DNA from: Oscillospiraceae bacterium
GTDB taxonomy: Bacteria > Bacillota > Clostridia > Oscillospirales > CAG-272
Direction: 5' to 3'
NCBI GenBank assembly: GCA_015064695.1
Contig: SVRS01000003.1
Location: 15,025-79,024 of the forward strand
Length of the DNA stretch: 64,000 nucleotides
Numbering within the stretch: the first letter of the stretch is position 1; each line of letters begins with the position of its first letter. Below, piece after piece: positions 1 to 64,000 of this stretch. The position numbers were made by a program, and so were the translations under genes. The notes beneath the pieces were generated by a model. The model was not told the origin of the DNA. It did no database searches and worked only from the letters and a program-made list of their open reading frames with translations.

Positions 1-67
1 CGACAGATTTTAATGTCTGTCGGGGGTTGTTTATTCTGTTCGATAAATTGGAATTGGCTGAACTAAA

Positions 68-634
68 TTATGGTAATAAATGCCCATCGGTAATTTGTAT
101 AAGTTCAGTAACAATTGCTCTATAGTACTTTGAAAACCTGTTATCTGACTCGCTTATGTTGCTTAAATCTATCTCAAATCTTATGAGCCTATCAACAATA
201 TGATTAGAAATGGTTTTTCGGTATTCAGTACAATACTCATAACGATGGACAATCAGTTTATTATTTTGTTCTTCATCTAATAGCCGATTGTACAAGTCAG
301 TGATTACATGTTCCTCAACAACCTGCACTTTGTTTTCACTTACAAGTTCTTCGCTCCAAGATGTTTTATTTCTTTGGAACCCTTCATCATTCAAAAAATA
401 TACTGAGCAAGTCTTGCCTTGGTATACAGATTTGAAAGCATCTGGATAACATTCGCAAATAACAGGATTTCCATTTTTATCAGTAGACAGAATAAAGTCA
501 AAATCATCCCATTTTGCTCCAAATAGAAGACCCGTTACCAAATTTTCTATTGCATATACATATCCAACTTTATGTGTTGAAACTCTCGGTTGAAGAGTTT
601 TTAGACCAGCAACTGGTGATACATGATATAACAT
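68..634 (-). CDS. hypothetical protein (188 aa) in an AT-rich segment at the window edge
   Basis: Intact ORF. GGAGGG RBS 5 nt upstream of the ATG on the minus strand (plus 640-646). Composition is clearly more AT-rich than the window bulk. No motif recognised. Confidence 0.5.
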   Translation of the reverse strand: MLYHVSPVAGLKTLQPRVSTHKVGYVYAIENLVTGLLFGAKWDDFDFILSTDKNGNPVICECYPDAFKSVYQGKTCSVYFLNDEGFQRNKTSWSEELVSENKVQVVEEHVITDLYNRLLDEEQNNKLIVHRYEYCTEYRKTISNHIVDRLIRFEIDLSNISESDNRFSKYYRAIVTELIQITDGHLLP

Positions 635-740
635 AACTTCCCTCCGTCAAATTCTTATTTATTGTTCTGTTTTATCGCCAGTTTCGCCTTTGTATTACAA
701 AGGCTTAGGGCAAAGCCCATACCCCTAAGGTTGCGAGCAT

Positions 741-922
741 CCAAAGGCTCTCCCTTTGGGAGCGCCGCCGAACAAGTTCGGCACGCGATAGCGGGTGAGA
801 GGGAGTTTCATTCCATAATCTAACCCTCTCCGTCGGCTTCGCCGCCACCTCTCCCGAAGGGAGAGGCTTTTCGTTAGCTCCATTATATCACAAATCGGCA
901 GAGAAAACAAGTTCTCTGCCGA
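741..922. repeat. cluster of short perfect hairpins in an intergenic region
   Basis: CCAAAGG-5-CCTTTGG (741-759), GCCGAAC-AA-GTTCGGC (767-782), GAGAGGG/CCCTCTC (797-803/824-830), CCTCTCCC-GAA-GGGAGAGG (848-866), TCGGCAGAGAA-6-TTCTCTGCCGA (895-922). Confidence 0.7.
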
Positions 923-998
923 AATTTTGTGACTGCCATTTCTCCGTTAAGAATGCAGAGAGAACGCGATGCCCTCGTTTTAATATTCTCTCGGAGGA

Positions 999-1700
999 TC
1001 AGCCGCCGCAACGACGGTTTATGCTTTCGACTAAGCCGGAGGCATCCATATCATTCTTGGTAGGGATGCGCATCAACTCCTCGTCGGCACCCTCGATGAC
1101 CATCTCGCACCATTTTACGGTCAAGGGCTTACCCGTATTGGTCAACGTAATCTGCGTGCTATGCTCATCCAGATAAGCCTTTTTGATTCCTGAAAAGCTC
1201 AACTGTTCGGATACGTCGGTGATTCCCTTTCCCTCCGCCTCGTTCAGCTCCGAGATCGTCAATGTACGGCTCACCACCATAATCGTATCCTTGGTGAAGA
1301 ACAGATGGGTGCGGGTGTACACGTCCGAAATGGGCGTGCTGTTCTTTCCGCGCTTGAAATACTTGGCCTGCTCGTCAAACCGATAGGATGCCATCTCCAC
1401 GGGAGCAGGCTGCTTCAGGACAATGCGCTCGTACCCGTTCATATCCGTAACGGATTTATCGTAATTCAACATAGCGTGCTCGATCTGCTCGAGAACGTCG
1501 TTATCGGATACCAGCTTCGAGCCGCCGACCAGGAACAAAACCAATCCAACGGGAATGAAAACAGTAGCCAATATATAGGATATAAATCCCATACGCAAAA
1601 ATAACATAACCAAGCCGAGAGGTAAAAGGACCATACCAATCGGACGAATGACGTCCTTTTGATGGTAGTAACGGGTTCCGTCGTTCAAATTCTTTTTCAT
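999..1700 (-). CDS. hypothetical membrane protein (233 aa; two N-terminal TM helices plus a soluble domain)
   Basis: Intact ORF. Hydrophobic stretches IGMVLLPLGLVMLFL and ILATVFIPVGLVLFLVG. The 895-922 hairpin lies downstream on the minus strand. Confidence 0.6.
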   Translation of the reverse strand: MKKNLNDGTRYYHQKDVIRPIGMVLLPLGLVMLFLRMGFISYILATVFIPVGLVLFLVGGSKLVSDNDVLEQIEHAMLNYDKSVTDMNGYERIVLKQPAPVEMASYRFDEQAKYFKRGKNSTPISDVYTRTHLFFTKDTIMVVSRTLTISELNEAEGKGITDVSEQLSFSGIKKAYLDEHSTQITLTNTGKPLTVKWCEMVIEGADEELMRIPTKNDMDASGLVESINRRCGG

Positions 1701-1906
1701 ACCTGTAATTGAACCTTTCCATAATGCTGTGAATCGATCGCAGACAGAAAAAATCTTCCCTGCTTTCCGGTTATATTATACATCTACTATTACACAATGT
1801 CAATAGACGATTAGTTGAATTTGATGCAACTAAAAGTTGATTTATTTATTTTATTTACCAAATATAACCCCCCAAAAATAAATTTGTAAATATTCTTAAA
1901 TTCCTA

Positions 1907-1935
1907 TGGAAATTTTCGCAAAAGTGTGCTATAAT
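1907..1935 (+). promoter_or_regulatory. candidate extended -10 promoter of lon
   Basis: TGcTATAAT at 1927-1935. The -35 is poor (TGGAAA). Confidence 0.35.
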
Positions 1936-2039
1936 ATAGAGAAACTATAATGGATGATTGTATTCAATCCAAGATTCCTATTTATCCCATAAGTTTTATC
2001 CATAAAGCTTGCCCTATTTGAAAGGATCCCCTCATTATC

Positions 2040-4469
2040 ATGCCTACTTATATTGAAAAAGCCGAAAACCAGACCCTGCCCCTCGTAGTTCTGCGGGGTG
2101 TAGTGGCCTTTCCCGGAATGACCGTCAACTGTGACATTCCCAAGGACAGTTTCAAGTCTGCCGCCGCCGCGCAGTCAGCCGCATCCGGCGGAGAGCTGGT
2201 GGTACTGGCATCCCTTCTGGATATTTCCGAGCCCGACACCGGTGAACCCGATATCACAAAGCTTTGCCCCGTGGGCACCGTAGCCCGCATCAAACAGCTC
2301 ATCCGCACCCCCGATGGCGACACTCGCCTCATTGCGGAGGGCACCTGCCGCGCTCAACTCTCCTCCATCATTCCTCTGGGGAAATTCACGGTGGCCAACG
2401 TCATTTCCAAGGCTATCATGACCGATGATAACGGCGGCATCGAGGGAGAAGCCTACCTCAGAGAGGCAAACAAGGTCCTGCAGAGCATCGTGCGCTTCAT
2501 TCCTGCCGTGGCCGACGATATCCTGACCCACGTCAGCACCATCAAGAACCCCGGCCTTTACGCTGATTTCGTGGCGGCAAACATTCTGGTTCGTTACGAG
2601 GATAAGCAGGCCATCCTGGAATGCTTTGAGCCCATGGTGCGGATCGATACCCTGATTCTCATCATGCGCCACGAAGGCGAGCTGCTCTCCACAGAGAACG
2701 AGATCAACCGCCGCGTTCGCGCAAGACTCAACCGCCATCAAAGAGAATTCTACCTCCGCGAGGAGATGAAGGTCATTCAGGATGAGTTGGGTGAGGGAGG
2801 TGGCGATCCCGACGAGTTCTACAACCGCATTCTGGAGGCTAAGCTCCCTGAGGAGATCGAGGAAAAATTGCTCAAGGAGAACAGCAAGCTGGCTCGTCTT
2901 CCTTTCGGCTCGGCTGAGTCCTCGGTAATCTCCAATTACCTGGACGTTTGCCTGGAGCTTCCCTGGACAAAATCCTCTCGCGACCGTGTAGATGTGGTCG
3001 CCGCCCGTAAGATACTGGATGCCGATCATGACGGCATGGAGAAGATCAAGGAGCGCATCCTGGAATTCATGGCAGTCAAACAAATTGCCCCTGAGCTGAA
3101 AAATCAGATTATTTGTCTCGTCGGCCCTCCCGGCGTAGGTAAGACCTCCATCGCCGCCTCCATTGCCCGCGCCATGAAGCGCAAGTATGTTCGCGTATCC
3201 TTGGGCGGCGTACGAGATGAATCGGATATCCGCGGCCACAGAAAAACCTACATCGGCGCAATGCCCGGCCGTATCGTTACCGCTCTGTCCCAGGTGGGAG
3301 TCCGAAATCCTCTCATGCTTTTGGACGAAATCGACAAGCTCACCCGCGACGCCCACGGCGACCCCTCCTCCGCTCTTTTGGAGGTTCTGGATCCCGAGCA
3401 GAACAAGTTCTTCCGCGATCACTTTGTGGAAATGCCCTTCGACCTTTCGGATTGTCTGTTCATCGCCACCGCCAATTCCCTGGATACCATTCCGAAGCCC
3501 TTGATCGACCGTATGGAGATCATTCAGCTTCCCTCCTATACAAAGAATGAAAAGATCAGCATCGCTGTCAATCACCTCATTCCCAAGCAGCTCAAAAAGC
3601 ATGGTTTGACTAAGCGAACTTTCAAGATCACCAATGAGGCTGTCTCCGAGGTCATCGACTACTACACCCGTGAAGCGGGCGTGCGTAATTTGGAGCGCTC
3701 CATGGCCGCCCTCTGCCGAAAGGCTGCTAAACGGTTGGTCGAGGAGGAAGGGCTCAAGCGTGTCACCATTGATGCCGAAGACGTCAAAGCCTACCTGGGT
3801 GCCCGCAAAATGCGCCCCGAGCATATTTCTCCCGAGGACGAGGTCGGCGTGGTCAACGGCTTGGCTTACACCGAGTCAGGCGGCGACATGCTCCGCGTTG
3901 AAGTAGCAATTCTGGACGGAACCGGAAAGATTGAGCTGACAGGATCCCTGGGCGACGTCATGAAGGAATCCGCCAAAACAGCCTTGACCTTCGTTCGCAG
4001 CATTGCCGCCCAGTACAACATTCCCTCCGACTTCTACCAAAAGAAGGATATTCACATTCACGTTCCCGAGGGTGCGATTCCCAAGGACGGTCCTTCTGCC
4101 GGTGTGACCATGACCACCGCATTGCTCTCGGCTTTGGCCAATATCCCCGTTCGCCGCGACGTGGCCATGACGGGAGAGGTAACCCTGCGAGGCAACGTCC
4201 TACCCATCGGTGGGCTGAAGGAGAAGACCATGGCCGCATACGCCGCCGGCGTAAAGACGGTCTGCATCCCCGCCGACAACGTGGGAGATCTTGACGAAAT
4301 CGATCCTATCGCGCGCGAGAATCTGACCTTCATTCCCTGCCGCCGCGCATCTGAGGTACTGGCCGCCGCACTCGCACTCCCCGTCCGTGACGCAGAAGCC
4401 ACACCCGTGACCGAGATCCCCGAGGGGATGCTGACCACCGTAACGGTACAGCCTTCCCAATCGCTGTAA
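2040..4469 (+). CDS. lon: ATP-dependent Lon protease
   Basis: 809 aa. Walker A GPPGVGKTS, catalytic Ser motif PKDGPSAGVTM, Lon N-terminal domain. Confidence 0.95.
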   Translation: MPTYIEKAENQTLPLVVLRGVVAFPGMTVNCDIPKDSFKSAAAAQSAASGGELVVLASLLDISEPDTGEPDITKLCPVGTVARIKQLIRTPDGDTRLIAEGTCRAQLSSIIPLGKFTVANVISKAIMTDDNGGIEGEAYLREANKVLQSIVRFIPAVADDILTHVSTIKNPGLYADFVAANILVRYEDKQAILECFEPMVRIDTLILIMRHEGELLSTENEINRRVRARLNRHQREFYLREEMKVIQDELGEGGGDPDEFYNRILEAKLPEEIEEKLLKENSKLARLPFGSAESSVISNYLDVCLELPWTKSSRDRVDVVAARKILDADHDGMEKIKERILEFMAVKQIAPELKNQIICLVGPPGVGKTSIAASIARAMKRKYVRVSLGGVRDESDIRGHRKTYIGAMPGRIVTALSQVGVRNPLMLLDEIDKLTRDAHGDPSSALLEVLDPEQNKFFRDHFVEMPFDLSDCLFIATANSLDTIPKPLIDRMEIIQLPSYTKNEKISIAVNHLIPKQLKKHGLTKRTFKITNEAVSEVIDYYTREAGVRNLERSMAALCRKAAKRLVEEEGLKRVTIDAEDVKAYLGARKMRPEHISPEDEVGVVNGLAYTESGGDMLRVEVAILDGTGKIELTGSLGDVMKESAKTALTFVRSIAAQYNIPSDFYQKKDIHIHVPEGAIPKDGPSAGVTMTTALLSALANIPVRRDVAMTGEVTLRGNVLPIGGLKEKTMAAYAAGVKTVCIPADNVGDLDEIDPIARENLTFIPCRRASEVLAAALALPVRDAEATPVTEIPEGMLTTVTVQPSQSL

Positions 4470-4481
4470 AGGAGGCTACCC

Positions 4482-5102
4482 ATGGCCAATCCCATCAATC
4501 TGCAAAACGTAGCTCTCCGCATGACGGCAGGCGAGATCCGTCAATTCCCCTCTGACCCCATTCCGCAGATCGCTCTGTCGGGCCGCTCCAACGTGGGCAA
4601 AAGCTCGCTGATCAATTCCATCCTGGGTCGAAAATCCTTGGCGCGTGTCAGCTCCGCTCCCGGCAAGACCATCACCGTAAATTTCTACGAGATCGACAAA
4701 AAGCTCTTTCTGGTGGATCTCCCCGGCTACGGCTTTGCCAAACGGCCCAAGGAGGATCAGATCAAGTGGCAGACCCTGACCGACGGATTCTTCACCAAGA
4801 ATCCCAACATCGACCGTCTGGCTGCTGTGGCCCAGCTGGTGGACAGCCGCATCGGGCTGACCGAGGACGACAGTGCCATGGTGGACTACCTCCGCGCCGC
4901 GGGTATTCCCTACTTCGTTATCGCCACCAAGGTAGACAAGCTTAACGCCACCGAGCGCAAGAACAATCTGGCCGCCATCGCTGCTGACCCCGTTCTGGAC
5001 GATGGAACCGTGGTCATTCCCTTCTCCTCCCTCAAGAATGAGGGGCGGGAGGAGGTGCTCCGTCAGATCGGCATGATGACCGGTGTTCGTATGACCAAAT
5101 GA
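4482..5102 (+). CDS. engB: ribosome biogenesis GTP-binding protein YsxC/EngB
   Basis: 206 aa. G1 GRSNVGKSSLIN, G3 DLPGYG, G4 TKVD. AAGGAGG RBS. lon-engB adjacency is typical of Firmicutes. Confidence 0.9.
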   Translation: MANPINLQNVALRMTAGEIRQFPSDPIPQIALSGRSNVGKSSLINSILGRKSLARVSSAPGKTITVNFYEIDKKLFLVDLPGYGFAKRPKEDQIKWQTLTDGFFTKNPNIDRLAAVAQLVDSRIGLTEDDSAMVDYLRAAGIPYFVIATKVDKLNATERKNNLAAIAADPVLDDGTVVIPFSSLKNEGREEVLRQIGMMTGVRMTK

Positions 5103-5117
5103 CTCGATCGCCCGTTT

Positions 5118-5211
5118 CCCCTGTAGGGGCGAGCCGTGTTCGCCCGCTTGAATCGTAGAATCATCATATCTTTTCCGGCGAAGAATGGGCGAACGCGGTT
5201 CGCCCCTACGG
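5118..5211. repeat. inverted pair of a GGGCGAAC..CGCCCCTAC element
   Basis: Left arm CCTGTAGGGGCGAGCCGTGTTCGCCC (5120-5145). Right arm GGGCGAACGCGGTTCGCCCCTACGG (5187-5211). About 23/26 positions are complementary and the loop is 41 nt. Confidence 0.75.
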
Positions 5212-5238
5212 AAAAGAATAAATTTGAGGGACACAATC

Positions 5239-6543
5239 ATGAACCTTTTGTACAACCATTTATCCGTCAATGAGAAAGGCCATCTCGCCATCGGCGGGAT
5301 GGATACCGTTGAGCTGGCTCGGGAATACGGCACGCCCGCCTACATCATGGACGAGAATGCTATCCGCGCCATGATGCGCACCTATCTGGATGCCGCTCAC
5401 GCTTATTTCGGCGCTGATGCACTTCCCTTGTATGCTTCCAAGGCGCTGTGCTTTACGGGTATTTACCGCATCGCCGCCGAGGAGGGCATGGGCGTTGACT
5501 GCGTTTCGGGCGGTGAGCTTTACACCGCAAGAGCCGCGGGATTCCCCGCAGATCGCATCTACTTCCACGGCAACAACAAAACCGAGCGAGATATTTGCGA
5601 TGCCATGGATATGGGAGTCGGCACCTTCGTGGTGGATAACATCGACGAGCTTCTGACCCTGGAGGCCCACGCCGCAGAGCGAGGCATCACCCAGCGCATC
5701 CTGCTCCGCATTACTCCCGGTATTGATCCTCACACCCACAAGGCCATTGTAACCGGCTCGGTAGATTCCAAGTTCGGCTCCGCCATTGAGACGGGACAGG
5801 CCATGGAGATCGTCAAGCTGGCGCTGGATCAGCCTCACATCCATCTGTCAGGCTTCCATTGCCATATCGGCTCTCAGATTTTCGACACCGATCCCTTCTC
5901 CGAGGCCGCCGACATCATGGTACGCTTCATCGCATCGGTGAAGGACGAATGCGATTACGAGGTAGAGGAGTTGAATCTGGGTGGCGGTCTGGGCGTGCCC
6001 TACACTGAGTTCGACCGTCCTGTGGATTACGCCGCCGCCATCAAGGACATGGCAACCATTGTCCACGGCTTCTGCGACACCCACGGCGTGAAGATGCCCA
6101 AGGTCATTCTGGAGCCCGGTCGCTCCCTGGTAGCCGCTGCGGGTATCACCCTATACACCGTGGGCTCGATCAAGGAAATTCCCGGCTTCCGCACCTACGT
6201 TTCTGTGGACGGCGGAATGCCCGACAACCCCCGCTATGCTCTGTATCAGTCCACCTACACCGCGCTGATCGCCAACTGTCCCGACGCTCCCCGCGACTGT
6301 CGCGTGACCATCGCAGGCCGTTGCTGTGAATCGGGAGACCTCATCGGTGAGGATATGCCCCTGCAGGAGGCTCACCGCGGCGATATTCTGGCTGTTTTGA
6401 CCACGGGTGCGTACAACTTCGCCATGGCCTCCAATTACAACCGTCTGCCCCGTCCCCCCGTGATTCTGGTCAAGGACGGAATGTCTCGCGTAGCGGTCAA
6501 ACGGGAGACCTATGAGGATCTGGTACGCAACGACGTGTTCTGA
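5239..6543 (+). CDS. lysA: diaminopimelate decarboxylase
   Basis: The track ORF (5185) starts inside the intergenic repeat, so it was trimmed to ATG 5239 preceded by GAGGGA. Motifs: YASKA, HCHIGSQ, GGGLGVPY, EPGRSLV, CESGD. Confidence 0.9.
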   Translation: MNLLYNHLSVNEKGHLAIGGMDTVELAREYGTPAYIMDENAIRAMMRTYLDAAHAYFGADALPLYASKALCFTGIYRIAAEEGMGVDCVSGGELYTARAAGFPADRIYFHGNNKTERDICDAMDMGVGTFVVDNIDELLTLEAHAAERGITQRILLRITPGIDPHTHKAIVTGSVDSKFGSAIETGQAMEIVKLALDQPHIHLSGFHCHIGSQIFDTDPFSEAADIMVRFIASVKDECDYEVEELNLGGGLGVPYTEFDRPVDYAAAIKDMATIVHGFCDTHGVKMPKVILEPGRSLVAAAGITLYTVGSIKEIPGFRTYVSVDGGMPDNPRYALYQSTYTALIANCPDAPRDCRVTIAGRCCESGDLIGEDMPLQEAHRGDILAVLTTGAYNFAMASNYNRLPRPPVILVKDGMSRVAVKRETYEDLVRNDVF

Positions 6544-6592
6544 GAAAACCGGCGTTCACTTCTCTCCCCCACCTCGAAAGGAGGTATTCCCT

Positions 6593-7333
6593 TTGAATTT
6601 TCTTCCGGATATTCTGTTGATGCTGCTCTCCATGCCCGTCATGCTGATGGCCCTTTCGGTACACGAATCTGCCCACGGCTATGCGGCGTATAAGCTGGGC
6701 GATCCCACCGCCCGCAACCTGGGGCGCATCACCCTCAATCCTGTCAAGCACTTTGATCTGTTCGGATTTTTGTCCATGCTGGTGTTCCACATCGGCTGGG
6801 CAAAGCCCGTTCCCATTAACGCACGCTATTTCAAAAAACCGCGCCGCGATATGGCCATTACAGGTGCCGCCGGCCCTCTTTCCAACGTTTGTCTCGCCCT
6901 GATCCATTTGGCGATATTGCGAATCGTTATGATCTTCATAACCAATGCCGTTCTCGGCGGGCGCATCACCTCCGAGCTTTGGATGATCGTCCTTTCCCTG
7001 ATCGTCTACCTGCTCTACATGGGGGTGATCATGAATATCGTTTTGGCTATCTTCAATCTGATTCCCATCCCTCCCTTTGACGGTTCCCGCATATTTTACG
7101 CCTTTCTCCCGCCAAAATGGTATTTCGGCGTGATGAAGTACGAGCAGTACATCATGATCGGCTGTATCATTTTTCTGTTCCTCCTCAGCCGTTTGGGCAT
7201 AAATCCCTTAGCATCCTTGGAAAGCTGGATGATCAACGGTCTCTTTACCGTAACGGGCATGGGCAGAGGCACCGCCGAGCTTGGGGTGTTCAACGCTCTG
7301 ATCAGTTACCTGAGCAATCTCATGTACGCATAA
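6593..7333 (+). CDS. site-2 protease family (peptidase M50) zinc metalloprotease, membrane protein
   Basis: HExxH motif HESAHGY, then ITLNPVKHFD, and multiple TM helices. Start trimmed to in-frame TTG 6593, 7 nt after GAAAGGAGG. The start is uncertain. Confidence 0.7.
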   Translation: MNFLPDILLMLLSMPVMLMALSVHESAHGYAAYKLGDPTARNLGRITLNPVKHFDLFGFLSMLVFHIGWAKPVPINARYFKKPRRDMAITGAAGPLSNVCLALIHLAILRIVMIFITNAVLGGRITSELWMIVLSLIVYLLYMGVIMNIVLAIFNLIPIPPFDGSRIFYAFLPPKWYFGVMKYEQYIMIGCIIFLFLLSRLGINPLASLESWMINGLFTVTGMGRGTAELGVFNALISYLSNLMYA

Positions 7334-7361
7334 ACAAAATTTTCATGAAAGGAGCGCGGAA

Positions 7362-8195
7362 GTGGAAGCACTGACCTACCATCTGGAATCCTTCGACGGC
7401 CCTTTAGACCTTCTGCTCTCCTTGATCCAAAAGAACAAGGTAGAGATCACCGATATTCCCATCGCGCTGATCTGCGATCAATATATGGAGTATATCACCG
7501 AGGCTGAACGGTTGGACATGGATCTGGCCGCTGAATTTATCGTGATGGCCTCCGAGTTGATGCTCATCAAGAGCAAAATGCTGCTTCCCAAGGCCGAGCC
7601 CGAGGAAGAAGATCCCCGGGCCGCCCTGGCTGAGGCGCTGCTCAAATTCCAGCAGGCCAAGATCGCCGCAGCCGTGCTTGCCAAGGCCTATCCCCTTTTC
7701 AGCGGGCGAATGGTCAAGGATACCGACGAGATCTCTGTGGACAAAACATTTGTGGCCGATCAATCGGTTACCTCTCTGTGTTTGGCCGTGCGACGCATCA
7801 TCGCGTATCGCGAGGAGCATCCCATGGCGGACAAGGTTACCTTCACACCGATGATCGCTAAGCCCATCGTCCCCGTAGAGGCCAAGATCGTAGGAATTCT
7901 GCGACACTTTGAGACCCGGGAGCAGGTATCCATGACGGATCTGTTGGAGGATTCCGTTTCCCTACCCGATATGATAGCCATCTTTTTGGGCGTTCTGGAG
8001 CTTGTCAAGATGCGTCGGATCATCTTGATAGAAAACGACGTTGACGGCTCTGTCTTCGGCATGAAAACCGAATTTTTAAAGGGAGAGGATCCCGTGTCCG
8101 AGGATTCACCCTCTTCCGAGGACCTGATCTCGGAAGCATACTGCGACTCTGATTCTGATAACGAGGAGGTAACGACCTATGCCGACCGTTCATAA
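7362..8195 (+). CDS. scpA: segregation and condensation protein A
   Basis: N-terminus FDGPLDLLLSLIQKNKVEITDIPIA is typical of ScpA. GTG start. Followed by scpB. Confidence 0.9.
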   Translation: MEALTYHLESFDGPLDLLLSLIQKNKVEITDIPIALICDQYMEYITEAERLDMDLAAEFIVMASELMLIKSKMLLPKAEPEEEDPRAALAEALLKFQQAKIAAAVLAKAYPLFSGRMVKDTDEISVDKTFVADQSVTSLCLAVRRIIAYREEHPMADKVTFTPMIAKPIVPVEAKIVGILRHFETREQVSMTDLLEDSVSLPDMIAIFLGVLELVKMRRIILIENDVDGSVFGMKTEFLKGEDPVSEDSPSSEDLISEAYCDSDSDNEEVTTYADRS

Positions 8196-8859
8196 CTCGG
8201 CCGAGACCCAAGAGCTTTTGGGCTCGGTGGATGACGTAAAAAGAGCGATCGAAGCGATTCTGTTTGCGGCAGGATATCCCGTTAAGTACGAAAAGCTGTC
8301 CGAGGTGATCGGGCTGCCTCAGAGAGATCTGAGGAATCTGATCTCCCTTATGGCAAAGGAATACAAGGACCGCGGCATTCAGCTCCTTCTCTACCCGGAC
8401 ACCTGCCAGTTGACCACGAAGGAGGTCTTCGCACCTTACATTCGTGAAGCGCTGGGCATCAAGCGTGGCGGCAACCTCTCTGCCTCCTCCCTGGAGGTAC
8501 TGGCTGTTGTAGCCTACAACCAGCCTGTCACCCGCTCCTATGTGGATATCGTCCGTGGCGTGGATAGCTCCTACGCCGTAACATCTCTGTTGGATAAGGG
8601 ACTGATCGAAGCAGTCGGCCGGTTGGACGCGCCGGGCCGCCCCATGCTCTACGGAACTACCGACAAATTCTTGCGGGTATTCGGACTTAATTCCCTGGCC
8701 GATCTCCCCGAGACCGAGGCCTTGGATACCGCCGCCGCCCATGCTCAGGAAAATACCTCCGCGGAGGACGCAACCGCAGAGTCAACTATATCCAACGAGC
8801 AAGATTTCACCCAAGAAGCATCTGATCATCATTCGGAAGAAAAGGAGGACAGCCTATGA
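8179..8859 (+). CDS. scpB: segregation and condensation protein B
   Basis: 226 aa. ScpB-like winged-helix segments (IEAILFAAGYPV, EVLAVVAYNQPVTRSYVD, RPMLYGTT.KFL). AGGAGG RBS. Overlaps the scpA end. Confidence 0.9.
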   Translation: MPTVHNSAETQELLGSVDDVKRAIEAILFAAGYPVKYEKLSEVIGLPQRDLRNLISLMAKEYKDRGIQLLLYPDTCQLTTKEVFAPYIREALGIKRGGNLSASSLEVLAVVAYNQPVTRSYVDIVRGVDSSYAVTSLLDKGLIEAVGRLDAPGRPMLYGTTDKFLRVFGLNSLADLPETEALDTAAAHAQENTSAEDATAESTISNEQDFTQEASDHHSEEKEDSL

Positions 8860-9683
8860 TACCATTTATTGTAATCGGATGTATCATTCTGTTTTTCGTA
8901 TTCTTGTTCACGGTTCATGCCTATATCACCATTGAAATGGCTGACGATATGGCATTGACCATCCGTGTCCTTGGAATCCCCATCCGCATACTTCCCAAAA
9001 AGCCGAAAACCTACAACATCAAAAAATACACGCTGAAAAAAATTCGTAAGCGTGATGCCAAGGCCGCCCAAAAGGCTCTGAAAAAGGCCGAAAGCAAGAA
9101 GAAAAAGAAAGCACAGAAGGAACAGAAAAAAGCCGAGAAGAAGGCCGAGCTGGCCAAGTTGTCCAAGGAAGAGCTTCGCGAGCGCAAGGAGAAAAAGAAG
9201 GCTTCCCGCCCCGCACTGACCGACCTCATCCCCCTGGCATGTAACACTCTGGGACTTTTCTTCTCCCGCTTCTTTGGTAAGCTGCATATCAAGGTCGCCA
9301 TGCTCCACGTGCGCGTAGGCGCATCAGATGCCATGCAGGCCGCCGTTATTTACGGTATCGCCAACCAGGCCGTGCAGTATTTCATGGAATTCCTTCGCAA
9401 GATCTGTACCGTTAAGAGCTACGGCAACGCCGACATTCGCATTGAGCCTGATTTTCTTTCGGACAAGATTGAATTTGAATTCAACGTAACCGTACGCGTA
9501 AGCCTGGGCAACGTGCTGGGTGCCCTCTTCAAGGCGGGCTGGCATTTCCTCGTCGGCTTTATCAAGATCAAGCCGGATCCCGAGCACCCCAAGGGGAACC
9601 GCCCTCCCAAAGCCCCGAAGCCGCCCAAGGCCCCCAAGCCCGAGCCTATTCCCTGCCCCGAAGCTCCCGATCACCGCGCGTGA
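8856..9683 (+). CDS. DUF2953/YtfI-like sporulation-associated membrane protein
   Basis: ATGA overlap with the scpB stop. N-terminal TM helix, K/E-rich low-complexity insert, PKAPKP repeats. Its position immediately upstream of ytfJ/gerW matches B. subtilis ytfI-ytfJ. Confidence 0.55.
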   Translation: MIPFIVIGCIILFFVFLFTVHAYITIEMADDMALTIRVLGIPIRILPKKPKTYNIKKYTLKKIRKRDAKAAQKALKKAESKKKKKAQKEQKKAEKKAELAKLSKEELRERKEKKKASRPALTDLIPLACNTLGLFFSRFFGKLHIKVAMLHVRVGASDAMQAAVIYGIANQAVQYFMEFLRKICTVKSYGNADIRIEPDFLSDKIEFEFNVTVRVSLGNVLGALFKAGWHFLVGFIKIKPDPEHPKGNRPPKAPKPPKAPKPEPIPCPEAPDHRA

Positions 9684-9744
9684 TCCCTCCCACAGTTCCC
9701 TTTTTAAAAAAATAAAAACACCATAAAAAGAAAGGAAAAACATC

Positions 9745-10167
9745 ATGTCTACTACCAACGAAACCAAGCTGCAGGACGTCATTCAAACCTCTCTGCAAAA
9801 CATCAAGACCCTCATCGACACCAACACCATCATCGGTACTCCCTACACCCATCCCTCGGGCACCGTGATCATCCCCGTCTCCAAGGTATCCATGGCTTAC
9901 GCCACCGGTGGTTTGGACTACGTCGGTAAGACCGATCCCAATGCAAAGCCCCAGAATTTCGGCGCAGGCGGCGGCACCGGCCTGACCATGCAGCCCATTG
10001 GCTTCCTCGTAATCGATGCTGCAGGCACCGTCGAGATGCTGAACGTCGGCGTTAAGAACCCCTCCGATCCCATCGAGCAGATCGCTGATATCATCGAGCG
10101 CTCTCCCGAGATCATCTCTCGCGTGAAGGCACTGCTGGGCAAGGATAAGGATAAGACCGAGGAATAA
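9745..10167 (+). CDS. ytfJ: GerW/YtfJ family sporulation protein
   Basis: 140 aa. VIIPVSKVSMAYATGG and GGGTGLTMQPIGFLVI are typical of the YtfJ/GerW family. Confidence 0.75.
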   Translation: MSTTNETKLQDVIQTSLQNIKTLIDTNTIIGTPYTHPSGTVIIPVSKVSMAYATGGLDYVGKTDPNAKPQNFGAGGGTGLTMQPIGFLVIDAAGTVEMLNVGVKNPSDPIEQIADIIERSPEIISRVKALLGKDKDKTEE

Positions 10168-10211
10168 TCTCCCGCCCCGTTCGTCTGTTTTGCAGACAAA
10201 TAGCATATTAC

Positions 10212-10269
10212 TTCCCGTCCAGCCGTATAGTGAAATGTAATTTCGCATACATACGGAGGGACGGGAATG
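10212..10269 (+). promoter_or_regulatory. stem-loop sequestering the RBS and start codon of the DD-carboxypeptidase gene
   Basis: TTCCCGTCC (10212-10220) pairs with GGACGGGAA (10259-10267). CCGTAT (10223-28) pairs with ATACGG (10251-56). The SD GGAGGG (10255-60) and the A of the ATG (10267) fall inside the stem. Confidence 0.45.
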
Positions 10270-11541
10270 TTCATATATCAGATTTTGCCATTGCGTCTGA
10301 AGCGGAGATTGTCTTTGTTTTTTTTCGCGACTGCTGTGATTACCGCTATTGCCGTATGCATCTCATCCTCGATCATGGTTCTCCATGGGGCGCAGGCGAG
10401 CTTCGCATCTTCCGCGGCATGGACCTCTTGCATGAGCGGAGACGTCTGTATTCCCCGCGGAGACGGCATTTCTGCAGCTGCGCTCACGGGAGTATCCGCA
10501 AAGGGTGCTGTACTTTTGGAAGCCGAAACAGGAACCGTGATCTTTGGCCACCAGCAAAATCTGCGCTTGCCAATGGCATCCACCACGAAAATTATGACGG
10601 CGCTGGTGGCGTTGGAACAACTGCCCTCCGACACACCCGTCACCATCACAGCTGATGCAGTTGGCATTGAAGGCTCGTCCATCTACTTGACAGAAGGGGA
10701 GACCTTGACCATGGAGCAGCTTCTGTACGCGCTCCTTTTGGAATCCGCCAATGATGCGGCCGTAGCCATCGCCATTGCTGTAGCCGGAGGTGTGGATGAA
10801 TTTGCAGAGCTGATGAACCGGAGGGCGCGGGATTTGGACTTGACTCAGACACATTTCACCAATCCCCACGGATTGGACAATGAAGAGCATTATACCACCG
10901 CCCTTGAATTGGCCAAGATTACCCAAGCGGCTTTGGCCAATCCCACTTTTCGCAGAATTTGCTCTACCCGACGTCATACCATTCCCCTCAACGGAAGCGA
11001 GGGCACGCGCGTTCTGGTAAACCACAATAAGCTTTTAGCCGCTTATCCGGGGTGCATTGGTGTCAAGACCGGTTTCACCAAGAAAACCGGTCGTTGCCTG
11101 GTTTCTGCCGCCGAACGGGATGGGGTCACACTCATCGCCGTGACTCTGAACGCCCCCGACGATTGGAGGGATCACGCCGCTATGCTGGACTACGGCTTCG
11201 GAATCTACGAATCCGTTCAGCTATGCAAGGAGGGCTTTTTTTCGGCACCTCTGCCAATCATATCCGGTACACGCGAATACGTCATGGTCGAGAATTTCTC
11301 TGACCGATCCATGACCCTGCGCAGGGATCACGGCCCCATTGCCTGTGTCGCTGAGCTTCCCCGCTTCGCCTTTGCTCCGATCGCCGGCAAGCAAGCAGTG
11401 GGACGGCTTGTGTTTTATGAAATCTGCCCCGATGGGACGAGAATCCGTCTTTGCGAGGTCTCTTTACACGCGACCTATGGCACTGATGAAATTCAATACA
11501 AGAAGGGCCTTATGGATTGGCTGCTCAGTCTGCGGAAATGA
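10267..11541 (+). CDS. dacB: D-alanyl-D-alanine carboxypeptidase (peptidase S11, PBP5-like)
   Basis: SxxK ASTTK, SxN SAND, KTG VKTGFT. N-terminal hydrophobic signal/anchor. Confidence 0.85.
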   Translation: MFIYQILPLRLKRRLSLFFFATAVITAIAVCISSSIMVLHGAQASFASSAAWTSCMSGDVCIPRGDGISAAALTGVSAKGAVLLEAETGTVIFGHQQNLRLPMASTTKIMTALVALEQLPSDTPVTITADAVGIEGSSIYLTEGETLTMEQLLYALLLESANDAAVAIAIAVAGGVDEFAELMNRRARDLDLTQTHFTNPHGLDNEEHYTTALELAKITQAALANPTFRRICSTRRHTIPLNGSEGTRVLVNHNKLLAAYPGCIGVKTGFTKKTGRCLVSAAERDGVTLIAVTLNAPDDWRDHAAMLDYGFGIYESVQLCKEGFFSAPLPIISGTREYVMVENFSDRSMTLRRDHGPIACVAELPRFAFAPIAGKQAVGRLVFYEICPDGTRIRLCEVSLHATYGTDEIQYKKGLMDWLLSLRK

Positions 11542-11610
11542 TTGCAGGTATATTCCCACCCAATATTCAATTATCCTGTTTTTACGAACTTTTAAAACGA
11601 AGGAAAATCT

Positions 11611-12327
11611 ATGGAACCCATCAGAATTTCAAAATACTTTACGGATTGCGGTGTTATGTCCCGCAGAGCCGCAGACGCCGCCGTGGAAAATGGCGAGGTC
11701 AAGATCAACGGCGAGATCGCTGTTCTGGGGCAGAAGGTGACCCCCGGCGTGGACGTAATCACATGGAGAGGCAAAAAAATTGTTCCTCCCTCTACTCCGG
11801 CCAAAATAACCATCATGCTGAACAAGCCCCGCGGATATTTAACCACGCTGTCGGATGACAAGGGACGGCACACGGTAGCCGAGTTGGTTCGGGACGCCGG
11901 TGTACGCCTGTACCCCGTCGGTCGGTTGGATATGGACTCCGACGGTCTGCTGATTTTGACCAATGACGGTGATCTGGCCAACAAGCTGGCTCATCCATCC
12001 CACAACGTGAACAAGGTCTATCTGGCCTACGTAGACGGTCACATTACGTCCGAGCAGATGGAAGGCATGACCCATCCCATCGAGATCGACGGAAAAATGA
12101 CCTCTCCTGCCCAGGTACGGAAGGCAGCTTACAATCAATTTGAGACCGCTTTGGAGGTCACCATTCATGACGGTCGAAACCGGCAGGTTCGCCGCCTCTG
12201 CGAGCGAGAGGGCCTTCACGTCCGCAAGCTGACCCGCGTAGCCGAGGGCCCCCTGCTGCTCGGCGAGCTGGAGGAGGGTAAATGGCGAAAGCTCTCGGCC
12301 AAAGAGCTTCACATGCTGATGCAATGA
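11611..12327 (+). CDS. rluB: RsuA/RluB family pseudouridine synthase
   Basis: N-terminal S4 domain. Catalytic motif GRLDMDSDGLLILTNDG. KVY..V and NRQVRR motifs. Confidence 0.85.
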   Translation: MEPIRISKYFTDCGVMSRRAADAAVENGEVKINGEIAVLGQKVTPGVDVITWRGKKIVPPSTPAKITIMLNKPRGYLTTLSDDKGRHTVAELVRDAGVRLYPVGRLDMDSDGLLILTNDGDLANKLAHPSHNVNKVYLAYVDGHITSEQMEGMTHPIEIDGKMTSPAQVRKAAYNQFETALEVTIHDGRNRQVRRLCEREGLHVRKLTRVAEGPLLLGELEEGKWRKLSAKELHMLMQ

Positions 12328-12415
12328 GAGGAACCGGAGGACGGCCTCCGGCACTTCCCAAAGCCCCCTTCGATTATCACAACACCAAACGCAACATCAC
12401 CAAAGGAGAATTATT

Positions 12416-12838
12416 ATGCTGGAAGTATTACCCATTCAGACCAAGCTGGAGCAGGAAGCAATCTGCGCCCGTTGCGGCGTTACGTACAAGGCGGATTGCA
12501 TGGCCTATCACGCCCTGGTAGACGGCAATCTTACCGCTGTTTGCCAGTTTACCATGGATAGCGAGGGCGGCCATATTCACGATCTGGCCATGGTACGAGA
12601 CGTACAGTTCACCGATCGCGACCGAATCGAATCGCTGTTCGTAATGGGTCGGGCAACCTTGAATTTTATCGATCTGTGCGGGGTTCATACCGCTTATTTT
12701 GAGGACGAAGGCTTTGAGGGCGAGGGCATGATCAAGTCTATCGGCTTCACGAAAACCTCGGAGGGCCGTTGGTTTGTGGATCTCACCGACTTCTTCGTAG
12801 AGCCTTGCCAGCACGGCCACGGATTGAAACAGGACTAA
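12416..12838 (+). CDS. hypothetical protein (140 aa)
   Basis: AAAGGAG RBS. No recognisable motif. Confidence 0.5.
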   Translation: MLEVLPIQTKLEQEAICARCGVTYKADCMAYHALVDGNLTAVCQFTMDSEGGHIHDLAMVRDVQFTDRDRIESLFVMGRATLNFIDLCGVHTAYFEDEGFEGEGMIKSIGFTKTSEGRWFVDLTDFFVEPCQHGHGLKQD

Positions 12839-12876
12839 ACATTATCGAGACTAAGACATCATTAGGAATCAACATT

Positions 12877-14781
12877 ATGAAATACATGCATTTGAATCTG
12901 ACCCCCGCGAACTTTTCCGCGGGACTCGCAAAAGCCCGCGCTCTCCTTGAAAAGAGCGGAGATCTTGAAGTGACGCTGGCACTGGGCAGCGGACACTATA
13001 CCATGACCGAGCTGATTTCCTGGGATGCCGCCGAATGGAAAGGACAAAAACACCTCCGCCTTTTGGGCGGCGGACGGACAAGCCCCGTCCTGTCTTCCCT
13101 GCGCGAGATTCCCGCAGATGCTTTTGCTCCCGTGGCAGGCAAGCCCTACTTCGTGTATCAGCTGGACAAGCAGAACGACGGGAATTATCCCAACCTACGG
13201 ACACTGTACGTAAATGGCCGCATTGCAGAGATTTCCCGCACGGCCGAACATCGCACCTGTCCCGCTTTTGAGGGCTACACCCCCACGCAATACACATGGG
13301 AGAAAGAATACCGCCACCGCCTCTACATTCCTTTGGCCGCAGTCGAAGAGGCAGGGGAAGAAAACTGCCGCGGTGCTGAGTTTCACATTCGGGTGGAGTG
13401 GGAGTTCAAAATCTACCACATCGACCATGTGGATACGGATGACCGTATTGAGCGGGACGGACAAATTTACGTGGCCGTCCAGCTTCGAACAGACGAGGAA
13501 AAGGGTGGAAATGGTTGCTTGCATTTAGCTCCCCGCTCCTTCTTCATCTCCAACACTACGTCCGTGCTGACCATCCCCGGACGGTACGCCTACGAGCGGG
13601 AAAACGGTCTTCTGTACTACTATCCCGAGGGAGATTTGGCTGACTGCAGCTTCGGCTTGGGCTTACAGACCGGGCTGTTCAGCCTACGTAATTTTGATGC
13701 AGTTACACTGCGAGGACTGACCTTCACCGGTGTGGAGGACGATGTTTTGACCCAAACCGGCTACTATGCCGCCGATCAAGCGGGCTGGTGGCGGGATGGC
13801 CTCCATATGTTCCCCGAAGGATTCCCCCATTCGGGTGCGGTGCGGGTACAGAACTGCGGTAGATTTGAAGTGGACCGTTGCAACTTCACAGAGCTTCCCT
13901 GCGACGGTATCTCTATGGTAGGAAAGCTTCTCAACGTGACCATCCGCAACAGCCGATTCACCCACGTCGGCGCATCCGCCATCCGTATCGGACGTCCCCT
14001 CGGCTCCTATTCGGACGAAAACACGGCGCGCAACCTCTGCATTGAGAATAACTATCTGGACGACATCGGTTTCACCTACGAAAACAGCTGCTCCATGATC
14101 ATCACCAAGGTGCAAAACGCACGGATTCACCACAATACCATTCTCCGTTCCTCCTATACCGCCATTTCGGTGGGCTGGAAGTGGGATGTGGGAACCTGGG
14201 AATACGGTGAGCAGGTCAATCTGGAAAACGTGGACATCGGATACAACTATATCCGCTCCTTCCTCACGAACATGCGGGACGGCGGCGCTATCTACACCCT
14301 CGGCGGCAACGTGGATGTGAAATTTTCCTCCTTTATGAACAACCTGCACGACAACGTGGTGGTGGAGGATGAATACACCTGCCCCGAAAACGGATTTTTC
14401 GGCTCTCTGTACCACGACGGAGCCTCCTCCAACTGGTACACCCACGACAATATCGTGATCCACACCCCCGCCCGCACGAACAGCGCGCGCATCTACATTC
14501 AAAACGCACCCTGGCCCGGTTCCACCGAAGGACAAGCCGCTTGGCATATTCTGTGCGAGAACAACTACATCGTAGCATGCGGAAACCTCGGAGAGGTCTA
14601 CCGCGCCGACGACAAGGAAAACGCCCTGGATCGATTGGATGTTCTGCGCGATCTGCATCAAAAGGATACGCATCTTCTTCGCACCTTGAAGAATCTCAAA
14701 AAGGATCCCGCCGCCAACCGCATTCTCACCAATGCCGGGTGCGACCGATCGCTTGAAAAATCCAAATTCGTCTTCAAATAA
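12877..14781 (+). CDS. right-handed parallel beta-helix repeat protein (pectate-lyase-fold), no signal peptide
   Basis: Track ORF trimmed to ATG 12877. Successive PbH1-like turns: VTIRNSRFTHVGASAIRIG, LCIENNYLDDIG, ARIHHNTILRSSYTAISVG, VDIGYNYIRS..GGAIYTLG. Confidence 0.55.
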   Translation: MKYMHLNLTPANFSAGLAKARALLEKSGDLEVTLALGSGHYTMTELISWDAAEWKGQKHLRLLGGGRTSPVLSSLREIPADAFAPVAGKPYFVYQLDKQNDGNYPNLRTLYVNGRIAEISRTAEHRTCPAFEGYTPTQYTWEKEYRHRLYIPLAAVEEAGEENCRGAEFHIRVEWEFKIYHIDHVDTDDRIERDGQIYVAVQLRTDEEKGGNGCLHLAPRSFFISNTTSVLTIPGRYAYERENGLLYYYPEGDLADCSFGLGLQTGLFSLRNFDAVTLRGLTFTGVEDDVLTQTGYYAADQAGWWRDGLHMFPEGFPHSGAVRVQNCGRFEVDRCNFTELPCDGISMVGKLLNVTIRNSRFTHVGASAIRIGRPLGSYSDENTARNLCIENNYLDDIGFTYENSCSMIITKVQNARIHHNTILRSSYTAISVGWKWDVGTWEYGEQVNLENVDIGYNYIRSFLTNMRDGGAIYTLGGNVDVKFSSFMNNLHDNVVVEDEYTCPENGFFGSLYHDGASSNWYTHDNIVIHTPARTNSARIYIQNAPWPGSTEGQAAWHILCENNYIVACGNLGEVYRADDKENALDRLDVLRDLHQKDTHLLRTLKNLKKDPAANRILTNAGCDRSLEKSKFVFK

Positions 14782-14794
14782 AGGAGATTTTGTC

Positions 14795-15901
14795 ATGAAA
14801 CAAATTCCTACCGCTTTCCTGACCACTCCCGTAGTTTATGCCGTCGGACACGACTATCAGATCATGGTTCCCGTTTCCTGCGAAACTCTGATGTGGGTAC
14901 AGGTGGGAAATCAATGCTATTATGACGATTCCAACGGTATCCTGCGATCCAATGTTACCACCCACCGCATGACCGTTCCCATGGAAGAATTAGATAAGGC
15001 AGGCAGATACACCGTCTGCTTCCGCCGCATGGTCGAACGAAAGCCCTATCGCTCTGAAACGAAAGAGATTGAGTATTATGAATCTCCGTTCCACGCAGTT
15101 CCTGCTGACGGCCCTCTGAAGGTGTATCATATCTCCGACTCCCACAACCGTGTGGAAGCCCCCGTGGCGGCAGCTCGCTTTTTCGGTGAGAAGCCCGATC
15201 TGCTGATCCTCAACGGTGATATTCCCAATCACAGCGGCGAGATTGCTTTTTTGGCTACCATTCACGAGATCGCTTCCGAGATCACCGACGGTGAGCGTCC
15301 CGTAGTTTTCTCTCGCGGCAACCACGATACCCGTGGGATCTACGCCGAGAATATTGCAGATCACACGCCCACGAGAGGCGGATATTCCTATTTTTCCTTC
15401 CGTCTCGGTTCTTTATGGGGGGTAGTGCTGGATTGCGGTGAGGACAAGCCCGATGATCACGTGGAGTATGGCCACACCATCTGCTGCGCGGATTTCCGCC
15501 GCCGGGAAACCGAATATATCAAGGAGATTATCCGAAACGCCAAGTCGGAATATGAGGCCGATGGCGTAAAGAATCGTCTGGTCATCTCCCACAACCCCTT
15601 CACTCAGGACTACGAGCCGCCCTTCGACATTGAAAACGAGACCTTCTCCGAGTGGGCTCACTTGATGAGAGAACACATCAAGCCTCAGCTCTCCCTCCAC
15701 GGCCATGTACATCAATGCCGTATTTCCATGCCGGGCTGCGAGTTCGATCACAGAGGACAAGCCTGCCCTGTAATCTGCGGCTCCCGCCCCGAGAGCGAAC
15801 GCTTCATCGGATGCGCTTTGGTGCTGGAGGAGAACCATTGCCGTGTCGTGTTTAACGACAGTAACGGAGAAATTTTGGAGGATCGGGTTCTAACGCTCTG
15901 A
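14795..15901 (+). CDS. metallophosphoesterase (calcineurin-like)
   Basis: Trimmed to ATG 14795 after AAGGAG. Motifs: ISDSHN, LNGDIPNH, GNHD, SHNP, GHVH. Confidence 0.75.
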   Translation: MKQIPTAFLTTPVVYAVGHDYQIMVPVSCETLMWVQVGNQCYYDDSNGILRSNVTTHRMTVPMEELDKAGRYTVCFRRMVERKPYRSETKEIEYYESPFHAVPADGPLKVYHISDSHNRVEAPVAAARFFGEKPDLLILNGDIPNHSGEIAFLATIHEIASEITDGERPVVFSRGNHDTRGIYAENIADHTPTRGGYSYFSFRLGSLWGVVLDCGEDKPDDHVEYGHTICCADFRRRETEYIKEIIRNAKSEYEADGVKNRLVISHNPFTQDYEPPFDIENETFSEWAHLMREHIKPQLSLHGHVHQCRISMPGCEFDHRGQACPVICGSRPESERFIGCALVLEENHCRVVFNDSNGEILEDRVLTL

Positions 15902-16004
15902 TTTCGCCTCTCTCAGCAAGTATCCATCACACTTAGCGGATCTTCTCAAATTGCCAAGGTGAATTTGAAAAATCCCAAACATCCGACGAAAGGATATACC
16001 AAAC

Positions 16005-18419
16005 ATGAAACAACACGTACTACGCATTCTCCTAACTTCCCTGCTGGTTACTTCTATGGCGCTTCCCATGTTTGCCTGCACCTCAAAGGATCCCAACCGG
16101 GAGACCGACGCCGATACAACATCTGCCGTAGTGAGCGAGCAGACCTCTCCCGACAAGGACACAGAAGATGAAACCGAAAGCGAGACGCAGTCTGCCAAGC
16201 CTCTGCCCACCACCGTAGCTCTCCCCACCGCCTATGCCACTGCCGATCTGGAATACGTCTGCGATGACGGCTCCGTGCTTTACACCTTCAATCAAAAGAC
16301 CTCCGCAGACTACGAGGCCGCCTGCGCCTACTACGCCGGTTTGGATTTTGCCGTATACAGCTCCATCAACCAAGGCGAGAATACGTCAACCACCTTCGTT
16401 GGTCAGTCGGTTATGGCGCACGTATATCTGACGGCTCATAAGGGTGAGCTGAACATTGTTCTGTCCGACACCGCCGCCGATACTCTGCCTCCCGCGACTC
16501 CCGCCGTTACCGACGGGGAATTCGAATGCACGGTGACCCAGATCCAGGATACCCAGAATTTCATCGGTATGTGCTACGTCATTCAGTTGAAGGACGGCTC
16601 CTTTATCGTCTACGACGGCTCCTTCGCCAATCAGGCCTCCAAGATCATCGGTACCATCCGACGGCTTCACAAGGGCGAGGATAAGCCCATCATCCGCGCT
16701 TGGGTACTGACCCATTCTCACAACGATCACTATCCCGCATTTGAGCAGATCGCCAACAAGCGTTCTTCCCGAGAGCAGCTCGTTCTGGAGCATGTCATCG
16801 TTTCTCCTTTGAACGATGCGAATTTCAGCTTGAACGACGTTGAGGAATTCTACCTCAGCACCAAGCTCTATGAGGATGCCGCTCTGTTCGGTGCCAAGGT
16901 GGTATTCGCCCACACGGGCATGAATTTCACCTTCTGCAACCTGGATATGGAGATCCTCTATGCTCCCGAAAGCGTGTACAAGTACTCCGGCGATAAGGGT
17001 AACTTCAACAACACATCCCTAGTCTCTCGCCTGTATGCCGAGAATTATTCAGCCCTGTTTACGGGTGACGTCAGCAACACGGGCGTGGATTTCATTCTGA
17101 AGGCCTACGGAAATGGGAATTATCTGAAGAGTGATATGTGTCAGGTCTCCCACCACGGTGTCGAGGGAACCTACATCCTGGAGCTATACGACAAGGTACA
17201 GGCTCCCATCATGTGGTACCCCGCCTCCTACGCGCTGTATGATAGCATGGATTCCATCTACAGTCCCGATGTCCACCTCGCACTGGAGACACGGGAGTAC
17301 GTCAAGGAAATTCTCATCCATGGGTGCGGTCAGTACGCCCGCGCGTGGGGGACGATCTTTGATGCAGATGCCCCCATTTCCATCCCCGATTACATCCCCA
17401 CGGCCCGCAACGAGGTGGAGGACGACCTTGTTATCCCCGAGGGAGCCGCCCTTTTGGCAACCGATAAGATCGCTTACGCGCAGGGTGAGCCCATCCTGGT
17501 AACGGCCTACGGAAACGGCACCGACTGGGTTGGTATTGCACGCAAGGGTGAGACAACCCCTCTGCGCTGGTGGTATCTGGTGCCCACAGCGAACCACCTC
17601 CACGCCGCCTACGGCAAGGCCTTTGACGCGACCCGCATCCCTGCCAATGAAAACGGCACGGCATTGCTCACCCCCGGTGAGTACATCATCGTCCTTGTTG
17701 AGGACGGCAAAACCATGTCCGCCGGCGAGCCTGCAGCCACGGTAGAGATCACGGTGACCGACACCGTCTACGATCAGCCCGCAGATAGCGGTCTGACCCC
17801 CTCGGTCCACATCACCTTTGACGGCAGTGCGGAGGATGCTATGAACAGTACCGCCGTTACAACGGTCGGCAGCGTCACCTACGCCGAGGGCTACAAGGGC
17901 CAGGGTGCCGTGCTGGGTGAAAGCTACGTCTCCATCCCCGGCTTCGACCCCGGTGCTGGTAGCTTTACCGTTGCAGTCTGGGCCAAGGTAGAGAGCATCT
18001 CGGGCGACCCCGCGCTGTTTGCCACCAAGGACTGGAGCAGCGGCGGAAACCCCGGTTTTGCCTTGGGCATCAATGAAAATTCCAACGTTCACGCCAACAT
18101 AGGCGACGGTTACGGACACCGCGTGGATATCAAGCCTGACCTGCCCTCCGATGCCATTGGCAACTGGGTCCACTACACCCTTGTGATTGACCGCACCGCC
18201 CGCCAGATGAAGGTCAGCTACAACTTCGGCGAGTTCCACACGGTATCCATCCCCGCCGAGCTTGTCAACGCCCCCTACGAGGGTCTTGGCGCGCTGGTCA
18301 TCGGCCAGGACGGCACCGGGCACTACGGCCACGGCTCCATGACCTGCGTGGTGGACGAGCTCATGGTCTTTGACCGCGCGCTGACTCAGGCTGATCTCCA
18401 GGCGCTATCCGGTCAGTAA
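16005..18419 (+). CDS. MBL-fold metallohydrolase lipoprotein with a beta-sandwich domain and a C-terminal LamG/concanavalin-like domain
   Basis: Lipobox LPMFAC. HxHxDH motif HSHNDH, later SHHGVE. C-terminal LamG-like segment (FTVAVWAKV..WVHYTLVIDR..VDELMVFDRAL). Confidence 0.7.
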   Translation: MKQHVLRILLTSLLVTSMALPMFACTSKDPNRETDADTTSAVVSEQTSPDKDTEDETESETQSAKPLPTTVALPTAYATADLEYVCDDGSVLYTFNQKTSADYEAACAYYAGLDFAVYSSINQGENTSTTFVGQSVMAHVYLTAHKGELNIVLSDTAADTLPPATPAVTDGEFECTVTQIQDTQNFIGMCYVIQLKDGSFIVYDGSFANQASKIIGTIRRLHKGEDKPIIRAWVLTHSHNDHYPAFEQIANKRSSREQLVLEHVIVSPLNDANFSLNDVEEFYLSTKLYEDAALFGAKVVFAHTGMNFTFCNLDMEILYAPESVYKYSGDKGNFNNTSLVSRLYAENYSALFTGDVSNTGVDFILKAYGNGNYLKSDMCQVSHHGVEGTYILELYDKVQAPIMWYPASYALYDSMDSIYSPDVHLALETREYVKEILIHGCGQYARAWGTIFDADAPISIPDYIPTARNEVEDDLVIPEGAALLATDKIAYAQGEPILVTAYGNGTDWVGIARKGETTPLRWWYLVPTANHLHAAYGKAFDATRIPANENGTALLTPGEYIIVLVEDGKTMSAGEPAATVEITVTDTVYDQPADSGLTPSVHITFDGSAEDAMNSTAVTTVGSVTYAEGYKGQGAVLGESYVSIPGFDPGAGSFTVAVWAKVESISGDPALFATKDWSSGGNPGFALGINENSNVHANIGDGYGHRVDIKPDLPSDAIGNWVHYTLVIDRTARQMKVSYNFGEFHTVSIPAELVNAPYEGLGALVIGQDGTGHYGHGSMTCVVDELMVFDRALTQADLQALSGQ

Positions 18420-18434
18420 TCTCCTGTTTTAGGG

Positions 18435-18463
18435 TTGACAAAATCCTGTTTATATGTTATAAT
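18435..18463 (+). promoter_or_regulatory. sigma-A type promoter of the second MBL lipoprotein gene
   Basis: TTGACA (18435-40), 17 nt spacer, TATAAT (18458-63). Confidence 0.55.
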
Positions 18464-18496
18464 GGCATTGCCGAATTTTTGGCAATGCCATTTTTC
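18462..18496 (+). terminator. intrinsic terminator of the first MBL gene, overlapping the downstream promoter -10
   Basis: ATGGCATTGCC, 8-nt loop, GGCAATGCCAT, followed by TTTTT. Confidence 0.6.
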
Positions 18497-18511
18497 GAAA
18501 GGAATACTGTC

Positions 18512-20269
18512 ATGAAAAAGCAATCTTTACGCATGATCCTTGCTTCCCTATTGGTTGCTTCCTTGGCTCTGCCTGCCTGCACCGTCAAGGATGTTAATGA
18601 AGAAACCACCGATGCCAGTCGCATTGAACTAACCACGGAAGAACAAACTCAACCCGAAGTCACCACCGAGGCCGACACCGAAACCCCCGTGCCTTCGGTT
18701 CCTCCCGTGGATCCCGCTACCTTTGGAAATGCCGCCATCACCTACGAGTGCGAGGATGGCTCACTTCTCTCCACCTACATGCAAAAGACCGCTGAGGATT
18801 TTGCCGGAGTCTGCTCCTACTACATCCAGGCGGGATATAGCCTGTACAACACCTCAGACATGGGCGGTAACCTTTCCAGCACCTACGTCAAGGGAGATGC
18901 TATGGCCCATATCTACTACCATCCCTCCAATGGTGAGCTGAACATTGTCCTCTCCGAGACGGCGGGTGCTACCCTGCCCCCTGCTACCCCTGCCGTGACC
19001 GACGGGGACTACGAGTGCACCGTGGTGCAGATGATGGATGCCGAGCACGTCAACGGCATGGGCTACATCATCCAACTCAAGGACGGCTCCTACATCGTCT
19101 ACGACGGTGCCTATTCCAGCCAAACCAACAAAATCGAACGGTATCTGACCGAGAACCACAAGGGCGAGGGCAAGCCCATCATCCGCGCTTGGGTGCTGAC
19201 CCACTCCCACAACGACCATTACCCCGTGTTCCAGATGTTTGCCAAGCGAACCCAGCGTGGTGAGAAGTTCATCATTGAGCATGTCATCGTCTCCCCCATG
19301 AACGAGGACAACTATTTCATGAACGACCCCAATGACCGCGACCCCTACCTCAGCACCGAATTTTACGAGGACGTGGCCAAATTCACGGGAGCCAAGGTGG
19401 TATTTGCCCATACGGGTATGAAGTTCACCTTCTGCAACCTGGACATGGAGATCCTCTATGCCCCCGAAAGCCACTACAAGACCACAGACGATCTGGGCAA
19501 CTTCAACAATACCAGCGTCGTTTCCCGCCTGTCCGGTGAGGGTTACTCCGCCCTGTTCACGGGTGATGTGGGCATGCAGGGTGCTAACATCATGTTGAAT
19601 CTCTACGGCGACTACCTGAAGAGCGACATCTGCCAGATCTCTCACCACGGCGTGGAGGACGTGCCCCTGTCCTTCTACGAAAAGGTCCAAGCCGCCATTC
19701 TGTACTATCCCTGTGACCTGTGGTTGTACGATCAAACCGACCGTCACTGGGAAGAGCGCAAGGCTATGGAGACCTGGGATTGCACCAAGGAGATCCTGAT
19801 TGCCGGTCTTGGTCAGTACGTCCGCGCCTGGGGCACCACCTTTGCTGCAGATGCACCTCTGTCCATGCCGGATTATCCGATTTCCGAGACCGAGGAGGAA
19901 ACCACAGAGGAACCCGAGACCGAGGAGGAAACCACAGAGGAACCCGAGACCGAGAATCCCGAAAACAATACCCTGCTGACGGTTGACAAAACTGTTTACA
20001 AGGTAGGGGAATCCATCATGGTATCCGCCGTTGGCAGCGGCACCGACTGGGTAGGTATCGCCCCTGTTGGTTCCGAAAGCTCCGAGCGTTGGTGGTATGT
20101 CACCTCGGTGGGATCGGGTACCACCTTCGACCTGACCGCGACCCTTTCGGGTGATGAAAAGACCGGCGAGTTTGCTGCAGGCGAGTATCTCATCGCACTG
20201 ATTCCCAATGACAAGCCCTGGTCTTCGGGAGATTATCTGGCGACGGTGAGCATTACCATCGAAGAATAA
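18512..20269 (+). CDS. MBL-fold metallohydrolase lipoprotein, tandem paralog lacking the LamG domain
   Basis: Trimmed to ATG 18512. Lipobox ALPAC. HSHNDH and SHHGVE. Long blocks are collinear with the 16005-18419 product. Acidic ETEEETTEEP linker. Confidence 0.7.
   Translation: MKKQSLRMILASLLVASLALPACTVKDVNEETTDASRIELTTEEQTQPEVTTEADTETPVPSVPPVDPATFGNAAITYECEDGSLLSTYMQKTAEDFAGVCSYYIQAGYSLYNTSDMGGNLSSTYVKGDAMAHIYYHPSNGELNIVLSETAGATLPPATPAVTDGDYECTVVQMMDAEHVNGMGYIIQLKDGSYIVYDGAYSSQTNKIERYLTENHKGEGKPIIRAWVLTHSHNDHYPVFQMFAKRTQRGEKFIIEHVIVSPMNEDNYFMNDPNDRDPYLSTEFYEDVAKFTGAKVVFAHTGMKFTFCNLDMEILYAPESHYKTTDDLGNFNNTSVVSRLSGEGYSALFTGDVGMQGANIMLNLYGDYLKSDICQISHHGVEDVPLSFYEKVQAAILYYPCDLWLYDQTDRHWEERKAMETWDCTKEILIAGLGQYVRAWGTTFAADAPLSMPDYPISETEEETTEEPETEEETTEEPETENPENNTLLTVDKTVYKVGESIMVSAVGSGTDWVGIAPVGSESSERWWYVTSVGSGTTFDLTATLSGDEKTGEFAAGEYLIALIPNDKPWSSGDYLATVSITIEE
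19886..19954 (+). repeat. perfect 30-bp tandem repeat (2.3 copies) inside a CDS
   Basis: GAGACCGAGGAGGAAACCACAGAGGAACCC occurs twice, then GAGACCGAG. It encodes ETEEETTEEP repeats. Confidence 0.9.
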
Positions 20270-20277
20270 TTTTCAGC

Positions 20278-20309
20278 AAAAGGCAGAATTCGTTCTGCCT
20301 TTTGCTTTT
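20278..20309 (+). terminator. intrinsic terminator
   Basis: AAAGGCAGAA, TTCG loop, TTCTGCCTTT, then TGCTTTT. Confidence 0.75.
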
Positions 20310-20324
20310 GTTATGGGGACATAC

Positions 20325-20353
20325 TTGACCCGGGGAGATATTTGTGGTATAAT
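20325..20353 (+). promoter_or_regulatory. sigma-A type promoter
   Basis: TTGACC, 17 nt spacer, TATAAT (TGg extended). Confidence 0.55.
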
Positions 20354-20402
20354 GGGCGTAGCATAAATGATCATACACCACCAATAAAGAAGGAGCTCCC
20401 TC

Positions 20403-21467
20403 ATGAAATTTCAATCCCTTCCCCAAAACCAATGGCAAAAGATCTACCTCCCCGAGGCTACCTGCGCCTTTGATGCCCCCTACTGCATTCACGTCCGTCG
20501 GGGCGATCCCCGCCGTCTGCTGTTCTGGCTGGAAGGCGGCGGTGCCTCCTGGGACAGAGACAGCGCCAAATGGCCGGGCATTCCCGAGACGAGGGAGGTC
20601 TACAACCACCCCGGTCTGTTCTCGGTCATTGCCGACGAACACCCCGACAACGTCTCCATCCAAACGGGCGCTTGGAGCGGCCTCCTCTCTACCACCGAGG
20701 AAAATCCCCTGTCCAATTGGAGCATGGTCTACGTCTGCTACGCCACGGGGGATTTCCACACGGGAACGGCTGACCTGCACTTCACCGCCGCCGACGGAAG
20801 CGAGCGGATCCTCCACCACCACGGCTACCTCAACCTCCAAAAGGTTCTGAAGCTAACCCGAGAGCTGTTCCCTTCCGTGGAGCAACTGCTTGTAGCCGGA
20901 GAAAGCGCCGGCGCGTACGGCGTGGCGGCGGTCTCGGGAGACGTGATGGATGCCTTCCCCGCCTGTGCTGATGTAACCCTGCTCTGCGACAGTGCCCTCA
21001 TGTCCCACGACTGGTCCGCAACCGTCCGCGACATCTGGCAGGCCCCGCCCCATATCGCAGATGCCGTCAAAAGCGAGAATTTCGTGGTGGATTGGTTCCG
21101 CGCCCTCCACGAAAAATACGGTGACAAGCCCCGCTACCTCTACACCTGCGGCCACAAGGATGAGACCCTGGTCACCTTCGGCCACTACCTGGACGACGGA
21201 CGGTTCATACAAGACGAGACCTACTGCGAGATGTTCCGCCATGCCCTGGGACAGATGTGCGGTGAGCTCAAGGCCATCTCCCCTCGGTTTTCTGTGTATA
21301 TCCACGACTTTGAGAAGGAAAAGTACGCCCCCGGAGTCAAGCACTGCATCTTCGCCAACGGGTGCTATACCGGGCAGAATATGGATGGGGTCACGCCCGT
21401 AAAGTGGCTGACGGACGCCATGATTGATCGTCTGTATGACGTGGGCGTGAGACTGGTGGAGGAATGA
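20403..21467 (+). CDS. alpha/beta hydrolase resembling the pectin acetylesterase (PAE/Notum) family
   Basis: LFWLEGGGASWD, VCYATGDFHTG, nucleophile elbow GESAGAYG. The family assignment is from memory of PAE motifs. Confidence 0.5.
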   Translation: MKFQSLPQNQWQKIYLPEATCAFDAPYCIHVRRGDPRRLLFWLEGGGASWDRDSAKWPGIPETREVYNHPGLFSVIADEHPDNVSIQTGAWSGLLSTTEENPLSNWSMVYVCYATGDFHTGTADLHFTAADGSERILHHHGYLNLQKVLKLTRELFPSVEQLLVAGESAGAYGVAAVSGDVMDAFPACADVTLLCDSALMSHDWSATVRDIWQAPPHIADAVKSENFVVDWFRALHEKYGDKPRYLYTCGHKDETLVTFGHYLDDGRFIQDETYCEMFRHALGQMCGELKAISPRFSVYIHDFEKEKYAPGVKHCIFANGCYTGQNMDGVTPVKWLTDAMIDRLYDVGVRLVEE

Positions 21468-21582
21468 GCATAGGAGACCGAACACAGCTAACTAATTTAG
21501 GGGGACCTCTAAAAAGTTTCAAAAAACACCCAACCAAATCCCACCCCGCGCGACAGTAAGGGCAGAAAGGAGATATGACCGA

Positions 21583-23364
21583 ATGACCGATCAAAAAAAC
21601 CGATTATCTGCCGAGGAGATCCTCAATCACCCGTCCTTCGACGAGGCCTACCTGGAGCTGACCCGCTATGCTTACACCCGTACCCGCAACAGCGGGGAGG
21701 CTGAGGAGGTGGTGTCGGACACCGTACTGTCCTGGGTACAGGACGTGCGGGCCGGAAAGCAGATCGACAACCTGACGGGGTATCTGCATCGGGTATTTGA
21801 GCGGCGGCTGAGTGACCGCCTCCGCCGGCAGTACCGTCGAGAGGCAGAGCTTTGGGACGATGGAACCATCCTGGACAACATCCCTGACGAGAGCGACCCC
21901 GAGGAGCTTCCCACCGCCCTGCGGGAGGCTGAGGCGGTGCGCAAGGCCATCGGACGGCTGGCCGCTATCTATCGAGAGGTAGTCTACCGCCACTACATGA
22001 AGGGACAGGGCGTAGAGGAGATCGCCTCCGCCCTGGGAGTCCCCGTGGGGACCGTCAAGTTCCGCCTGTCCAACGGGCGGGGGCAGATGAAGGAGACCAT
22101 TACCGCCCATTTGGAGGAGGATACCCACACCCATTCGGTCAAGAAGACTATGAACCAAAAGAAAAACAGCGTAACTGCCGACACAAGGCCTTATGCCGAT
22201 GCGTCCTATGCGCCCAAGACCGTGACCATCGGTATTTGGGGCAACGAGGGAGGGCGCGGCGAGCCTTTCTGCTTCCTTCGTTCTCTGATCGCGCAAAATA
22301 TCCTGGTGCTGGCTTATGAGAAACCCATCAGCATCCGAGACCTGTCGGAGGCGTTGGCCATCCCAACGCCCTACGTGGAATTTGAAGTGGAAAAACTGAT
22401 CGACGGCGAACTGCTGGGCAAGACTACGGGGGGACTGATCTATACCCGCATCTATATGCGGACCCCCGAGGCCGGTTACGGCGACGTGGAGGCCCAGGAA
22501 AAATTGGCCGCCGAGATCGCGCCGATTCTGTGGCGCAGGATGGAGGAGCATTTGGCACCCCTGTGGGAGGACGAGACCTCTGCCACACGGACCTTTTCGG
22601 ACAAGCAGACCGCCATTTTCCGACTCATGCTGGTGGAACAGATGCTGGGGAAGGTCATTTTCGACCCCGAAATGGATACGCGGAGTCCCGACGTGACCCC
22701 CATGGCCCGCCCCAACGGCGGTTGGTGGCTGGCGACGGGAACGGTGCATGAATACGGTCAGAAGCCCTACACGCACAAGTACAGCGGCTCGGGGCCCGTG
22801 AAGGTTAACCACGTAGCCTACCCCAAAAAGGAAGGGGATCGTCCCGAGCGAATAGCCATGATGCTGGATTACCAGTCCCTGTTCGGAGACGGCCACTGGC
22901 GGTACAACACCATGAAATATTCCTTTGGCCTGCAAGGAATATTGAAGTTCTACGCCTCGCTTTTCACCGATAAGGTCAAGCCCGAGGACGACCGTATCTA
23001 TGAACTGATCCCCGAATTTGAGGACATGGGTGTCCTCCACCGCGCCGAGAGCGGCGAGATCAAGCCTGACATTCCTGCCCTGCCCTTTGTCGAGTGGGAC
23101 CGTTGGGAGGCCGCATTGAACGCGCTTGTTCCGACTATGATGGAGGCCATCTCTGCCCCCATCAAAGCCCTGGTCCGGCGCACCGTCAACCGCGTTCCCG
23201 ACCATGTGGACGGCCGTGAGGCCTACCTCCACGATGGCGCGCTCGGGTGTCTTATCCCCGCTACCATGAAGGTCCTGGCCGAGGACGGCTTGATTCCCAA
23301 TGTGGTCATGGGCAAGACCCCCGTGATTCTGGTGGTCTATAACCCTTCATCGGATCGGAGGTGA
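21583..23364 (+). CDS. sigma-70 family (ECF-like) sigma factor with a ~420-aa C-terminal extension
   Basis: The N-terminal ~175 aa has the region 4 HTH GVEEIASALGVPVGTVKFRLSNGR. The remainder has no TM helix and a winged-helix-like stretch ILVLAYEKPISIRDLSEALAIPTPYVEFEVEKLIDGELL. Confidence 0.75.
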   Translation: MTDQKNRLSAEEILNHPSFDEAYLELTRYAYTRTRNSGEAEEVVSDTVLSWVQDVRAGKQIDNLTGYLHRVFERRLSDRLRRQYRREAELWDDGTILDNIPDESDPEELPTALREAEAVRKAIGRLAAIYREVVYRHYMKGQGVEEIASALGVPVGTVKFRLSNGRGQMKETITAHLEEDTHTHSVKKTMNQKKNSVTADTRPYADASYAPKTVTIGIWGNEGGRGEPFCFLRSLIAQNILVLAYEKPISIRDLSEALAIPTPYVEFEVEKLIDGELLGKTTGGLIYTRIYMRTPEAGYGDVEAQEKLAAEIAPILWRRMEEHLAPLWEDETSATRTFSDKQTAIFRLMLVEQMLGKVIFDPEMDTRSPDVTPMARPNGGWWLATGTVHEYGQKPYTHKYSGSGPVKVNHVAYPKKEGDRPERIAMMLDYQSLFGDGHWRYNTMKYSFGLQGILKFYASLFTDKVKPEDDRIYELIPEFEDMGVLHRAESGEIKPDIPALPFVEWDRWEAALNALVPTMMEAISAPIKALVRRTVNRVPDHVDGREAYLHDGALGCLIPATMKVLAEDGLIPNVVMGKTPVILVVYNPSSDRR

Positions 23365-24032
23365 GCCCCGTGACCAAGTTTTGGATCGCGCTGAACAGTT
23401 GGCTATGGTTCCTCTTGATCCCGACGGCCGTGGTGGCACTGGTTCTGGTAGTGCAGGTGATCCGTTTTCTCATTAAGCGGATACGATTGTGCATTCTGCT
23501 GAAAAGGGATAGCCGCAGGGGAATCGTGAACCTGCGCCCCTGCCGTCCCCTGTGGTGGCTGGCGGGGCCGCGCGGGAGCTGTGATCTTCTGCTTGACCTC
23601 AAAGACCCCGCAACAGGGCGGGTGTCCCACACCCTGGCGGTCAAGCTGATCCCTACGCTCATGCAAGGGACCGAATATAGCATCGGGGACATGGACCGCT
23701 GGCATACCAAGCTGAATTTTCTAATGCCCATGCCCTACGGAGTCCTGCGGCTGGATCTTGGGTATCGCAAGTGCCTCCCTCGTCCCGTGGAGCGGGTGTT
23801 CAGCCATGTTCCCGAGGGGGTTATCCGCGTGTATCTGTTCCATCCTCATCCCCATGCCCTGACACTGGGACGGCGGGGGAGCGGAAAAGGACGGGACAGG
23901 CGGGCTGTGGATGAATTGTCGGTTCCGATTTGGCATGAAGGAGTCCTGCTTCTGGACCTGGCGACTCTGCGGGATATGGCAACGTCGTGCGAGGAAAAGA
24001 GGGCGGGGGTGCTGTCACCGATTACTATCTAA
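23361..24032 (+). CDS. hypothetical single-pass membrane protein, translationally coupled to the sigma factor gene
   Basis: GTGA overlap with the sigma stop. An alternative in-frame GTG at 23370 has better spacing to GGAGG. N-terminal TM helix WLWFLLIPTAVVALVLVVQVI. Confidence 0.5.
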   Translation: MSPVTKFWIALNSWLWFLLIPTAVVALVLVVQVIRFLIKRIRLCILLKRDSRRGIVNLRPCRPLWWLAGPRGSCDLLLDLKDPATGRVSHTLAVKLIPTLMQGTEYSIGDMDRWHTKLNFLMPMPYGVLRLDLGYRKCLPRPVERVFSHVPEGVIRVYLFHPHPHALTLGRRGSGKGRDRRAVDELSVPIWHEGVLLLDLATLRDMATSCEEKRAGVLSPITI

Positions 24033-24191
24033 AGGGAGCATCTGAGAAATTCTTTGGATGCAGAATATTTCAAGGTTCTCTGTGAATTTTTCTATTACCT
24101 AAAATCTCGGCAAAGCTCACCTATGAGGTTCCTTCTCCAAAAGCAGATGGCTCTCTTTCGCAAGATTTACAGAAAATTCTCACATTCCCTC

Positions 24192-24220
24192 TTGCCATAT
24201 CGCAAAAAATATGGTATACT
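24192..24220 (+). promoter_or_regulatory. sigma-A type promoter of prfB
   Basis: TTGCCA, 17 nt spacer, TATACT (TGg extended). Confidence 0.5.
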
Positions 24221-24269
24221 GTATAAGTTAATATGCAATTTCAAACTTTTATATTGTGAGGTACACATT

Positions 24270-25379
24270 GTGATCGTACAGTTGGAAGAAGCTAAGCATG
24301 AGCTGACGGGTATGAGACCCGATATTGAGGACCTGGGACAAGCACTCCGCGTTGAGTTTCTTGCCGCCAAGGCCGAGGAGCTGGAGCAGGAGACTCTTGC
24401 CCCCGATTTTTGGAGCAACCAGAGTAATTCCTCCAAGATCCTGCAGACCATCAAGCAGTACAAGGACACCGTGGACGGCTACAATGCTTTGGTTGCCCGT
24501 TTGGAGGATGCCATCGCCCTCTGCGAGATGTCCATTGAAGAAAATGACGAAAGCTCCCTGGAGGAAATTCAGGCCGAGCTGGAGGCCATCAAGACAGAGG
24601 CTGAGCATAAGCGCATTGAGGTTCTGATGTGCGGCGAATACGACGACAGCACCGCTATTGTCTCCTTCCACCCCGGCGCGGGCGGAACTGAAGCACAGGA
24701 CTGGTGCCAGATGCTCTACCGCATGATCAACCGCTGGGCCGAGGGCAACGGCTTCAAGGTCAAGCTCTTGGAATGGCAGGACGGCGATGCCGCCGGTCTG
24801 AAATCCGCCACCATCACGGTGGAGGGTCCCCACGCCTACGGCTACCTCAAGAGCGAGCATGGCGTACACCGCCTGGTCCGCGTGTCCCCCTTTGATGCGG
24901 CGGGCAGACGGCAGACCTCCTTCGCCTCCATCGAGGTCATGCCCGAGTTCCCCGACCTGGACGAGGTGGAGCTTCGAGAGGACGAGTACGAGTTCATGGC
25001 CTACCACTCCAGCGGCGCGGGCGGTCAGAACATCAACAAGGTCTCCTCGGCGGTCCGTATCACCCACAAGGCCACGGGTATTGTGGTGGCTTGTCAGACC
25101 GAGCGCTCCCAGCTTCAGAACAAGGAGACGGCTCTGCGTATGCTGAAGGCCAAGCTGATGGATATTAAGATCCGCGAGCGTCTGGACACCATCGAGCAGG
25201 TCCAGGGTAACAAGAACAACATCGAGTGGGGCTCCCAGATCCGCTCCTACGTGTTCATGCCCTATACGCTGGTCAAGGACACTCGTACCGGCTACGAGGA
25301 CGGCAACGTGGATGCAGTCATGGATGGACGCATTGACGGGTTTATCAACGCGTATTTGAAGCATATTACCAAGAACTGA
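24270..25379 (+). CDS. prfB: peptide chain release factor 2, uninterrupted (no +1 frameshift site)
   Basis: SPF motif (RVSPFDAAG), GGQ (SGAGGQNINK). Track ORF trimmed to GTG 24270, 8 nt after GTGAGGT, which gives an N-terminal length like E. coli RF2. Confidence 0.9.
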   Translation: MIVQLEEAKHELTGMRPDIEDLGQALRVEFLAAKAEELEQETLAPDFWSNQSNSSKILQTIKQYKDTVDGYNALVARLEDAIALCEMSIEENDESSLEEIQAELEAIKTEAEHKRIEVLMCGEYDDSTAIVSFHPGAGGTEAQDWCQMLYRMINRWAEGNGFKVKLLEWQDGDAAGLKSATITVEGPHAYGYLKSEHGVHRLVRVSPFDAAGRRQTSFASIEVMPEFPDLDEVELREDEYEFMAYHSSGAGGQNINKVSSAVRITHKATGIVVACQTERSQLQNKETALRMLKAKLMDIKIRERLDTIEQVQGNKNNIEWGSQIRSYVFMPYTLVKDTRTGYEDGNVDAVMDGRIDGFINAYLKHITKN

Positions 25380-25393
25380 TTTTATAAGAAAAT

Positions 25394-25447
25394 CACCCCG
25401 GTCAGAGCATCGTGTTTTTGATGCTTTGAGCCGGGGTGTTGTTTATC
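25394..25447 (+). terminator. intrinsic terminator of prfB
   Basis: CACCCCGG TCAGAGCATC, loop, GATGCTTTGA CCGGGGTG, then a TTGTTT tail. Confidence 0.7.
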
Positions 25448-25503
25448 GCTCATTCGGTTGAATTTGGGAATCGATCATGTCCTTCAATTCGTTTACGTGC
25501 CTT

Positions 25504-25699
25504 TTATTTACCACAATTAGTAAAGATCGGAAGTGCAAACATCGATAGTAATGCCAGTGCCATATACGTTCCAATTGGACCTTTTCCTCCATTGCCGTCC
25601 ATCACAGACCTACTATATAGATACACCAAAACCTCTATAAACGTATATCCACCTAAGATATAAGGCCATAATTTATAAGATAAAATATAGTTTTTTTCA
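25504..25699 (-). pseudogene. possible frameshifted small membrane-protein gene
   Basis: AAGGAG RBS 8 nt before ATG (25699). MKKTIFYLINYGLIS then stop. The +1 frame continues ILGGYTFIEVLVYLY...ALALLSMFALPIFTNCGK to TAA at 25504-06. Confidence 0.3.
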
Positions 25700-25792
25700 T
25701 TGCATATTTCTCCTTAAACATCGTGTTACAAATGCTTGATAAGGACTACAATACTGCGAGTATTACATATTACAAATAAATGCTTTCAATTC

Positions 25793-26302
25793 TTACTTCC
25801 GAATCAGTTTTCCATCAAACATTTTTTCGAAATCTTCGATAGTCCCTTGTACCAATAAATCTTTTTGACAAATAAAACGAAGATTTTTTTCAGTATGTAT
25901 AAAATTGATTTGATACCATAAGCCATAGTCAATCACATATTCAACATCGTCTATCATTTGTACCCAATGGAAAGTTTCACCTATACTTTCCATGTGTCCA
26001 TCATCGTGAATTATAATTTTTGATGGCAAAATAGAACTTTCGACGCCCTTAATATACGGAGACAACCCACAAAATGAGACAAATAAAAGAATAACAGGTA
26101 CACACAGCCCCAGTGTCCAAAGCACCCCGATAGAAGTGAACATTGTCAAGGCAATAATCGTCGGAATTCCAATCAAACAACTACCTCCAATCGAAGCAAA
26201 TAAAAGCAATTTCGACTCTCTTTTTTGCACGAATTTTTTGCATTGGCCAGTTGGGCGACCACTAAATACTATGAATGGGTGTTTGTCAAATTCAATCGTC
26301 AT
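25793..26302 (-). CDS. hypothetical membrane protein (169 aa), AT-rich gene
   Basis: AAAGGAGG RBS. Two or three TM helices followed by a ~85-aa soluble C-terminal domain. Confidence 0.55.
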   Translation of the reverse strand: MTIEFDKHPFIVFSGRPTGQCKKFVQKRESKLLLFASIGGSCLIGIPTIIALTMFTSIGVLWTLGLCVPVILLFVSFCGLSPYIKGVESSILPSKIIIHDDGHMESIGETFHWVQMIDDVEYVIDYGLWYQINFIHTEKNLRFICQKDLLVQGTIEDFEKMFDGKLIRK

Positions 26303-26440
26303 AAGATAGTTCCTCCTTTATTGTGCAGGATGACGTGAGTATGCGGGGGGTGTTTGAGGTGTCGGTTGCGCTATCGGCTCAAGTTCGGTTCCTTGCATTT
26401 CTATACCAAACAGAGGTGCGACAAAGCCCCCCTTGTTCTG

Positions 26441-26469
26441 ATTATACCATATCTCCCCCCATTTGTCAA
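26441..26469 (-). promoter_or_regulatory. sigma-A type promoter driving 25793-26302 through a ~130-nt leader
   Basis: Minus strand TTGACA (plus 26464-69), 17 nt spacer, TATAAT (plus 26441-46), TGg extended. Confidence 0.5.
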
Positions 26470-26538
26470 CCCATATAGAAAAACTGCCCATATTCACCAA
26501 AAATTCACGCCTCTCCCCTGTCTTTTTTTCATAACCCC

Positions 26539-26567
26539 TTGCATTTTTCTCAAAAATGTTATATAAT
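26539..26567 (+). promoter_or_regulatory. sigma-A type promoter of the oxidoreductase-coaE-slt operon
   Basis: TTGCAT, 17 nt spacer, TATAAT. Confidence 0.55.
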
Positions 26568-26600
26568 ATAAGATGTATTTCTATAGACAGGAGCCAAACT

Positions 26601-27737
26601 GTGAAAAAACTGCGTATCGGGCTCATCGGCATCGGATTCATGGGAAAGACTCACCTGTGGTCGGTGCGGAATCTGCCCTTCTTCTATAAAACCGCCGAGC
26701 TGGGCTTTGAAGCCGAGGTCGCGGTGGTGTGCGCGTCCACTCCGGAGCGGGCGCAGGCCTTTGCCGCCGAGTACGGCATTCCCCGCACCGCGGCTACCCC
26801 CGAGGAGATCATCTCGGACCCTGATATTGACGTGATCGACATATGCACCCCCAATCCCCTCCACTATGAGGTGGCCAAGGCCGCTATCCTGGCAGGCAAG
26901 GCGGTGCTTTGCGAGAAGCCCTTGACGCTGACCGCTGCCGAGGCGGACGAGCTGGCCGCTCTGGCTGAACAGCGCGGGATAGTCTGCGGGACGGTATTCA
27001 ACAACCGTTTCCTCGCCCCCATCATGCGGGCGCGACAGCTCATCGACGAGGGGAAACTGGGGCGGATATTGGGCTTTGAGTTTTCCTACAAGCATAATTC
27101 CTGCATCGACCCCGACCGTCGGGTGGGGTGGAAGCAGACTGCCGAGGGCGGCGGCGGCACATGGTACGATCTGGGTCCCCACGTGGTGGACCTCTGCCAC
27201 TACCTCTGCGGGGAGCTGTCCTTCCTGGTAGGCAAGTCCCAGATCGCCTATCCCACCCATCTGAAGGCCGACGGCAGTGTGTGGCAGACCGATGCAGACG
27301 AGGCTTTCTACCTCATTTGCGGCACCCCCGAGGGGGCTATGGGCACCATCACGGTATCCAAGCTGACCCAGGGAGCCAACGATGAACTATCCTTTTCCAT
27401 CAACGGAGAGCGTGGTTCCCTTTCGTTCTCCCTGATGGACCCCAATTTTCTGAATTTCTACGACGCTACCGCCGTTGGCTCGCCCATGGGTGGGGTTCGT
27501 GGCTACACCCGCATTGAGTGCGTGGGACGGTATCCCTTCCCCGCATCGGGCTTTCCTGCCATCAAGGCACCCCAGGGGTGGCTTCGCGGGCACATCGGGA
27601 GCATGGCGGCCTTCCTGTCCGCCGTGGCGGGACATACGCAATTTGCGCCCTCCTTCGGAGACGGAGCTTACGTACAGGCCATTTTGGAGGCCGCCGTCCG
27701 CAGTGACCGCGAGGGGCGGGAGGTGCGACTATGCTGA
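26601..27737 (+). CDS. Gfo/Idh/MocA family NAD(P)-dependent oxidoreductase
   Basis: Trimmed to GTG 26601 after AGGAG. Rossmann GLIGIGFMGKTH, EKP motif CEKPLT. Confidence 0.85.
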   Translation: MKKLRIGLIGIGFMGKTHLWSVRNLPFFYKTAELGFEAEVAVVCASTPERAQAFAAEYGIPRTAATPEEIISDPDIDVIDICTPNPLHYEVAKAAILAGKAVLCEKPLTLTAAEADELAALAEQRGIVCGTVFNNRFLAPIMRARQLIDEGKLGRILGFEFSYKHNSCIDPDRRVGWKQTAEGGGGTWYDLGPHVVDLCHYLCGELSFLVGKSQIAYPTHLKADGSVWQTDADEAFYLICGTPEGAMGTITVSKLTQGANDELSFSINGERGSLSFSLMDPNFLNFYDATAVGSPMGGVRGYTRIECVGRYPFPASGFPAIKAPQGWLRGHIGSMAAFLSAVAGHTQFAPSFGDGAYVQAILEAAVRSDREGREVRLC

Positions 27738-28336
27738 CCGTGGGACTAACCGGTCCCAGCGGAGCAGGCAAAGGGGTGGTTGCTTCCCTGTTCGCTCGCT
27801 ACGGAGTCCCCTCCATCGACACCGACGCAGTGTATCACGACCTGCTCGTCCCCCCCTCGGCCTGCCTGGACGAGCTGGTGGCGCGGTTTGGAGAGTCGGT
27901 TCTGACCGCTGACGGCAGGCTGGACCGCAAAGCCTTGGCGGCAGTGGTGTTTGCCTCAGGGCATGAAAATGACCTGCTTGATCTGAACCGCATCACCCAT
28001 CGCCACGTGCTGGACGAGGCACGGAGACAGCTGACCGCATACAAGGCCCAGGGCAAGGCCGCCGTTCTGGTGGATGCCCCCCAGCTGTACGAGTCGGGGT
28101 TTGATACAGAGTGCGACTACGTGGTGGCGGTACTGGCTCCGCGAGACGTGCGGTTGAGCCGTATCGTAGCACGGGACGAGCTGGACGAGGCACGGGCTGC
28201 GGCGCGGATGGACGCGCAAAAGGATGACGACTTCTTCCGTCAGCATGCCGATGTGATTCTGATGAATGACGGAGAAATCCACGCCTTGGACGTTCAAATA
28301 CAGGCGATGCTCCGTTGCTGGGAGGTGCTTTCATGA
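27731..28336 (+). CDS. coaE: dephospho-CoA kinase
   Basis: P-loop GLTGPSGAGKG. About 200 aa. Overlaps the upstream stop. Confidence 0.9.
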   Translation: MLTVGLTGPSGAGKGVVASLFARYGVPSIDTDAVYHDLLVPPSACLDELVARFGESVLTADGRLDRKALAAVVFASGHENDLLDLNRITHRHVLDEARRQLTAYKAQGKAAVLVDAPQLYESGFDTECDYVVAVLAPRDVRLSRIVARDELDEARAAARMDAQKDDDFFRQHADVILMNDGEIHALDVQIQAMLRCWEVLS

Positions 28337-28938
28337 AATGGAATTGGAGAAATCCCTCAAGAGGCATCATGATTGCCCTTCTCGCGGTTATTGCCATCGG
28401 CTTGGGCTTTCTGACGGATTTCATCATCACTTGCTTTGAGAAAAACTCCTACCCGCAAAACTACGCGGAGTATGTGGAGACATATACTGAAGCATACGGT
28501 GTACCGGAATCCCTGGTATACGCTGTGATCCGTACTGAGAGCGGCTTTGATTCGGGTGTCGTGTCCTCAGCAGGTGCCGTCGGACTCATGCAACTCATGC
28601 CCGACACCTTCACCTGGCTGACCAATGAAATTTTGTTCGATCACTTGGAGTCCGGCATGCTCTACGATCCCGAAACCAACATCAAATACGGTACTTACTA
28701 CCTGTCCCGTCTCTATGATCGCTACGGAGATTGGGAACTCGCTTTGGCCGCTTACAACGGAGGTCCCGGAAACGTGGACGAATGGTTAGCTGATCCCGCA
28801 TATTCCGACGGCGAGGGCGGACTTTCGAAAATTCCCTTCCGCGAAACACGCCGATACGTCAAAAAGGTAACTGATGCGAGAGAGGTGTATGAGAGGCTGT
28901 ATGAAAAGAACGAGGACTCCCTGAAAGAAACTGATTGA
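28333..28938 (+). CDS. lytic transglycosylase (SLT domain), membrane anchored
   Basis: Trimmed to ATG 28333 (ATGA overlap with the coaE stop). ESGFD catalytic Glu, GLMQLMP, AAYNGGPGNV. Confidence 0.8.
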   Translation: MKWNWRNPSRGIMIALLAVIAIGLGFLTDFIITCFEKNSYPQNYAEYVETYTEAYGVPESLVYAVIRTESGFDSGVVSSAGAVGLMQLMPDTFTWLTNEILFDHLESGMLYDPETNIKYGTYYLSRLYDRYGDWELALAAYNGGPGNVDEWLADPAYSDGEGGLSKIPFRETRRYVKKVTDAREVYERLYEKNEDSLKETD

Positions 28939-28985
28939 ACCGCTGCTTCCATGCGAACAAAATATAACGAAAAGAGGATAAAAAC

Positions 28986-30389
28986 ATGTCCGAGAACACC
29001 AATATTGCCACCGAGCTGGAAACCAAGCTGGGCTATAAAAAAACCAATTTCTATGAAAAATCCGACGAGGCCGCCATCAAAGCTGCCTACGATTATGCTC
29101 CCGGCTATATGAAATATCTGGACGATGCCAAGACCGAGCGGGAGGCTGTGACGGTTTCCATCGCCATGGCCGAAAAGGAGGGCTATATTCCCTACACCTT
29201 CGGCATGGAGCTGAAGGTCGGTGGGAAATACTACTACAACAACCGAGGCCGTAACCTGTACCTGTTCCGCGTAGGCTCTGAGCCCATTAACAACGGCATA
29301 CGCATCGCGGCGGCCCACATCGACAATCCCCGCATCGACGTCAAGCAGTCCCCCCTCTATGAGGATGGCGGCATGGCTTTCTTCAAGACCCGCTACTACG
29401 GCGGTATCCGCAAATACCAGTGGGTGACCATTCCTCTGGCACTCCACGGCGTGGTTGTGAAGGCAGACGGCGAGGTGGTCAACGTGGTGATCGGTGAAGC
29501 CCCCTCCGACCCCGTCATTTATATCAACGATCTCCTCCCCCACCTGGCACAGGATCAATCAGCCAAGCCTCTGGGTAAGGCGATCCCTGCCGAAAATCTG
29601 AATCTGCTCCTCGGCACTCGTCCCTACCCCGGTCTGGAGGGCGGCAACGCCATTCGCTTGAACATTCTGTCCATGCTCAACGAGAAGTACGGCATCACCG
29701 AGGAGGATTTCCTGTCGGCTGATCTGTCTGCCGTTCCTGCCGACAAGGCCCGTGACGTAGGACTGGACCGTTCTCTGATCGGCGCGTACGGTCACGATGA
29801 CCGCGTCTGCGCGTACCCCTCCATGACCGCGCTGTTCGGCACCGACGATTCGACTCACACCTCCATGGTCATTCTGGCCGACAAGGAGGAGATTGGCTCC
29901 GACGGCAACACGGGTATGCAGTGCGAGCTGATGACCGATCTGATCGAGGAGATTACCCGCGCCCTGGGCGGAAACTTCGCCACCGTGAAGGCCAACTCCA
30001 AGTGCATCTCCTCCGACGTGACCGCTTGCTTTGATCCCAACTTTGCCGAGGTCTTTGACCGCCGTAACGTCTCCATGCTCAACTGCGGTGTGGCCATGTC
30101 CAAGTACACGGGTCACGGCGGCAAGGTGGGCACCAACGACGCTCCCGCCGAGTACGTAGCCTGGATCCGCAAGATCATGGCTGAGGCCGGTGTCATCTGG
30201 CAGGCCGGCGATATGGGCAAGACCGACGTAGGCGGCGGCGGAACCGTTGCCAAGTTCATCGCCAAGCACAACATCGAGACCGTGGACCTCGGTGTCCCCG
30301 TCATCGCCATGCACGCTCCCTACGAGGTCATCTCCAAGGCTGACCTCTACACCGCTCACCTGGCCTTCGAGGCTTTCTTCAGAGCGTAA
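28986..30389 (+). CDS. M18 family aminopeptidase
   Basis: 467 aa. AAHIDNPRIDVK, LADKEEIGS, DVGGGGT, AMHAPYE blocks as in aminopeptidase 1 / M18. Confidence 0.75.
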   Translation: MSENTNIATELETKLGYKKTNFYEKSDEAAIKAAYDYAPGYMKYLDDAKTEREAVTVSIAMAEKEGYIPYTFGMELKVGGKYYYNNRGRNLYLFRVGSEPINNGIRIAAAHIDNPRIDVKQSPLYEDGGMAFFKTRYYGGIRKYQWVTIPLALHGVVVKADGEVVNVVIGEAPSDPVIYINDLLPHLAQDQSAKPLGKAIPAENLNLLLGTRPYPGLEGGNAIRLNILSMLNEKYGITEEDFLSADLSAVPADKARDVGLDRSLIGAYGHDDRVCAYPSMTALFGTDDSTHTSMVILADKEEIGSDGNTGMQCELMTDLIEEITRALGGNFATVKANSKCISSDVTACFDPNFAEVFDRRNVSMLNCGVAMSKYTGHGGKVGTNDAPAEYVAWIRKIMAEAGVIWQAGDMGKTDVGGGGTVAKFIAKHNIETVDLGVPVIAMHAPYEVISKADLYTAHLAFEAFFRA

Positions 30390-30394
30390 GAGGA

Positions 30395-30565
30395 CGAGGG
30401 GCTTTGCCCCTGACCCCACTCAAGGGACCTTTGAAAAAGTCCCTTGAGAATCCCCAAAACTTTTAATAAGTTCTTATATTGTTTTAAAGTTTTAGAAGTT
30501 CTCAGAACCCTTTTTCTGCACTGCCTGCAGTGCGGGGTTCATAAGCCGTCGGAGGCACGCTCCCC
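30395..30565. repeat. copy C of a modular palindromic intergenic repeat family
   Basis: GTCCCTTGAGAATCCCCAAAAC (30439-60) matches 43637-58 at 20/22. CCGTCGGAGGCACGCTCCCC (30546-65) is the reverse complement of the GGAGAGCGTGCCTCCGG motif seen at 43551 and 46737. Several local hairpins. Confidence 0.7.
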
Positions 30566-30615
30566 GCTTTTCCCGCTTTCCCCGCTCTCCCATCTCCCCA
30601 CGAAAGGACCCCCTT

Positions 30616-31689
30616 ATGTTTGAAAAACTCATTCCCGTCGTTGCGAAATTTGAGGATATTGAATTTCGTCTGTCCCTGCCCGAGACGTCCTCTGACCCTG
30701 CGGTCTATACGGCTCTGATCAAGGAATATCACAATCTGACTCCCCTTGTGGAGGCCTACCGCCTGTATCGGGGACTGGAGGATGCCCGCGCCGAGGCTTT
30801 GGAGTTGTCCACCATGGCGGACGACCCCGAGCTGAGAGATTTGGCTCAAGACGAGGCCGAGATGCTCAAGGGCAAGCTGGCGGAGGCAGCTGAGGAATTG
30901 CAGAAGCTGCTCATTCCCAAGGACCCCGAGGACGATTGCTCGGTCATCGTGGAGCTTCGCGCGGGAACGGGAGGCGAGGAGGCGGCGCTGTTCGCGGCAG
31001 ACTTGTTCCGCATGTACAGCATGTATGCCCAGGCCCAGGGCTTCAAGGTCAACATCACCTCCGCCACCGAGACCGAGCTGGGAGGCTTCCGCGAGGTGAC
31101 CTTCCTGGTGGAGGGCAAGGGGGCTTACTCCCGCTTCAAGTTCGAGTCGGGGGTCCACCGCGTCCAACGGGTCCCCGCCACCGAGTCCCAGGGGCGGATA
31201 CAGACCTCCGCCGCCACCGTGGCGGTGCTTCCCGAGGTAGAGGATGTGGAGATTGAGATCAAGGACTCCGACCTGGTCTACGAATCCTGCAAGTCGAGCG
31301 GTGCGGGCGGTCAGCACATCAACAAGACCGAGTCCGCCGTCCGCCTGACCCACAAGCCTACGGGCATCGTCATTGAATGTCAGCAGGAGCGGTCGCAGTT
31401 CCAAAACAAGGATAAAGCGCTGGAGATGCTGAAGGCCAAGCTCTACCACATCAAAAAGGCCGAGCAAGACGAGGCGCGGGCCTCGGCACGCAAGTCCCAG
31501 GTAGGTTCGGGAGACCGCAGTGAGAAGATCCGTACCTACAACTACCCCCAAAGCCGTGTGACCGACCACCGCATCGGTTTTTCCATCTACGATCTGGACG
31601 GGTTCATGAACGGAAACATCTCCCCCATGATCGAGGCGCTGACCGCCGCCGATACGGCAGAAAAACTCAAAGAGCAGGACACAGAATGA
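30616..31689 (+). CDS. prfA: peptide chain release factor 1
   Basis: PAT motif (RVPATESQGR), GGQ (GAGGQHINK). Confidence 0.95.
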   Translation: MFEKLIPVVAKFEDIEFRLSLPETSSDPAVYTALIKEYHNLTPLVEAYRLYRGLEDARAEALELSTMADDPELRDLAQDEAEMLKGKLAEAAEELQKLLIPKDPEDDCSVIVELRAGTGGEEAALFAADLFRMYSMYAQAQGFKVNITSATETELGGFREVTFLVEGKGAYSRFKFESGVHRVQRVPATESQGRIQTSAATVAVLPEVEDVEIEIKDSDLVYESCKSSGAGGQHINKTESAVRLTHKPTGIVIECQQERSQFQNKDKALEMLKAKLYHIKKAEQDEARASARKSQVGSGDRSEKIRTYNYPQSRVTDHRIGFSIYDLDGFMNGNISPMIEALTAADTAEKLKEQDTE

Positions 31690-32744
31690 CTATGCAGACC
31701 AAGGTTATCAAGATCACGGATCCCGCGGAATCCGCTACTGATCTCAAGGAAGCCGCCCGCATCCTCCGTGAGGGAGGGCTGGTGGTGTTTCCCACCGAGA
31801 CGGTATACGGTCTCGGCGGCAACGGACTGTCCCAAAGCTCGGCGGAGAAGATCTACGCCGCCAAGGGCCGTCCCTCCAACAATCCCCTCATCATTCACGT
31901 TCACGACCCCGCCGAGGCGGACAAATACGCCCACGCGGGCGACCTGTACGACCGTCTGGCGGCGGCCTTCATGCCGGGGCCTCTGACGGTGATCCTCCCC
32001 AAAAGAGAGTGCATTCCCTACGCCACCACGGGAGGTCTTGACACCGTAGCGGTGCGCTGTCCCGACCATCCCATCGCCCAAGCCCTTCTGAAGGAATGCG
32101 GCGACTTCCCCGTGGCTGCTCCCTCGGCCAACCTGTCGGGTAAGCCCTCCCCCACCGTAGCCGAGCACGTCATTACCGATCTGTCGGGCAGAGTGGACAT
32201 GATCATCGACGGCGGGGAGAGCGACATCGGTCTGGAATCCACCATTGTGAGTATCGATCACGATCATGAGGGGGAGTATCTGACCCTGCTCCGCCCCGGC
32301 GCCATCACCGCCGACGCGCTGACCTGCGTATGCGAGCGGGTGGTCATCGCCTCCGCCGTTCTGGAGCAGCTCAAGGAAGGTGAGCGCCCCCTGTCCCCCG
32401 GCATGATGTACAAGCATTACGCCCCCTCCACTCCGCTGGTGCTGCTGGACGGCACCCCCGAGGACGTACTGGCATTTCTGCAGAAGGAGCAGGCAGACAG
32501 ATCCTGCGCCATTCTCTGCTATTTTGAGGAGATGCCCCACCTGAAGCATGAGAATCTTTTCCCCGTGGGCGGAAAGGACGATCTCGCCACCCAAGCCCAT
32601 ACTCTGTTTTCCCTCCTCCGCGAGGCTGACAAGGCGGGCGCATCCATCATGTACGCCCATCTGCCCCCCCTCGACGGATTGGGGCTTGCGTTGTACAACC
32701 GCATGATCCGGGCGGCGGCGCATACCATTCTTCAGGTGCCCTGA
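31686..32744 (+). CDS. tsaC: L-threonylcarbamoyladenylate synthase (Sua5/YwlC type)
   Basis: ATGA overlap with prfA. VVFPTETVYGLGGN, AKGRPSNNPLIIH, SANLSGKPSP, plus a Sua5 C-terminal domain. Confidence 0.9.
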   Translation: MTMQTKVIKITDPAESATDLKEAARILREGGLVVFPTETVYGLGGNGLSQSSAEKIYAAKGRPSNNPLIIHVHDPAEADKYAHAGDLYDRLAAAFMPGPLTVILPKRECIPYATTGGLDTVAVRCPDHPIAQALLKECGDFPVAAPSANLSGKPSPTVAEHVITDLSGRVDMIIDGGESDIGLESTIVSIDHDHEGEYLTLLRPGAITADALTCVCERVVIASAVLEQLKEGERPLSPGMMYKHYAPSTPLVLLDGTPEDVLAFLQKEQADRSCAILCYFEEMPHLKHENLFPVGGKDDLATQAHTLFSLLREADKAGASIMYAHLPPLDGLGLALYNRMIRAAAHTILQVP

Positions 32745-32764
32745 AGGGGTATCTGAAGAATGGG

Positions 32765-32882
32765 GTGAAATCCACGCTATGCGTGGGTGAAATTTCCGCT
32801 TCGCAGAAGTGAAATTCGCGCTATGCGCGAGTGAAATCTTTGCCTTTGGCAAAGGCGGATGAAGGTTTTGCAATGCAAAACC
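32765..32882 (+). repeat. tandem array of five short hairpins, four of them preceded by GTGAAAT
   Basis: Units at 32765, 32787, 32809 (22 nt each) and 32831 (24 nt), then 32855-32882. Stems are CCACGC/GCGTGG, TTCCGC/GCAGAA, TCGCGC/GCGCGA, CTTTGCC/GGCAAAG, GGTTTTGC/GCAAAACC. Confidence 0.85.
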
Positions 32883-32935
32883 TATTTAATTTGTATACTG
32901 GTTTCGATTTAGATTTAAGAATAGGATTTTAGAAT

Positions 32936-35188
32936 ATGGCTAAGAAGAAGAAAGCATCTGTGATCGAAGAATTACCGCCGGCTCCGATTCGGTATCAGCC
33001 CATCACCGAGACGCTGGAGACCAACTACATGCCCTACGTCATGACGGTCATTGTCTCCCGCGCCATTCCCGAGATCGACGGGTTTAAGCCCTCTCACCGC
33101 AAGCTCCTTTATACCATGTACAAGATGGGTCTGATGAATGGGCCTCGGGTCAAATCTGCCACCATTGCAGGTCGTACCATGGCCATTCATCCCCACGGCG
33201 ATGCGGGTATTTACGAGACCATGGTACGCCTCACGCGGGACTACGAGGCTCTGCTCCACCCCTTCGTGGACTCCAAGGGTGCTTTCGGTAAACAGTATTC
33301 CTCCAACATGAAGGCCTCCGCCCCTCGTTACACCGAGGCGCGTTTGGAATCCTTCTGTAATGAGATATTCAAAGGCATCGATAAGGATGCCGTAGAAATG
33401 GTGGACAATTATGACGGCACCATGCAGGAGCCGGTCCTGCTCCCCACCACCTTCCCCAATGTCCTGGTAACCCCCAACATGGGTATTGCCGTAGGCATGG
33501 CCTCCAACATCTGCCCCTTCAACTTAGCCGAGGTCTGCGACGGCACCATCGCCATGCTCAAAAAGCCCGGCATCTCAACCGAGCGGCTCATGGAGCTGAT
33601 CAAGGGTCCCGACTTTCCCGGAGGCGGTCTCCTGATCTATGACCGAACCCAAATGAAACAGGTCTTTGAGACGGGCGTAGGCCCTGTGCGGCTTCGCGCA
33701 CGCTACCGCTACGACAAGGAAGCCAATTGCATTGATATTTTGCAGATACCTTACTCTACCACTATCGAGCAGATCATCGACAAGATCGCAGATCTGGTCA
33801 AATCGGGCTCCCTCAAGGAGGTCACCGACTTCCGTGATGAGATCGACCTGTCGGGCTTCAAGCTGACCCTGGATCTCCGCAAGGGCGTGGATCCGGACAA
33901 GCTCATGACCAAGCTTTTCAAGGTCACTCCCCTGGAGGACAGCTTCAAATGCAATTTCAACATTCTCATTGACTCGGCCCCCCGTCAGATGGGTATTGCC
34001 GAGATCCTGCGGGAGTGGATCTTCTTCCGCATGGGATGTGTACGGCGTGAGCTGACTTTTGACCTGAGCAAGAAGCGGGACAAGCTCCATCTTCTGGAGG
34101 CTTTGGCCAAGGTGCTTCTGGACATTGATCTGGCCATCCGCATCATCCGCAAGACCGAGAAGGAGGAGGAGGTCATTCCCTCTCTGATGACGGGCTTCGA
34201 CATCGACGAGGTACAAGCCAACTACATCGCTGAAATCAAGCTTCGTCACCTCAACCGAGAGTACATCCTCAACCGCATTGCGGAAATGGAAAATCTCCGC
34301 CGTGAAATCGCCGAGTTGGAGGACATTTTGGGAGACGAGTTGAAGATCAAAGCCTACATTGCCGCTCAACTCACCGAGATCAAGAAGAAATACGGCAAGC
34401 CCCGTATCACCCAGATCATGGATGCAGGCGAGATCAAGGTATATAACGAAGACGAATCGGTAGAAAATTACCCCGTCAAGCTTCTGTTTACCAGCGAAGG
34501 CTACTTCAAGAAGATTGCTGTTACTCCTCGTACGCAGTTCTCTATTGACGATCAGAAAATGAAGGACGGCGACAGCATTATCAAAGTGCTGGATGCCGAA
34601 AACAAGGATGAATTGGTCTTCTTTACCGACAAATGTCAGGTATACCGCTCCTCGGTCAATGACTTCGATGCTTTGAAATCCTCGGCTATGGGTGACTATC
34701 TCCCCACCAAGCTCAAAATGGACGAGGGTGAGCGTCCCGTTTATATGGAGCTTCGAAACAGCTACCCCGAGGGAGAAAACTATATTTTCCTGTTTGAGAA
34801 CGGTAAAGGTGTCCGCGTTCCTGTCACCGCCTACGTCACAAAGGGTAACCGCCGCAAGCTAACCGGTGCTTACTCGGATGCGTCTCCTCTGGTCGCTATA
34901 TTTAAGGATACCGACAAGCATCCCACCGACATTCTGCTGATCTCCTCGGCCGACCGCGCCATTCTCATTAAGTCCTCCCTCATTCCCCTCAAGACCACTC
35001 GTACCTCAGGCGGTGTTCAGCTCATGAACGTCAACGTCAAGAAGGGACATACCTTGGCCAAGGCCGTCACGGATTTTGAAGGTCGTTATCAAAACGTCAA
35101 GTCCTACCGAAAGTTAAAGATCCCTGCCTCGGGTACGCTGCTTGAGGAAAAAAACATTGAAATCCAACAGATCAAAATCGATACCTAA
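32936..35188 (+). CDS. parC: type IIA topoisomerase subunit A, ParC-like
   Basis: 750 aa. DGFKPSHRKLLY, active-site region SAPRYTEARL. No QRRGGKG GyrA-box seen, hence ParC-like rather than GyrA. Confidence 0.8.
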   Translation: MAKKKKASVIEELPPAPIRYQPITETLETNYMPYVMTVIVSRAIPEIDGFKPSHRKLLYTMYKMGLMNGPRVKSATIAGRTMAIHPHGDAGIYETMVRLTRDYEALLHPFVDSKGAFGKQYSSNMKASAPRYTEARLESFCNEIFKGIDKDAVEMVDNYDGTMQEPVLLPTTFPNVLVTPNMGIAVGMASNICPFNLAEVCDGTIAMLKKPGISTERLMELIKGPDFPGGGLLIYDRTQMKQVFETGVGPVRLRARYRYDKEANCIDILQIPYSTTIEQIIDKIADLVKSGSLKEVTDFRDEIDLSGFKLTLDLRKGVDPDKLMTKLFKVTPLEDSFKCNFNILIDSAPRQMGIAEILREWIFFRMGCVRRELTFDLSKKRDKLHLLEALAKVLLDIDLAIRIIRKTEKEEEVIPSLMTGFDIDEVQANYIAEIKLRHLNREYILNRIAEMENLRREIAELEDILGDELKIKAYIAAQLTEIKKKYGKPRITQIMDAGEIKVYNEDESVENYPVKLLFTSEGYFKKIAVTPRTQFSIDDQKMKDGDSIIKVLDAENKDELVFFTDKCQVYRSSVNDFDALKSSAMGDYLPTKLKMDEGERPVYMELRNSYPEGENYIFLFENGKGVRVPVTAYVTKGNRRKLTGAYSDASPLVAIFKDTDKHPTDILLISSADRAILIKSSLIPLKTTRTSGGVQLMNVNVKKGHTLAKAVTDFEGRYQNVKSYRKLKIPASGTLLEEKNIEIQQIKIDT

Positions 35189-35203
35189 AAGGAGATATTC
35201 GCT

Positions 35204-35320
35204 ATGAATAACAAGAATAAGCTTGCCGCCCGCATTATGGCTATTGTTCTCAGTGTCCTCATGCTGGGCTCCGGCGTGACCCTCATCATCAGCCTTCTGA
35301 TCCAGCTCATCACCGGATAA
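35204..35320 (+). CDS. 38-aa single-TM peptide
   Basis: AAAGGAG RBS 7 nt upstream. MNNKNKLAARIMAIVLSVLMLGSGVTLIISLLIQLITG. Followed by a strong terminator. Below the ORF-track length cutoff. Confidence 0.4.
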   Translation: MNNKNKLAARIMAIVLSVLMLGSGVTLIISLLIQLITG

Positions 35321-35354
35321 GGAACGGTAAAATATTAAGCCCATCAAAGCCCCT

Positions 35355-35390
35355 CAAAGGACGGGTTGAATCCCGTCCTTTGGTATTTTT
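35355..35390 (+). terminator. intrinsic terminator
   Basis: CAAAGGACGGG, TTGAAT loop, CCCGTCCTTTG, then GTATTTTT. Confidence 0.8.
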
Positions 35391-35479
35391 GAGATCATCC
35401 CGAACCAGATGCATATCCTCCGCATAGAATTTGAGTGGCAGGGTAGTAAAAAAAGCATTTTCCGGTTATGCTATATACC

Positions 35480-35651
35480 AGGGCTTGTTTGAAAAAACAG
35501 CCTTCCTTCGGGATGCCCAAAAAGCGGATCTTTTTCCGCATAACCGTGCCGTTTTTTCTTGAAATACGGCCTGTATTCCTGCGAAAAATCGGCTTGTTCT
35601 GTGAAATAATTTCTCGCTTTGGGTCATGCTGTTATTTTTCAAACAAGCTCT
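35480..35651 (+). ncRNA. candidate structured RNA: ~170-nt extended imperfect hairpin with its own extended -10 promoter
   Basis: TGcTATATA at 35469-77. The 5' arm 35480-35501 pairs with 35628-35651 (about 22 bp with one bulge). 35513-26 pairs with 35615-27. 35531-40 pairs with 35580-88. Apical GCCGT/ACGGC. A 26-nt asymmetric 3' loop. Confidence 0.35.
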
Positions 35652-35692
35652 GAGCTATTTTACAGGCTTCCCGAAAAGAAAGGATTCCGTAT

Positions 35693-36751
35693 ATGACCAT
35701 CCGCATCCCCGCTGAATACGACGGCAGACTACTCCGATCCTACTTAAAATTGACCCTGGGGCTTTCTACAGCCGTACTGGCATCACTAAAAAATAACGAG
35801 CAGGGTATCCTCGTCAATGGGCGTCGCGTGACCGTTCGCTATGTTCTGAGGGCGGGAGATTTGCTGGAGCTGCAGGATCGGGATACCGAAGAAAATGCAA
35901 CCGATCACGTCATCCCCTGCCGCCTTCCTCTGTCCGTTCTCTACGAGGACGACCACGTCATCGTATTGAATAAGCCTGCCGATATGCCGACCCATCCCTC
36001 CCATGGTCACTTATGCGATACGCTGGCCAACGCCTTGGCCTATCGGTATGCCGAAGCCTCGGAGCCCTTCGTGTTCCGCCCCTTGGGACGGTTGGATCGA
36101 AACACCAGCGGTATCGTGATTGCAGGCAAAACAAGGGCTGCCTCGGGTTGTCTCGGCCGTTCTCTCAAAAATGGGAACGTGACCAAACGCTACGTAGCCA
36201 TTCTGCAAGGAGAAATGCCTCTCGACGGATTGACGCATACCCTGGAGGCTCCCCTTCTCCATCCCACCGATACCGGGATCCGCCGAACCGTTGCAGAGCC
36301 GGGCACAGAGAGTGCCGTATACGCCAAAACCCTGTACCGGGTTCTGGCGGTAGGGGGAGGACACACCCTGGTTCTCTGTCAGCCCGTAACGGGACGGACT
36401 CACCAGCTTCGCGCACATTTTTCCTACCTGGGCTACCCCATTTTGGGTGACGACATCTACGGAATGACTTCTCCCTTGATCAACCGTCACGCCCTGCACG
36501 CCCTCTCCCTCTCCTTCCCGCTTCCCTTTTCCCTCATGGATGCCGCGCGAGAGGATACTCCTGCCCCCCTCACCGGAGCGTGCCCTGAACATCCTCTGAA
36601 TCTTCCCACCCCCGACGGCTATCTCCACACGTGGGCGCCCTTGCCCGATGACATGGCCCTCCTGCTGGATCAATTCTTCCCCACCGCCCCCATTCCCAAG
36701 GAACATCCGACCGTTCGTAATCTGCTCTGCCTTTATCCCATAGCTAATTGA
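35693..36751 (+). CDS. RluA family pseudouridine synthase
   Basis: S4-like N-terminus. Catalytic motif GRLDRNTSGIVIAGK. HQLRAH motif. About 60-aa Pro-rich C-terminal extension. Confidence 0.85.
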   Translation: MTIRIPAEYDGRLLRSYLKLTLGLSTAVLASLKNNEQGILVNGRRVTVRYVLRAGDLLELQDRDTEENATDHVIPCRLPLSVLYEDDHVIVLNKPADMPTHPSHGHLCDTLANALAYRYAEASEPFVFRPLGRLDRNTSGIVIAGKTRAASGCLGRSLKNGNVTKRYVAILQGEMPLDGLTHTLEAPLLHPTDTGIRRTVAEPGTESAVYAKTLYRVLAVGGGHTLVLCQPVTGRTHQLRAHFSYLGYPILGDDIYGMTSPLINRHALHALSLSFPLPFSLMDAAREDTPAPLTGACPEHPLNLPTPDGYLHTWAPLPDDMALLLDQFFPTAPIPKEHPTVRNLLCLYPIAN

Positions 36752-36801
36752 TCCGTATCACCGACTCCCACAGAAACACAAACAAAGCCCTTACAATTTT
36801 T

Positions 36802-38025
36802 ATGAAAAAAAACGTTATGAATCAAAAAAACAACGTTCCCTCCGAGAATGCCCCACGGCCGCCGAAGGCCTGCATTTCCGCCGCTGAATTCGCCGCACTC
36901 CCATCTGACCAAAAGTCGGCCTACCGCCCCGTAGACGCCAAATATGAGCGTCTGCCGCTGATCTGCATCATTCTGTACGGCATTGCCGCGCTCTGCATCA
37001 TCCTTTATATTGCCATGATGAACAGCACTGCCTTTGCCGATTGGTTCAACGAAACAGTCAGCGCCGCCTTGCGGGTTCTTTTCGCCACGCTTACCGATTG
37101 GCTTCCCTTTTCGCTGGGCGAAATGACCCTTTGGATGCTCCCCTTGATCCTGTTTTTGGTATTGCGCCATGCCATCCGCCACCGTTGCGATACTTGGCGT
37201 GCAGCGGTCGTATACGTACTCATGCTGCTTTCCGCCGTTGTGACCCTATTCTCGGTATTCGTGCTGAATTTTGCCGCAGGATATCGAGGTAGCTCCCTGG
37301 ACCAAAAGCTGGAGCTGGATCGGCAAAAGGTTTCGGCCGAGGAGCTTTACGATACGGCCGTGATCATGATCGATGCCATCAACGGAGTCACCGCCGAAAT
37401 CGATTTTCGACCCGAGGATTTTTCCGTCATGCCCTACTCGTTGGCCGAAATGAACGACAAATTAGCCGCGGCATACGGAAATTTTGCCGAGCAGCATAGA
37501 TTCATCACCCATGTGAACAGCCGTGTAAAGCCCGTTATGGCCAGCGAAGTGATGTCCTATATGCACATCACGGGCGTCTATTCTTTCTTCACGGGAGAGG
37601 CAAATATCAACGTCAATTTTCCTGACTACACCATTCCCTACACCGCCGCCCACGAGTTAGCACACCAACGGGGTATCGCAAGAGAGGACGAGGCAAATTT
37701 CGTGGCGTTCCTTGTCTGTATCGGGTCGGAGGATCCCTATATCCGCTATAGCGGCTACCTGAATGTTTATGAATACGTGGCAAACGCCCTGTATAAAGCA
37801 GATCGGGAATTATACTACAAGGCCGTTGCCCACCTCCATAGCGAGGTCAAATCCGAAATGACCGCCTACAACCGGTTCTATGACAAGTATCGGGAATCCA
37901 CCGTCAGCCAGGTATCCGGGAGCATCAACAATTCCTACCTGCAAAGCCAAGGAACGCCCGGAACCAAAAGCTACGGCATGGTCGTGGACCTGGCAGTTGC
38001 TTATTACAAGCTCCCGAACAAATGA
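36802..38025 (+). CDS. DUF3810-like membrane metalloprotease-like protein
   Basis: TM helices followed by the HELAHQRG motif. The start is uncertain (TTG 36748 overlapping the upstream stop, ATG 36802 or ATG 36817). Confidence 0.55.
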   Translation: MKKNVMNQKNNVPSENAPRPPKACISAAEFAALPSDQKSAYRPVDAKYERLPLICIILYGIAALCIILYIAMMNSTAFADWFNETVSAALRVLFATLTDWLPFSLGEMTLWMLPLILFLVLRHAIRHRCDTWRAAVVYVLMLLSAVVTLFSVFVLNFAAGYRGSSLDQKLELDRQKVSAEELYDTAVIMIDAINGVTAEIDFRPEDFSVMPYSLAEMNDKLAAAYGNFAEQHRFITHVNSRVKPVMASEVMSYMHITGVYSFFTGEANINVNFPDYTIPYTAAHELAHQRGIAREDEANFVAFLVCIGSEDPYIRYSGYLNVYEYVANALYKADRELYYKAVAHLHSEVKSEMTAYNRFYDKYRESTVSQVSGSINNSYLQSQGTPGTKSYGMVVDLAVAYYKLPNK

Positions 38026-38094
38026 AGGAAACGGCACCTTCGGCTTATCGTGCAAGGCATATTTCCCGAGGGTGACGGAATCCCGACAACAAAA

Positions 38095-38141
38095 AAGACT
38101 GAAGGACCGCGCAAACGTTTTTCCTCTTCTTCAGTCTTTTT
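38095..38141 (+). terminator. probable intrinsic terminator
   Basis: AAGACTGAAG ... CTTCAGTCTT plus a T run. The loop is large (about 20 nt). Confidence 0.45.
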
Positions 38142-38177
38142 CAATGTAAATATTTTGTTAATACTTTGTTCTTCTAC

Positions 38178-38206
38178 TTGCCAAAAATATACAAATATGT
38201 TATGAT
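38178..38206 (+). promoter_or_regulatory. sigma-A type promoter upstream of murA (about 210-nt leader)
   Basis: TTGCCA, 17 nt spacer, TATGAT. Confidence 0.45.
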
Positions 38207-38423
38207 TATAGTGATATAAACCCACAAATTCATCTATTTTTGGTACATTATTGTTTGTTTATGCCGAAAAAACGAATCTCTTGACCGATCTTACATGCCC
38301 CCTCGGTTCCATGGCTCGCCTTTCGGTTTTTGTGTTGTACAGATCCGACATTCATCGCCCTTTTACTACATAGAAAGATCGATTTGTGTCCGTCCTTCGC
38401 GGCGTTCACAACGAATATAGAAC

Positions 38424-39725
38424 ATGGAAAAATTGTTTGTCCAAGGCGGCCGCCGTTTAAGCGGCTCCATTTCAATCAGCGGCATGAAAAACGCCGCGCT
38501 TCCCATTCTGTTCGCCTGCGGATTGTGCTGTGAGCCCTGCACCATTCACAATGTTCCCGATGTCAGCGACATTGCAAATACCCTGGAGATCCTGGCGGCT
38601 ATGGGTTGTGAAATCCGTCATCTCGGCCCGAACTCCGTGGAGATCAACGGAGCGAACTTTCGCGTTGGCACCTCTCCCGACCGTTTGGTCGAAAAAATTC
38701 GCGCCTCCTCTTACCTCATGGGCGTAGAATTGGGCCGCGAGGGCAAAACACGCATCGCCTATCCGGGCGGTTGTAAGTTCGGCTCGGCCCGCCCCCTGAA
38801 CTACCATACCCGCGCCTTTGAGATCATGGGCGCAGAAATGGAGGTATCCGGTCAGGGCTTCTATGGCGAAGCGCCCGGCGGTCTTCACGAGGGCAAGATT
38901 ATTTTGGATATGGCCTCGGTAGGTGCGACCATCAATATTATCCTGGCGGCAACTCTGACTCCCGGCACGACCATCATCGGGAACGCAGCACGGGAGCCTC
39001 ACATCGTCGCTTTGGCAAACTTCCTCAACATGTGCGGCGGTAAAATCCTGGGCGCCGGCACCTCGGAAATCCGTATTGATGGTGTCCGCAAGCTTCACGG
39101 CTGTACCTACACCATAATACCCGACATGATCGAGGCAGGTACCTATATGTGTGCCGTGGCGGGCACAGGCGGATGTGTGACCTTAACAGATGTGATTCCC
39201 AAACACCTGGAATCCATCATCAGCAAGCTTTCTGAAATGGGCGCCGACATTGAGATTGGAGAGGACACCCTCCGCATCTCATCCAACGGTGTGTTGAAGG
39301 GAACTCAGATCACCACAGCCATCTATCCCGGTTTTCCCACGGATATGCAGCCTCAGTTTGGTGTTCTGCTCTGCGTGGCGCAGGGTATGAGTACCATCAA
39401 TGAGAAGATTTGGGATAACCGCTTTGCCTACCTTGACGAGCTGGTGCGCATGGGCATTACCGTTTCCCGCACCTCCAGCACCGCCTGGTTTCCCGGGAAT
39501 CAAAAGCTTTTCGGCTCCTCAGTAGCCGCTACCGATCTGCGTGGCGGAGCGGCTATGGTCATTGCGGGACTCATGGCCGACGGCATCACTGAGATTTCCC
39601 ATCCTGAGTATATTGATCGTGGATACGACAATCTTATCGGAAAGCTTCAAGCGCTGGGCGCCGTAATCGAGCGACGGGAGATTTGTACCGAAAATGCCGC
39701 ATCCATTGTAAAAACGAATTCGTAA
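38424..39725 (+). CDS. murA: UDP-N-acetylglucosamine 1-carboxyvinyltransferase
   Basis: 433 aa. ISGMKNAALPIL, active-site Cys region PGGCKFGSARPLNYH, FPTDMQPQF. Confidence 0.92.
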   Translation: MEKLFVQGGRRLSGSISISGMKNAALPILFACGLCCEPCTIHNVPDVSDIANTLEILAAMGCEIRHLGPNSVEINGANFRVGTSPDRLVEKIRASSYLMGVELGREGKTRIAYPGGCKFGSARPLNYHTRAFEIMGAEMEVSGQGFYGEAPGGLHEGKIILDMASVGATINIILAATLTPGTTIIGNAAREPHIVALANFLNMCGGKILGAGTSEIRIDGVRKLHGCTYTIIPDMIEAGTYMCAVAGTGGCVTLTDVIPKHLESIISKLSEMGADIEIGEDTLRISSNGVLKGTQITTAIYPGFPTDMQPQFGVLLCVAQGMSTINEKIWDNRFAYLDELVRMGITVSRTSSTAWFPGNQKLFGSSVAATDLRGGAAMVIAGLMADGITEISHPEYIDRGYDNLIGKLQALGAVIERREICTENAASIVKTNS

Positions 39726-39797
39726 ACCTATCCCCATTCTCCGGCCACCACACGAAGAATGGGGATTTTGTTCAACAAAAGCATCGGAGGTTTTATT

Positions 39798-41246
39798 ATG
39801 TTCCAAGAAAAACGCATTCTGGCCGTGCTGCTCTCGGCGTTGCTGATCCTTCCCTGCGTGGCCTGCGCCAATGGAAACGATCCGTCAAGAGAAACTAATG
39901 GCATCTTCACGACCGCTGATTCCGAAAACGACTCCGAGTTTTTCCCCAACGTTGAAAAGCAGGACTACCATGGAGAAACCTTTTGCATGGCCGGCACCGG
40001 CGGAGGAGGCGATTGGTACTTGGCTGACGAATATAAGGCCTCCGACGGAAATATCCATGTGCTCAACAATACCATCTATGAGATGAACACCTTGATTGAG
40101 GATCATTTAAACGTAGAGCTGGTGAGCGGTAAATCAGCCGGTGTCCCCGTGGAAACCGCGATCATGTCCGGCGATGATATCTATCAAGCCCTCGTGCAAC
40201 ACGCCTATTTTGAAGTGGCTCCCTACATCAGCCGAAATTTTGTCATAGATATGAACGAGCTGGACGCGTTGGATTTCAGCCAGTTTTACTGGAACGGTGA
40301 TACCATTGAAGAATTGAGCATCAACGACCACGTCTACGTGGCTGTGGGCGACATCTGCCAAAGCGAGATCCACATGATCTACACCAACAAGGACTTGATG
40401 GCCACCGCCAATATCAAAATGCCCTACGATCAAGTTCGCAACGGCGAATGGACCTTCGATGCGTTGACCGCCATGACCGCCAACCTCTACGTAGACGACG
40501 GTGACGGCCAACAGAACAATAAGGACATCTACGGCTTCGCGGGAAGCTGGGCCGACTGGGGTGCCGTCCTCCCCCAAGCCGCCGATACCTTCGTGGCCTC
40601 AAAAAATTCCGACGGTGGTTTTGATCTGACACTTTACAGCGACCGCACAGCGGAATTTTACGAAAAAGTATTCGCCTGGACGCAGGATGAGAGTGTCCGA
40701 ATCTGGTTCTATGGTGCGCCCGAGGGTGATTCGGTGGACTTCGCAAGCAACCAGGTCTATCTACACGGCAGCACCCTGGGCACCAAGTATCTGAGCGTGG
40801 ATTTCAAGCTGGGTATCCTACCCATGCCCAAGTATGATGTTGCCCAGGAAAACTACTCCCACGTCAACTGGGGCGACGAGATTTTAGTTCCAACCACGGT
40901 CAAGAACCGGGATATGGTGGGTCAGGTGCTGGAGCTGATGAGCTTTTACAGCGGCACTATGGTGCGAGAGAAATACTACGACGAGGTGCTTCAGCTCCGG
41001 GTCTCCGAAGCACCCGACGACCGCGATATGGTGGAGCTGATCTACAATACCATCGTCTACGACCCCGGCATGGTCTATGCCCATGCAGGCGGAAGCGAAA
41101 CGGGTTCCATCTATCCGCTGATCTATACGTTCTATTTCTGTATACAAGACAAAAAACCCAACATTACTTCCTACTATCAATCCTATGCCAAGCCTGCTCA
41201 GAAGCAGATCGACACATTGATCAAAAAGGTATTCCAACGGTCTTAA
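39798..41246 (+). CDS. lipoprotein, probably an extracellular solute-binding protein (no permease genes adjacent)
   Basis: Trimmed to ATG 39798 after GGAGG. Lipobox ILPCVAC. The size and composition resemble family-1 SBPs, but the assignment is weak. Confidence 0.4.
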   Translation: MFQEKRILAVLLSALLILPCVACANGNDPSRETNGIFTTADSENDSEFFPNVEKQDYHGETFCMAGTGGGGDWYLADEYKASDGNIHVLNNTIYEMNTLIEDHLNVELVSGKSAGVPVETAIMSGDDIYQALVQHAYFEVAPYISRNFVIDMNELDALDFSQFYWNGDTIEELSINDHVYVAVGDICQSEIHMIYTNKDLMATANIKMPYDQVRNGEWTFDALTAMTANLYVDDGDGQQNNKDIYGFAGSWADWGAVLPQAADTFVASKNSDGGFDLTLYSDRTAEFYEKVFAWTQDESVRIWFYGAPEGDSVDFASNQVYLHGSTLGTKYLSVDFKLGILPMPKYDVAQENYSHVNWGDEILVPTTVKNRDMVGQVLELMSFYSGTMVREKYYDEVLQLRVSEAPDDRDMVELIYNTIVYDPGMVYAHAGGSETGSIYPLIYTFYFCIQDKKPNITSYYQSYAKPAQKQIDTLIKKVFQRS

Positions 41247-41252
41247 CGACCG

Positions 41253-41272
41253 AAAAGGGCTTTCTCGATAGG
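41253..41272. repeat. left arm of the 20-nt inverted repeat bounding the AT-rich RHS cassette
   Basis: AAAAGGGCTTTCTCGATAGG is 18/20 complementary to 43515-43534. Confidence 0.75.
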
Positions 41273-41426
41273 TTGTCCCCGATTTGAAAAATTGAGTGAG
41301 CTCGGAGACTACCTTGAGCGGCTGAAGATCATCGAATGGAAATTCTACAATCGTTTTCTCTGAGAGGTAATCTTCGGCTATAACGGCAGAGATGGAGTTG
41401 TAACCGATGATAACGGTCTCATTTAT

Positions 41427-42350
41427 ATGAGAGCACGTTATTACTCGCCTGAGATGAAACGATTCATCAATGCGGATATTATTCCCGGCAGACTGTCTAA
41501 TGCAGTAACCCTTAACCGTTTTGCTTATGCTAACGGCAATCCGGTTTCCTTGGTGGATCCGTTCGGTTTGAGTGCGGAAAGAAACGTAGAATCAAACACT
41601 CCTTCTCCTAATTATACACAGGCAGTATTCGTTTCCAATTTTAATTATCTGTTTCCGATCAACATTACTGGACACACACAACTTTATTTTTGGGATGACA
41701 ATAATAAAAAATGGTATATCACAGAATTTACTGGTTCAGACAAATCAACTGCAAAGGTCATTTTTAAGGAAGCCGCTCCTCCAATGTACGACGTCACGAC
41801 AGGTCAATGCAACAAAGATATTGACGGGATCAATTATGTCGTTTTAACTGGTAATTTTAATGATAGTGTTGCATTAGCAGAAGCTTATAAGTCTAATGGC
41901 TTTGGGAGATATAACTTCTTATTCCATAACTGCGCCGATTATACGAATGAGCTCTTGGATGTAGCTAACATTGATGGGATGTCAAGCCAAATACTTAGTG
42001 AAGGAATCACTTTCCCATCAAAACCAATATCGATTCCGGTATTAAGGGAAATTGAACTCTCCGTTTCAGATGCAGTAGATTCGGGCATCGAATGGGCGAG
42101 TGACGGTCTCGTTGATCTTGGAAATTCAATGAAAGGTTCAAACATTGTCGGGGATGTTGTAGGATCTGCTTTGGTCGGAACCGGAAACTTTATCGACGGT
42201 GCTACCAACTTTGTTGGTGACGCGATAGATGTTGTAACCGGTGTCGCCGGTGAATTTGTTGATGATGTTAAGGATGTTGTAGCAACAGTAACCAATGCTA
42301 TTGCCGACGGGGCTCAAGCCGCTTGGGAGTGGATTTCTTTTTGGGATTAA
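41427..42350 (+). CDS. orphan, 5'-truncated RHS core tip fused to a C-terminal toxin domain
   Basis: The homologous frame opens at 41364 just after a TGA (FGYNGRDGVVTDDNGLIY). YMRARYYSPEMKRFINAD...NRFAYANGNPVSLVDPFGL is the canonical RHS-associated core end. No SD before ATG 41427. A 259-aa variable C-terminus follows. Confidence 0.75.
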   Translation: MRARYYSPEMKRFINADIIPGRLSNAVTLNRFAYANGNPVSLVDPFGLSAERNVESNTPSPNYTQAVFVSNFNYLFPINITGHTQLYFWDDNNKKWYITEFTGSDKSTAKVIFKEAAPPMYDVTTGQCNKDIDGINYVVLTGNFNDSVALAEAYKSNGFGRYNFLFHNCADYTNELLDVANIDGMSSQILSEGITFPSKPISIPVLREIELSVSDAVDSGIEWASDGLVDLGNSMKGSNIVGDVVGSALVGTGNFIDGATNFVGDAIDVVTGVAGEFVDDVKDVVATVTNAIADGAQAAWEWISFWD

Positions 42351-42423
42351 AGCTTTTAGATAATAATTCAATATTGCAAAAACATAGATGAAAACAGTCA
42401 ATTATAAGGAGGCATGCGGATTA

Positions 42424-42999
42424 ATGAAAAAAATTATTGCTTTTGGTATAACGTGCATTTTTCTGTGTCTTTTCAGTTCTTGTACAACTTACAAAAATAT
42501 TACTTTCATTGAAAATGATGGCGAAGAATATTTATTGTATCAAGACAAAAAGTATTATGAAACCCCCATTTTTAACGTAACAAAAAATTATGGAATAAAA
42601 AACGAAAATGACACCGAATTAGGTTGGTATTACAGTTGCCCATTTTCTACTCGGTTTTATTCCGAAAACTTGGAAAGCCCAATTTTTATATACACAATCG
42701 GCAGTGATACAAGCGTGTATCTTAGAGAAGACTATGAATATTCAACTGATACTTTCGTAGTAGAAGAAACATGTGCCGAGATCATTTGGAAAGATATTTT
42801 TAGTAGCGAAAAAAACGATGTTCAATTTTCGAACCCAATTGCAGTAACTCTATACTCAAAACAATATCCTCGTATAAAAACCTCTTTAGTACTATCGTTT
42901 GTTGATGAGAAATGGTATATACGTTATTCTGATTCTCAAGAAATATGGATTCCATCAGATGAATTCTTGAAAATTCTTTCTGACAACGGAATTATTTAA
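42424..42999 (+). CDS. lipoprotein, candidate cognate immunity protein
   Basis: Lies immediately downstream of the toxin module. Lipobox LFSSC. AT-rich. The start could be ATG 42388 or 42424. Confidence 0.5.
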   Translation: MKKIIAFGITCIFLCLFSSCTTYKNITFIENDGEEYLLYQDKKYYETPIFNVTKNYGIKNENDTELGWYYSCPFSTRFYSENLESPIFIYTIGSDTSVYLREDYEYSTDTFVVEETCAEIIWKDIFSSEKNDVQFSNPIAVTLYSKQYPRIKTSLVLSFVDEKWYIRYSDSQEIWIPSDEFLKILSDNGII

Positions 43000-43012
43000 A
43001 AACACAACTGTT

Positions 43013-43043
43013 CAGCCGCACTTTCGGGTGCGGCTGTTTTTTC
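43013..43043 (+). terminator. intrinsic terminator after the immunity gene
   Basis: CAGCCGCAC, TTTCG loop, GGTGCGGCTG, then TTTTTT. Confidence 0.8.
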
Positions 43044-43391
43044 TTGGTACTTGCAAATTCGACCAAAATGTGTTATACTTATGACGGCCTCAGTAGAGTA
43101 ACATCAAGAACCATTAAGAATCTTGATGATGATTCTGTAATTTCTACTGAGACGTTCACGTATGATGCCGCAAGTAATATTACAGGCGCTTCTACTGATA
43201 CGAGCCTTGTTTATGATACAACCAATAGACTTACCTCGTATAACGGTAATACAGTAACGTATGACCTTGACGGCAATATGCTGTCTAACGGTACAATTAC
43301 CTGTACTTATGACTCGGCAAACAGACTCGTTTCTGCGGGAGGTCATACCTACACTTACAACGCTGAAGACGTAAGAATTCGTAACCTTTAA
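43044..43391 (+). pseudogene. YD-repeat (RHS shell) fragment
   Basis: CYTYDGLSRVTS, FTYDAASNIT, LVYDTTNRLTSY, VTYDLDGNML, CTYDSANRLVS, YTYNAEDVRI are consecutive YD repeats. It begins right at a terminator with no RBS and lacks both ends of an RHS protein. Confidence 0.65.
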
Positions 43392-43435
43392 CAAACTTAT
43401 ATAGCTTCGCTCTCACCTATATTATAGCACAAAAA

Positions 43436-43468
43436 AACGCAGAAAATCAATCTGCGTTTTCTGCTTTT
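43436..43468 (+). terminator. intrinsic terminator-like hairpin
   Basis: AACGCAGA, 7-nt loop, TCTGCGTT, then TTCTGCTTTT. Confidence 0.6.
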
Positions 43469-43514
43469 CCTGTCGGTAGGTAATGTACTCCAAAGCTGTC
43501 CTTTCGGGTACGTC

Positions 43515-43534
43515 CCTATTGAGATAGCCCTTTT
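43515..43534. repeat. right arm of the 20-nt inverted repeat bounding the RHS cassette
   Basis: CCTATTGAGATAGCCCTTTT followed by T runs. Confidence 0.75.
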
Positions 43535-43550
43535 TGGCGTATTTTTTTAC

Positions 43551-43755
43551 GGAGAGCGTGCCTCCGGTGGTTTAAGGGTCTTTGGGAAACCTCCTTGCTT
43601 TGTTCGGGGCAAATTCGTCTGCGGCGAAGTCCGCAAGTCCCTTAAGAATCCCTAAAACCTTCAGAACATAAGCCAAATACTTTTTTGAAGGTTTTGGGAG
43701 ATCCCCAAGAACCTTTTTTCAAAAAGGTTCTTGGGGCGCCGGAGGGATGCTCTCC
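43551..43755. repeat. copy A of the modular palindromic repeat family (MITE-like, 205 bp with terminal inverted repeats)
   Basis: The first 17 nt of the left end GGAGAGCGTGCCTCCGGTGG (43551-70) match the reverse complement of the right end CCGGAGGGATGCTCTCC (43739-55) at 15/17. Internal hairpins at 43655-98 and CCCCAAGAACC..GGTTCTTGGGG (43703-36). Confidence 0.7.
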
Positions 43756-43760
43756 CGTTC

Positions 43761-45551
43761 TTACTTGATCTCCTCAAAATCTGCCGCACCGTGCTTGCAG
43801 AGGGGGCAGACGATGTCCTCGGGGAGCTCGTCGCCCTCATAGACGTAGCCGCAGATCTTGCAGACGTAGCCCTTCTTGCCCTCGGTCTCGGGCTTGGGCT
43901 TGACGTTGGCGTGGTAGTAGGCGTAGGTCATGGTTTCGGCGTCCGAGATGACGCGGGCCTCGGTGACCGAGCAGATGAACATACCGTGAGTGTCGAGGTC
44001 CACGTACTGGTCAACCGTCAGGGACATGAAGGCGTTGATATAGCGAGGCAGGAAGACCAGACCGTTATCGGAACGGAGGGGTGTGCAGTCGGCAAACTTG
44101 TCCACGTTGCGGCCGCTTTGGAATCCGAAGGTCTCAAAGACCTTGAAGGGGGCGTCCACGGTAAGGCAGTTGATATTCATTTTGCCGGTCTGCTTGATGA
44201 CATGGTGGGAGTAGTTCTCCTTATTGATGGTCACGGCGATGCGGTTGGGTGTGTTGGTGACCTGGGTAACCGTATTCACGATGAGGCCGTTATCCTTCTT
44301 GCCGTCGTTGCAGGTGACTACGTAGAGGCCGTAGCCGATCTTGAAGAGAGCGGTCATGTCACTCTTGTTGGCGGTCTCATCCTGCATGGCCAGGTACTCG
44401 CGGCAAAGCTCGTCGGCCAGGGCGTTCAGCTGGGCGGTGCTGTCATCGTTCAGGGCGGACATGATCTTGACGGTGTTCTCAGTGTAAGTGAGATTCTTGG
44501 ACTTCTCCAGCATCCCCTTCATGACCTTGGTGGCCTGGGGAGCCCAGGAGCCGTTTTCGATGAAGGCGACGGTACGGTTAGAGAAATTGCGCTCGGTGAG
44601 GTGATTGATGAATTCCCGCATGAAGGGGAAGATCTCGGCGTTGTAGGTGGTGGTTGCCAGCACCAGCTTGGAGTAGCGGAAGGCATCCTCGACGGCCTCG
44701 GCCATATCACAGCGGGCCAGATCGTTGACCACGACCTTGGGGCAGCCGTTGGCCTTCAGCTTGTCCGCCAGTTTGAGGACAGCCTTTTTGGTGTTACCGT
44801 AGACCGAGGTGTAGGCGATGACGATGCCCTCCTCCTCAGGCTGGTAGGAGGACCAGGTGTTATAGAGGTTCAGGTAGTAGCCCAGATTCTCGGTGAGGAT
44901 GGGGCCGTGGAGGGGGCAGATGGTCTGAATATCCAGGCCTGCGGCCTTCTTAAGCAGGGCCTGGACCTGAGCGCCATACTTCCCTACGATACCGATGTAG
45001 TAACGGCGAGCCTCGCAGGCCCAGTCCTCCTCCACGTCCAGGGCACCGAACTTACCGAAGCCGTCGGCTGAGAACAGAACCTTGTCGGTGGAATCGTAGG
45101 TCACAATAACCTCGGGCCAGTGAACCATGGGTGCGGTAACGAAGGTGAGGGTGTGCTTACCCAGGCAGAGGGTGTCGCCCTCGCCCACGGTCATGCCGTT
45201 CTCAGCGAAATCCTTGCCGAAGAAGTTCTTCATCATGGTGAAGGCCTTGGCGGAGGAGACCACCACGGTATCGGGGTAGGCCTTGAGGAAGTTGACGATG
45301 TTGGCCGAGTGATCGGGCTCCATGTGCTGGACGATGAGGAAGTTGGGCTTGCGGCCGCCCAGGGTGTTCTGGATATTATCCAGCCACTCGTGAGTGAAAT
45401 TGACGTCTACCGTATCCATGACGGCGATGAGGTCGTCCATAATGACGTAGGAGTTGTAGGACATCCCGTTGGGGACGACGTACTGGCCCTCAAACAGGTC
45501 AACCTGGTGGTCATTCACGCCGACGTAGAAAATATCTTTTGTGATCTGCAT
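43761..45551 (-). CDS. flavodiiron protein fused to a flavin-reductase-like domain and a C-terminal rubredoxin
   Basis: 596 aa. MBL-like diiron domain (HMEPDHSAN), flavodoxin-like domain, flavin reductase-like block (YGLYVVTCNDGKKDNGLIVNTVTQV), rubredoxin CKICGYVY...CPLCKHG. Confidence 0.88.
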   Translation of the reverse strand: MQITKDIFYVGVNDHQVDLFEGQYVVPNGMSYNSYVIMDDLIAVMDTVDVNFTHEWLDNIQNTLGGRKPNFLIVQHMEPDHSANIVNFLKAYPDTVVVSSAKAFTMMKNFFGKDFAENGMTVGEGDTLCLGKHTLTFVTAPMVHWPEVIVTYDSTDKVLFSADGFGKFGALDVEEDWACEARRYYIGIVGKYGAQVQALLKKAAGLDIQTICPLHGPILTENLGYYLNLYNTWSSYQPEEEGIVIAYTSVYGNTKKAVLKLADKLKANGCPKVVVNDLARCDMAEAVEDAFRYSKLVLATTTYNAEIFPFMREFINHLTERNFSNRTVAFIENGSWAPQATKVMKGMLEKSKNLTYTENTVKIMSALNDDSTAQLNALADELCREYLAMQDETANKSDMTALFKIGYGLYVVTCNDGKKDNGLIVNTVTQVTNTPNRIAVTINKENYSHHVIKQTGKMNINCLTVDAPFKVFETFGFQSGRNVDKFADCTPLRSDNGLVFLPRYINAFMSLTVDQYVDLDTHGMFICSVTEARVISDAETMTYAYYHANVKPKPETEGKKGYVCKICGYVYEGDELPEDIVCPLCKHGAADFEEIK

Positions 45552-45587
45552 TGTTTTTCTCCTTTGGTGGGTTTATTTAATGTATTT

Positions 45588-45616
45588 ATTATAACACAGA
45601 CGGGAGATTTATGCAA
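45588..45616 (-). promoter_or_regulatory. sigma-A type promoter of the flavodiiron gene
   Basis: Minus strand TTGCAT, 17 nt spacer, TATAAT. An imperfect inverted repeat ATTTGCAA-N8-TTGCATAAAT overlaps the -35. Confidence 0.55.
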
Positions 45617-45644
45617 GAGGATTTTTGCAAATGGCAAGGATTTT

Positions 45645-45689
45645 CCCCAAAAAGCCCCGACCCGTGAGAAAATTCCCACGGGTCGGGGC
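45645..45689 (-). terminator. intrinsic terminator of the XRE regulator gene
   Basis: Minus strand GCCCCGACCCGTG, loop, CACGGGTCGGGGC, then TTTTTGGGG. Confidence 0.8.
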
Positions 45690-45694
45690 AAAAA

Positions 45695-46507
45695 TTATGG
45701 GTTCAAGAGGGTTGCGAGTTCTTTTCTTTGGTCGCTCGTATATTCGTATACGGTCTCCTTGAACCACTTGGTTTCAAGGAAATCTTCCTCAAAGGCATCC
45801 ATGACCTTTTGGGCGATCCTGAATTGCAGGGCGGCTTTTTCGGGCTCTCCCTGCTCCTTCAGGTGCTTACCGATGATGATGAGCATGTCAATCAAGGTTT
45901 CCGCAGACAAGTTTTTCTGCATATGGGCGGCTTTGTAGCTATCCTCACCGTCCAAAAGGGTAGCCATCAATTCCAATTTCGTAAAATAGATCTCGGGAAT
46001 CTTTTCAAGCGTGGGCTTGATGAGATCACTCCGTCCGTTTTCCTTATAGCACAGGGCCAGAATACGGCAGGCATCATATTTTACCTCGTCGTCCTTGGTG
46101 GATTCGATCAGTGTCGTGCACAGGCTGACCACCTCGTCGGCCCGTGTCTGATAATCCAAGGTATAGAGCAGGTTGTTCAATATGATATGGTTCCCCGGAA
46201 ATCTCCGCAAGCCCTCCCGCAGGATGGTCTCGGACCTGGTCGGGTCGGTATATCGGTATTTCCAAGCCTCATGGCAAATTTCTTCGACCTGTTTTTCGGT
46301 CTCATACAGATTGAAGTCGAAAAGCTCGTCGGTGGAGACCCCGAAAAAGGATGCGATGGCGGGGATCAGGATGACGTCGGGCATGGTGCTTCCGTTCTCC
46401 CATTTGGAAACGGCTTGAAACGACACGCCGAGGTAGCTTGCAAGCACCTCCTGGGATATGTTTTTCTGTTTTCTGAGTGTTTTGATCTTTTCTCCAAGTC
46501 TAATCAT
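45695..46507 (-). CDS. XRE-family HTH transcriptional regulator with a TPR-like C-terminal domain
   Basis: HTH_3 N-terminus IKTLRKQKNISQEVLASYLGVSFQAVSKWENG. About 200-aa helical-repeat C-terminus. Confidence 0.8.
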   Translation of the reverse strand: MIRLGEKIKTLRKQKNISQEVLASYLGVSFQAVSKWENGSTMPDVILIPAIASFFGVSTDELFDFNLYETEKQVEEICHEAWKYRYTDPTRSETILREGLRRFPGNHIILNNLLYTLDYQTRADEVVSLCTTLIESTKDDEVKYDACRILALCYKENGRSDLIKPTLEKIPEIYFTKLELMATLLDGEDSYKAAHMQKNLSAETLIDMLIIIGKHLKEQGEPEKAALQFRIAQKVMDAFEEDFLETKWFKETVYEYTSDQRKELATLLNP

Positions 46508-46649
46508 GGTAGTTCCTCCAAATTGTTTTTGGATCAGCGCTTATCCTGGTTCTATTATAGCACATTTCGGGAGGAAATCAATAACTTATTTGGGGAGAAA
46601 AATTCTAACAGGGGTTGAGGAGCGGTTGGCCCTATGGGGAATTTTTTGA

Positions 46650-46689
46650 CCGAAAATATCACGACCCGTGAGACAATTCCCACGGGTCG
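46650..46689 (-). terminator. terminator hairpin nearly identical to 45645-45689
   Basis: CGACCCGTGAGACAATTCCCACGGGTCGG differs from the 45659-45687 copy at one loop base. A T-rich tail (GTGATATTTTCG) follows on the minus strand. Confidence 0.55.
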
Positions 46690-46707
46690 GTTCCTTTTTC
46701 GAGCCTC

Positions 46708-46923
46708 ATACTAATCCTTAAACAAAACATTGAATAGGAGAGCGTGCCTCCGGCGGCCAAGAACCTTTCTGTAGAAAGGTTCTTGGAACTCCAAAGACTT
46801 TATCACAAATGAAATTTGGGGCACTTCCCGAAGGAAAGGTAGGACTCGGAATCCCCCATGGGGCCCCTCCCCCATTGGTGTGGGGAACGCAGATTATTCA
46901 AGAATTTAATAAAGGATTAGTAT
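46708..46923. repeat. copy B of the modular repeat family, bounded by a 12-bp perfect inverted repeat
   Basis: ATACTAATCCTT (46708-19) and AAGGATTAGTAT (46912-23). Internal GGAGAGCGTGCCTCCGGCGG (46737-56) and CCAAGAACCTTT..AAAGGTTCTTGG (46757-86). Confidence 0.7.
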
Positions 46924-47336
46924 CAAGTATGCTGATACACATGTTCACGTCCGTACAGGATCAACTGCCCGAGCTGCTCGCCGTAACGGTGCATATACGC
47001 CACCAGTATCCAGCAAGGCAGGAGGCAGAGGATGACCACCGCCACGGCAATCAGCAGGTTGAGCCACCTGCGTCGGGCATTGGCTACCGTACAGAACCAC
47101 AGAGCCGCCGCGACACACAGCAGGATCATTGACACCATCATAACGATTCCTATGGCGGGTAACTCGTAAGGGCGATGATATACGTCTCCAAAGAACGCCC
47201 CGTTGGTGCCCATGATCCATATCCCGCAGTGAAGGCACGCCGTCCCGAACAGGGTACACAGCACGGCGTAGATCAGGGCTTTGACCGAAAAGGGGGCGGT
47301 CGGCTTGGTCGAGGTCAGGGCGCACAAGAATTTCAT
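46923..47336 (-). CDS. hypothetical membrane protein (137 aa, about 4 TM)
   Basis: Intact ORF downstream of trpS. AAAGGAG RBS. Hydrophobic throughout. Confidence 0.5.
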   Translation of the reverse strand: MKFLCALTSTKPTAPFSVKALIYAVLCTLFGTACLHCGIWIMGTNGAFFGDVYHRPYELPAIGIVMMVSMILLCVAAALWFCTVANARRRWLNLLIAVAVVILCLLPCWILVAYMHRYGEQLGQLILYGREHVYQHT

Positions 47337-47442
47337 GGTTTTGCGGTCTCCTTTCGAGGTGAAATACGTCTTTCACTTATATAGACAGCAAAGAAATGCA
47401 AATCTTACGCTGAAAAAGAGGAATTTACAGAATATTCACGTT

Positions 47443-48444
47443 TTATCGGATCTGGACGAAGCCCAGCTTCTTCTGGACCTTGGACAGGGTTCTGCGGGCT
47501 ACGTAGGAGGCCTCCTCGGCGCCCTTCTTCATTTGGGCCTCCAGCTGGGCCTTGTCGGACATATAGCACTTGAACTTCTCCTGGACGGGTGCCAGGGCGT
47601 CGGCGCAAACCTCGCCCACGGCCATCTTGAAGTCGCCGTAGCCCTTGCCCTCAAACTCACGCTCGATCTCGTCCAGGGTCTTGCCCGTGAATACCGAGTA
47701 GATGGTCATGAGGTTGTTGATGCCGTCCTTGCCCTCGGCGTAGCGGATGCAGGTATCCGAATCGGTGACAGCACGCTTGAATTTACGGATGATGGTATCG
47801 CGGTCGTCCAGGATATAGACCACGGCGTTGGTGTTCTCGTCGGACTTGCTCATCTTCTTGGTGGGATCGGCGAGGGACATGATCTTGGCACCGCTCTTGG
47901 CCATGATGGGCTCGGGGATGGTGAAGGTATCGGGGTAGAGCTGGTTGAAGCGGGTGGCAATGTCGCGGCAAAGCTCCACGTGCTGCTTCTGATCGATACC
48001 CACGGGCACCACGTCGGTCTGGTAGAGCAGGATGTCGGCGGCCATCAGCACGGGGTAGGTAAAGAGTCCTGCGTTGATGTTGTCGGCGTGCTTGGCCGAC
48101 TTATCCTTAAACTGGGTCATGCGGGACAGCTCACCGAAGCCGGTGAAGCAGTTGAGCAACCAAGCCAGCTCGGCATGCTCCTTGACGTGGGACTGGACGT
48201 AGAGGGTATTCTTCTCGGGGTCCAGGCCGCATGCCATGTAGAGAGCCAGGGTCTCGTAGGTGCGGCGGCGGAGGTCGGCGGGGACCTGGCGGACCGTGAT
48301 GGCATGCTCATCCACCACGCAGTAGAAGCACTTATACTTCTCGGAGTAGGCGGAGAAATTCTTGATGGCGCCCAGGTAGTTGCCAATGGTCAAATTACCG
48401 CTGGGCTGAACGCCTGAAAAAGAAACGGGTGTGTTCTGAAACAT
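47443..48444 (-). CDS. trpS: tryptophan--tRNA ligase
   Basis: 333 aa. HIGH-region variant GNLTIGNYLG, KMSKS. Preceded by a T-box leader with a UGG specifier. Confidence 0.95.
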   Translation of the reverse strand: MFQNTPVSFSGVQPSGNLTIGNYLGAIKNFSAYSEKYKCFYCVVDEHAITVRQVPADLRRRTYETLALYMACGLDPEKNTLYVQSHVKEHAELAWLLNCFTGFGELSRMTQFKDKSAKHADNINAGLFTYPVLMAADILLYQTDVVPVGIDQKQHVELCRDIATRFNQLYPDTFTIPEPIMAKSGAKIMSLADPTKKMSKSDENTNAVVYILDDRDTIIRKFKRAVTDSDTCIRYAEGKDGINNLMTIYSVFTGKTLDEIEREFEGKGYGDFKMAVGEVCADALAPVQEKFKCYMSDKAQLEAQMKKGAEEASYVARRTLSKVQKKLGFVQIR

Positions 48445-48743
48445 GATAATATCCTCACTTTTTTATCAAAATTAAAAGTCCCCGACAGAATACTGTCGGG
48501 GACGAATTTACAAAAATCCGCGGTACCACCCACGATTGAGGGACATCCCAGATCGGTGCTTCCCTCCTCTTTACGCATAACGGTGCGCGGCCGTCAGAGA
48601 CTACCCCGAAGCAATCCGCCTCGGCTCGGTCCGCCCTCGGAAGTCCATTCCCGCAGGCTCCGTCCCGCGTTTCCAGCATCGGCGGGTCTCTGTATCGGAG
48701 GGGGTGCGGTACTATTCTTCGTCATAGGTTTTTTACAAATATG
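48445..48743 (-). promoter_or_regulatory. T-box riboswitch leader, Trp-specific
   Basis: On the minus strand: Stem I start GACGAAGAATAGTAC, AGAGA bulge, GGGAA-UGG-A specifier context, T-box AATCGTGGGTGGTACCGCGG (plus 48519-38), terminator GTCCCCGACAG-TATTC-TGTCGGGGAC plus a T run (plus 48479-48503). Confidence 0.85.
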
Positions 48744-48749
48744 TGTTAT

Positions 48750-48778
48750 ATCATAGCACATTTTGCGTGATTTGTCAA
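48750..48778 (-). promoter_or_regulatory. sigma-A type promoter of the T-box/trpS transcript
   Basis: Minus strand TTGACA, 17 nt spacer, TATGAT. Confidence 0.6.
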
Positions 48779-48808
48779 GCGTTTTTTGGATTTTCCATAT
48801 AAAAAATA

Positions 48809-48837
48809 TTGACAGAAAGGAAATAAAATGATATAAT
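48809..48837 (+). promoter_or_regulatory. sigma-A type promoter
   Basis: TTGACA, 17 nt spacer, TATAAT. Confidence 0.55.
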
Positions 48838-48870
48838 GACGGTAACGACATATTTGAAAGGAGTTCTGCC

Positions 48871-49308
48871 ATGACCCGATTCGCTTATCCCCAATGCATA
48901 CGCCGTGATTTCACCTCCGGTTTGGTCGTAACGGTAATTATGGGTATTATTGTGTTTTTTTCACCAAAATCCTGGGTTCTTGTGCCGCTACCGCTCATTG
49001 TCTTCACCGCTGTTCCCCTTATATTATGGCGTAACGCCTTTTCCCGTGTAACCATTGATGAAAACGGTATCCGAAATAAATACATCGGGTTTACTTGGGA
49101 CGAGATGGAGGACTACAAAATCATCGAGGTTCCCATTCCCTATCGTAGCCTGATTCCTTATAAGCGAGAGGATATCATTTGTTGGGGAAAAATCCCCGAA
49201 AATCGCTCGTTCTTATGCTTGAACCCCCGAGAATCCGTGTTCATCGCCATGGACAAGCAGGCCAAGGAAGCTATGGCTTCCTTTTCCAAGAATCAGTTTC
49301 GTGTTTAA
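48871..49308 (+). CDS. hypothetical membrane protein (145 aa; two TM helices plus a small soluble domain)
   Basis: Intact ORF. GAAAGGAG RBS. The topology resembles bacterial PH-domain (YdbS/T-like) proteins, but this is weak. Confidence 0.5.
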   Translation: MTRFAYPQCIRRDFTSGLVVTVIMGIIVFFSPKSWVLVPLPLIVFTAVPLILWRNAFSRVTIDENGIRNKYIGFTWDEMEDYKIIEVPIPYRSLIPYKREDIICWGKIPENRSFLCLNPRESVFIAMDKQAKEAMASFSKNQFRV

Positions 49309-49331
49309 TACCAGTCGCCATACCGCACTTG

Positions 49332-49370
49332 AAAAGGAGCATCTGATTGACGGACGCTCCTTTTACGTTT
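49332..49370. terminator. bidirectional terminator hairpin between convergent genes
   Basis: AAAAGGAGC, 15-nt loop, GCTCCTTTT. Confidence 0.55.
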
Positions 49371-50023
49371 TAGTTCTCGGCATTCTCCACGATCTTCATA
49401 GTCATCTCACACCGCTCGGCTCTCGCTCCGCGGATCTCGATGATATAGTCCAGCTTCAGCTCCCCCTCGGTGTCCAGGCGGTTATCTACAGTCAGGGCGT
49501 GAATGCCGATGAAGAAGGGCATATAGGGTGTGTCGTAGGTGCAGATGGCGCGGTGGTGGGCCTTGAAGGTCATGGCGGTGGAGACCATGCCTGTGCGGAG
49601 CATGGTGACCAGGCCTCTGTCGGCGGTGCGGTAGGTAATGGTGGATCGAGTGCCCGCCATACCGGTCAGCTCGGTCTCGTCGTAGCTGATGGCAACGGTG
49701 TAGGAGGGCTCCTCGGTGAAACCGCCGTCGGGGGTAATGGTCAAGATCCCCTCGGTGATGAGGTCGATCTTCTCGATGGACTCGTTCTCCTCCCCCTGCT
49801 TTTTGGCACGGAGAACAGAGGGGTCAGCAGGCTTGACAAAATAGCCTTCCTCACTTTGGTCGTCGGTAAAAATGCCCATGAGCATCTCCTCAGCGGAGGA
49901 TACGGGCTGGGGGACTTGGTCGGCCAGGTCACCGAAGACCGAATCAAAGAGGGATGCGGCGACCTCGTATCTCTCGGAGGTCATAGAGATACGAATATGC
50001 TTGAGGGTGGTTTCTTGGAGCAT
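49370..50023 (-). CDS. DUF1934 (YwiB-like) domain protein with an N-terminal extension
   Basis: C-terminal ~110 aa (ITYRT..LVTMLRTG..MTFK..ICTYDTPYMPFFIGIHALTV..GELKLDYIIE) follows the DUF1934 pattern as I recall it. Confidence 0.45.
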   Translation of the reverse strand: MLQETTLKHIRISMTSERYEVAASLFDSVFGDLADQVPQPVSSAEEMLMGIFTDDQSEEGYFVKPADPSVLRAKKQGEENESIEKIDLITEGILTITPDGGFTEEPSYTVAISYDETELTGMAGTRSTITYRTADRGLVTMLRTGMVSTAMTFKAHHRAICTYDTPYMPFFIGIHALTVDNRLDTEGELKLDYIIEIRGARAERCEMTMKIVENAEN

Positions 50024-50080
50024 GGCTGTTTCCTTTCGGTTGTAGGTGTTTTTAGAGGTTCCCTTTAGAGATACCCTTAT

Positions 50081-50109
50081 ATCATATCATGCTTCCTGCA
50101 TTTTTGCAA
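50081..50109 (-). promoter_or_regulatory. candidate promoter of the DUF1934 gene
   Basis: Minus strand TTGCAA, 17 nt spacer, TATGAT. Confidence 0.4.
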
Positions 50110-50178
50110 GGGGATACGGCGAAAAAATATGGATTTACAAAGAAATTCTCCTACATTCGTAAACATTTTTAAAAAAAC

Positions 50179-50207
50179 TTGCTTTTTTTCCACAGTTGTG
50201 TTATAAT
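50179..50207 (+). promoter_or_regulatory. sigma-A type promoter of the cotH-like gene
   Basis: TTGCTT, 17 nt spacer, TATAAT (TGt extended). Confidence 0.5.
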
Positions 50208-50272
50208 GAATTTGTGTATGCTTTGACACATGCCGTTCGTTCTCCATCATTCTGCATATAAGGATACAGTAT

Positions 50273-51664
50273 ATGAAAAAACAAGGTTCCCTTCGTCTGC
50301 TTTTCTGCAGCCTTATCCTGGCAGTCCTGCTGTCGGGCTGTCGTTTTTCTCCCTCCGGGTCGGATTCCACCGAATTCCCGGACACCGGACTATCCCCCGA
50401 AGATACCACGAGTGATTCCTCGCTTCCCGTCTTTAACCCGGCTGACTCCTCCCTCCCCTGCATTTCTATTGAGACCGAGGATGGCCAACCCATCACCTCG
50501 GGCTCTCGGTATAAGAACGCGACCCTATCCGTTTCGGGCGCGAAATACGCCCACCACAATCTGACCCTGGATACCCAGATTCGAGGACGGGGACACTCCT
50601 CCTTTGATGGGAAAGCCCCCCAAACCGACTACGCCAGCAAGAATTCCTACCGCATTAAGCTGTCGCAGAAGGTCAACCTGCTGGGCGTTGGAGAAACCTC
50701 AGACAAGGATTGGGCGCTTATTTCCTGCAAATACGATATTTCCGCCATGCGGAACTATTTGGTATGGCACCTGGCCGAGCAAATGGGCACCATTCCCTAC
50801 GTCCCCTCTTTTACATGGGTCAATCTATACGTAAACGGAGACTTCCGTGGGATGTATACTCTGGTCGAGGTGATTGAGGTTGCCTCGGATCGCGTAGATA
50901 TTGACGAGAGCCCTTCCACCGACCCCAATACCGTGGGATATCTGTTGGAATACGATCTTCGCGGTGCTTACCAATCAGGCGCGAAAGAAGGCCTTACCTA
51001 CTTTTACGTTCCCGGTCTTGACGAAACCTTTGCCTGGAGCATTCAAAGCGAGGTATACAACGAGGATGTCACCGCCGCCATACGGGAGCATATCATCGCC
51101 TGCAACGAAGCCATTTTGAGCGGGGACAAGGGTCGCATGGAGGCTCTGGTCGATATGGATGCCTTCGTGGATATGTTCATTCTTCAAGAGTTATCCAAAA
51201 ACCCCGATGCGGGTTGCTCCAGCTTTTACATGCAACGGGATACCGGCGGAAAGCTTTGTCTGACCGCGCCCTGGGATTTTGATTTCGCCATGGGCACCTA
51301 TAGCGTATCCCAAACCACCTCCGGTCTGGTTGCTGACGGTGAGGGCGTTCAATCCCATCCTTGGTTCGAATTCCTCACGACTCAACCCTGGTTCATGCAG
51401 ATTGTTTCAGAGCGCATGGAAGAGGTTGCCCCCATGGTAGATAAAACCTTGACGGAGATCAACCGCATGATGCCCATTCTGAAGCCCGCCGCTGATTTGA
51501 ATCACGCACGATGGAACGTGTATGGTGTAAAATTTTCCATCTACCCCTCTGATCAGGTCTCGGTCAAGCTGAAGAGCTATGAGGAGCACGTAAATTTCCT
51601 GGTCTCCTGGGTGGAGCGCCGTTGGGATAAGCTGAACCGTGAGGTAGAAAACCGGGCAGATTAA
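50273..51664 (+). CDS. CotH kinase family lipoprotein
   Basis: Lipobox LLSGC. CotH-like blocks YRIKL, DWALISCKYDISAMRNYL, VNLYVNGDFRGMYTLVE, APWDFDFAMG. Confidence 0.7.
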   Translation: MKKQGSLRLLFCSLILAVLLSGCRFSPSGSDSTEFPDTGLSPEDTTSDSSLPVFNPADSSLPCISIETEDGQPITSGSRYKNATLSVSGAKYAHHNLTLDTQIRGRGHSSFDGKAPQTDYASKNSYRIKLSQKVNLLGVGETSDKDWALISCKYDISAMRNYLVWHLAEQMGTIPYVPSFTWVNLYVNGDFRGMYTLVEVIEVASDRVDIDESPSTDPNTVGYLLEYDLRGAYQSGAKEGLTYFYVPGLDETFAWSIQSEVYNEDVTAAIREHIIACNEAILSGDKGRMEALVDMDAFVDMFILQELSKNPDAGCSSFYMQRDTGGKLCLTAPWDFDFAMGTYSVSQTTSGLVADGEGVQSHPWFEFLTTQPWFMQIVSERMEEVAPMVDKTLTEINRMMPILKPAADLNHARWNVYGVKFSIYPSDQVSVKLKSYEEHVNFLVSWVERRWDKLNREVENRAD

Positions 51665-51722
51665 TCACTTATAGAAAGCTCTGAATCGTCAGCGTGCAAA
51701 CATCGGTAATTATTCAAGATGC

Positions 51723-51765
51723 AAAAAATCCCTTCGCGTAGGAGATCCTACGTGAAGGGATTTTT
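51723..51765. terminator. bidirectional intrinsic terminator
   Basis: AAAAAATCCCTTCGCGTAGGA / TCCTACGTGAAGGGATTTTT long hairpin flanked by an A run and a T run, between convergent genes. Confidence 0.75.
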
Positions 51766-51843
51766 GATACGCCCACAAGGCGGGTAGCCGAAAGCATTAT
51801 GCTGATTTTCGTGCGTTGAATTCTTCAAGGTACCCTTATATTT

Positions 51844-52134
51844 TCAGGCTCCGGCCTTCATCAGCTTCACCCGCAGCTCCAGCTCCACAATGGTGTGGGT
51901 CAGCTCCGTGATCTCGGTGATTGTAGCGGCAATGGCGTTCTCAATATCCTCCGGAACGTCGCCGTTACGGGGGCGGTACTTGGAGTAGGACAATTCACCC
52001 AAGCGGGTGTACGCATTTTTCCGTTTCGTCTTTGCCTGACTCAGCTTGAACTTCAGCGATGCGATATCCGCCGCCTTCCCCAGACCCTTTTTCACCCCAT
52101 CCATCGCGGGAGAATTTTTCTTTTCCTGTGCCAT
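51844..52134 (-). CDS. hypothetical small basic/coiled-coil protein (96 aa)
   Basis: Intact ORF with an AAAGGAAA RBS-like sequence. Confidence 0.45.
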   Translation of the reverse strand: MAQEKKNSPAMDGVKKGLGKAADIASLKFKLSQAKTKRKNAYTRLGELSYSKYRPRNGDVPEDIENAIAATITEITELTHTIVELELRVKLMKAGA

Positions 52135-52157
52135 AATTCGTTTCCTTTACTTTCTGC

Positions 52158-52931
52158 TTACTCCATTTCCAGAATGGCGCAAACGGCGTTGTGATCCGAG
52201 TAATACTTCCCCTCTACAGGGAGATCCTCTACCTTATAGCTCTTCATGCAGAGAGCATCCGAGAAGATGTAATCAATCTTGGGTTGCTTTTCAGCCGGAA
52301 TACGTCCAAAGCCATGAAAGGTTCCCTCCAGGGTGGCAGTACAATCCTTGCCGCCTCGGAACCCGAGAGACTCGGAAAGAAGCTTGATCTCGGGAGAATC
52401 CGGCGTAGCGTTGAGATCACCCGTCAGAACAAAATGCTCATTATGCAGAGACATATACTGGATCAACTGGACTGCCGCCAGGTAGCGAGCCATTTTTCCT
52501 TCATGATCAAAATGGGTATTGATGAAATAGAAGGGTTCCTTCACGCTGTCATGCTTGAGCTTGACAGCGGTAAACATACGTGGGCAACCGCTCTGGTCAC
52601 CGCCGTAGCGACTACCGGGAATCTGCGGAGTCAAAGAAAGCCAGATATTCTCCACAGACATGACCTCCACGAGATTCTTACGGTACGCGATGAGCATGGA
52701 TTCTCCGTGGCAATCCGTTTCGCGGCCACATCCCAAAACGGCGTAGTCGGGCAGACGGTCGCGAAGGGCGGCACGCATGGAATCCGTTACCTCCTGAAAG
52801 CCAACCACGTCGGGCTTCTCCTTTTCCAGAACATCCATTACGCGATCAAAACGATTGAAGAAATAATTGATTCCATCGCCTTTGGAATCAACGCGAAGAT
52901 TAAAGGACATTACTTTCAGATGGTTTGCCAT
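52158..52931 (-). CDS. endonuclease/exonuclease/phosphatase (EEP) family protein
   Basis: Trimmed to ATG 52931, 8 nt after GGGAGG. VMSFNLR, GFQEV, LTGDLN, SDHNAV motifs. Confidence 0.75.
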   Translation of the reverse strand: MANHLKVMSFNLRVDSKGDGINYFFNRFDRVMDVLEKEKPDVVGFQEVTDSMRAALRDRLPDYAVLGCGRETDCHGESMLIAYRKNLVEVMSVENIWLSLTPQIPGSRYGGDQSGCPRMFTAVKLKHDSVKEPFYFINTHFDHEGKMARYLAAVQLIQYMSLHNEHFVLTGDLNATPDSPEIKLLSESLGFRGGKDCTATLEGTFHGFGRIPAEKQPKIDYIFSDALCMKSYKVEDLPVEGKYYSDHNAVCAILEME

Positions 52932-52962
52932 GTTCTGCACCTCCCAAATTTATCTTTCTTTC

Positions 52963-52991
52963 ATTATAGCATTATTATCCAAAAAAGTCAA
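52963..52991 (-). promoter_or_regulatory. sigma-A type promoter of the EEP gene
   Basis: Minus strand TTGACT, 17 nt spacer, TATAAT (TGc extended). Confidence 0.5.
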
Positions 52992-53006
52992 GAGAAATTA
53001 TAGCGA

Positions 53007-53429
53007 TTACCACTCTATTTCCCATAGATCTGCCAAAGGGATCGTTCGCTGATCCGTCAGGATCAAGGATTTTCCAAAGGCATCTATTTCACGGATACGA
53101 CCGATAACCGTCACGTATGCGCCTCCGGCCTTATGGGCATCCGGTACGAAATACGTAATGCAAACGGAGACCGGGCGGTCGGAGGTCTCCAGCAGTAGGC
53201 GTAGCTTTTCGTCCAGCATTTGCTTCTTATCCTCCGACATTTCCAGTCGAGCCTCGGTGAGCCGTGCGGTTTCCTCCACAGCAGCCTCATACCCCGTCAG
53301 CGCAGCAAAGGGAGAAAACTGTGCCGCGCGGTCATGTAAGCTCATGCGAGGATGGTTGGGTGACTCACGGTGCGGCAGATGCAGGATATCGGCATATTCC
53401 ATCTCCGCCGATGTTTTCTTTGGATCCAT
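53007..53429 (-). CDS. YolD-like protein
   Basis: Trimmed to ATG 53429 after AAAGGAG. RMSLHDRAAQFSPFAALTGYEAAV block. Located directly downstream of a Y-family polymerase gene, as with B. subtilis yolD/yqzH. Confidence 0.6.
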   Translation of the reverse strand: MDPKKTSAEMEYADILHLPHRESPNHPRMSLHDRAAQFSPFAALTGYEAAVEETARLTEARLEMSEDKKQMLDEKLRLLLETSDRPVSVCITYFVPDAHKAGGAYVTVIGRIREIDAFGKSLILTDQRTIPLADLWEIEW

Positions 53430-53492
53430 GCTTTCTTCTCCTTTTCCGTTGATGCGTTGGGTTGATACACAGGGCATCCGTGCCGGGCAGAT

Positions 53493-55022
53493 CTATGCCT
53501 TGTGCCCTCCTATCTGACGGTTCCGATCCTTGGCGGTAGCCCCTTCCTCCAGGTTCATTCCCTTCATGATCGCATTCTTACCGTATTTCCGTTTGATATC
53601 GATCACCGCCTTCTGCATTCTGCGTTCCTTCTCCAAAGCGGCTTCCTCTTCCTGCCTCTCCCTTTCAACCGCATCGTAATCCACGAACATGGACAGCTGC
53701 TCGTTCACCGTTCCTTCCTTGGCGGCTTCGGCCTCCGTCAGCACACGAGCAGCCGTAATATTGATGCGGCGCACCGTCAATCGAGGATCCAGAATTCGAT
53801 CACAAAGACCTTCCACCGCCGCCACAATGCGTTTGGTAGAGGAGGTATATCTGCCCAGGTTCACAGTTCCGTGGGCGTGTTTGGGAATTTTACGTCCGTA
53901 AGGATCGGTCGTAACGGCTCCCCGGTAACTGCGGCTAATGGCAGGATCCGCAAGGTTCTCCACGTCGTATCCCACCGTCAGAACAATTTGATCGGTCATA
54001 ATACCTTGATCCACCAGATCCAGTGCCAAAAGATCCGCCATTTCCCGAACCACCAGCTTAGCCTTTTCAAAGCTGTACGGGTGCTGCAGAACCTGCCCCG
54101 AGCTGATGCTGTTGGTTTCGGGCTTATAAGCCTTAATATCCGCTATGGTACAGGGCTCCCACCCCCAAGCGTGGTCGATCAAAAGCTCTGCATTGATGCC
54201 GAACAGCTTATAGAGCAGCTCCTCGTTGTGGAAGGCGGGAGGAGTTCCCAAGGAACAACGGGCAATATCACCCATGGTATATAGTCCGTGTGCCTCCAGA
54301 GAGCGGGTATACCCACGGCCCACGCGCCAAAAGTCGGTCAGAGGACGGTGATCCCACAAAAGGCGGCGATAGGAGGCCTCGTCCAGCTCAGCGATCCGCA
54401 CACCGTCCTCATCAGCCTCTACGCGCTTAGCCACGATATCCATGGCCACCTTGGCCAAATAGAGATTGGTACCTATTCCCGCCGTTGCGGTAATTCCCGT
54501 CTGCTTCAGCACGTCCTTGATGATCCGTCGGGTAAATTCGTAGGCGGTCAAACCACTCTTTTTCAGGTAGGCGGTGGCATCCATGAACACCTCGTCGATG
54601 GAATACACGTGGATATCCTCCGGCGCTACGTGCCTCAGATAGATCTGATAGATGCGAGTACTGTACTCCATATACAACGCCATACGGGGCTGAGCAACAA
54701 TGTAATCAACCATCAGTGAGGGGTTTTCGGCCAACTCGGTCGCGTTGTAGGATTTTCCTGTTCGGGTCCCTCGGGCTGCTTGTTGCTTCCGCATGGCGTT
54801 GACCTCACCGATTCTTTGAACCACCTCAAACAAACGCGCGCGCCCGGATATACCGTAGTTCTTGAGCGCTGGAGACACGGCCAGGCAAATCGTTTTCTCC
54901 GTTCGCTCGTGATCCGCCACCACCAGATTGGTGACCATGGGATCCAGCCCCCGCTCCATGCATTCCACGGAGGCGTAGAAGGATTTGAGATCAATGGAAA
55001 TATAGGTTTTTAATTCAGACAT
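53493..55022 (-). CDS. Y-family (UmuC/DinB-like) translesion DNA polymerase
   Basis: Trimmed to ATG 55022 after GAAGGGAGAG. SIDLKSFYASVEC, YSIDEVFMD catalytic acidic motifs. Confidence 0.85.
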   Translation of the reverse strand: MSELKTYISIDLKSFYASVECMERGLDPMVTNLVVADHERTEKTICLAVSPALKNYGISGRARLFEVVQRIGEVNAMRKQQAARGTRTGKSYNATELAENPSLMVDYIVAQPRMALYMEYSTRIYQIYLRHVAPEDIHVYSIDEVFMDATAYLKKSGLTAYEFTRRIIKDVLKQTGITATAGIGTNLYLAKVAMDIVAKRVEADEDGVRIAELDEASYRRLLWDHRPLTDFWRVGRGYTRSLEAHGLYTMGDIARCSLGTPPAFHNEELLYKLFGINAELLIDHAWGWEPCTIADIKAYKPETNSISSGQVLQHPYSFEKAKLVVREMADLLALDLVDQGIMTDQIVLTVGYDVENLADPAISRSYRGAVTTDPYGRKIPKHAHGTVNLGRYTSSTKRIVAAVEGLCDRILDPRLTVRRINITAARVLTEAEAAKEGTVNEQLSMFVDYDAVERERQEEEAALEKERRMQKAVIDIKRKYGKNAIMKGMNLEEGATAKDRNRQIGGHKA

Positions 55023-55098
55023 AGTCTCTCCCTTCTTCGTTTCGTTTGCCGTTTGCATGGGTTATCCGCAGGGGGATTCGGAAATGATGGCTACCGCT

Positions 55099-56307
55099 TC
55101 AAAGCTCTGCCGTGTTTAGAATAAGCCGCTCCACGATATCCGTCACCCTTGCCAAGGATTCCACGGGAATATATTCAAAGCGGGAATGGAAATTTTCCCC
55201 GCCGGTACAGATATTGGGACAAGGCAATCCCATAAAGGAGAGTCGTGCGCCGTCGGTACCGCCTCGAATGGGAACGACAACCGGCTCTATTCCCGCCTGC
55301 TCCATGGCCAGCTTGGCTCTCTCCACCGTGTAGAGATGCTGATCGATGATCTCCTTCATGTTGTAGTAGGAGTCCTTGACCGACAAGTCCACAGTTCCCT
55401 CTCCGTAGCGGGCTTGGATCTCGGCGGCACAATCGGCCAAGGTAGCTTTGCGGGCCTCAAAGATCGCTCGGTCGTGATCACGAATAATATAGACCAGCTT
55501 GGCATATTCACAATCACCGTGAGATTCGATCAGATGGTAAAATCCTTCGTAGCCCTCGGTACACGCGGGAATCTCCTCTGCAGGGAGCAAGGCGTTGAAT
55601 TCCATAGCCATAAGCTGGGCGTTCTTCATCATATTCTTAGCGGCGCCCGGATGAATGGACACACCGTGAAATTCCACGCAAGCCGTTGCCGCGTTAAAGT
55701 TCTCATACTCCAATTCGCCCAGCGAACCGCCGTCTACTGTATAAGCATAGTCAGCACCGAATTTTTCAACGTCGAAATGATCCGCGCCCCGTCCGATCTC
55801 CTCGTCGGGAGTAAAGCAGATGCGGATCCTTCCGTGGGGGGCCTTGCTTTTCAGCACTCGCTCGGCGGCGGTAACAATGGCGCAGATACCCGCCTTATCG
55901 TCGGCACCCAGAAGAGTCGTACCGTCCGTCACGATCAGATTCTGTCCTAAATAGCGGCGCAAAGACGGGTATTCCTCCGCGCGCAGGTAAATCTGTTTTT
56001 CGGAATTCAAGCAGATATCCTCTCCCTCAAACATCACAACCGCGGTGCGAATGGGGGAATCGGATACGGCATCCGCCGTATCCACGTGGGCGATCAATCC
56101 CAGGACAACTTCTGTATCCGCCGTTGCGGGGATGGTAGCGTAAAGATATCCGTATTCGTCCAGCTCTACGTCGGAAAGTCCCAGGGCAATCAACTCCTCA
56201 GTCAGGTAGCGGCTGAAAACCAACTGCTTTTCCGTACTGGGCACGGTTTCGGACATCTCGTCGGACATGGTAGGATAGGACACGTAGGTAAGAAAACGAT
56301 TCAGCAT
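55099..56307 (-). CDS. pepT: peptidase T (tripeptide aminopeptidase, M20B)
   Basis: Trimmed to ATG 56307 after AAAGGAG. RFLTYVSYPTMSDE..PSTEKQ, IAHVDTA, GADDKAG, TPDEEIG. Confidence 0.9.
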   Translation of the reverse strand: MLNRFLTYVSYPTMSDEMSETVPSTEKQLVFSRYLTEELIALGLSDVELDEYGYLYATIPATADTEVVLGLIAHVDTADAVSDSPIRTAVVMFEGEDICLNSEKQIYLRAEEYPSLRRYLGQNLIVTDGTTLLGADDKAGICAIVTAAERVLKSKAPHGRIRICFTPDEEIGRGADHFDVEKFGADYAYTVDGGSLGELEYENFNAATACVEFHGVSIHPGAAKNMMKNAQLMAMEFNALLPAEEIPACTEGYEGFYHLIESHGDCEYAKLVYIIRDHDRAIFEARKATLADCAAEIQARYGEGTVDLSVKDSYYNMKEIIDQHLYTVERAKLAMEQAGIEPVVVPIRGGTDGARLSFMGLPCPNICTGGENFHSRFEYIPVESLARVTDIVERLILNTAEL

Positions 56308-56341
56308 AACAATCTCCTTTTCGTTCACGTTAAGGGAACCC

Positions 56342-57244
56342 CTAAATAATTCGCGAATCCAGCACCACGGCTCGGCCCAGAGGGGCAACCGTAGCATAGG
56401 CATCAAGCAAGTATCGGCGCTCCTCGTCGGTAGCTATGACAGACAAATCTACCCCTGTCCTCACGGTAGCATACAGACCGCTTAATGCCCCTGCCTCAAC
56501 CGGATCGTCGGGAAGCCATACGATAGAGGGTAGCACACCAGCCGTATTCAAGTAGGCCAACAAAGCCGTCACCGCTCCAGGCTCTCCTCCTCGAAGAAAT
56601 AATTCCCTACCCTTCGAATACTGCAAAACAGTCTGCCCCCAAACTCGCAGAGCCTGGGCAAAAATCAGATACTCCTCTTGAGAAGTAAGCACCTCGCCCT
56701 CGGAAATCTTGCGAACGGCTATGCCCGCGTGGTAGGGATCCGGGCGGACAAAGCCGTACCCTACAGGAACCGCCAGGTAGGCATCTCCGTCGGATGAAAG
56801 CAGAGCATCCGCCAGAAGGCTACTCCACGCCTGCAGATCCATTCCTTTCACTTCGGTGGGCGCGGGGAGTTGAATCAACTCGTTCCGATGCCGCACGACG
56901 GGATACGCCTCTTTACAGGCCTCACAAGCCGCAGGACAGGAGACGATCGAGCTGTCCCTTCCATACCAATACCTCTCGTTCCACGCCTTCCAGAGCGACT
57001 CAGCCGTATGGGGGCAAAGCACCGCCTCGCCGCCCAATTCCCGTTTCAAAACGGCCTCCGTCCTTTCCCGCATAGCATGTCCCTTGCACAAGGGCAGTGT
57101 CTGCGCCAACGCCAGAAATTTGTCGTAATCCGAGCCCCCCCCTGTGATGTATGCTTCATCTATACCGCAGGCGCGCAAAAGACGGAAAAGCTCGGGATCC
57201 TCTCCCAAGCCGCAAGCATGAGCCAAATTACGAAATGATTCCAT
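56342..57244 (-). CDS. hypothetical protein with a segment resembling uronate isomerase (UxaC) but lacking its N-terminal HxH metal site
   Basis: ACGIDEAYITGGGSDYDKFLALAQTLPLCKG...LKRELG parallels UxaC [27 protein letters not shown]...LKRYFGI (recalled from memory). Confidence 0.35.
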   Translation of the reverse strand: MESFRNLAHACGLGEDPELFRLLRACGIDEAYITGGGSDYDKFLALAQTLPLCKGHAMRERTEAVLKRELGGEAVLCPHTAESLWKAWNERYWYGRDSSIVSCPAACEACKEAYPVVRHRNELIQLPAPTEVKGMDLQAWSSLLADALLSSDGDAYLAVPVGYGFVRPDPYHAGIAVRKISEGEVLTSQEEYLIFAQALRVWGQTVLQYSKGRELFLRGGEPGAVTALLAYLNTAGVLPSIVWLPDDPVEAGALSGLYATVRTGVDLSVIATDEERRYLLDAYATVAPLGRAVVLDSRII

Positions 57245-57363
57245 GGATACTCCTTATCCGTATGTATATACGACCGTAAACCCTCTCCTCGGGAGTTTTA
57301 CGGAAATAAAATTCAAATGATACAGAAAAGGGCCGCTATTGCGACCCTTTTCATAGGATTCGA

Positions 57364-57705
57364 TCAATCGACCTTCTTGTACTCAACAAGGCCAATCACG
57401 ATGGAATCGTCCTTCTCACTGAAATCGAAGGTGCCGCTGTACTTCTCAGCGTCCTTATCGTCGCTTTCAAAGGTGAAAGTGATCTTGTCATCCTCGATCT
57501 TGTAAGTACCCTCGAGGGTAGCGGCGGTTGTACCAAGAGCCTTAACGGTGATGGTAACCTTGCTGCCCTTGAACTCGTAGGTTGCACCGGTACCCAGGAC
57601 CTCTGCAGAATACTTACCGGACAACTTCTTGCCGCAGGAAGCAAACACAAACAGAACCATGGTCAGCGCCATAACCAGAGCCAGAACACGAACAGTCTTT
57701 TTCAT
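57364..57705 (-). CDS. small lipoprotein (113 aa)
   Basis: Trimmed to ATG 57705 after AAAGGAG. Lipobox VFASC. Confidence 0.55.
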   Translation of the reverse strand: MKKTVRVLALVMALTMVLFVFASCGKKLSGKYSAEVLGTGATYEFKGSKVTITVKALGTTAATLEGTYKIEDDKITFTFESDDKDAEKYSGTFDFSEKDDSIVIGLVEYKKVD

Positions 57706-57750
57706 TTTCAAATTCTCCTTTCGTAGACTTACGGAAAACCGTGTATCCCT

Positions 57751-57779
57751 ATTATATCCCATTGAGGATTTTTTGTCAA
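57751..57779 (-). promoter_or_regulatory. sigma-A type promoter of the small lipoprotein gene
   Basis: Minus strand TTGACA, 17 nt spacer, TATAAT. Confidence 0.55.
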
Positions 57780-57824
57780 GTGTTTTTTTAAAAATTATCA
57801 CAAAATGAACAAATATAATTCAGA

Positions 57825-59483
57825 TCAAACGGTCTCTGTTCCCTTTCGCCGAGCAGTTACAACCCGTGATACAACGGTGTAACCCGTTGTCGCTCCGTAA
57901 GCCGCTATGCACAGATACGCAAAAATGTTGCCAATCACACTATATACAGTCACGCGGTCCGAAAGGTACACGGACTCCAGAACATAACCTGTTTTCAGCG
58001 CACCCAGGGATTCCAGCACCTCGCCCTCGGCATTAATGATGGAGGAAACGCCCGTATTGGCCGAGCGGATCACGTACCGTCCCGTCTCAATGGCACGCAG
58101 TTGGGATTGGGCATGATGCATCCACACGCCGCGAGAGTCTTGAAACCAGGAGTCATTGGTGGAGACCGCCAGGATCTGGGCGCCGTTATCCAAGCTGTCC
58201 ATGGCGTTGCGTTCGTAGATGGAGTCAAAGCAGATGAGAGGTCCGACCCGCCCTACGTCCAGTTCCATCACCACCGAATCCTCCCCGGCTGGAATATCCT
58301 CGTCCAACGTATTGATTTCAGCCAACGGCGGGATCAATGTCATGACCAGCTTGCGGAAGGGCACGAATTCCCCAAAGGGAACGGGGTTACGCTTGTTGTA
58401 GACCGTGCCGTGTACCGTTCCGTCGGGGAGGGCCGCCACGATGGAATTGTAATCGGCATTGCTTCCCTCCTCCACGCGGGTAAAGAGACCGCAGAGAATG
58501 GGAACACCGCATTCACGGGAAAGCTCGGTCACGTACTCGTAAATGGAGGTTGAGCGGTCGATATTGGCAGGAATACAGGTCTCCGGCCAAACGATGAGAT
58601 CCGCGCCTGCCTCCGCCGCTTCCCGGGACAGGTCTCCGTAGATCTCCATCACCTCGTTCATGGTACTGAAGCTCCAATAGTCCAAGGAGGATTTATTCCC
58701 CTGGATCGCGGCGGCCACAATAGGCTCGCCTTCATCCGAAAGGAGCGCCATGCGCAGAGCGCCGAAAAGGAAATTTCCCAAAAATAGCGTTGCCGCCAAG
58801 CCTCCGCAAAGCAACCTTTTGGAAGGATATAAGAGCAAGTGGGCCACGTATCCGTTCACCGCAACAATCAGGAACGTAATGAAATAGGAGCCGAAGATCG
58901 ACGCGGATTGCAGTACAGGAACCATTTCCGCCTGCCCCAAGGACAGCCTCGCCCACGGAACTCCCGACCACCCGCTATGAGCCTGCCACCATTCCAATGC
59001 CGTCCACAAGCACGCAAAAAGCAGAGGATGAAGGAGCTTGTGCCCGGAGATCCATTTCCCCCGCGCGGCCAGCCCCATCAAAGGAAACAGAAGAGCCGCG
59101 CCAAGAGCCTGGAACAGGGATAATCCCAGACAGGCCGCGCCCACCACCACCGCCGAGGCGGGGCGGGACATATCGGCAAAATCCAAGGGATACATATAAA
59201 GAAACCAATGGAAACAAATGATATAGAAGGGCCAGAAGAACAGCAATCCCAAACCGTAAAGACGGCGGTACCTCACCGTCGGATCTGCCGTCACCAAAAG
59301 GATCACGGGAAATGCCGGGATCAGCGCAACCCACTCCAGCAAACCGATTTGAGGAAAAATCACCGTAAAGCCCAACAAAACAGAGCCGGTCAGCAGAAGC
59401 AACCACCGCCGTTTGGATACAAGATCGCGCAGAAATCCCAGAGGTGAGGTCTGCCCCAGGGAGCCACCCAACAAATGACTCAT
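57825..59483 (-). CDS. lnt: apolipoprotein N-acyltransferase-like protein (polytopic N-domain plus CN-hydrolase domain)
   Basis: Trimmed to ATG 59483 (ATGA overlap with the upstream stop, GAGGGAGGGG RBS). Multiple TM helices. CN-hydrolase blocks AAIQGN, LIVWPET, LICFDSIY. Confidence 0.75.
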   Translation of the reverse strand: MSHLLGGSLGQTSPLGFLRDLVSKRRWLLLLTGSVLLGFTVIFPQIGLLEWVALIPAFPVILLVTADPTVRYRRLYGLGLLFFWPFYIICFHWFLYMYPLDFADMSRPASAVVVGAACLGLSLFQALGAALLFPLMGLAARGKWISGHKLLHPLLFACLWTALEWWQAHSGWSGVPWARLSLGQAEMVPVLQSASIFGSYFITFLIVAVNGYVAHLLLYPSKRLLCGGLAATLFLGNFLFGALRMALLSDEGEPIVAAAIQGNKSSLDYWSFSTMNEVMEIYGDLSREAAEAGADLIVWPETCIPANIDRSTSIYEYVTELSRECGVPILCGLFTRVEEGSNADYNSIVAALPDGTVHGTVYNKRNPVPFGEFVPFRKLVMTLIPPLAEINTLDEDIPAGEDSVVMELDVGRVGPLICFDSIYERNAMDSLDNGAQILAVSTNDSWFQDSRGVWMHHAQSQLRAIETGRYVIRSANTGVSSIINAEGEVLESLGALKTGYVLESVYLSDRVTVYSVIGNIFAYLCIAAYGATTGYTVVSRVVTARRKGTETV

Positions 59484-60520
59484 GCTTCCCCTCCCTCTTG
59501 AACGCCATGCAACGGGCGAGCATCCCATTTGGGAATCCCCTTATCCTTCAGATCAAATCCCTTAGTAAACCAAACGTCGGCGGGAGGAATAACAAACTCA
59601 CGCCCACGGAGAGTGGTAAGGGATCCCGCATCCTCGGGCAGGTCGAAGCGGAGGCGGTAGGAATAGAGGGCCTGATACTTGTAACCGGAGCGCTTGTCGT
59701 CGCGGTTGACGCCGTACTTACCGTCACCGACCAAAGGATGTCCGATGTGCGCCATATGGGCGCGGATCTGATGAGTACGTCCCGTGACCAGCTCAACCTC
59801 CAGCAGGGAGACAGTTTCACCTCCCTCGCGGCGAGAGTCCAGTACACGGTACTTGGTGATGATCTCCTTGGAGCCCGGGAACTCCTTGTCCCGCACCTCA
59901 ACAAGATTCTTGCCGCTATCCTTACGAAGATAGCCGTGCAGGGTTGCCTTCTCTCTCGCGGGACGGCCGTGGACAAGGCAGAGATAAAATTTGGAGAGTT
60001 GATCCTCGCGGATGGCCTCGTTCATATCCCGCAGGGCCTCAGCATTCTTGGCAGCGATGACCATACCGCCCGTATTGCGGTCGATCCGATTGCAAAGGGC
60101 GGGAGCAAAGGATTGCTCGGAGGCGGGGTCGTACTCCCCCTTTCCGCAGAGATAGGCCTGGATGTGCATGATGAGGGTATTCTCCCCCCCTTCAGCATCG
60201 TCATGGACCAGCACACCGGGACGCTTATTGAGGAGCATGATATTTTCGTCCTCGTAAACGATATCCAGCTTAGGCTTTATGGCCGTCAGAGCGCCCGTAT
60301 CCTTGGAGGCTGAGTCGAAAAACTCGTCCTTGATAAAGAGCTGGATTTCGTCTCCCTCCTTGAGTATCTGACTCTGCTCACAGCGAGCGCGGTTGACCTT
60401 GATCTTCTTGGTGCGGATGAACTTGTACATAAGGGACTGCGGAAGCCCCTTAACAGCCTTGGACAGAAATTTGTCAAGTCGCTGGCCCGCATCGTTTTTC
60501 TGAATCACTAAAATACGCAT
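59480..60520 (-). CDS. RluA family pseudouridine synthase (RluC/D-like)
   Basis: S4-like N-terminus (QRLDKFL..IRTKKIKVN). Catalytic NRIDRNTGGMVIAAK. HQIRAH. Confidence 0.85.
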   Translation of the reverse strand: MRILVIQKNDAGQRLDKFLSKAVKGLPQSLMYKFIRTKKIKVNRARCEQSQILKEGDEIQLFIKDEFFDSASKDTGALTAIKPKLDIVYEDENIMLLNKRPGVLVHDDAEGGENTLIMHIQAYLCGKGEYDPASEQSFAPALCNRIDRNTGGMVIAAKNAEALRDMNEAIREDQLSKFYLCLVHGRPAREKATLHGYLRKDSGKNLVEVRDKEFPGSKEIITKYRVLDSRREGGETVSLLEVELVTGRTHQIRAHMAHIGHPLVGDGKYGVNRDDKRSGYKYQALYSYRLRFDLPEDAGSLTTLRGREFVIPPADVWFTKGFDLKDKGIPKWDARPLHGVQEGGEA

Positions 60521-60566
60521 GGATATGAAAAAATTCCTTTCGGGCGAATCGATTTAGAGGGACCCT

Positions 60567-61196
60567 TTACAGAGTACCGAATATACGGTCACCCGCATCT
60601 CCCAGGCCGGGAACAATATAGGCGTGATCGTTAAGGCGCTCGTCAAGGGCGGCGGTGTAGATCTCCACATCAGGATGAGCCTCTTGCACGGCCTTCACTC
60701 CCTCGGGAGCTGCGACCAAGCACATGAAGCGAATATTGGTGCAGCCATGCTCCTTCAGCTTGGTCAAGGCATCCACGGCAGAGCCTCCGGTGGCCAGCAT
60801 GGGATCCACCAAGATGACCAAGCGCTTGTCCACGTCGTGAGGAAGCTTGCAGTAGTATTCCACGGGTTTGTGGGTCACGGGATCGCGGTAGAGGCCGATA
60901 TGCCCTACCTTGGCCACGGGAACAAGGCGCCGAAGCCCGTCCACCATACCGAGACCCGCGCGGAGGATGGGGACAATGGCCAGCTTACGTCCCGAGACCA
61001 CCTTGGCTCTCATTTCACAAAGAGGAGTCTCGATGGTGACCTCCTCCAGCGGTAGGTCGCGGGTCAGCTCGTATCCCATCAGCATGGCGATCTCATCCAA
61101 AAGCTCGCGAAAATCCTTGGATCCCGTCTTGCGATTCCGCATGATGGTCAGCTTGTGGGTCACAAGGGGGTGGTCAACGATGTGCAGGGTGCTCAT
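60567..61196 (-). CDS. upp: uracil phosphoribosyltransferase
   Basis: Trimmed to the second ATG (61196), 8-9 nt after AAGGAGG, giving 209 aa. [31 protein letters not shown]. Confidence 0.93.
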
Positions 61197-61224
61197 GGTC
61201 ATGTCCTCCTTACAGTTTTTCCTT

Positions 61225-61253
61225 ATTATACTCTTTTTTTGCCCATAATGCAA
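61225..61253 (-). promoter_or_regulatory. sigma-A type promoter of upp
   Basis: Minus strand TTGCAT, 17 nt spacer, TATAAT. Confidence 0.55.
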
Positions 61254-61304
61254 GCCCTGCAAGCAAATTATTTGCCGAAAAACAAAAACTTTACACTTTT
61301 GATA

Positions 61305-61333
61305 TTTACATTTTCTCTTAGTCGTGGTACAAT
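61305..61333 (+). promoter_or_regulatory. sigma-A type promoter of mtaB
   Basis: TTTACA, 17 nt spacer, TACAAT (TGg extended). Confidence 0.5.
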
Positions 61334-61364
61334 GATCATGAAGTATTATGCCCAAGGAGCCATT

Positions 61365-62696
61365 ATGCCCACAAATCCCACCTTTGCCATCTTAACTTTC
61401 GGATGCAAGGTCAACCAATACGAATCCGAGGCCATCGCAGAAGCCCTTGAGGCGGCGGGCTTTGTTTACCGCCCCTCCCATGATGAATGCGACCTCTATA
61501 TCGTCAATACCTGCACCGTCACCGCCGAATCCGACCGCAAAGCGCGGCAGATCATCCGCCGATTCATCGGACAGCACCCCTCCGCTTTCATGGTGGTGAC
61601 GGGCTGCTCCGCCCAATCCCGCACCGAGAGCATCGCCGCCATCCCCGGGGTGGCTTCCGTGGTGGGCAACCGCCAAAAGCTCCGCGTGGTGGAGATTGCC
61701 CGCAAGCTGATTGCCGACGGACGGAAGCCCGCCTCCCCCTACGTGGAGGTTCCCTCCCTGGAGGGCTCGGAATTTGAACCCATGTCCATCACCAAGTTCA
61801 GCCGTGCTCGCGCGTACGTCAAGATCGAGGACGGGTGCGAATCCCGTTGCGCCTACTGTGCCATCCCCGCCGCAAGAGGTCCCATCCGCTCCAAGCCCAT
61901 GAGCGAAGTAATCGCAGAGGTCTGCGCCTTGACCGGGAGCGGATGCCGCGAGATCGTTCTGACGGGCATTGAGACGGGTGCCTGGGGGCGCGATTTGGGG
62001 AATGTCCGCCTCCAGGACCTTCTGCGTGAGATCGACAAGATTCCGGGCGTGGGCCGTATCCGTCTGGGCTCCCTGGATCCTACCGTCATGACCTCCGATT
62101 TCGTGGAAAAGATTGCAGGGTTAAAATCCCTTGCTCCCCACTTCCACCTGTCCATGCAAAGCGGTTGCTCCGCTACCCTGGCTCGTATGCGCCGTAAGTA
62201 CAACCGTGCGCAGGCCGAGGCCGCCATGGAGCGAGTGAGACGGGCCATTCCCAACGTGCAGTTCACCACGGATATGATCGTGGGCTTTCCCGGAGAGACC
62301 GAGGAGGAATTTGCGGAAAGCGCGGATTTTGCCCGCCGCGCAGAGTTTTTGCACATTCACGTTTTTCCCTATTCCAAGCGAGAAGGCACGCCTGCTGCCG
62401 CCATGAAGGAACAAATTCCCGAGGCGGTCAAGCATGAACGAGTAGGGATTCTCTCCCGCATCAGCGAGAATAGCTGTCAATCCATTCTGAACCGGGTTCT
62501 GTCTACCCCCGACCAAGTACTGACCGTAATTCCCGAGACTCGCGGAAAGGGCTTCGTCATGGGACACTCCCCCGATTTCCTGGAGATCAAAATACTGACC
62601 GATTCTCCCTTGCAGGAAACCGAGATCTCCGTTCTTCCCCTTCGCCGCGAAGGAGAGATCCTCGTGTGCAAGCCGCTTTCCACCGATATCAAGTAG
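61365..62696 (+). CDS. mtaB: tRNA (t6A37) methylthiotransferase MtaB (radical SAM, MiaB-like)
   Basis: Trimmed to ATG 61365 after [18 protein letters not shown], radical [12 protein letters not shown]-terminal TRAM-like domain. Confidence 0.88.
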
Positions 62697-62721
62697 TGTA
62701 AAACCGTCTAAAGGAGCCTAT

Positions 62722-64000
62722 ATGTCTATCATTCCCCCACCAACCAATTCGGTTCCCCCCGTGATACGCGACTCTACCCAAGTCCGTCATTTCTGCATGG
62801 CCTCTCCGAATACGTTCCTGCCTCGCTTGAACGCGGATCTGGGCACTCATTTTTCCCCTTCGGAATTTCAGAATGCCCGACATCTGTTTCAGAAAACTCT
62901 CCGCCGTGATCCCACCGTCGGCGAGGTGCGTCTTTTGGATGCCCTGGCCCGCAACGGCCGTGAGGATCCCGCCTGCATCGCCGCCGACGAGCTGATCACC
63001 CATAGCGCCGCCATTGCCGAGGCCTGGGCGGATATCCAAAATCTCCATAGTCTTCTTCACGGTGCCGGATCCGAGCGTCAAAGCAATAAAGCCGTCGCTC
63101 CCCCCTGTACCCTTCATACCGCCCTTTCACTGACCGGACGGTATCTGCACCGAGCCGATCTGTGCCCCGAGGAAAACGTGGCCGTTCTGTCCACCCCCTG
63201 CCAGAAAGCCCGGGCCGTAACCGAGGGCTACATCCCCGTCGCACGAATCGCGGTTGAAAACGGTTTCCGTTCCGTTTGGAAGCATTCGGGAAAGAAGCAA
63301 CCCTTTATTCCCCCTCAAACCGGGGATTTGCTTGTATGCCTCCCTCAAGCCGAGCTGAATCAAATACTCTTACTCCTGGAAAAGGATGCCGCAAAGGCCC
63401 GTCCCGAGATCGGAGAGTTACGCGCTTTGGCCGGATGCTCCCTGCTTTTGACGGCATTGGAGCTGGCTTTCTCCGTGGATCTGTATCCGGACCGTCTGGA
63501 CAGAGGCGGCTCCGAGTCGGGCAGGATTCCCATGGCACTTCTGTGCGACACCCATTCCTGTGATCCAAACGGTGCCTCCGGCTACCTGCTCCGCATCCCC
63601 GTCAAGCACGTTCAAAGCATGACGGTAACCTTCAAGGAATTAGGCATTCATTCGGTTGTCTGCGGCCGGGTACGCGCAGGCACCGGCACGGTGATCTATG
63701 CCAAAAGTCCTGCCGGGACGAGTGATGTCCCCGTGATCAATCTGCCCTCCGCTTATCTGCGCTCCGCCGCTTCTCTTCACCTGTCCCATATGACCGCCGA
63801 AGAGGCAGATCTCCCCTGCCCATCCGCGGAGTATCCCAGTTGGGCTCGTCTTCCCTCCGCCGTTCCAGCCGAGAACGGCATGACTCCCGAGGGCCGGGAA
63901 GCCGTCGCGTTGACACGGCACGAGGGGCGCCTGTTTCCCATTCCCGAGGTAGGGCTGCTCATGTCGGTCCACACCGTATCCATCCCGCATCCCTACCAGG
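62722..64000 (+). CDS. hypothetical protein, 5' part only (open to the window end, at least 426 codons)
   Basis: Not in the ORF track because no stop is reached. I translated it codon by codon from ATG 62722 (AAAGGAG RBS) and found no stop. SPSEFQNARHLFQKTLRRDPTVGEV weakly recalls the PurL N-terminal leader, but WSEHC is absent. Confidence 0.5.
   Translation, partial: MSIIPPPTNSVPPVIRDSTQVRHFCMASPNTFLPRLNADLGTHFSPSEFQNARHLFQKTLRRDPTVGEVRLLDALARNGREDPACIAADELITHSAAIAEAWADIQNLHSLLHGAGSERQSNKAVAPPCTLHTALSLTGRYLHRADLCPEENVAVLSTPCQKARAVTEGYIPVARIAVENGFRSVWKHSGKKQPFIPPQTGDLLVCLPQAELNQILLLLEKDAAKARPEIGELRALAGCSLLLTALELAFSVDLYPDRLDRGGSESGRIPMALLCDTHSCDPNGASGYLLRIPVKHVQSMTVTFKELGIHSVVCGRVRAGTGTVIYAKSPAGTSDVPVINLPSAYLRSAASLHLSHMTAEEADLPCPSAEYPSWARLPSAVPAENGMTPEGREAVALTRHEGRLFPIPEVGLLMSVHTVSIPHPYQ

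Follow-up and report, generated by a model that had tools for sequence, protein, structure and literature searches.

An orphan Rhs cassette in a gut Clostridia genome, with a predicted permuted NlpC/P60 toxin and a candidate lipoprotein immunity protein

The segment between positions 41364 and 43391 of the analyzed window (the whole stretch of 64,000 nucleotides, to which all coordinates refer) is an orphan Rhs toxin-immunity cassette, located in a MAG of gut Clostridia. It is defined as orphan because its reading frame is preceded by a stop codon at 41361, the gene upstream is unrelated, and no long Rhs ORF is found in the MAG. Judging from sequence profiles and a structural model, the toxin belongs to a family of the permuted NlpC/P60 (papain-like) superfamily for which Pfam and NCBIfam have no model. 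The explanation which best accounts for the whole, and which we consider probable, is that of an orphan Rhs cassette encoding a permuted NlpC/P60 toxin active on the acyl groups of lipids, together with a lipoprotein conferring immunity.

Permuted NlpC/P60 toxins were only recently shown to attack membrane lipids, and not peptidoglycan, in the Gram-negative type VI effectors Tox-Act1 and TseH (PMC12994826). With the family described here, toxins of this type would also occur among the Rhs proteins of gut Clostridia, which are Gram-positive; the family brings a lipoprotein immunity family of its own, and its acidic amphipathic tail is unusual. It is an extension of a recently recognised toxin type and not a new kind of system, and adds to existing knowledge without changing it. 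Both toxin and immunity protein are currently annotated as hypothetical proteins, since neither has a Pfam or NCBIfam model. The features of the region are listed below.

41250..41272, no strand: left arm, 23 nt, of an inverted repeat, 87% complementary to the right arm
41364..41570, plus strand: truncated Rhs core tip of 69 aa (TIGR03696), ending in the DPFGL autocleavage motif
41571..42038, plus strand: predicted catalytic core of the toxin, domain residues 1-156 (conservation, AlphaFold, Foldseek, weak LRAT/C97/TseH HMM matches)
41673-41675 (His35), 41724-41726 (Glu52), 41910-41912 (Tyr114) and 41931-41933 (Cys121), plus strand: proposed catalytic residues
42039..42350, plus strand: C-terminal tail, residues 157-259 and stop; acidic amphipathic helices, 11-residue periodicity, ending in WEWISFWD
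42424..42999, plus strand: candidate immunity protein, a 191-aa lipoprotein (synteny with the toxin, lipobox)
43013..43036, plus strand: intrinsic terminator-like hairpin, directly 3' of the immunity gene, with 10 bp (7 of them GC) and a T run behind it
43044..43391, plus strand: stranded 115-aa piece of a YD-repeat Rhs shell, with DVRIRNL and a stop at its end (RHS_repeat, 4.5e-8; TIGR01643, 1.5e-7)
43515..43537, no strand: right arm of the inverted repeat, bracketing an AT-rich cassette with the left arm

The linkage to Rhs proteins is evident from the sequence preceding the toxin. TIGR03696 (Rhs_assc_core) matches residues 5-69 of the 328-aa frame with an E value of 2.1e-15, and DPFGL, at 41556-41570, lies immediately 5' of the variable domain. 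An earlier note on this DNA had described the arrangement as canonical RHS. Its coordinates and residues proved exact on re-reading, with L-V-D-P-F-G-L at 41550-41570; the cleavage motif is indeed present, but it is preceded by a core tip of only 69 aa, with no shell. Full-length Rhs carriers of the same domain were found in P0028, P0035, P0043, P0099 and P0128, which range in size between 1605 and 2317 aa and include, in the same polypeptide, a YD-repeat shell of over 1000 aa, absent here. The N-terminal domain is DUF6531 in three of these carriers and Big_2 in one.

The variable domain following DPFGL is 259 aa long (41571-42347), with a stop codon at 42348-42350. Residues are numbered here from its start, so that His83, His167 and Cys169 of the 307-aa ORF correspond to His35, His119 and Cys121. 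Relatives of the toxin are rare: only 168 representatives were retrieved at E<=1e-3 among 1.84 billion proteins, the closest named carrier being a Faecousia MAG (Oscillospiraceae). The representative search also returned fish NLR/LRR proteins (P0096, P0153), which are low-complexity matches to the tail and were disregarded.

In an alignment of 91 homologues the only invariant positions are G34, H35, G94 and C121, a conservation pattern far above chance. W48, Y114 and P156 are each conserved in 99% of the sequences, while 97% of them have E, Q or D at residue 52. The His83/Cys169 pair singled out in the earlier note is thus retained by all homologues (91/91), with the His preceding the Cys, 86 residues apart, in the order that denotes circular permutation. 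The HNC signature, said to include His167, did not hold: at that site Asn is found in 77 of the 91 sequences (85%), so that the motif reads N-N-C and His167 cannot count as a conserved catalytic residue. Compared by sequence position, E52 lies at +17 from His35, and Y114 precedes Cys121; the residues of BcPPNE are H49, E64, Y127 and C154 (PMC3142127).

Structure prediction from the single sequence gave an unusable model (pLDDT 41). The alignment-based AlphaFold model has a mean pLDDT of 76, exceeding 90 over most of residues 10-140, and predicts strands at 15-23, 35-42, 47-54, 62-67 and 87-95, followed by helices. In terms of secondary structure only, His35 opens the strand 35-42 and Cys121 opens the helix 121-130. 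Comparison of this model against the PDB by using Foldseek gave TseH (6v98) as the best match, with E 4.3e-3, probability 1.00, 177 aligned columns and a TM score of 0.55, normalised to the target; sequence identity between the two is only 14%. The E value is modest, and was counted against the best explanation. CLN5 follows at rank 4 (E 0.3), and weak structural matches in BFVD include a YiiX-like permuted amidase and a LRAT protein, at ranks 4-5.

The toxin passes the threshold of no Pfam or NCBIfam model, in line with the earlier statement that it fits no named toxin family, and NCBIfam has no model for its relatives either. Matches below threshold are found for LRAT in 23 of the 91 members, for Peptidase_C97 in 20 and for TseH in 16 (gathering thresholds of 24.3, 29.2 and 27 bits, respectively). 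The family consensus matches LRAT (PF04970) with E 5.7e-4 and 20.6 bits, the alignment covering positions 21-114 of the 120 in the profile; for the window protein, the score is 12.7 bits against the same model and 12.6 bits, over 21 residues, against Peptidase_C97 (PF05903). The latter model weakly matches 18 of 23 close homologues, with a best E of 0.0012. The Pfam TseH model (PF25218) does not match the window protein, its best match among the 91 relatives reaching E 5.5e-5, below the cut-off. Wherever the matched stretch was displayed, Pfam matches overlie the region of the NC motif. Lnb_N is matched weakly by two of the 91 members, and canonical NLPC_P60, CHAP and amidase models by isolated members only. 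Searches of PDB sequences with the A2 profile returned only a designed helical barrel, matching the tail; with the A3 profile Rhs-core matches dominated and nothing useful was found; the family consensus retrieved nothing.

Since no model is passed, and weak matches to LRAT, PPPDE and TseH are consistent, the toxin is best assigned, on the basis of profiles and predicted fold, to the permuted NlpC/P60 superfamily, as a family without a model of its own. The thiol enzyme of this class proposed in the earlier note is therefore backed by the invariant His and Cys, by the TseH fold match and by the weak profiles; the kinship with LRAT and PPPDE, also proposed there, is seen in weak but consistent LRAT and C97 matches, all sub-threshold. 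Of the two comparisons suggested in the note, that of an AlphaFold model by Foldseek puts a permuted NlpC/P60 effector, TseH, at the top, and that against Pfam yields LRAT and PPPDE as weak matches, none of them above threshold.

Among named systems, TseH, a Vibrio cholerae type VI effector, is the nearest in structure, sharing the permuted His...Cys NlpC/P60 core. It is an interbacterial toxin acting outside the cytoplasm, as is proposed for the domain described here, and has a cognate immunity protein. In contrast to TseH, which a Gram-negative type VI system delivers as a stand-alone effector, our domain is Rhs cargo in Gram-positive Clostridia; it also has an acidic helical tail of roughly 100 aa, and its candidate immunity protein is a lipoprotein of an unrelated, unnamed family. 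[quoted passage not shown] Tox-Act1, likened here by description only, is reported as the sister group of DUF4105/Lnb (PMC12994826), unlike our family with its two Lnb_N matches, and belongs to other taxa and another delivery system.

The best profile match, LRAT/PLAAT (H-REV107), likewise presents a His, then a polar residue, then an N-C motif, and carries a C-terminal region, membrane-anchoring in LRAT/PLAAT, behind the catalytic domain. In our family the motif is N-N-C-[AL]-[DH]-Y instead of NCEHF, an acidic amphipathic tail replaces the hydrophobic transmembrane helix, and the protein is a bacterial toxin and not a metabolic enzyme; the profile match is, in addition, sub-threshold. The chemistry of LRAT/PLAAT is that of an acyl-thioester phospholipase A or acyltransferase. 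PPPDE/DeSI proteins (PF05903) and CLN5 are also permuted papain-like enzymes with a His...Cys dyad, but are eukaryotic isopeptidases, depalmitoylases or transacylases without a toxin context.

On these grounds a mechanism may be outlined. Cys121, at the N-terminus of a helix, would be the nucleophile, and His35, on a beta-strand, the general base; Glu52 probably orients His35, and Tyr114 is probably the oxyanion or P1-carbonyl residue. Catalysis would proceed via an acyl-thioester intermediate. Where the full gene is present, the domain would be delivered as the C-terminal cargo of a 1600-2300-aa Rhs protein, and would act on the outer face of the cytoplasmic membrane of the target. There it would remove or transfer fatty-acyl chains of membrane lipids, causing membrane damage, as a phospholipase A or acyltransferase; lipoprotein or lipoteichoic anchors are possible targets as well. 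The acidic amphipathic tail, with its Trp-rich end, may keep the enzyme at the membrane interface, and the lipoprotein of the producer, tethered on the same membrane face, would bind and block it.

The substrate is not fixed by the fold, which includes isopeptidases (PPPDE/DeSI) as well as enzymes cutting peptidoglycan (canonical NlpC/P60). The main rival explanation, which appears unlikely, is that the toxin is a cell-wall hydrolase, i.e. a peptidoglycan amidase or endopeptidase comparable to the canonical NlpC/P60 effectors Tse1/Tae, cutting stem peptides or cross-links from outside, with the lipoprotein shielding the wall of the producer. Membership in the NlpC/P60 superfamily speaks for such an activity, an extracytoplasmic lipoprotein immunity would suit a wall as well as a membrane target, and TseH itself was first annotated as a peptidoglycan hydrolase (PMC12994826). 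The catalytic order is however permuted, and the characterised permuted members have hydrophobic S1 pockets, take lipid-like acyl groups as substrates and frequently occur in fusions with membrane-targeting modules (PMC3142127); phospholipase activity was reported for both TseH and Tox-Act1, and His or Cys mutants of the latter are non-toxic (PMC12994826). The scarcity of matches to the canonical NLPC_P60, CHAP and amidase models also speaks against a wall hydrolase, and a conserved amphipathic C-terminus with Trp at its end fits an enzyme working at an interface better.

A protein deacylase or isopeptidase, similar to PPPDE/DeSI or CLN5 and sparing bulk phospholipid, is an improbable alternative: such an enzyme could de-lipidate surface lipoproteins, or cleave thioester or isopeptide bonds. 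It would account for the weak Peptidase_C97 matches, both among close homologues and family-wide, and for the fourth rank of CLN5; lipoproteins were moreover named as possible targets of Tox-Act1, via its relationship with Lnb/DUF4105 (PMC12994826), and this is the context in which the two Lnb_N matches may be read. The C97 matches, on the other side, span just about 20-45 residues at the NC motif and score 12-16 bits against the cut-off of 29.2, TseH is a far better structural match than CLN5 (E 4e-3 vs 0.3), and, with a lipoprotein for immunity and a bacterium as target, a ubiquitin-like substrate in the cytoplasm is hardly to be expected. We infer that the toxin hydrolyses membrane acyl esters, as a phospholipase or acyltransferase.

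The C-terminal tail is rich in Gly, Val and Asp, and contains 18 D+E against 3 K+R, for a net charge of -15. Compared with itself, the tail sequence scores z = 3.85 when shifted by 11 residues and z = 3.64 when shifted by 22, with hydrophobic residues arranged in an a/d/e/h pattern. Positive values were obtained for lags 4, 7, 15, 18 and 29 too, and the hydrophobic moment has a sharp maximum at 100 degrees; for these reasons the tail is best described as a continuous amphipathic alpha-helix. The 11-residue periodicity and the amphipathic character reported in the earlier note are thus real, the latter being borne out by the hydrophobic moment, but the continuous helix is a better description than the five repeat units suggested there. 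At the DNA level no tandem repeat of period 33 was found in the tail region, the only direct repeat having a spacing of 45 nt. An origin of the tail by tandem duplication of a 33-nt unit, also considered, was ruled out; TRF reports only a 9-nt micro-repeat.

In the AlphaFold model the tail forms three long helices with pLDDT 42-78, falling below 50 in the last 50 residues. Tail length varies between 4 and 114 aa across the family, with one outlier of 246 aa, and the terminal motif W-[DN]-x-[IL]-x-x-[FW]-[WF]-[DN] recurs in divergent members. Pfam finds nothing in the isolated tail; LEA_4, ApoLp-III and YtxH, families with 11-mer amphipathic repeats, are each matched by single members.

A membrane-binding role of the tail is plausible. 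Binding to anionic bacterial membranes in the absence of cations would nonetheless be unfavourable, because of the net charge of -15, and this strong charge speaks for a different, rather doubtful interpretation, in which the tail serves packing or export, as a helical bundle needed for encapsulation in the Rhs cocoon and for release from it, or as a reversed LXG-like secretion-targeting domain. The three long helices of the model would fit such a role, and TslA, from the type VII system of Staphylococcus aureus, has a C-terminal helical targeting domain behind an N-terminal lipase domain (PMC10730906). Against this, the domain is always C-terminal in Rhs proteins or Rhs-tip fragments, no LXG/WXG partners or T7SS genes were seen adjoining the toxin in the examined loci, the Trp-rich end recurs despite the variable length of the tail, and single members match LEA_4, ApoLp-III and YtxH; membrane-targeting fusions are, furthermore, common among permuted NlpC/P60 enzymes (PMC3142127). 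The specific possibility of a reversed LXG-like type VII secretion signal was discarded, as the loci viewed contain no supporting neighbours. The system offers a compact setting in which to study how an Rhs cargo with no need to reach the cytoplasm is placed on a Gram-positive membrane.

The gene following the toxin begins with the ATG at 42424, which has AGGAGG 9-14 nt before it; an alternative ATG further upstream, at 42388, would give a protein of 203 aa. The predicted N-terminus consists of MKK, a hydrophobic stretch and LFSS, directly followed by the putative lipobox Cys. The predicted signal peptide is MKKIIAFGITCIFLCLFSS, with cleavage before this Cys, encoded at 42481-42483. In 22 aligned homologues the Cys is invariant, position -2 is mostly S, A, G, N or T and position -1 mostly S, A or G. 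The invariant lipobox Cys suggests that the protein acts outside the cytoplasm. No Pfam or NCBIfam match was found for it, and its homologues form 37 clusters.

In four other loci (L005, L006, L007, L024) a homologue is located directly 3' of the toxin, which makes the product of 42424-42999 a candidate for the cognate immunity protein. A Gram-positive precedent is provided by TslA-TilA, where an antibacterial phospholipase with extracellular action has a helical domain C-terminal to the enzyme, and an immunity lipoprotein, also extracellular, neutralises it (PMC10730906). The analogy is functional only: the lipase fold of TslA is unrelated and has a different active site, secretion is of type VII with helical partner proteins, and TilA belongs to the unrelated DUF576 family (PMC10730906). 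A correspondence between toxin N-lobe subtype and immunity subtype, suggested by L007, was ruled out by L024, where the immunity gene is 99% identical although the N-lobe differs. Natural alleles with swapped N-lobes but a common immunity gene make it possible to map which half of the toxin is recognised by the immunity protein.

A further reading takes the toxin as a distinct Gram-positive family of acyltransferases or hydrolases working at the membrane interface, the substrate being envelope lipid anchors (lipoteichoic acid or lipoprotein diacylglycerol) instead of bulk phospholipid, and the acidic, Trp-ended tail a docking device dependent on cations or teichoic acid, with the N-lobe exchangeable between strains under a single immunity protein. 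We give it little credence; if the lipid-anchor substrate were true, it would represent a new target class for interbacterial toxins.

In this genome the cassette is an orphan fragment, and deployment of the toxin is unlikely. The Rhs shell, a promoter and a ribosome binding site are missing; the toxin is probably silent, a reservoir for recombination or a relic, whereas the immunity gene may retain a protective role against neighbours. That the toxin ORF has no function here, being a decaying or silent rhs remnant in which only the immunity gene, if any, is under selection, is marginally favoured over its opposite; this concerns the status of the cassette only, and is compatible with any biochemical activity.

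Several observations support a silent remnant. The frame opens right after the TGA at 41361-41363, leaving 69 aa of Rhs core behind an in-frame stop, and its first ATG, at 41427, is not preceded by a Shine-Dalgarno sequence; no signal peptide was found on the toxin ORF, nor any plus-strand promoter-like site upstream of 41364. The upstream gene is an unrelated 495-aa ORF, with no Rhs shell before the core tip. In the whole MAG, 83.6% complete, no long Rhs ORF or shell was found, only Rhs fragments of 377-591 aa on contig C20, and the other Rhs tips of the genome are just 35-39% identical, leaving no evident partner for recombination. A second sample (L024) contains the cassette truncated in the same way, and stand-alone immunity homologues without toxin are present in other genomes (L022, L023).

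Other observations weigh against decay. The frame of 328 codons is intact within an AT-rich region and retains all conserved catalytic residues. Between two strains about 99% identical, the N-lobe of the toxin has been swapped for a divergent, intact allele, an exchange which shows ongoing recombination rather than decay. A full rhs gene could, moreover, sit in the missing part of the incomplete MAG.

An empty insertion site was sought in four same-genus genomes. In three of them the flanking ORF shows only 44-49% protein identity, and in the fourth no counterpart was detected; these flanks are too divergent for a comparison of the junctions. Within the window, the GC content between the two inverted-repeat arms is 0.28-0.45, down from about 0.55, and the paired arms look like a split terminator hairpin. 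The YD-repeat fragment beyond the immunity gene matches, in alignment A1, the N-terminal parts of the orphan cassettes P0010, P0019 and P0022 of other genomes.

The frame that carries the toxin domain is open from 41364 to the stop codon at 42348-42350 (328 codons), with a TGA directly before it at 41361 and its earliest ATG at 41427. Its residues 5-69 match TIGR03696, the Rhs-associated core model, in the NCBIfam search (E 2.1e-15), and the VDPFGL cleavage motif that an earlier note placed with its end at 41570 was read at the end of this match. The elements of the cassette and its borders are listed below; residue numbers of the toxin refer to the variable domain.

Features of the cassette and its borders
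41250-41272 and 43515-43537: inverted repeat of 23 nt, 87% complementary, bracketing the whole AT-rich segment
41550-41570: L-V-D-P-F-G-L, end of the Rhs core match
41571-42347: variable domain, 259 residues
42424-42999: candidate immunity ORF, 191 aa, with AGGAGG 9-14 nt before its ATG
43013-43036: strong terminator-like hairpin
43044-43391: stranded YD-repeat fragment, 115 aa (RHS_repeat 4.5e-8)

From about 41250 to about 43450 the GC content is 0.28-0.45, down from about 0.55. The arms of the inverted repeat, CCGAAAAGGGCTTTCTCGATAGG and CCTATTGAGATAGCCCTTTTTGG, enclose an AT-rich cassette of 2.2 kb and look like the terminator hairpin of two convergent genes, split by the insertion of the cassette. 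The Rhs shell is absent upstream of the core tip, where 39759-41246 is occupied by an unrelated ORF of 495 aa. About 190 bp of this gene (39918-40107) are missing in L024, a contig from a different sample in which it is called at 350 aa; the difference is a strain-level indel adjoining the cassette. The YD-repeat fragment ends in ...DVRIRNL and a stop codon, and this sequence also starts longer orphan cassettes elsewhere (P0019 and P0022). In P0010 the same fragment is joined directly to the mid-part of a same-family toxin, which makes this protein a recombinant.

Conservation was evaluated on an alignment of 91 sequences, with identity down to about 20%. Only G34, H35, G94 and C121 are invariant, followed by W48, Y114 and P156 (99%), Y124 (96%), N120 (95%), T51 (88%) and E52 (81%, or 97% when E, Q and D are pooled). 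The invariant H35 and C121 are the His83 and Cys169 previously proposed as catalytic. The His167 of the "HNC" signature did not fare as well: it is Asn in 85% of the members, which gives N-N-C-x-[DH]-Y as the family motif. The defining features of permuted NlpC/P60 enzymes are a Cys/His dyad, a polar residue some 15 positions C-terminal to the His, and a conserved Tyr, represented in BcPPNE by H49, E64, Y127 and C154 (PMC3142127). Their order and spacing are matched by H35, E52, Y114 and C121, and E52 and Y114 are the putative equivalents of the polar residue and the Tyr.

An AlphaFold model built on the same alignment (mean pLDDT 76, pTM 0.68, pLDDT at least 90 over most of residues 10-140) predicts five beta-strands followed by helices. 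H35 begins strand 35-42 and C121 lies in the first turn of helix 121-130, a papain-like arrangement as modelled. The Foldseek search recommended in the earlier note was run on this model and, against the PDB, ranked first the permuted NlpC/P60 protein TseH, a type VI effector of Vibrio cholerae (6v98; E 4.3e-3, probability 1.00, 177 aligned columns, target-normalised TM 0.55); CLN5 was fourth, and no other PDB match was convincing. Among viral models, a "permuted papain-like amidase YaeF/YiiX" and a LRAT protein were found at ranks 4-5. The recommended Pfam comparison did return LRAT and Peptidase_C97, but with all matches below threshold, both for the window protein and for the family: LRAT in 23, Peptidase_C97 in 20 and TseH in 16 of the 91 members (best 5.5e-5), covering the NC-motif region wherever the extent of the match was displayed. 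The family HMM consensus matched LRAT over positions 21-114 of 120 (E 5.7e-4, 20.6 bits against a cut-off of 24.3). The earlier observation proved accurate, and the invariant His and Cys, in this order, the first rank of TseH and the weak LRAT, C97 and TseH matches support the main point of the earlier reading, and membership in the permuted NlpC/P60 superfamily is regarded as highly probable.

This family of toxins is nearest to TseH and LRAT. As had been suspected, the domain corresponds to no named toxin family: judged by profile searches it lies outside every modelled family, with no Pfam match above threshold and no NCBIfam model found for it. The papain-like toxins treated in the text of a polymorphic-toxin catalogue of about 150 domains all have the C...H order, and the words LRAT, PPPDE and permuted are absent from that text (PMC3482391).

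The ORF at 42424-42999 encodes a classical lipoprotein signal peptide (MKKIIAFGITCIFLCLFSS, followed by the lipobox C), and this Cys is invariant in 22 aligned immunity sequences. Homologues are located directly after the toxin gene in four other loci, with 28-35% identity in L005 and L006, 99% in L024, and a further one in L007. The database search yielded 37 clusters, none of them named and none with a Pfam domain; the putative lipoprotein immunity family is new. An immunity protein tethered to the outer face of a Gram-positive membrane implies a toxin active at that face or in the wall, and action outside the cytoplasm is considered likely. The same use of immunity location was made for TslA, a staphylococcal lipase toxin paired with the lipoprotein TilA (PMC10730906), and for Tox-Act1, a Salmonella type VI effector whose immunity protein is membrane-associated (PMC12994826). 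Two immunity-gene homologues in other genomes (L022 9001-9549 and L023 9001-9579, 53-60% identity) have no same-family toxin within 9 kb, as expected for orphan immunity genes, for which they are candidates; directly before both lies an unannotated ORF, roughly 211-218 aa long and without Pfam match.

Structural work on permuted NlpC/P60 enzymes described hydrophobic S1 pockets, fatty-acid binding and frequent membrane-targeting fusions (PMC3142127). Tox-Act1 was reported in 2026 to convert PG and PE to lysolipids by Cys-dependent hydrolysis, and TseH to have phospholipase activity on liposome-embedded substrate, overturning its earlier annotation as a peptidoglycan hydrolase (PMC12994826). 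Fold, catalytic residues and extracytoplasmic immunity protein together suggest that the domain may be a thiol acyl-hydrolase or acyl-transferase with membrane lipids as substrates, in which case toxicity would arise from lysolipid formation and membrane damage. A membrane lipid is the somewhat favoured substrate; cleavage of peptidoglycan, the activity once annotated for TseH, is unlikely, and deacylation of lipoproteins or other proteins more unlikely still. Every functional statement made here is based on computation and analogy. Type VI secretion effectors of Gram-negative bacteria have already provided examples of this toxin class and of its likely chemistry.

The tail (residues 157-259) contains 17 Val, 13 Asp, 13 Gly and 12 Ala, with 18 acidic against 3 basic residues and a net charge of -15. 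Its self-similarity has maxima at lags 11 (z 3.85) and 22 (z 3.64), lags 4, 7, 15, 18 and 29 being positive too; in the 11-residue register, hydrophobic residues fall at positions 0, 3, 4, 7 and 10, acidic ones at 2 and 5, and Gly at 1. The hydrophobic moment has one sharp peak at 100 degrees and the coding region contains no 33-nt DNA repeat. On these grounds the tail is a long amphipathic alpha-helical region with hendecad-like periodicity. Of the five degenerate 11-mers described earlier, the 11-residue periodicity stands, while the moment, the other positive lags and the lack of a DNA repeat speak against five duplicated units. The AlphaFold model places helices at 156-187, 192-224 and 230-258, with moderate confidence (63-78) to about residue 210 and low confidence (42-53) beyond.

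Across the family, the tail extends 4-114 aa past Pro156 (median 37), apart from a single outlier with 246 aa. The end of otherwise unrelated tails repeatedly takes the form W-[DN]-x-[IL]-x-x-[FW]-[WF]-[DN] (as in WEWISFWD, VWDAITFWD, IWNKIKFWD, AWNAITSWF and LWTAIKKWW), and single members weakly match LEA_4, ApoLp-III and YtxH. Such an acidic amphipathic tail is unusual. Its most economical reading, put forward tentatively, is that it anchors the protein at the membrane interface, much as LRAT/PLAAT enzymes are anchored by their C-terminus, although with a charge of -15 it would depend on cations or on a partner other than a phospholipid. A role in packing within the Rhs cocoon is possible.

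The window belongs to a MAG that totals 2.53 Mb over 81 contigs and is 83.6% complete. A regex and ORF scan of the whole assembly, with a Pfam RHS_repeat search, found no shell-length Rhs gene and only short fragments, namely three tip cassettes (377-591 aa) arranged in tandem on contig C20 and one 269-aa tip upstream on the window's own contig, which are only 35-39% identical to the window tip. Neither a promoter-like plus-strand site upstream of 41364 nor a Shine-Dalgarno sequence before the ATG at 41427 was found. What this genome holds is therefore an orphan C-terminal toxin cassette, probably neither expressed nor deliverable as it stands; such cassettes are well known at rhs loci. An assembly artefact is ruled out by L024, where the gene order is retained and the tip is truncated in the same way, at 97-99% DNA identity. 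The four extra tips, at C20:983-6918 (minus strand, three in tandem, with a small ORF after each) and C56:5225-6031 (some 9 kb ahead of the window), all lack a Rhs shell; their C-terminal domains start with long Gly/Ala/Ile-rich, glycine-zipper-like hydrophobic stretches, and one ends in a probable nuclease-like region.

Comparison with L024 revealed about 99% identity in the flanks, the immunity gene and the toxin C-lobe and tail, while window 41583-41899 (domain residues 5-110) is swapped there (5157-5506) for an unalignable 350-nt allele of the type present in a Faecousia MAG. The swapped stretch is the entire beta-sheet lobe bearing the catalytic His, plus the first helix. The cassette has exchanged half its catalytic domain while keeping the same immunity gene, which argues for an orphan copy that still takes part in recombination; the retained immunity gene also suggests that its product recognises the conserved C-lobe or tail.

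Relatives of the toxin domain are rare: 23 were retrieved by a word-indexed search, and only 168 at E<=1e-3 by an exhaustive HMMER profile search of 1.84 billion representatives. The matches listed are metagenome or MAG proteins, some being Rhs tips or gene-call fragments that start within the Rhs core ("MFAYCLNNPV..."), others full-length Rhs proteins of 1605-2317 aa (P0028, P0035, P0043, P0099, P0128, P0120). Pfam scans of the first five of these carriers found an N-terminal DUF6531 in three, Big_2 in one, and LXG, PAAR or other known secretion-system domains in none. Screening of 185,579 species genomes confirmed no more than three loci (the Faecousia MAG, a Clostridia MAG and a distant protein of a Chlamydiae MAG). 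The toxin is carried by 6 of the 301 genomes of the window's taxonomic family and by none of four genomes of its genus, a patchy distribution that fits a polymorphic toxin.

The Chlamydiae protein (L008 6546-8627, 693 aa) carries a domain copy with 28% identity (GGHAWLEF ... YNLFFHNC), located behind a hydrophobic segment rich in Gly and Ala and a long linker rich in Pro and Ser, and may be a host-directed relative. Two successive same-family cassettes, P0046 (697 aa) and P0019 (444 aa), are found in an NCBI MAG contig (L005 2909-8025), with a gene of roughly 217-230 aa behind each of them, and part of a third copy is matched at 8162-8536. P0095 (184 aa) is a chimera in which an N-terminal multi-pass membrane region is joined to the last 45 or so residues of the toxin tail (...AQAAWDWISFWD), probably a scar left by cassette insertion in a different gene.
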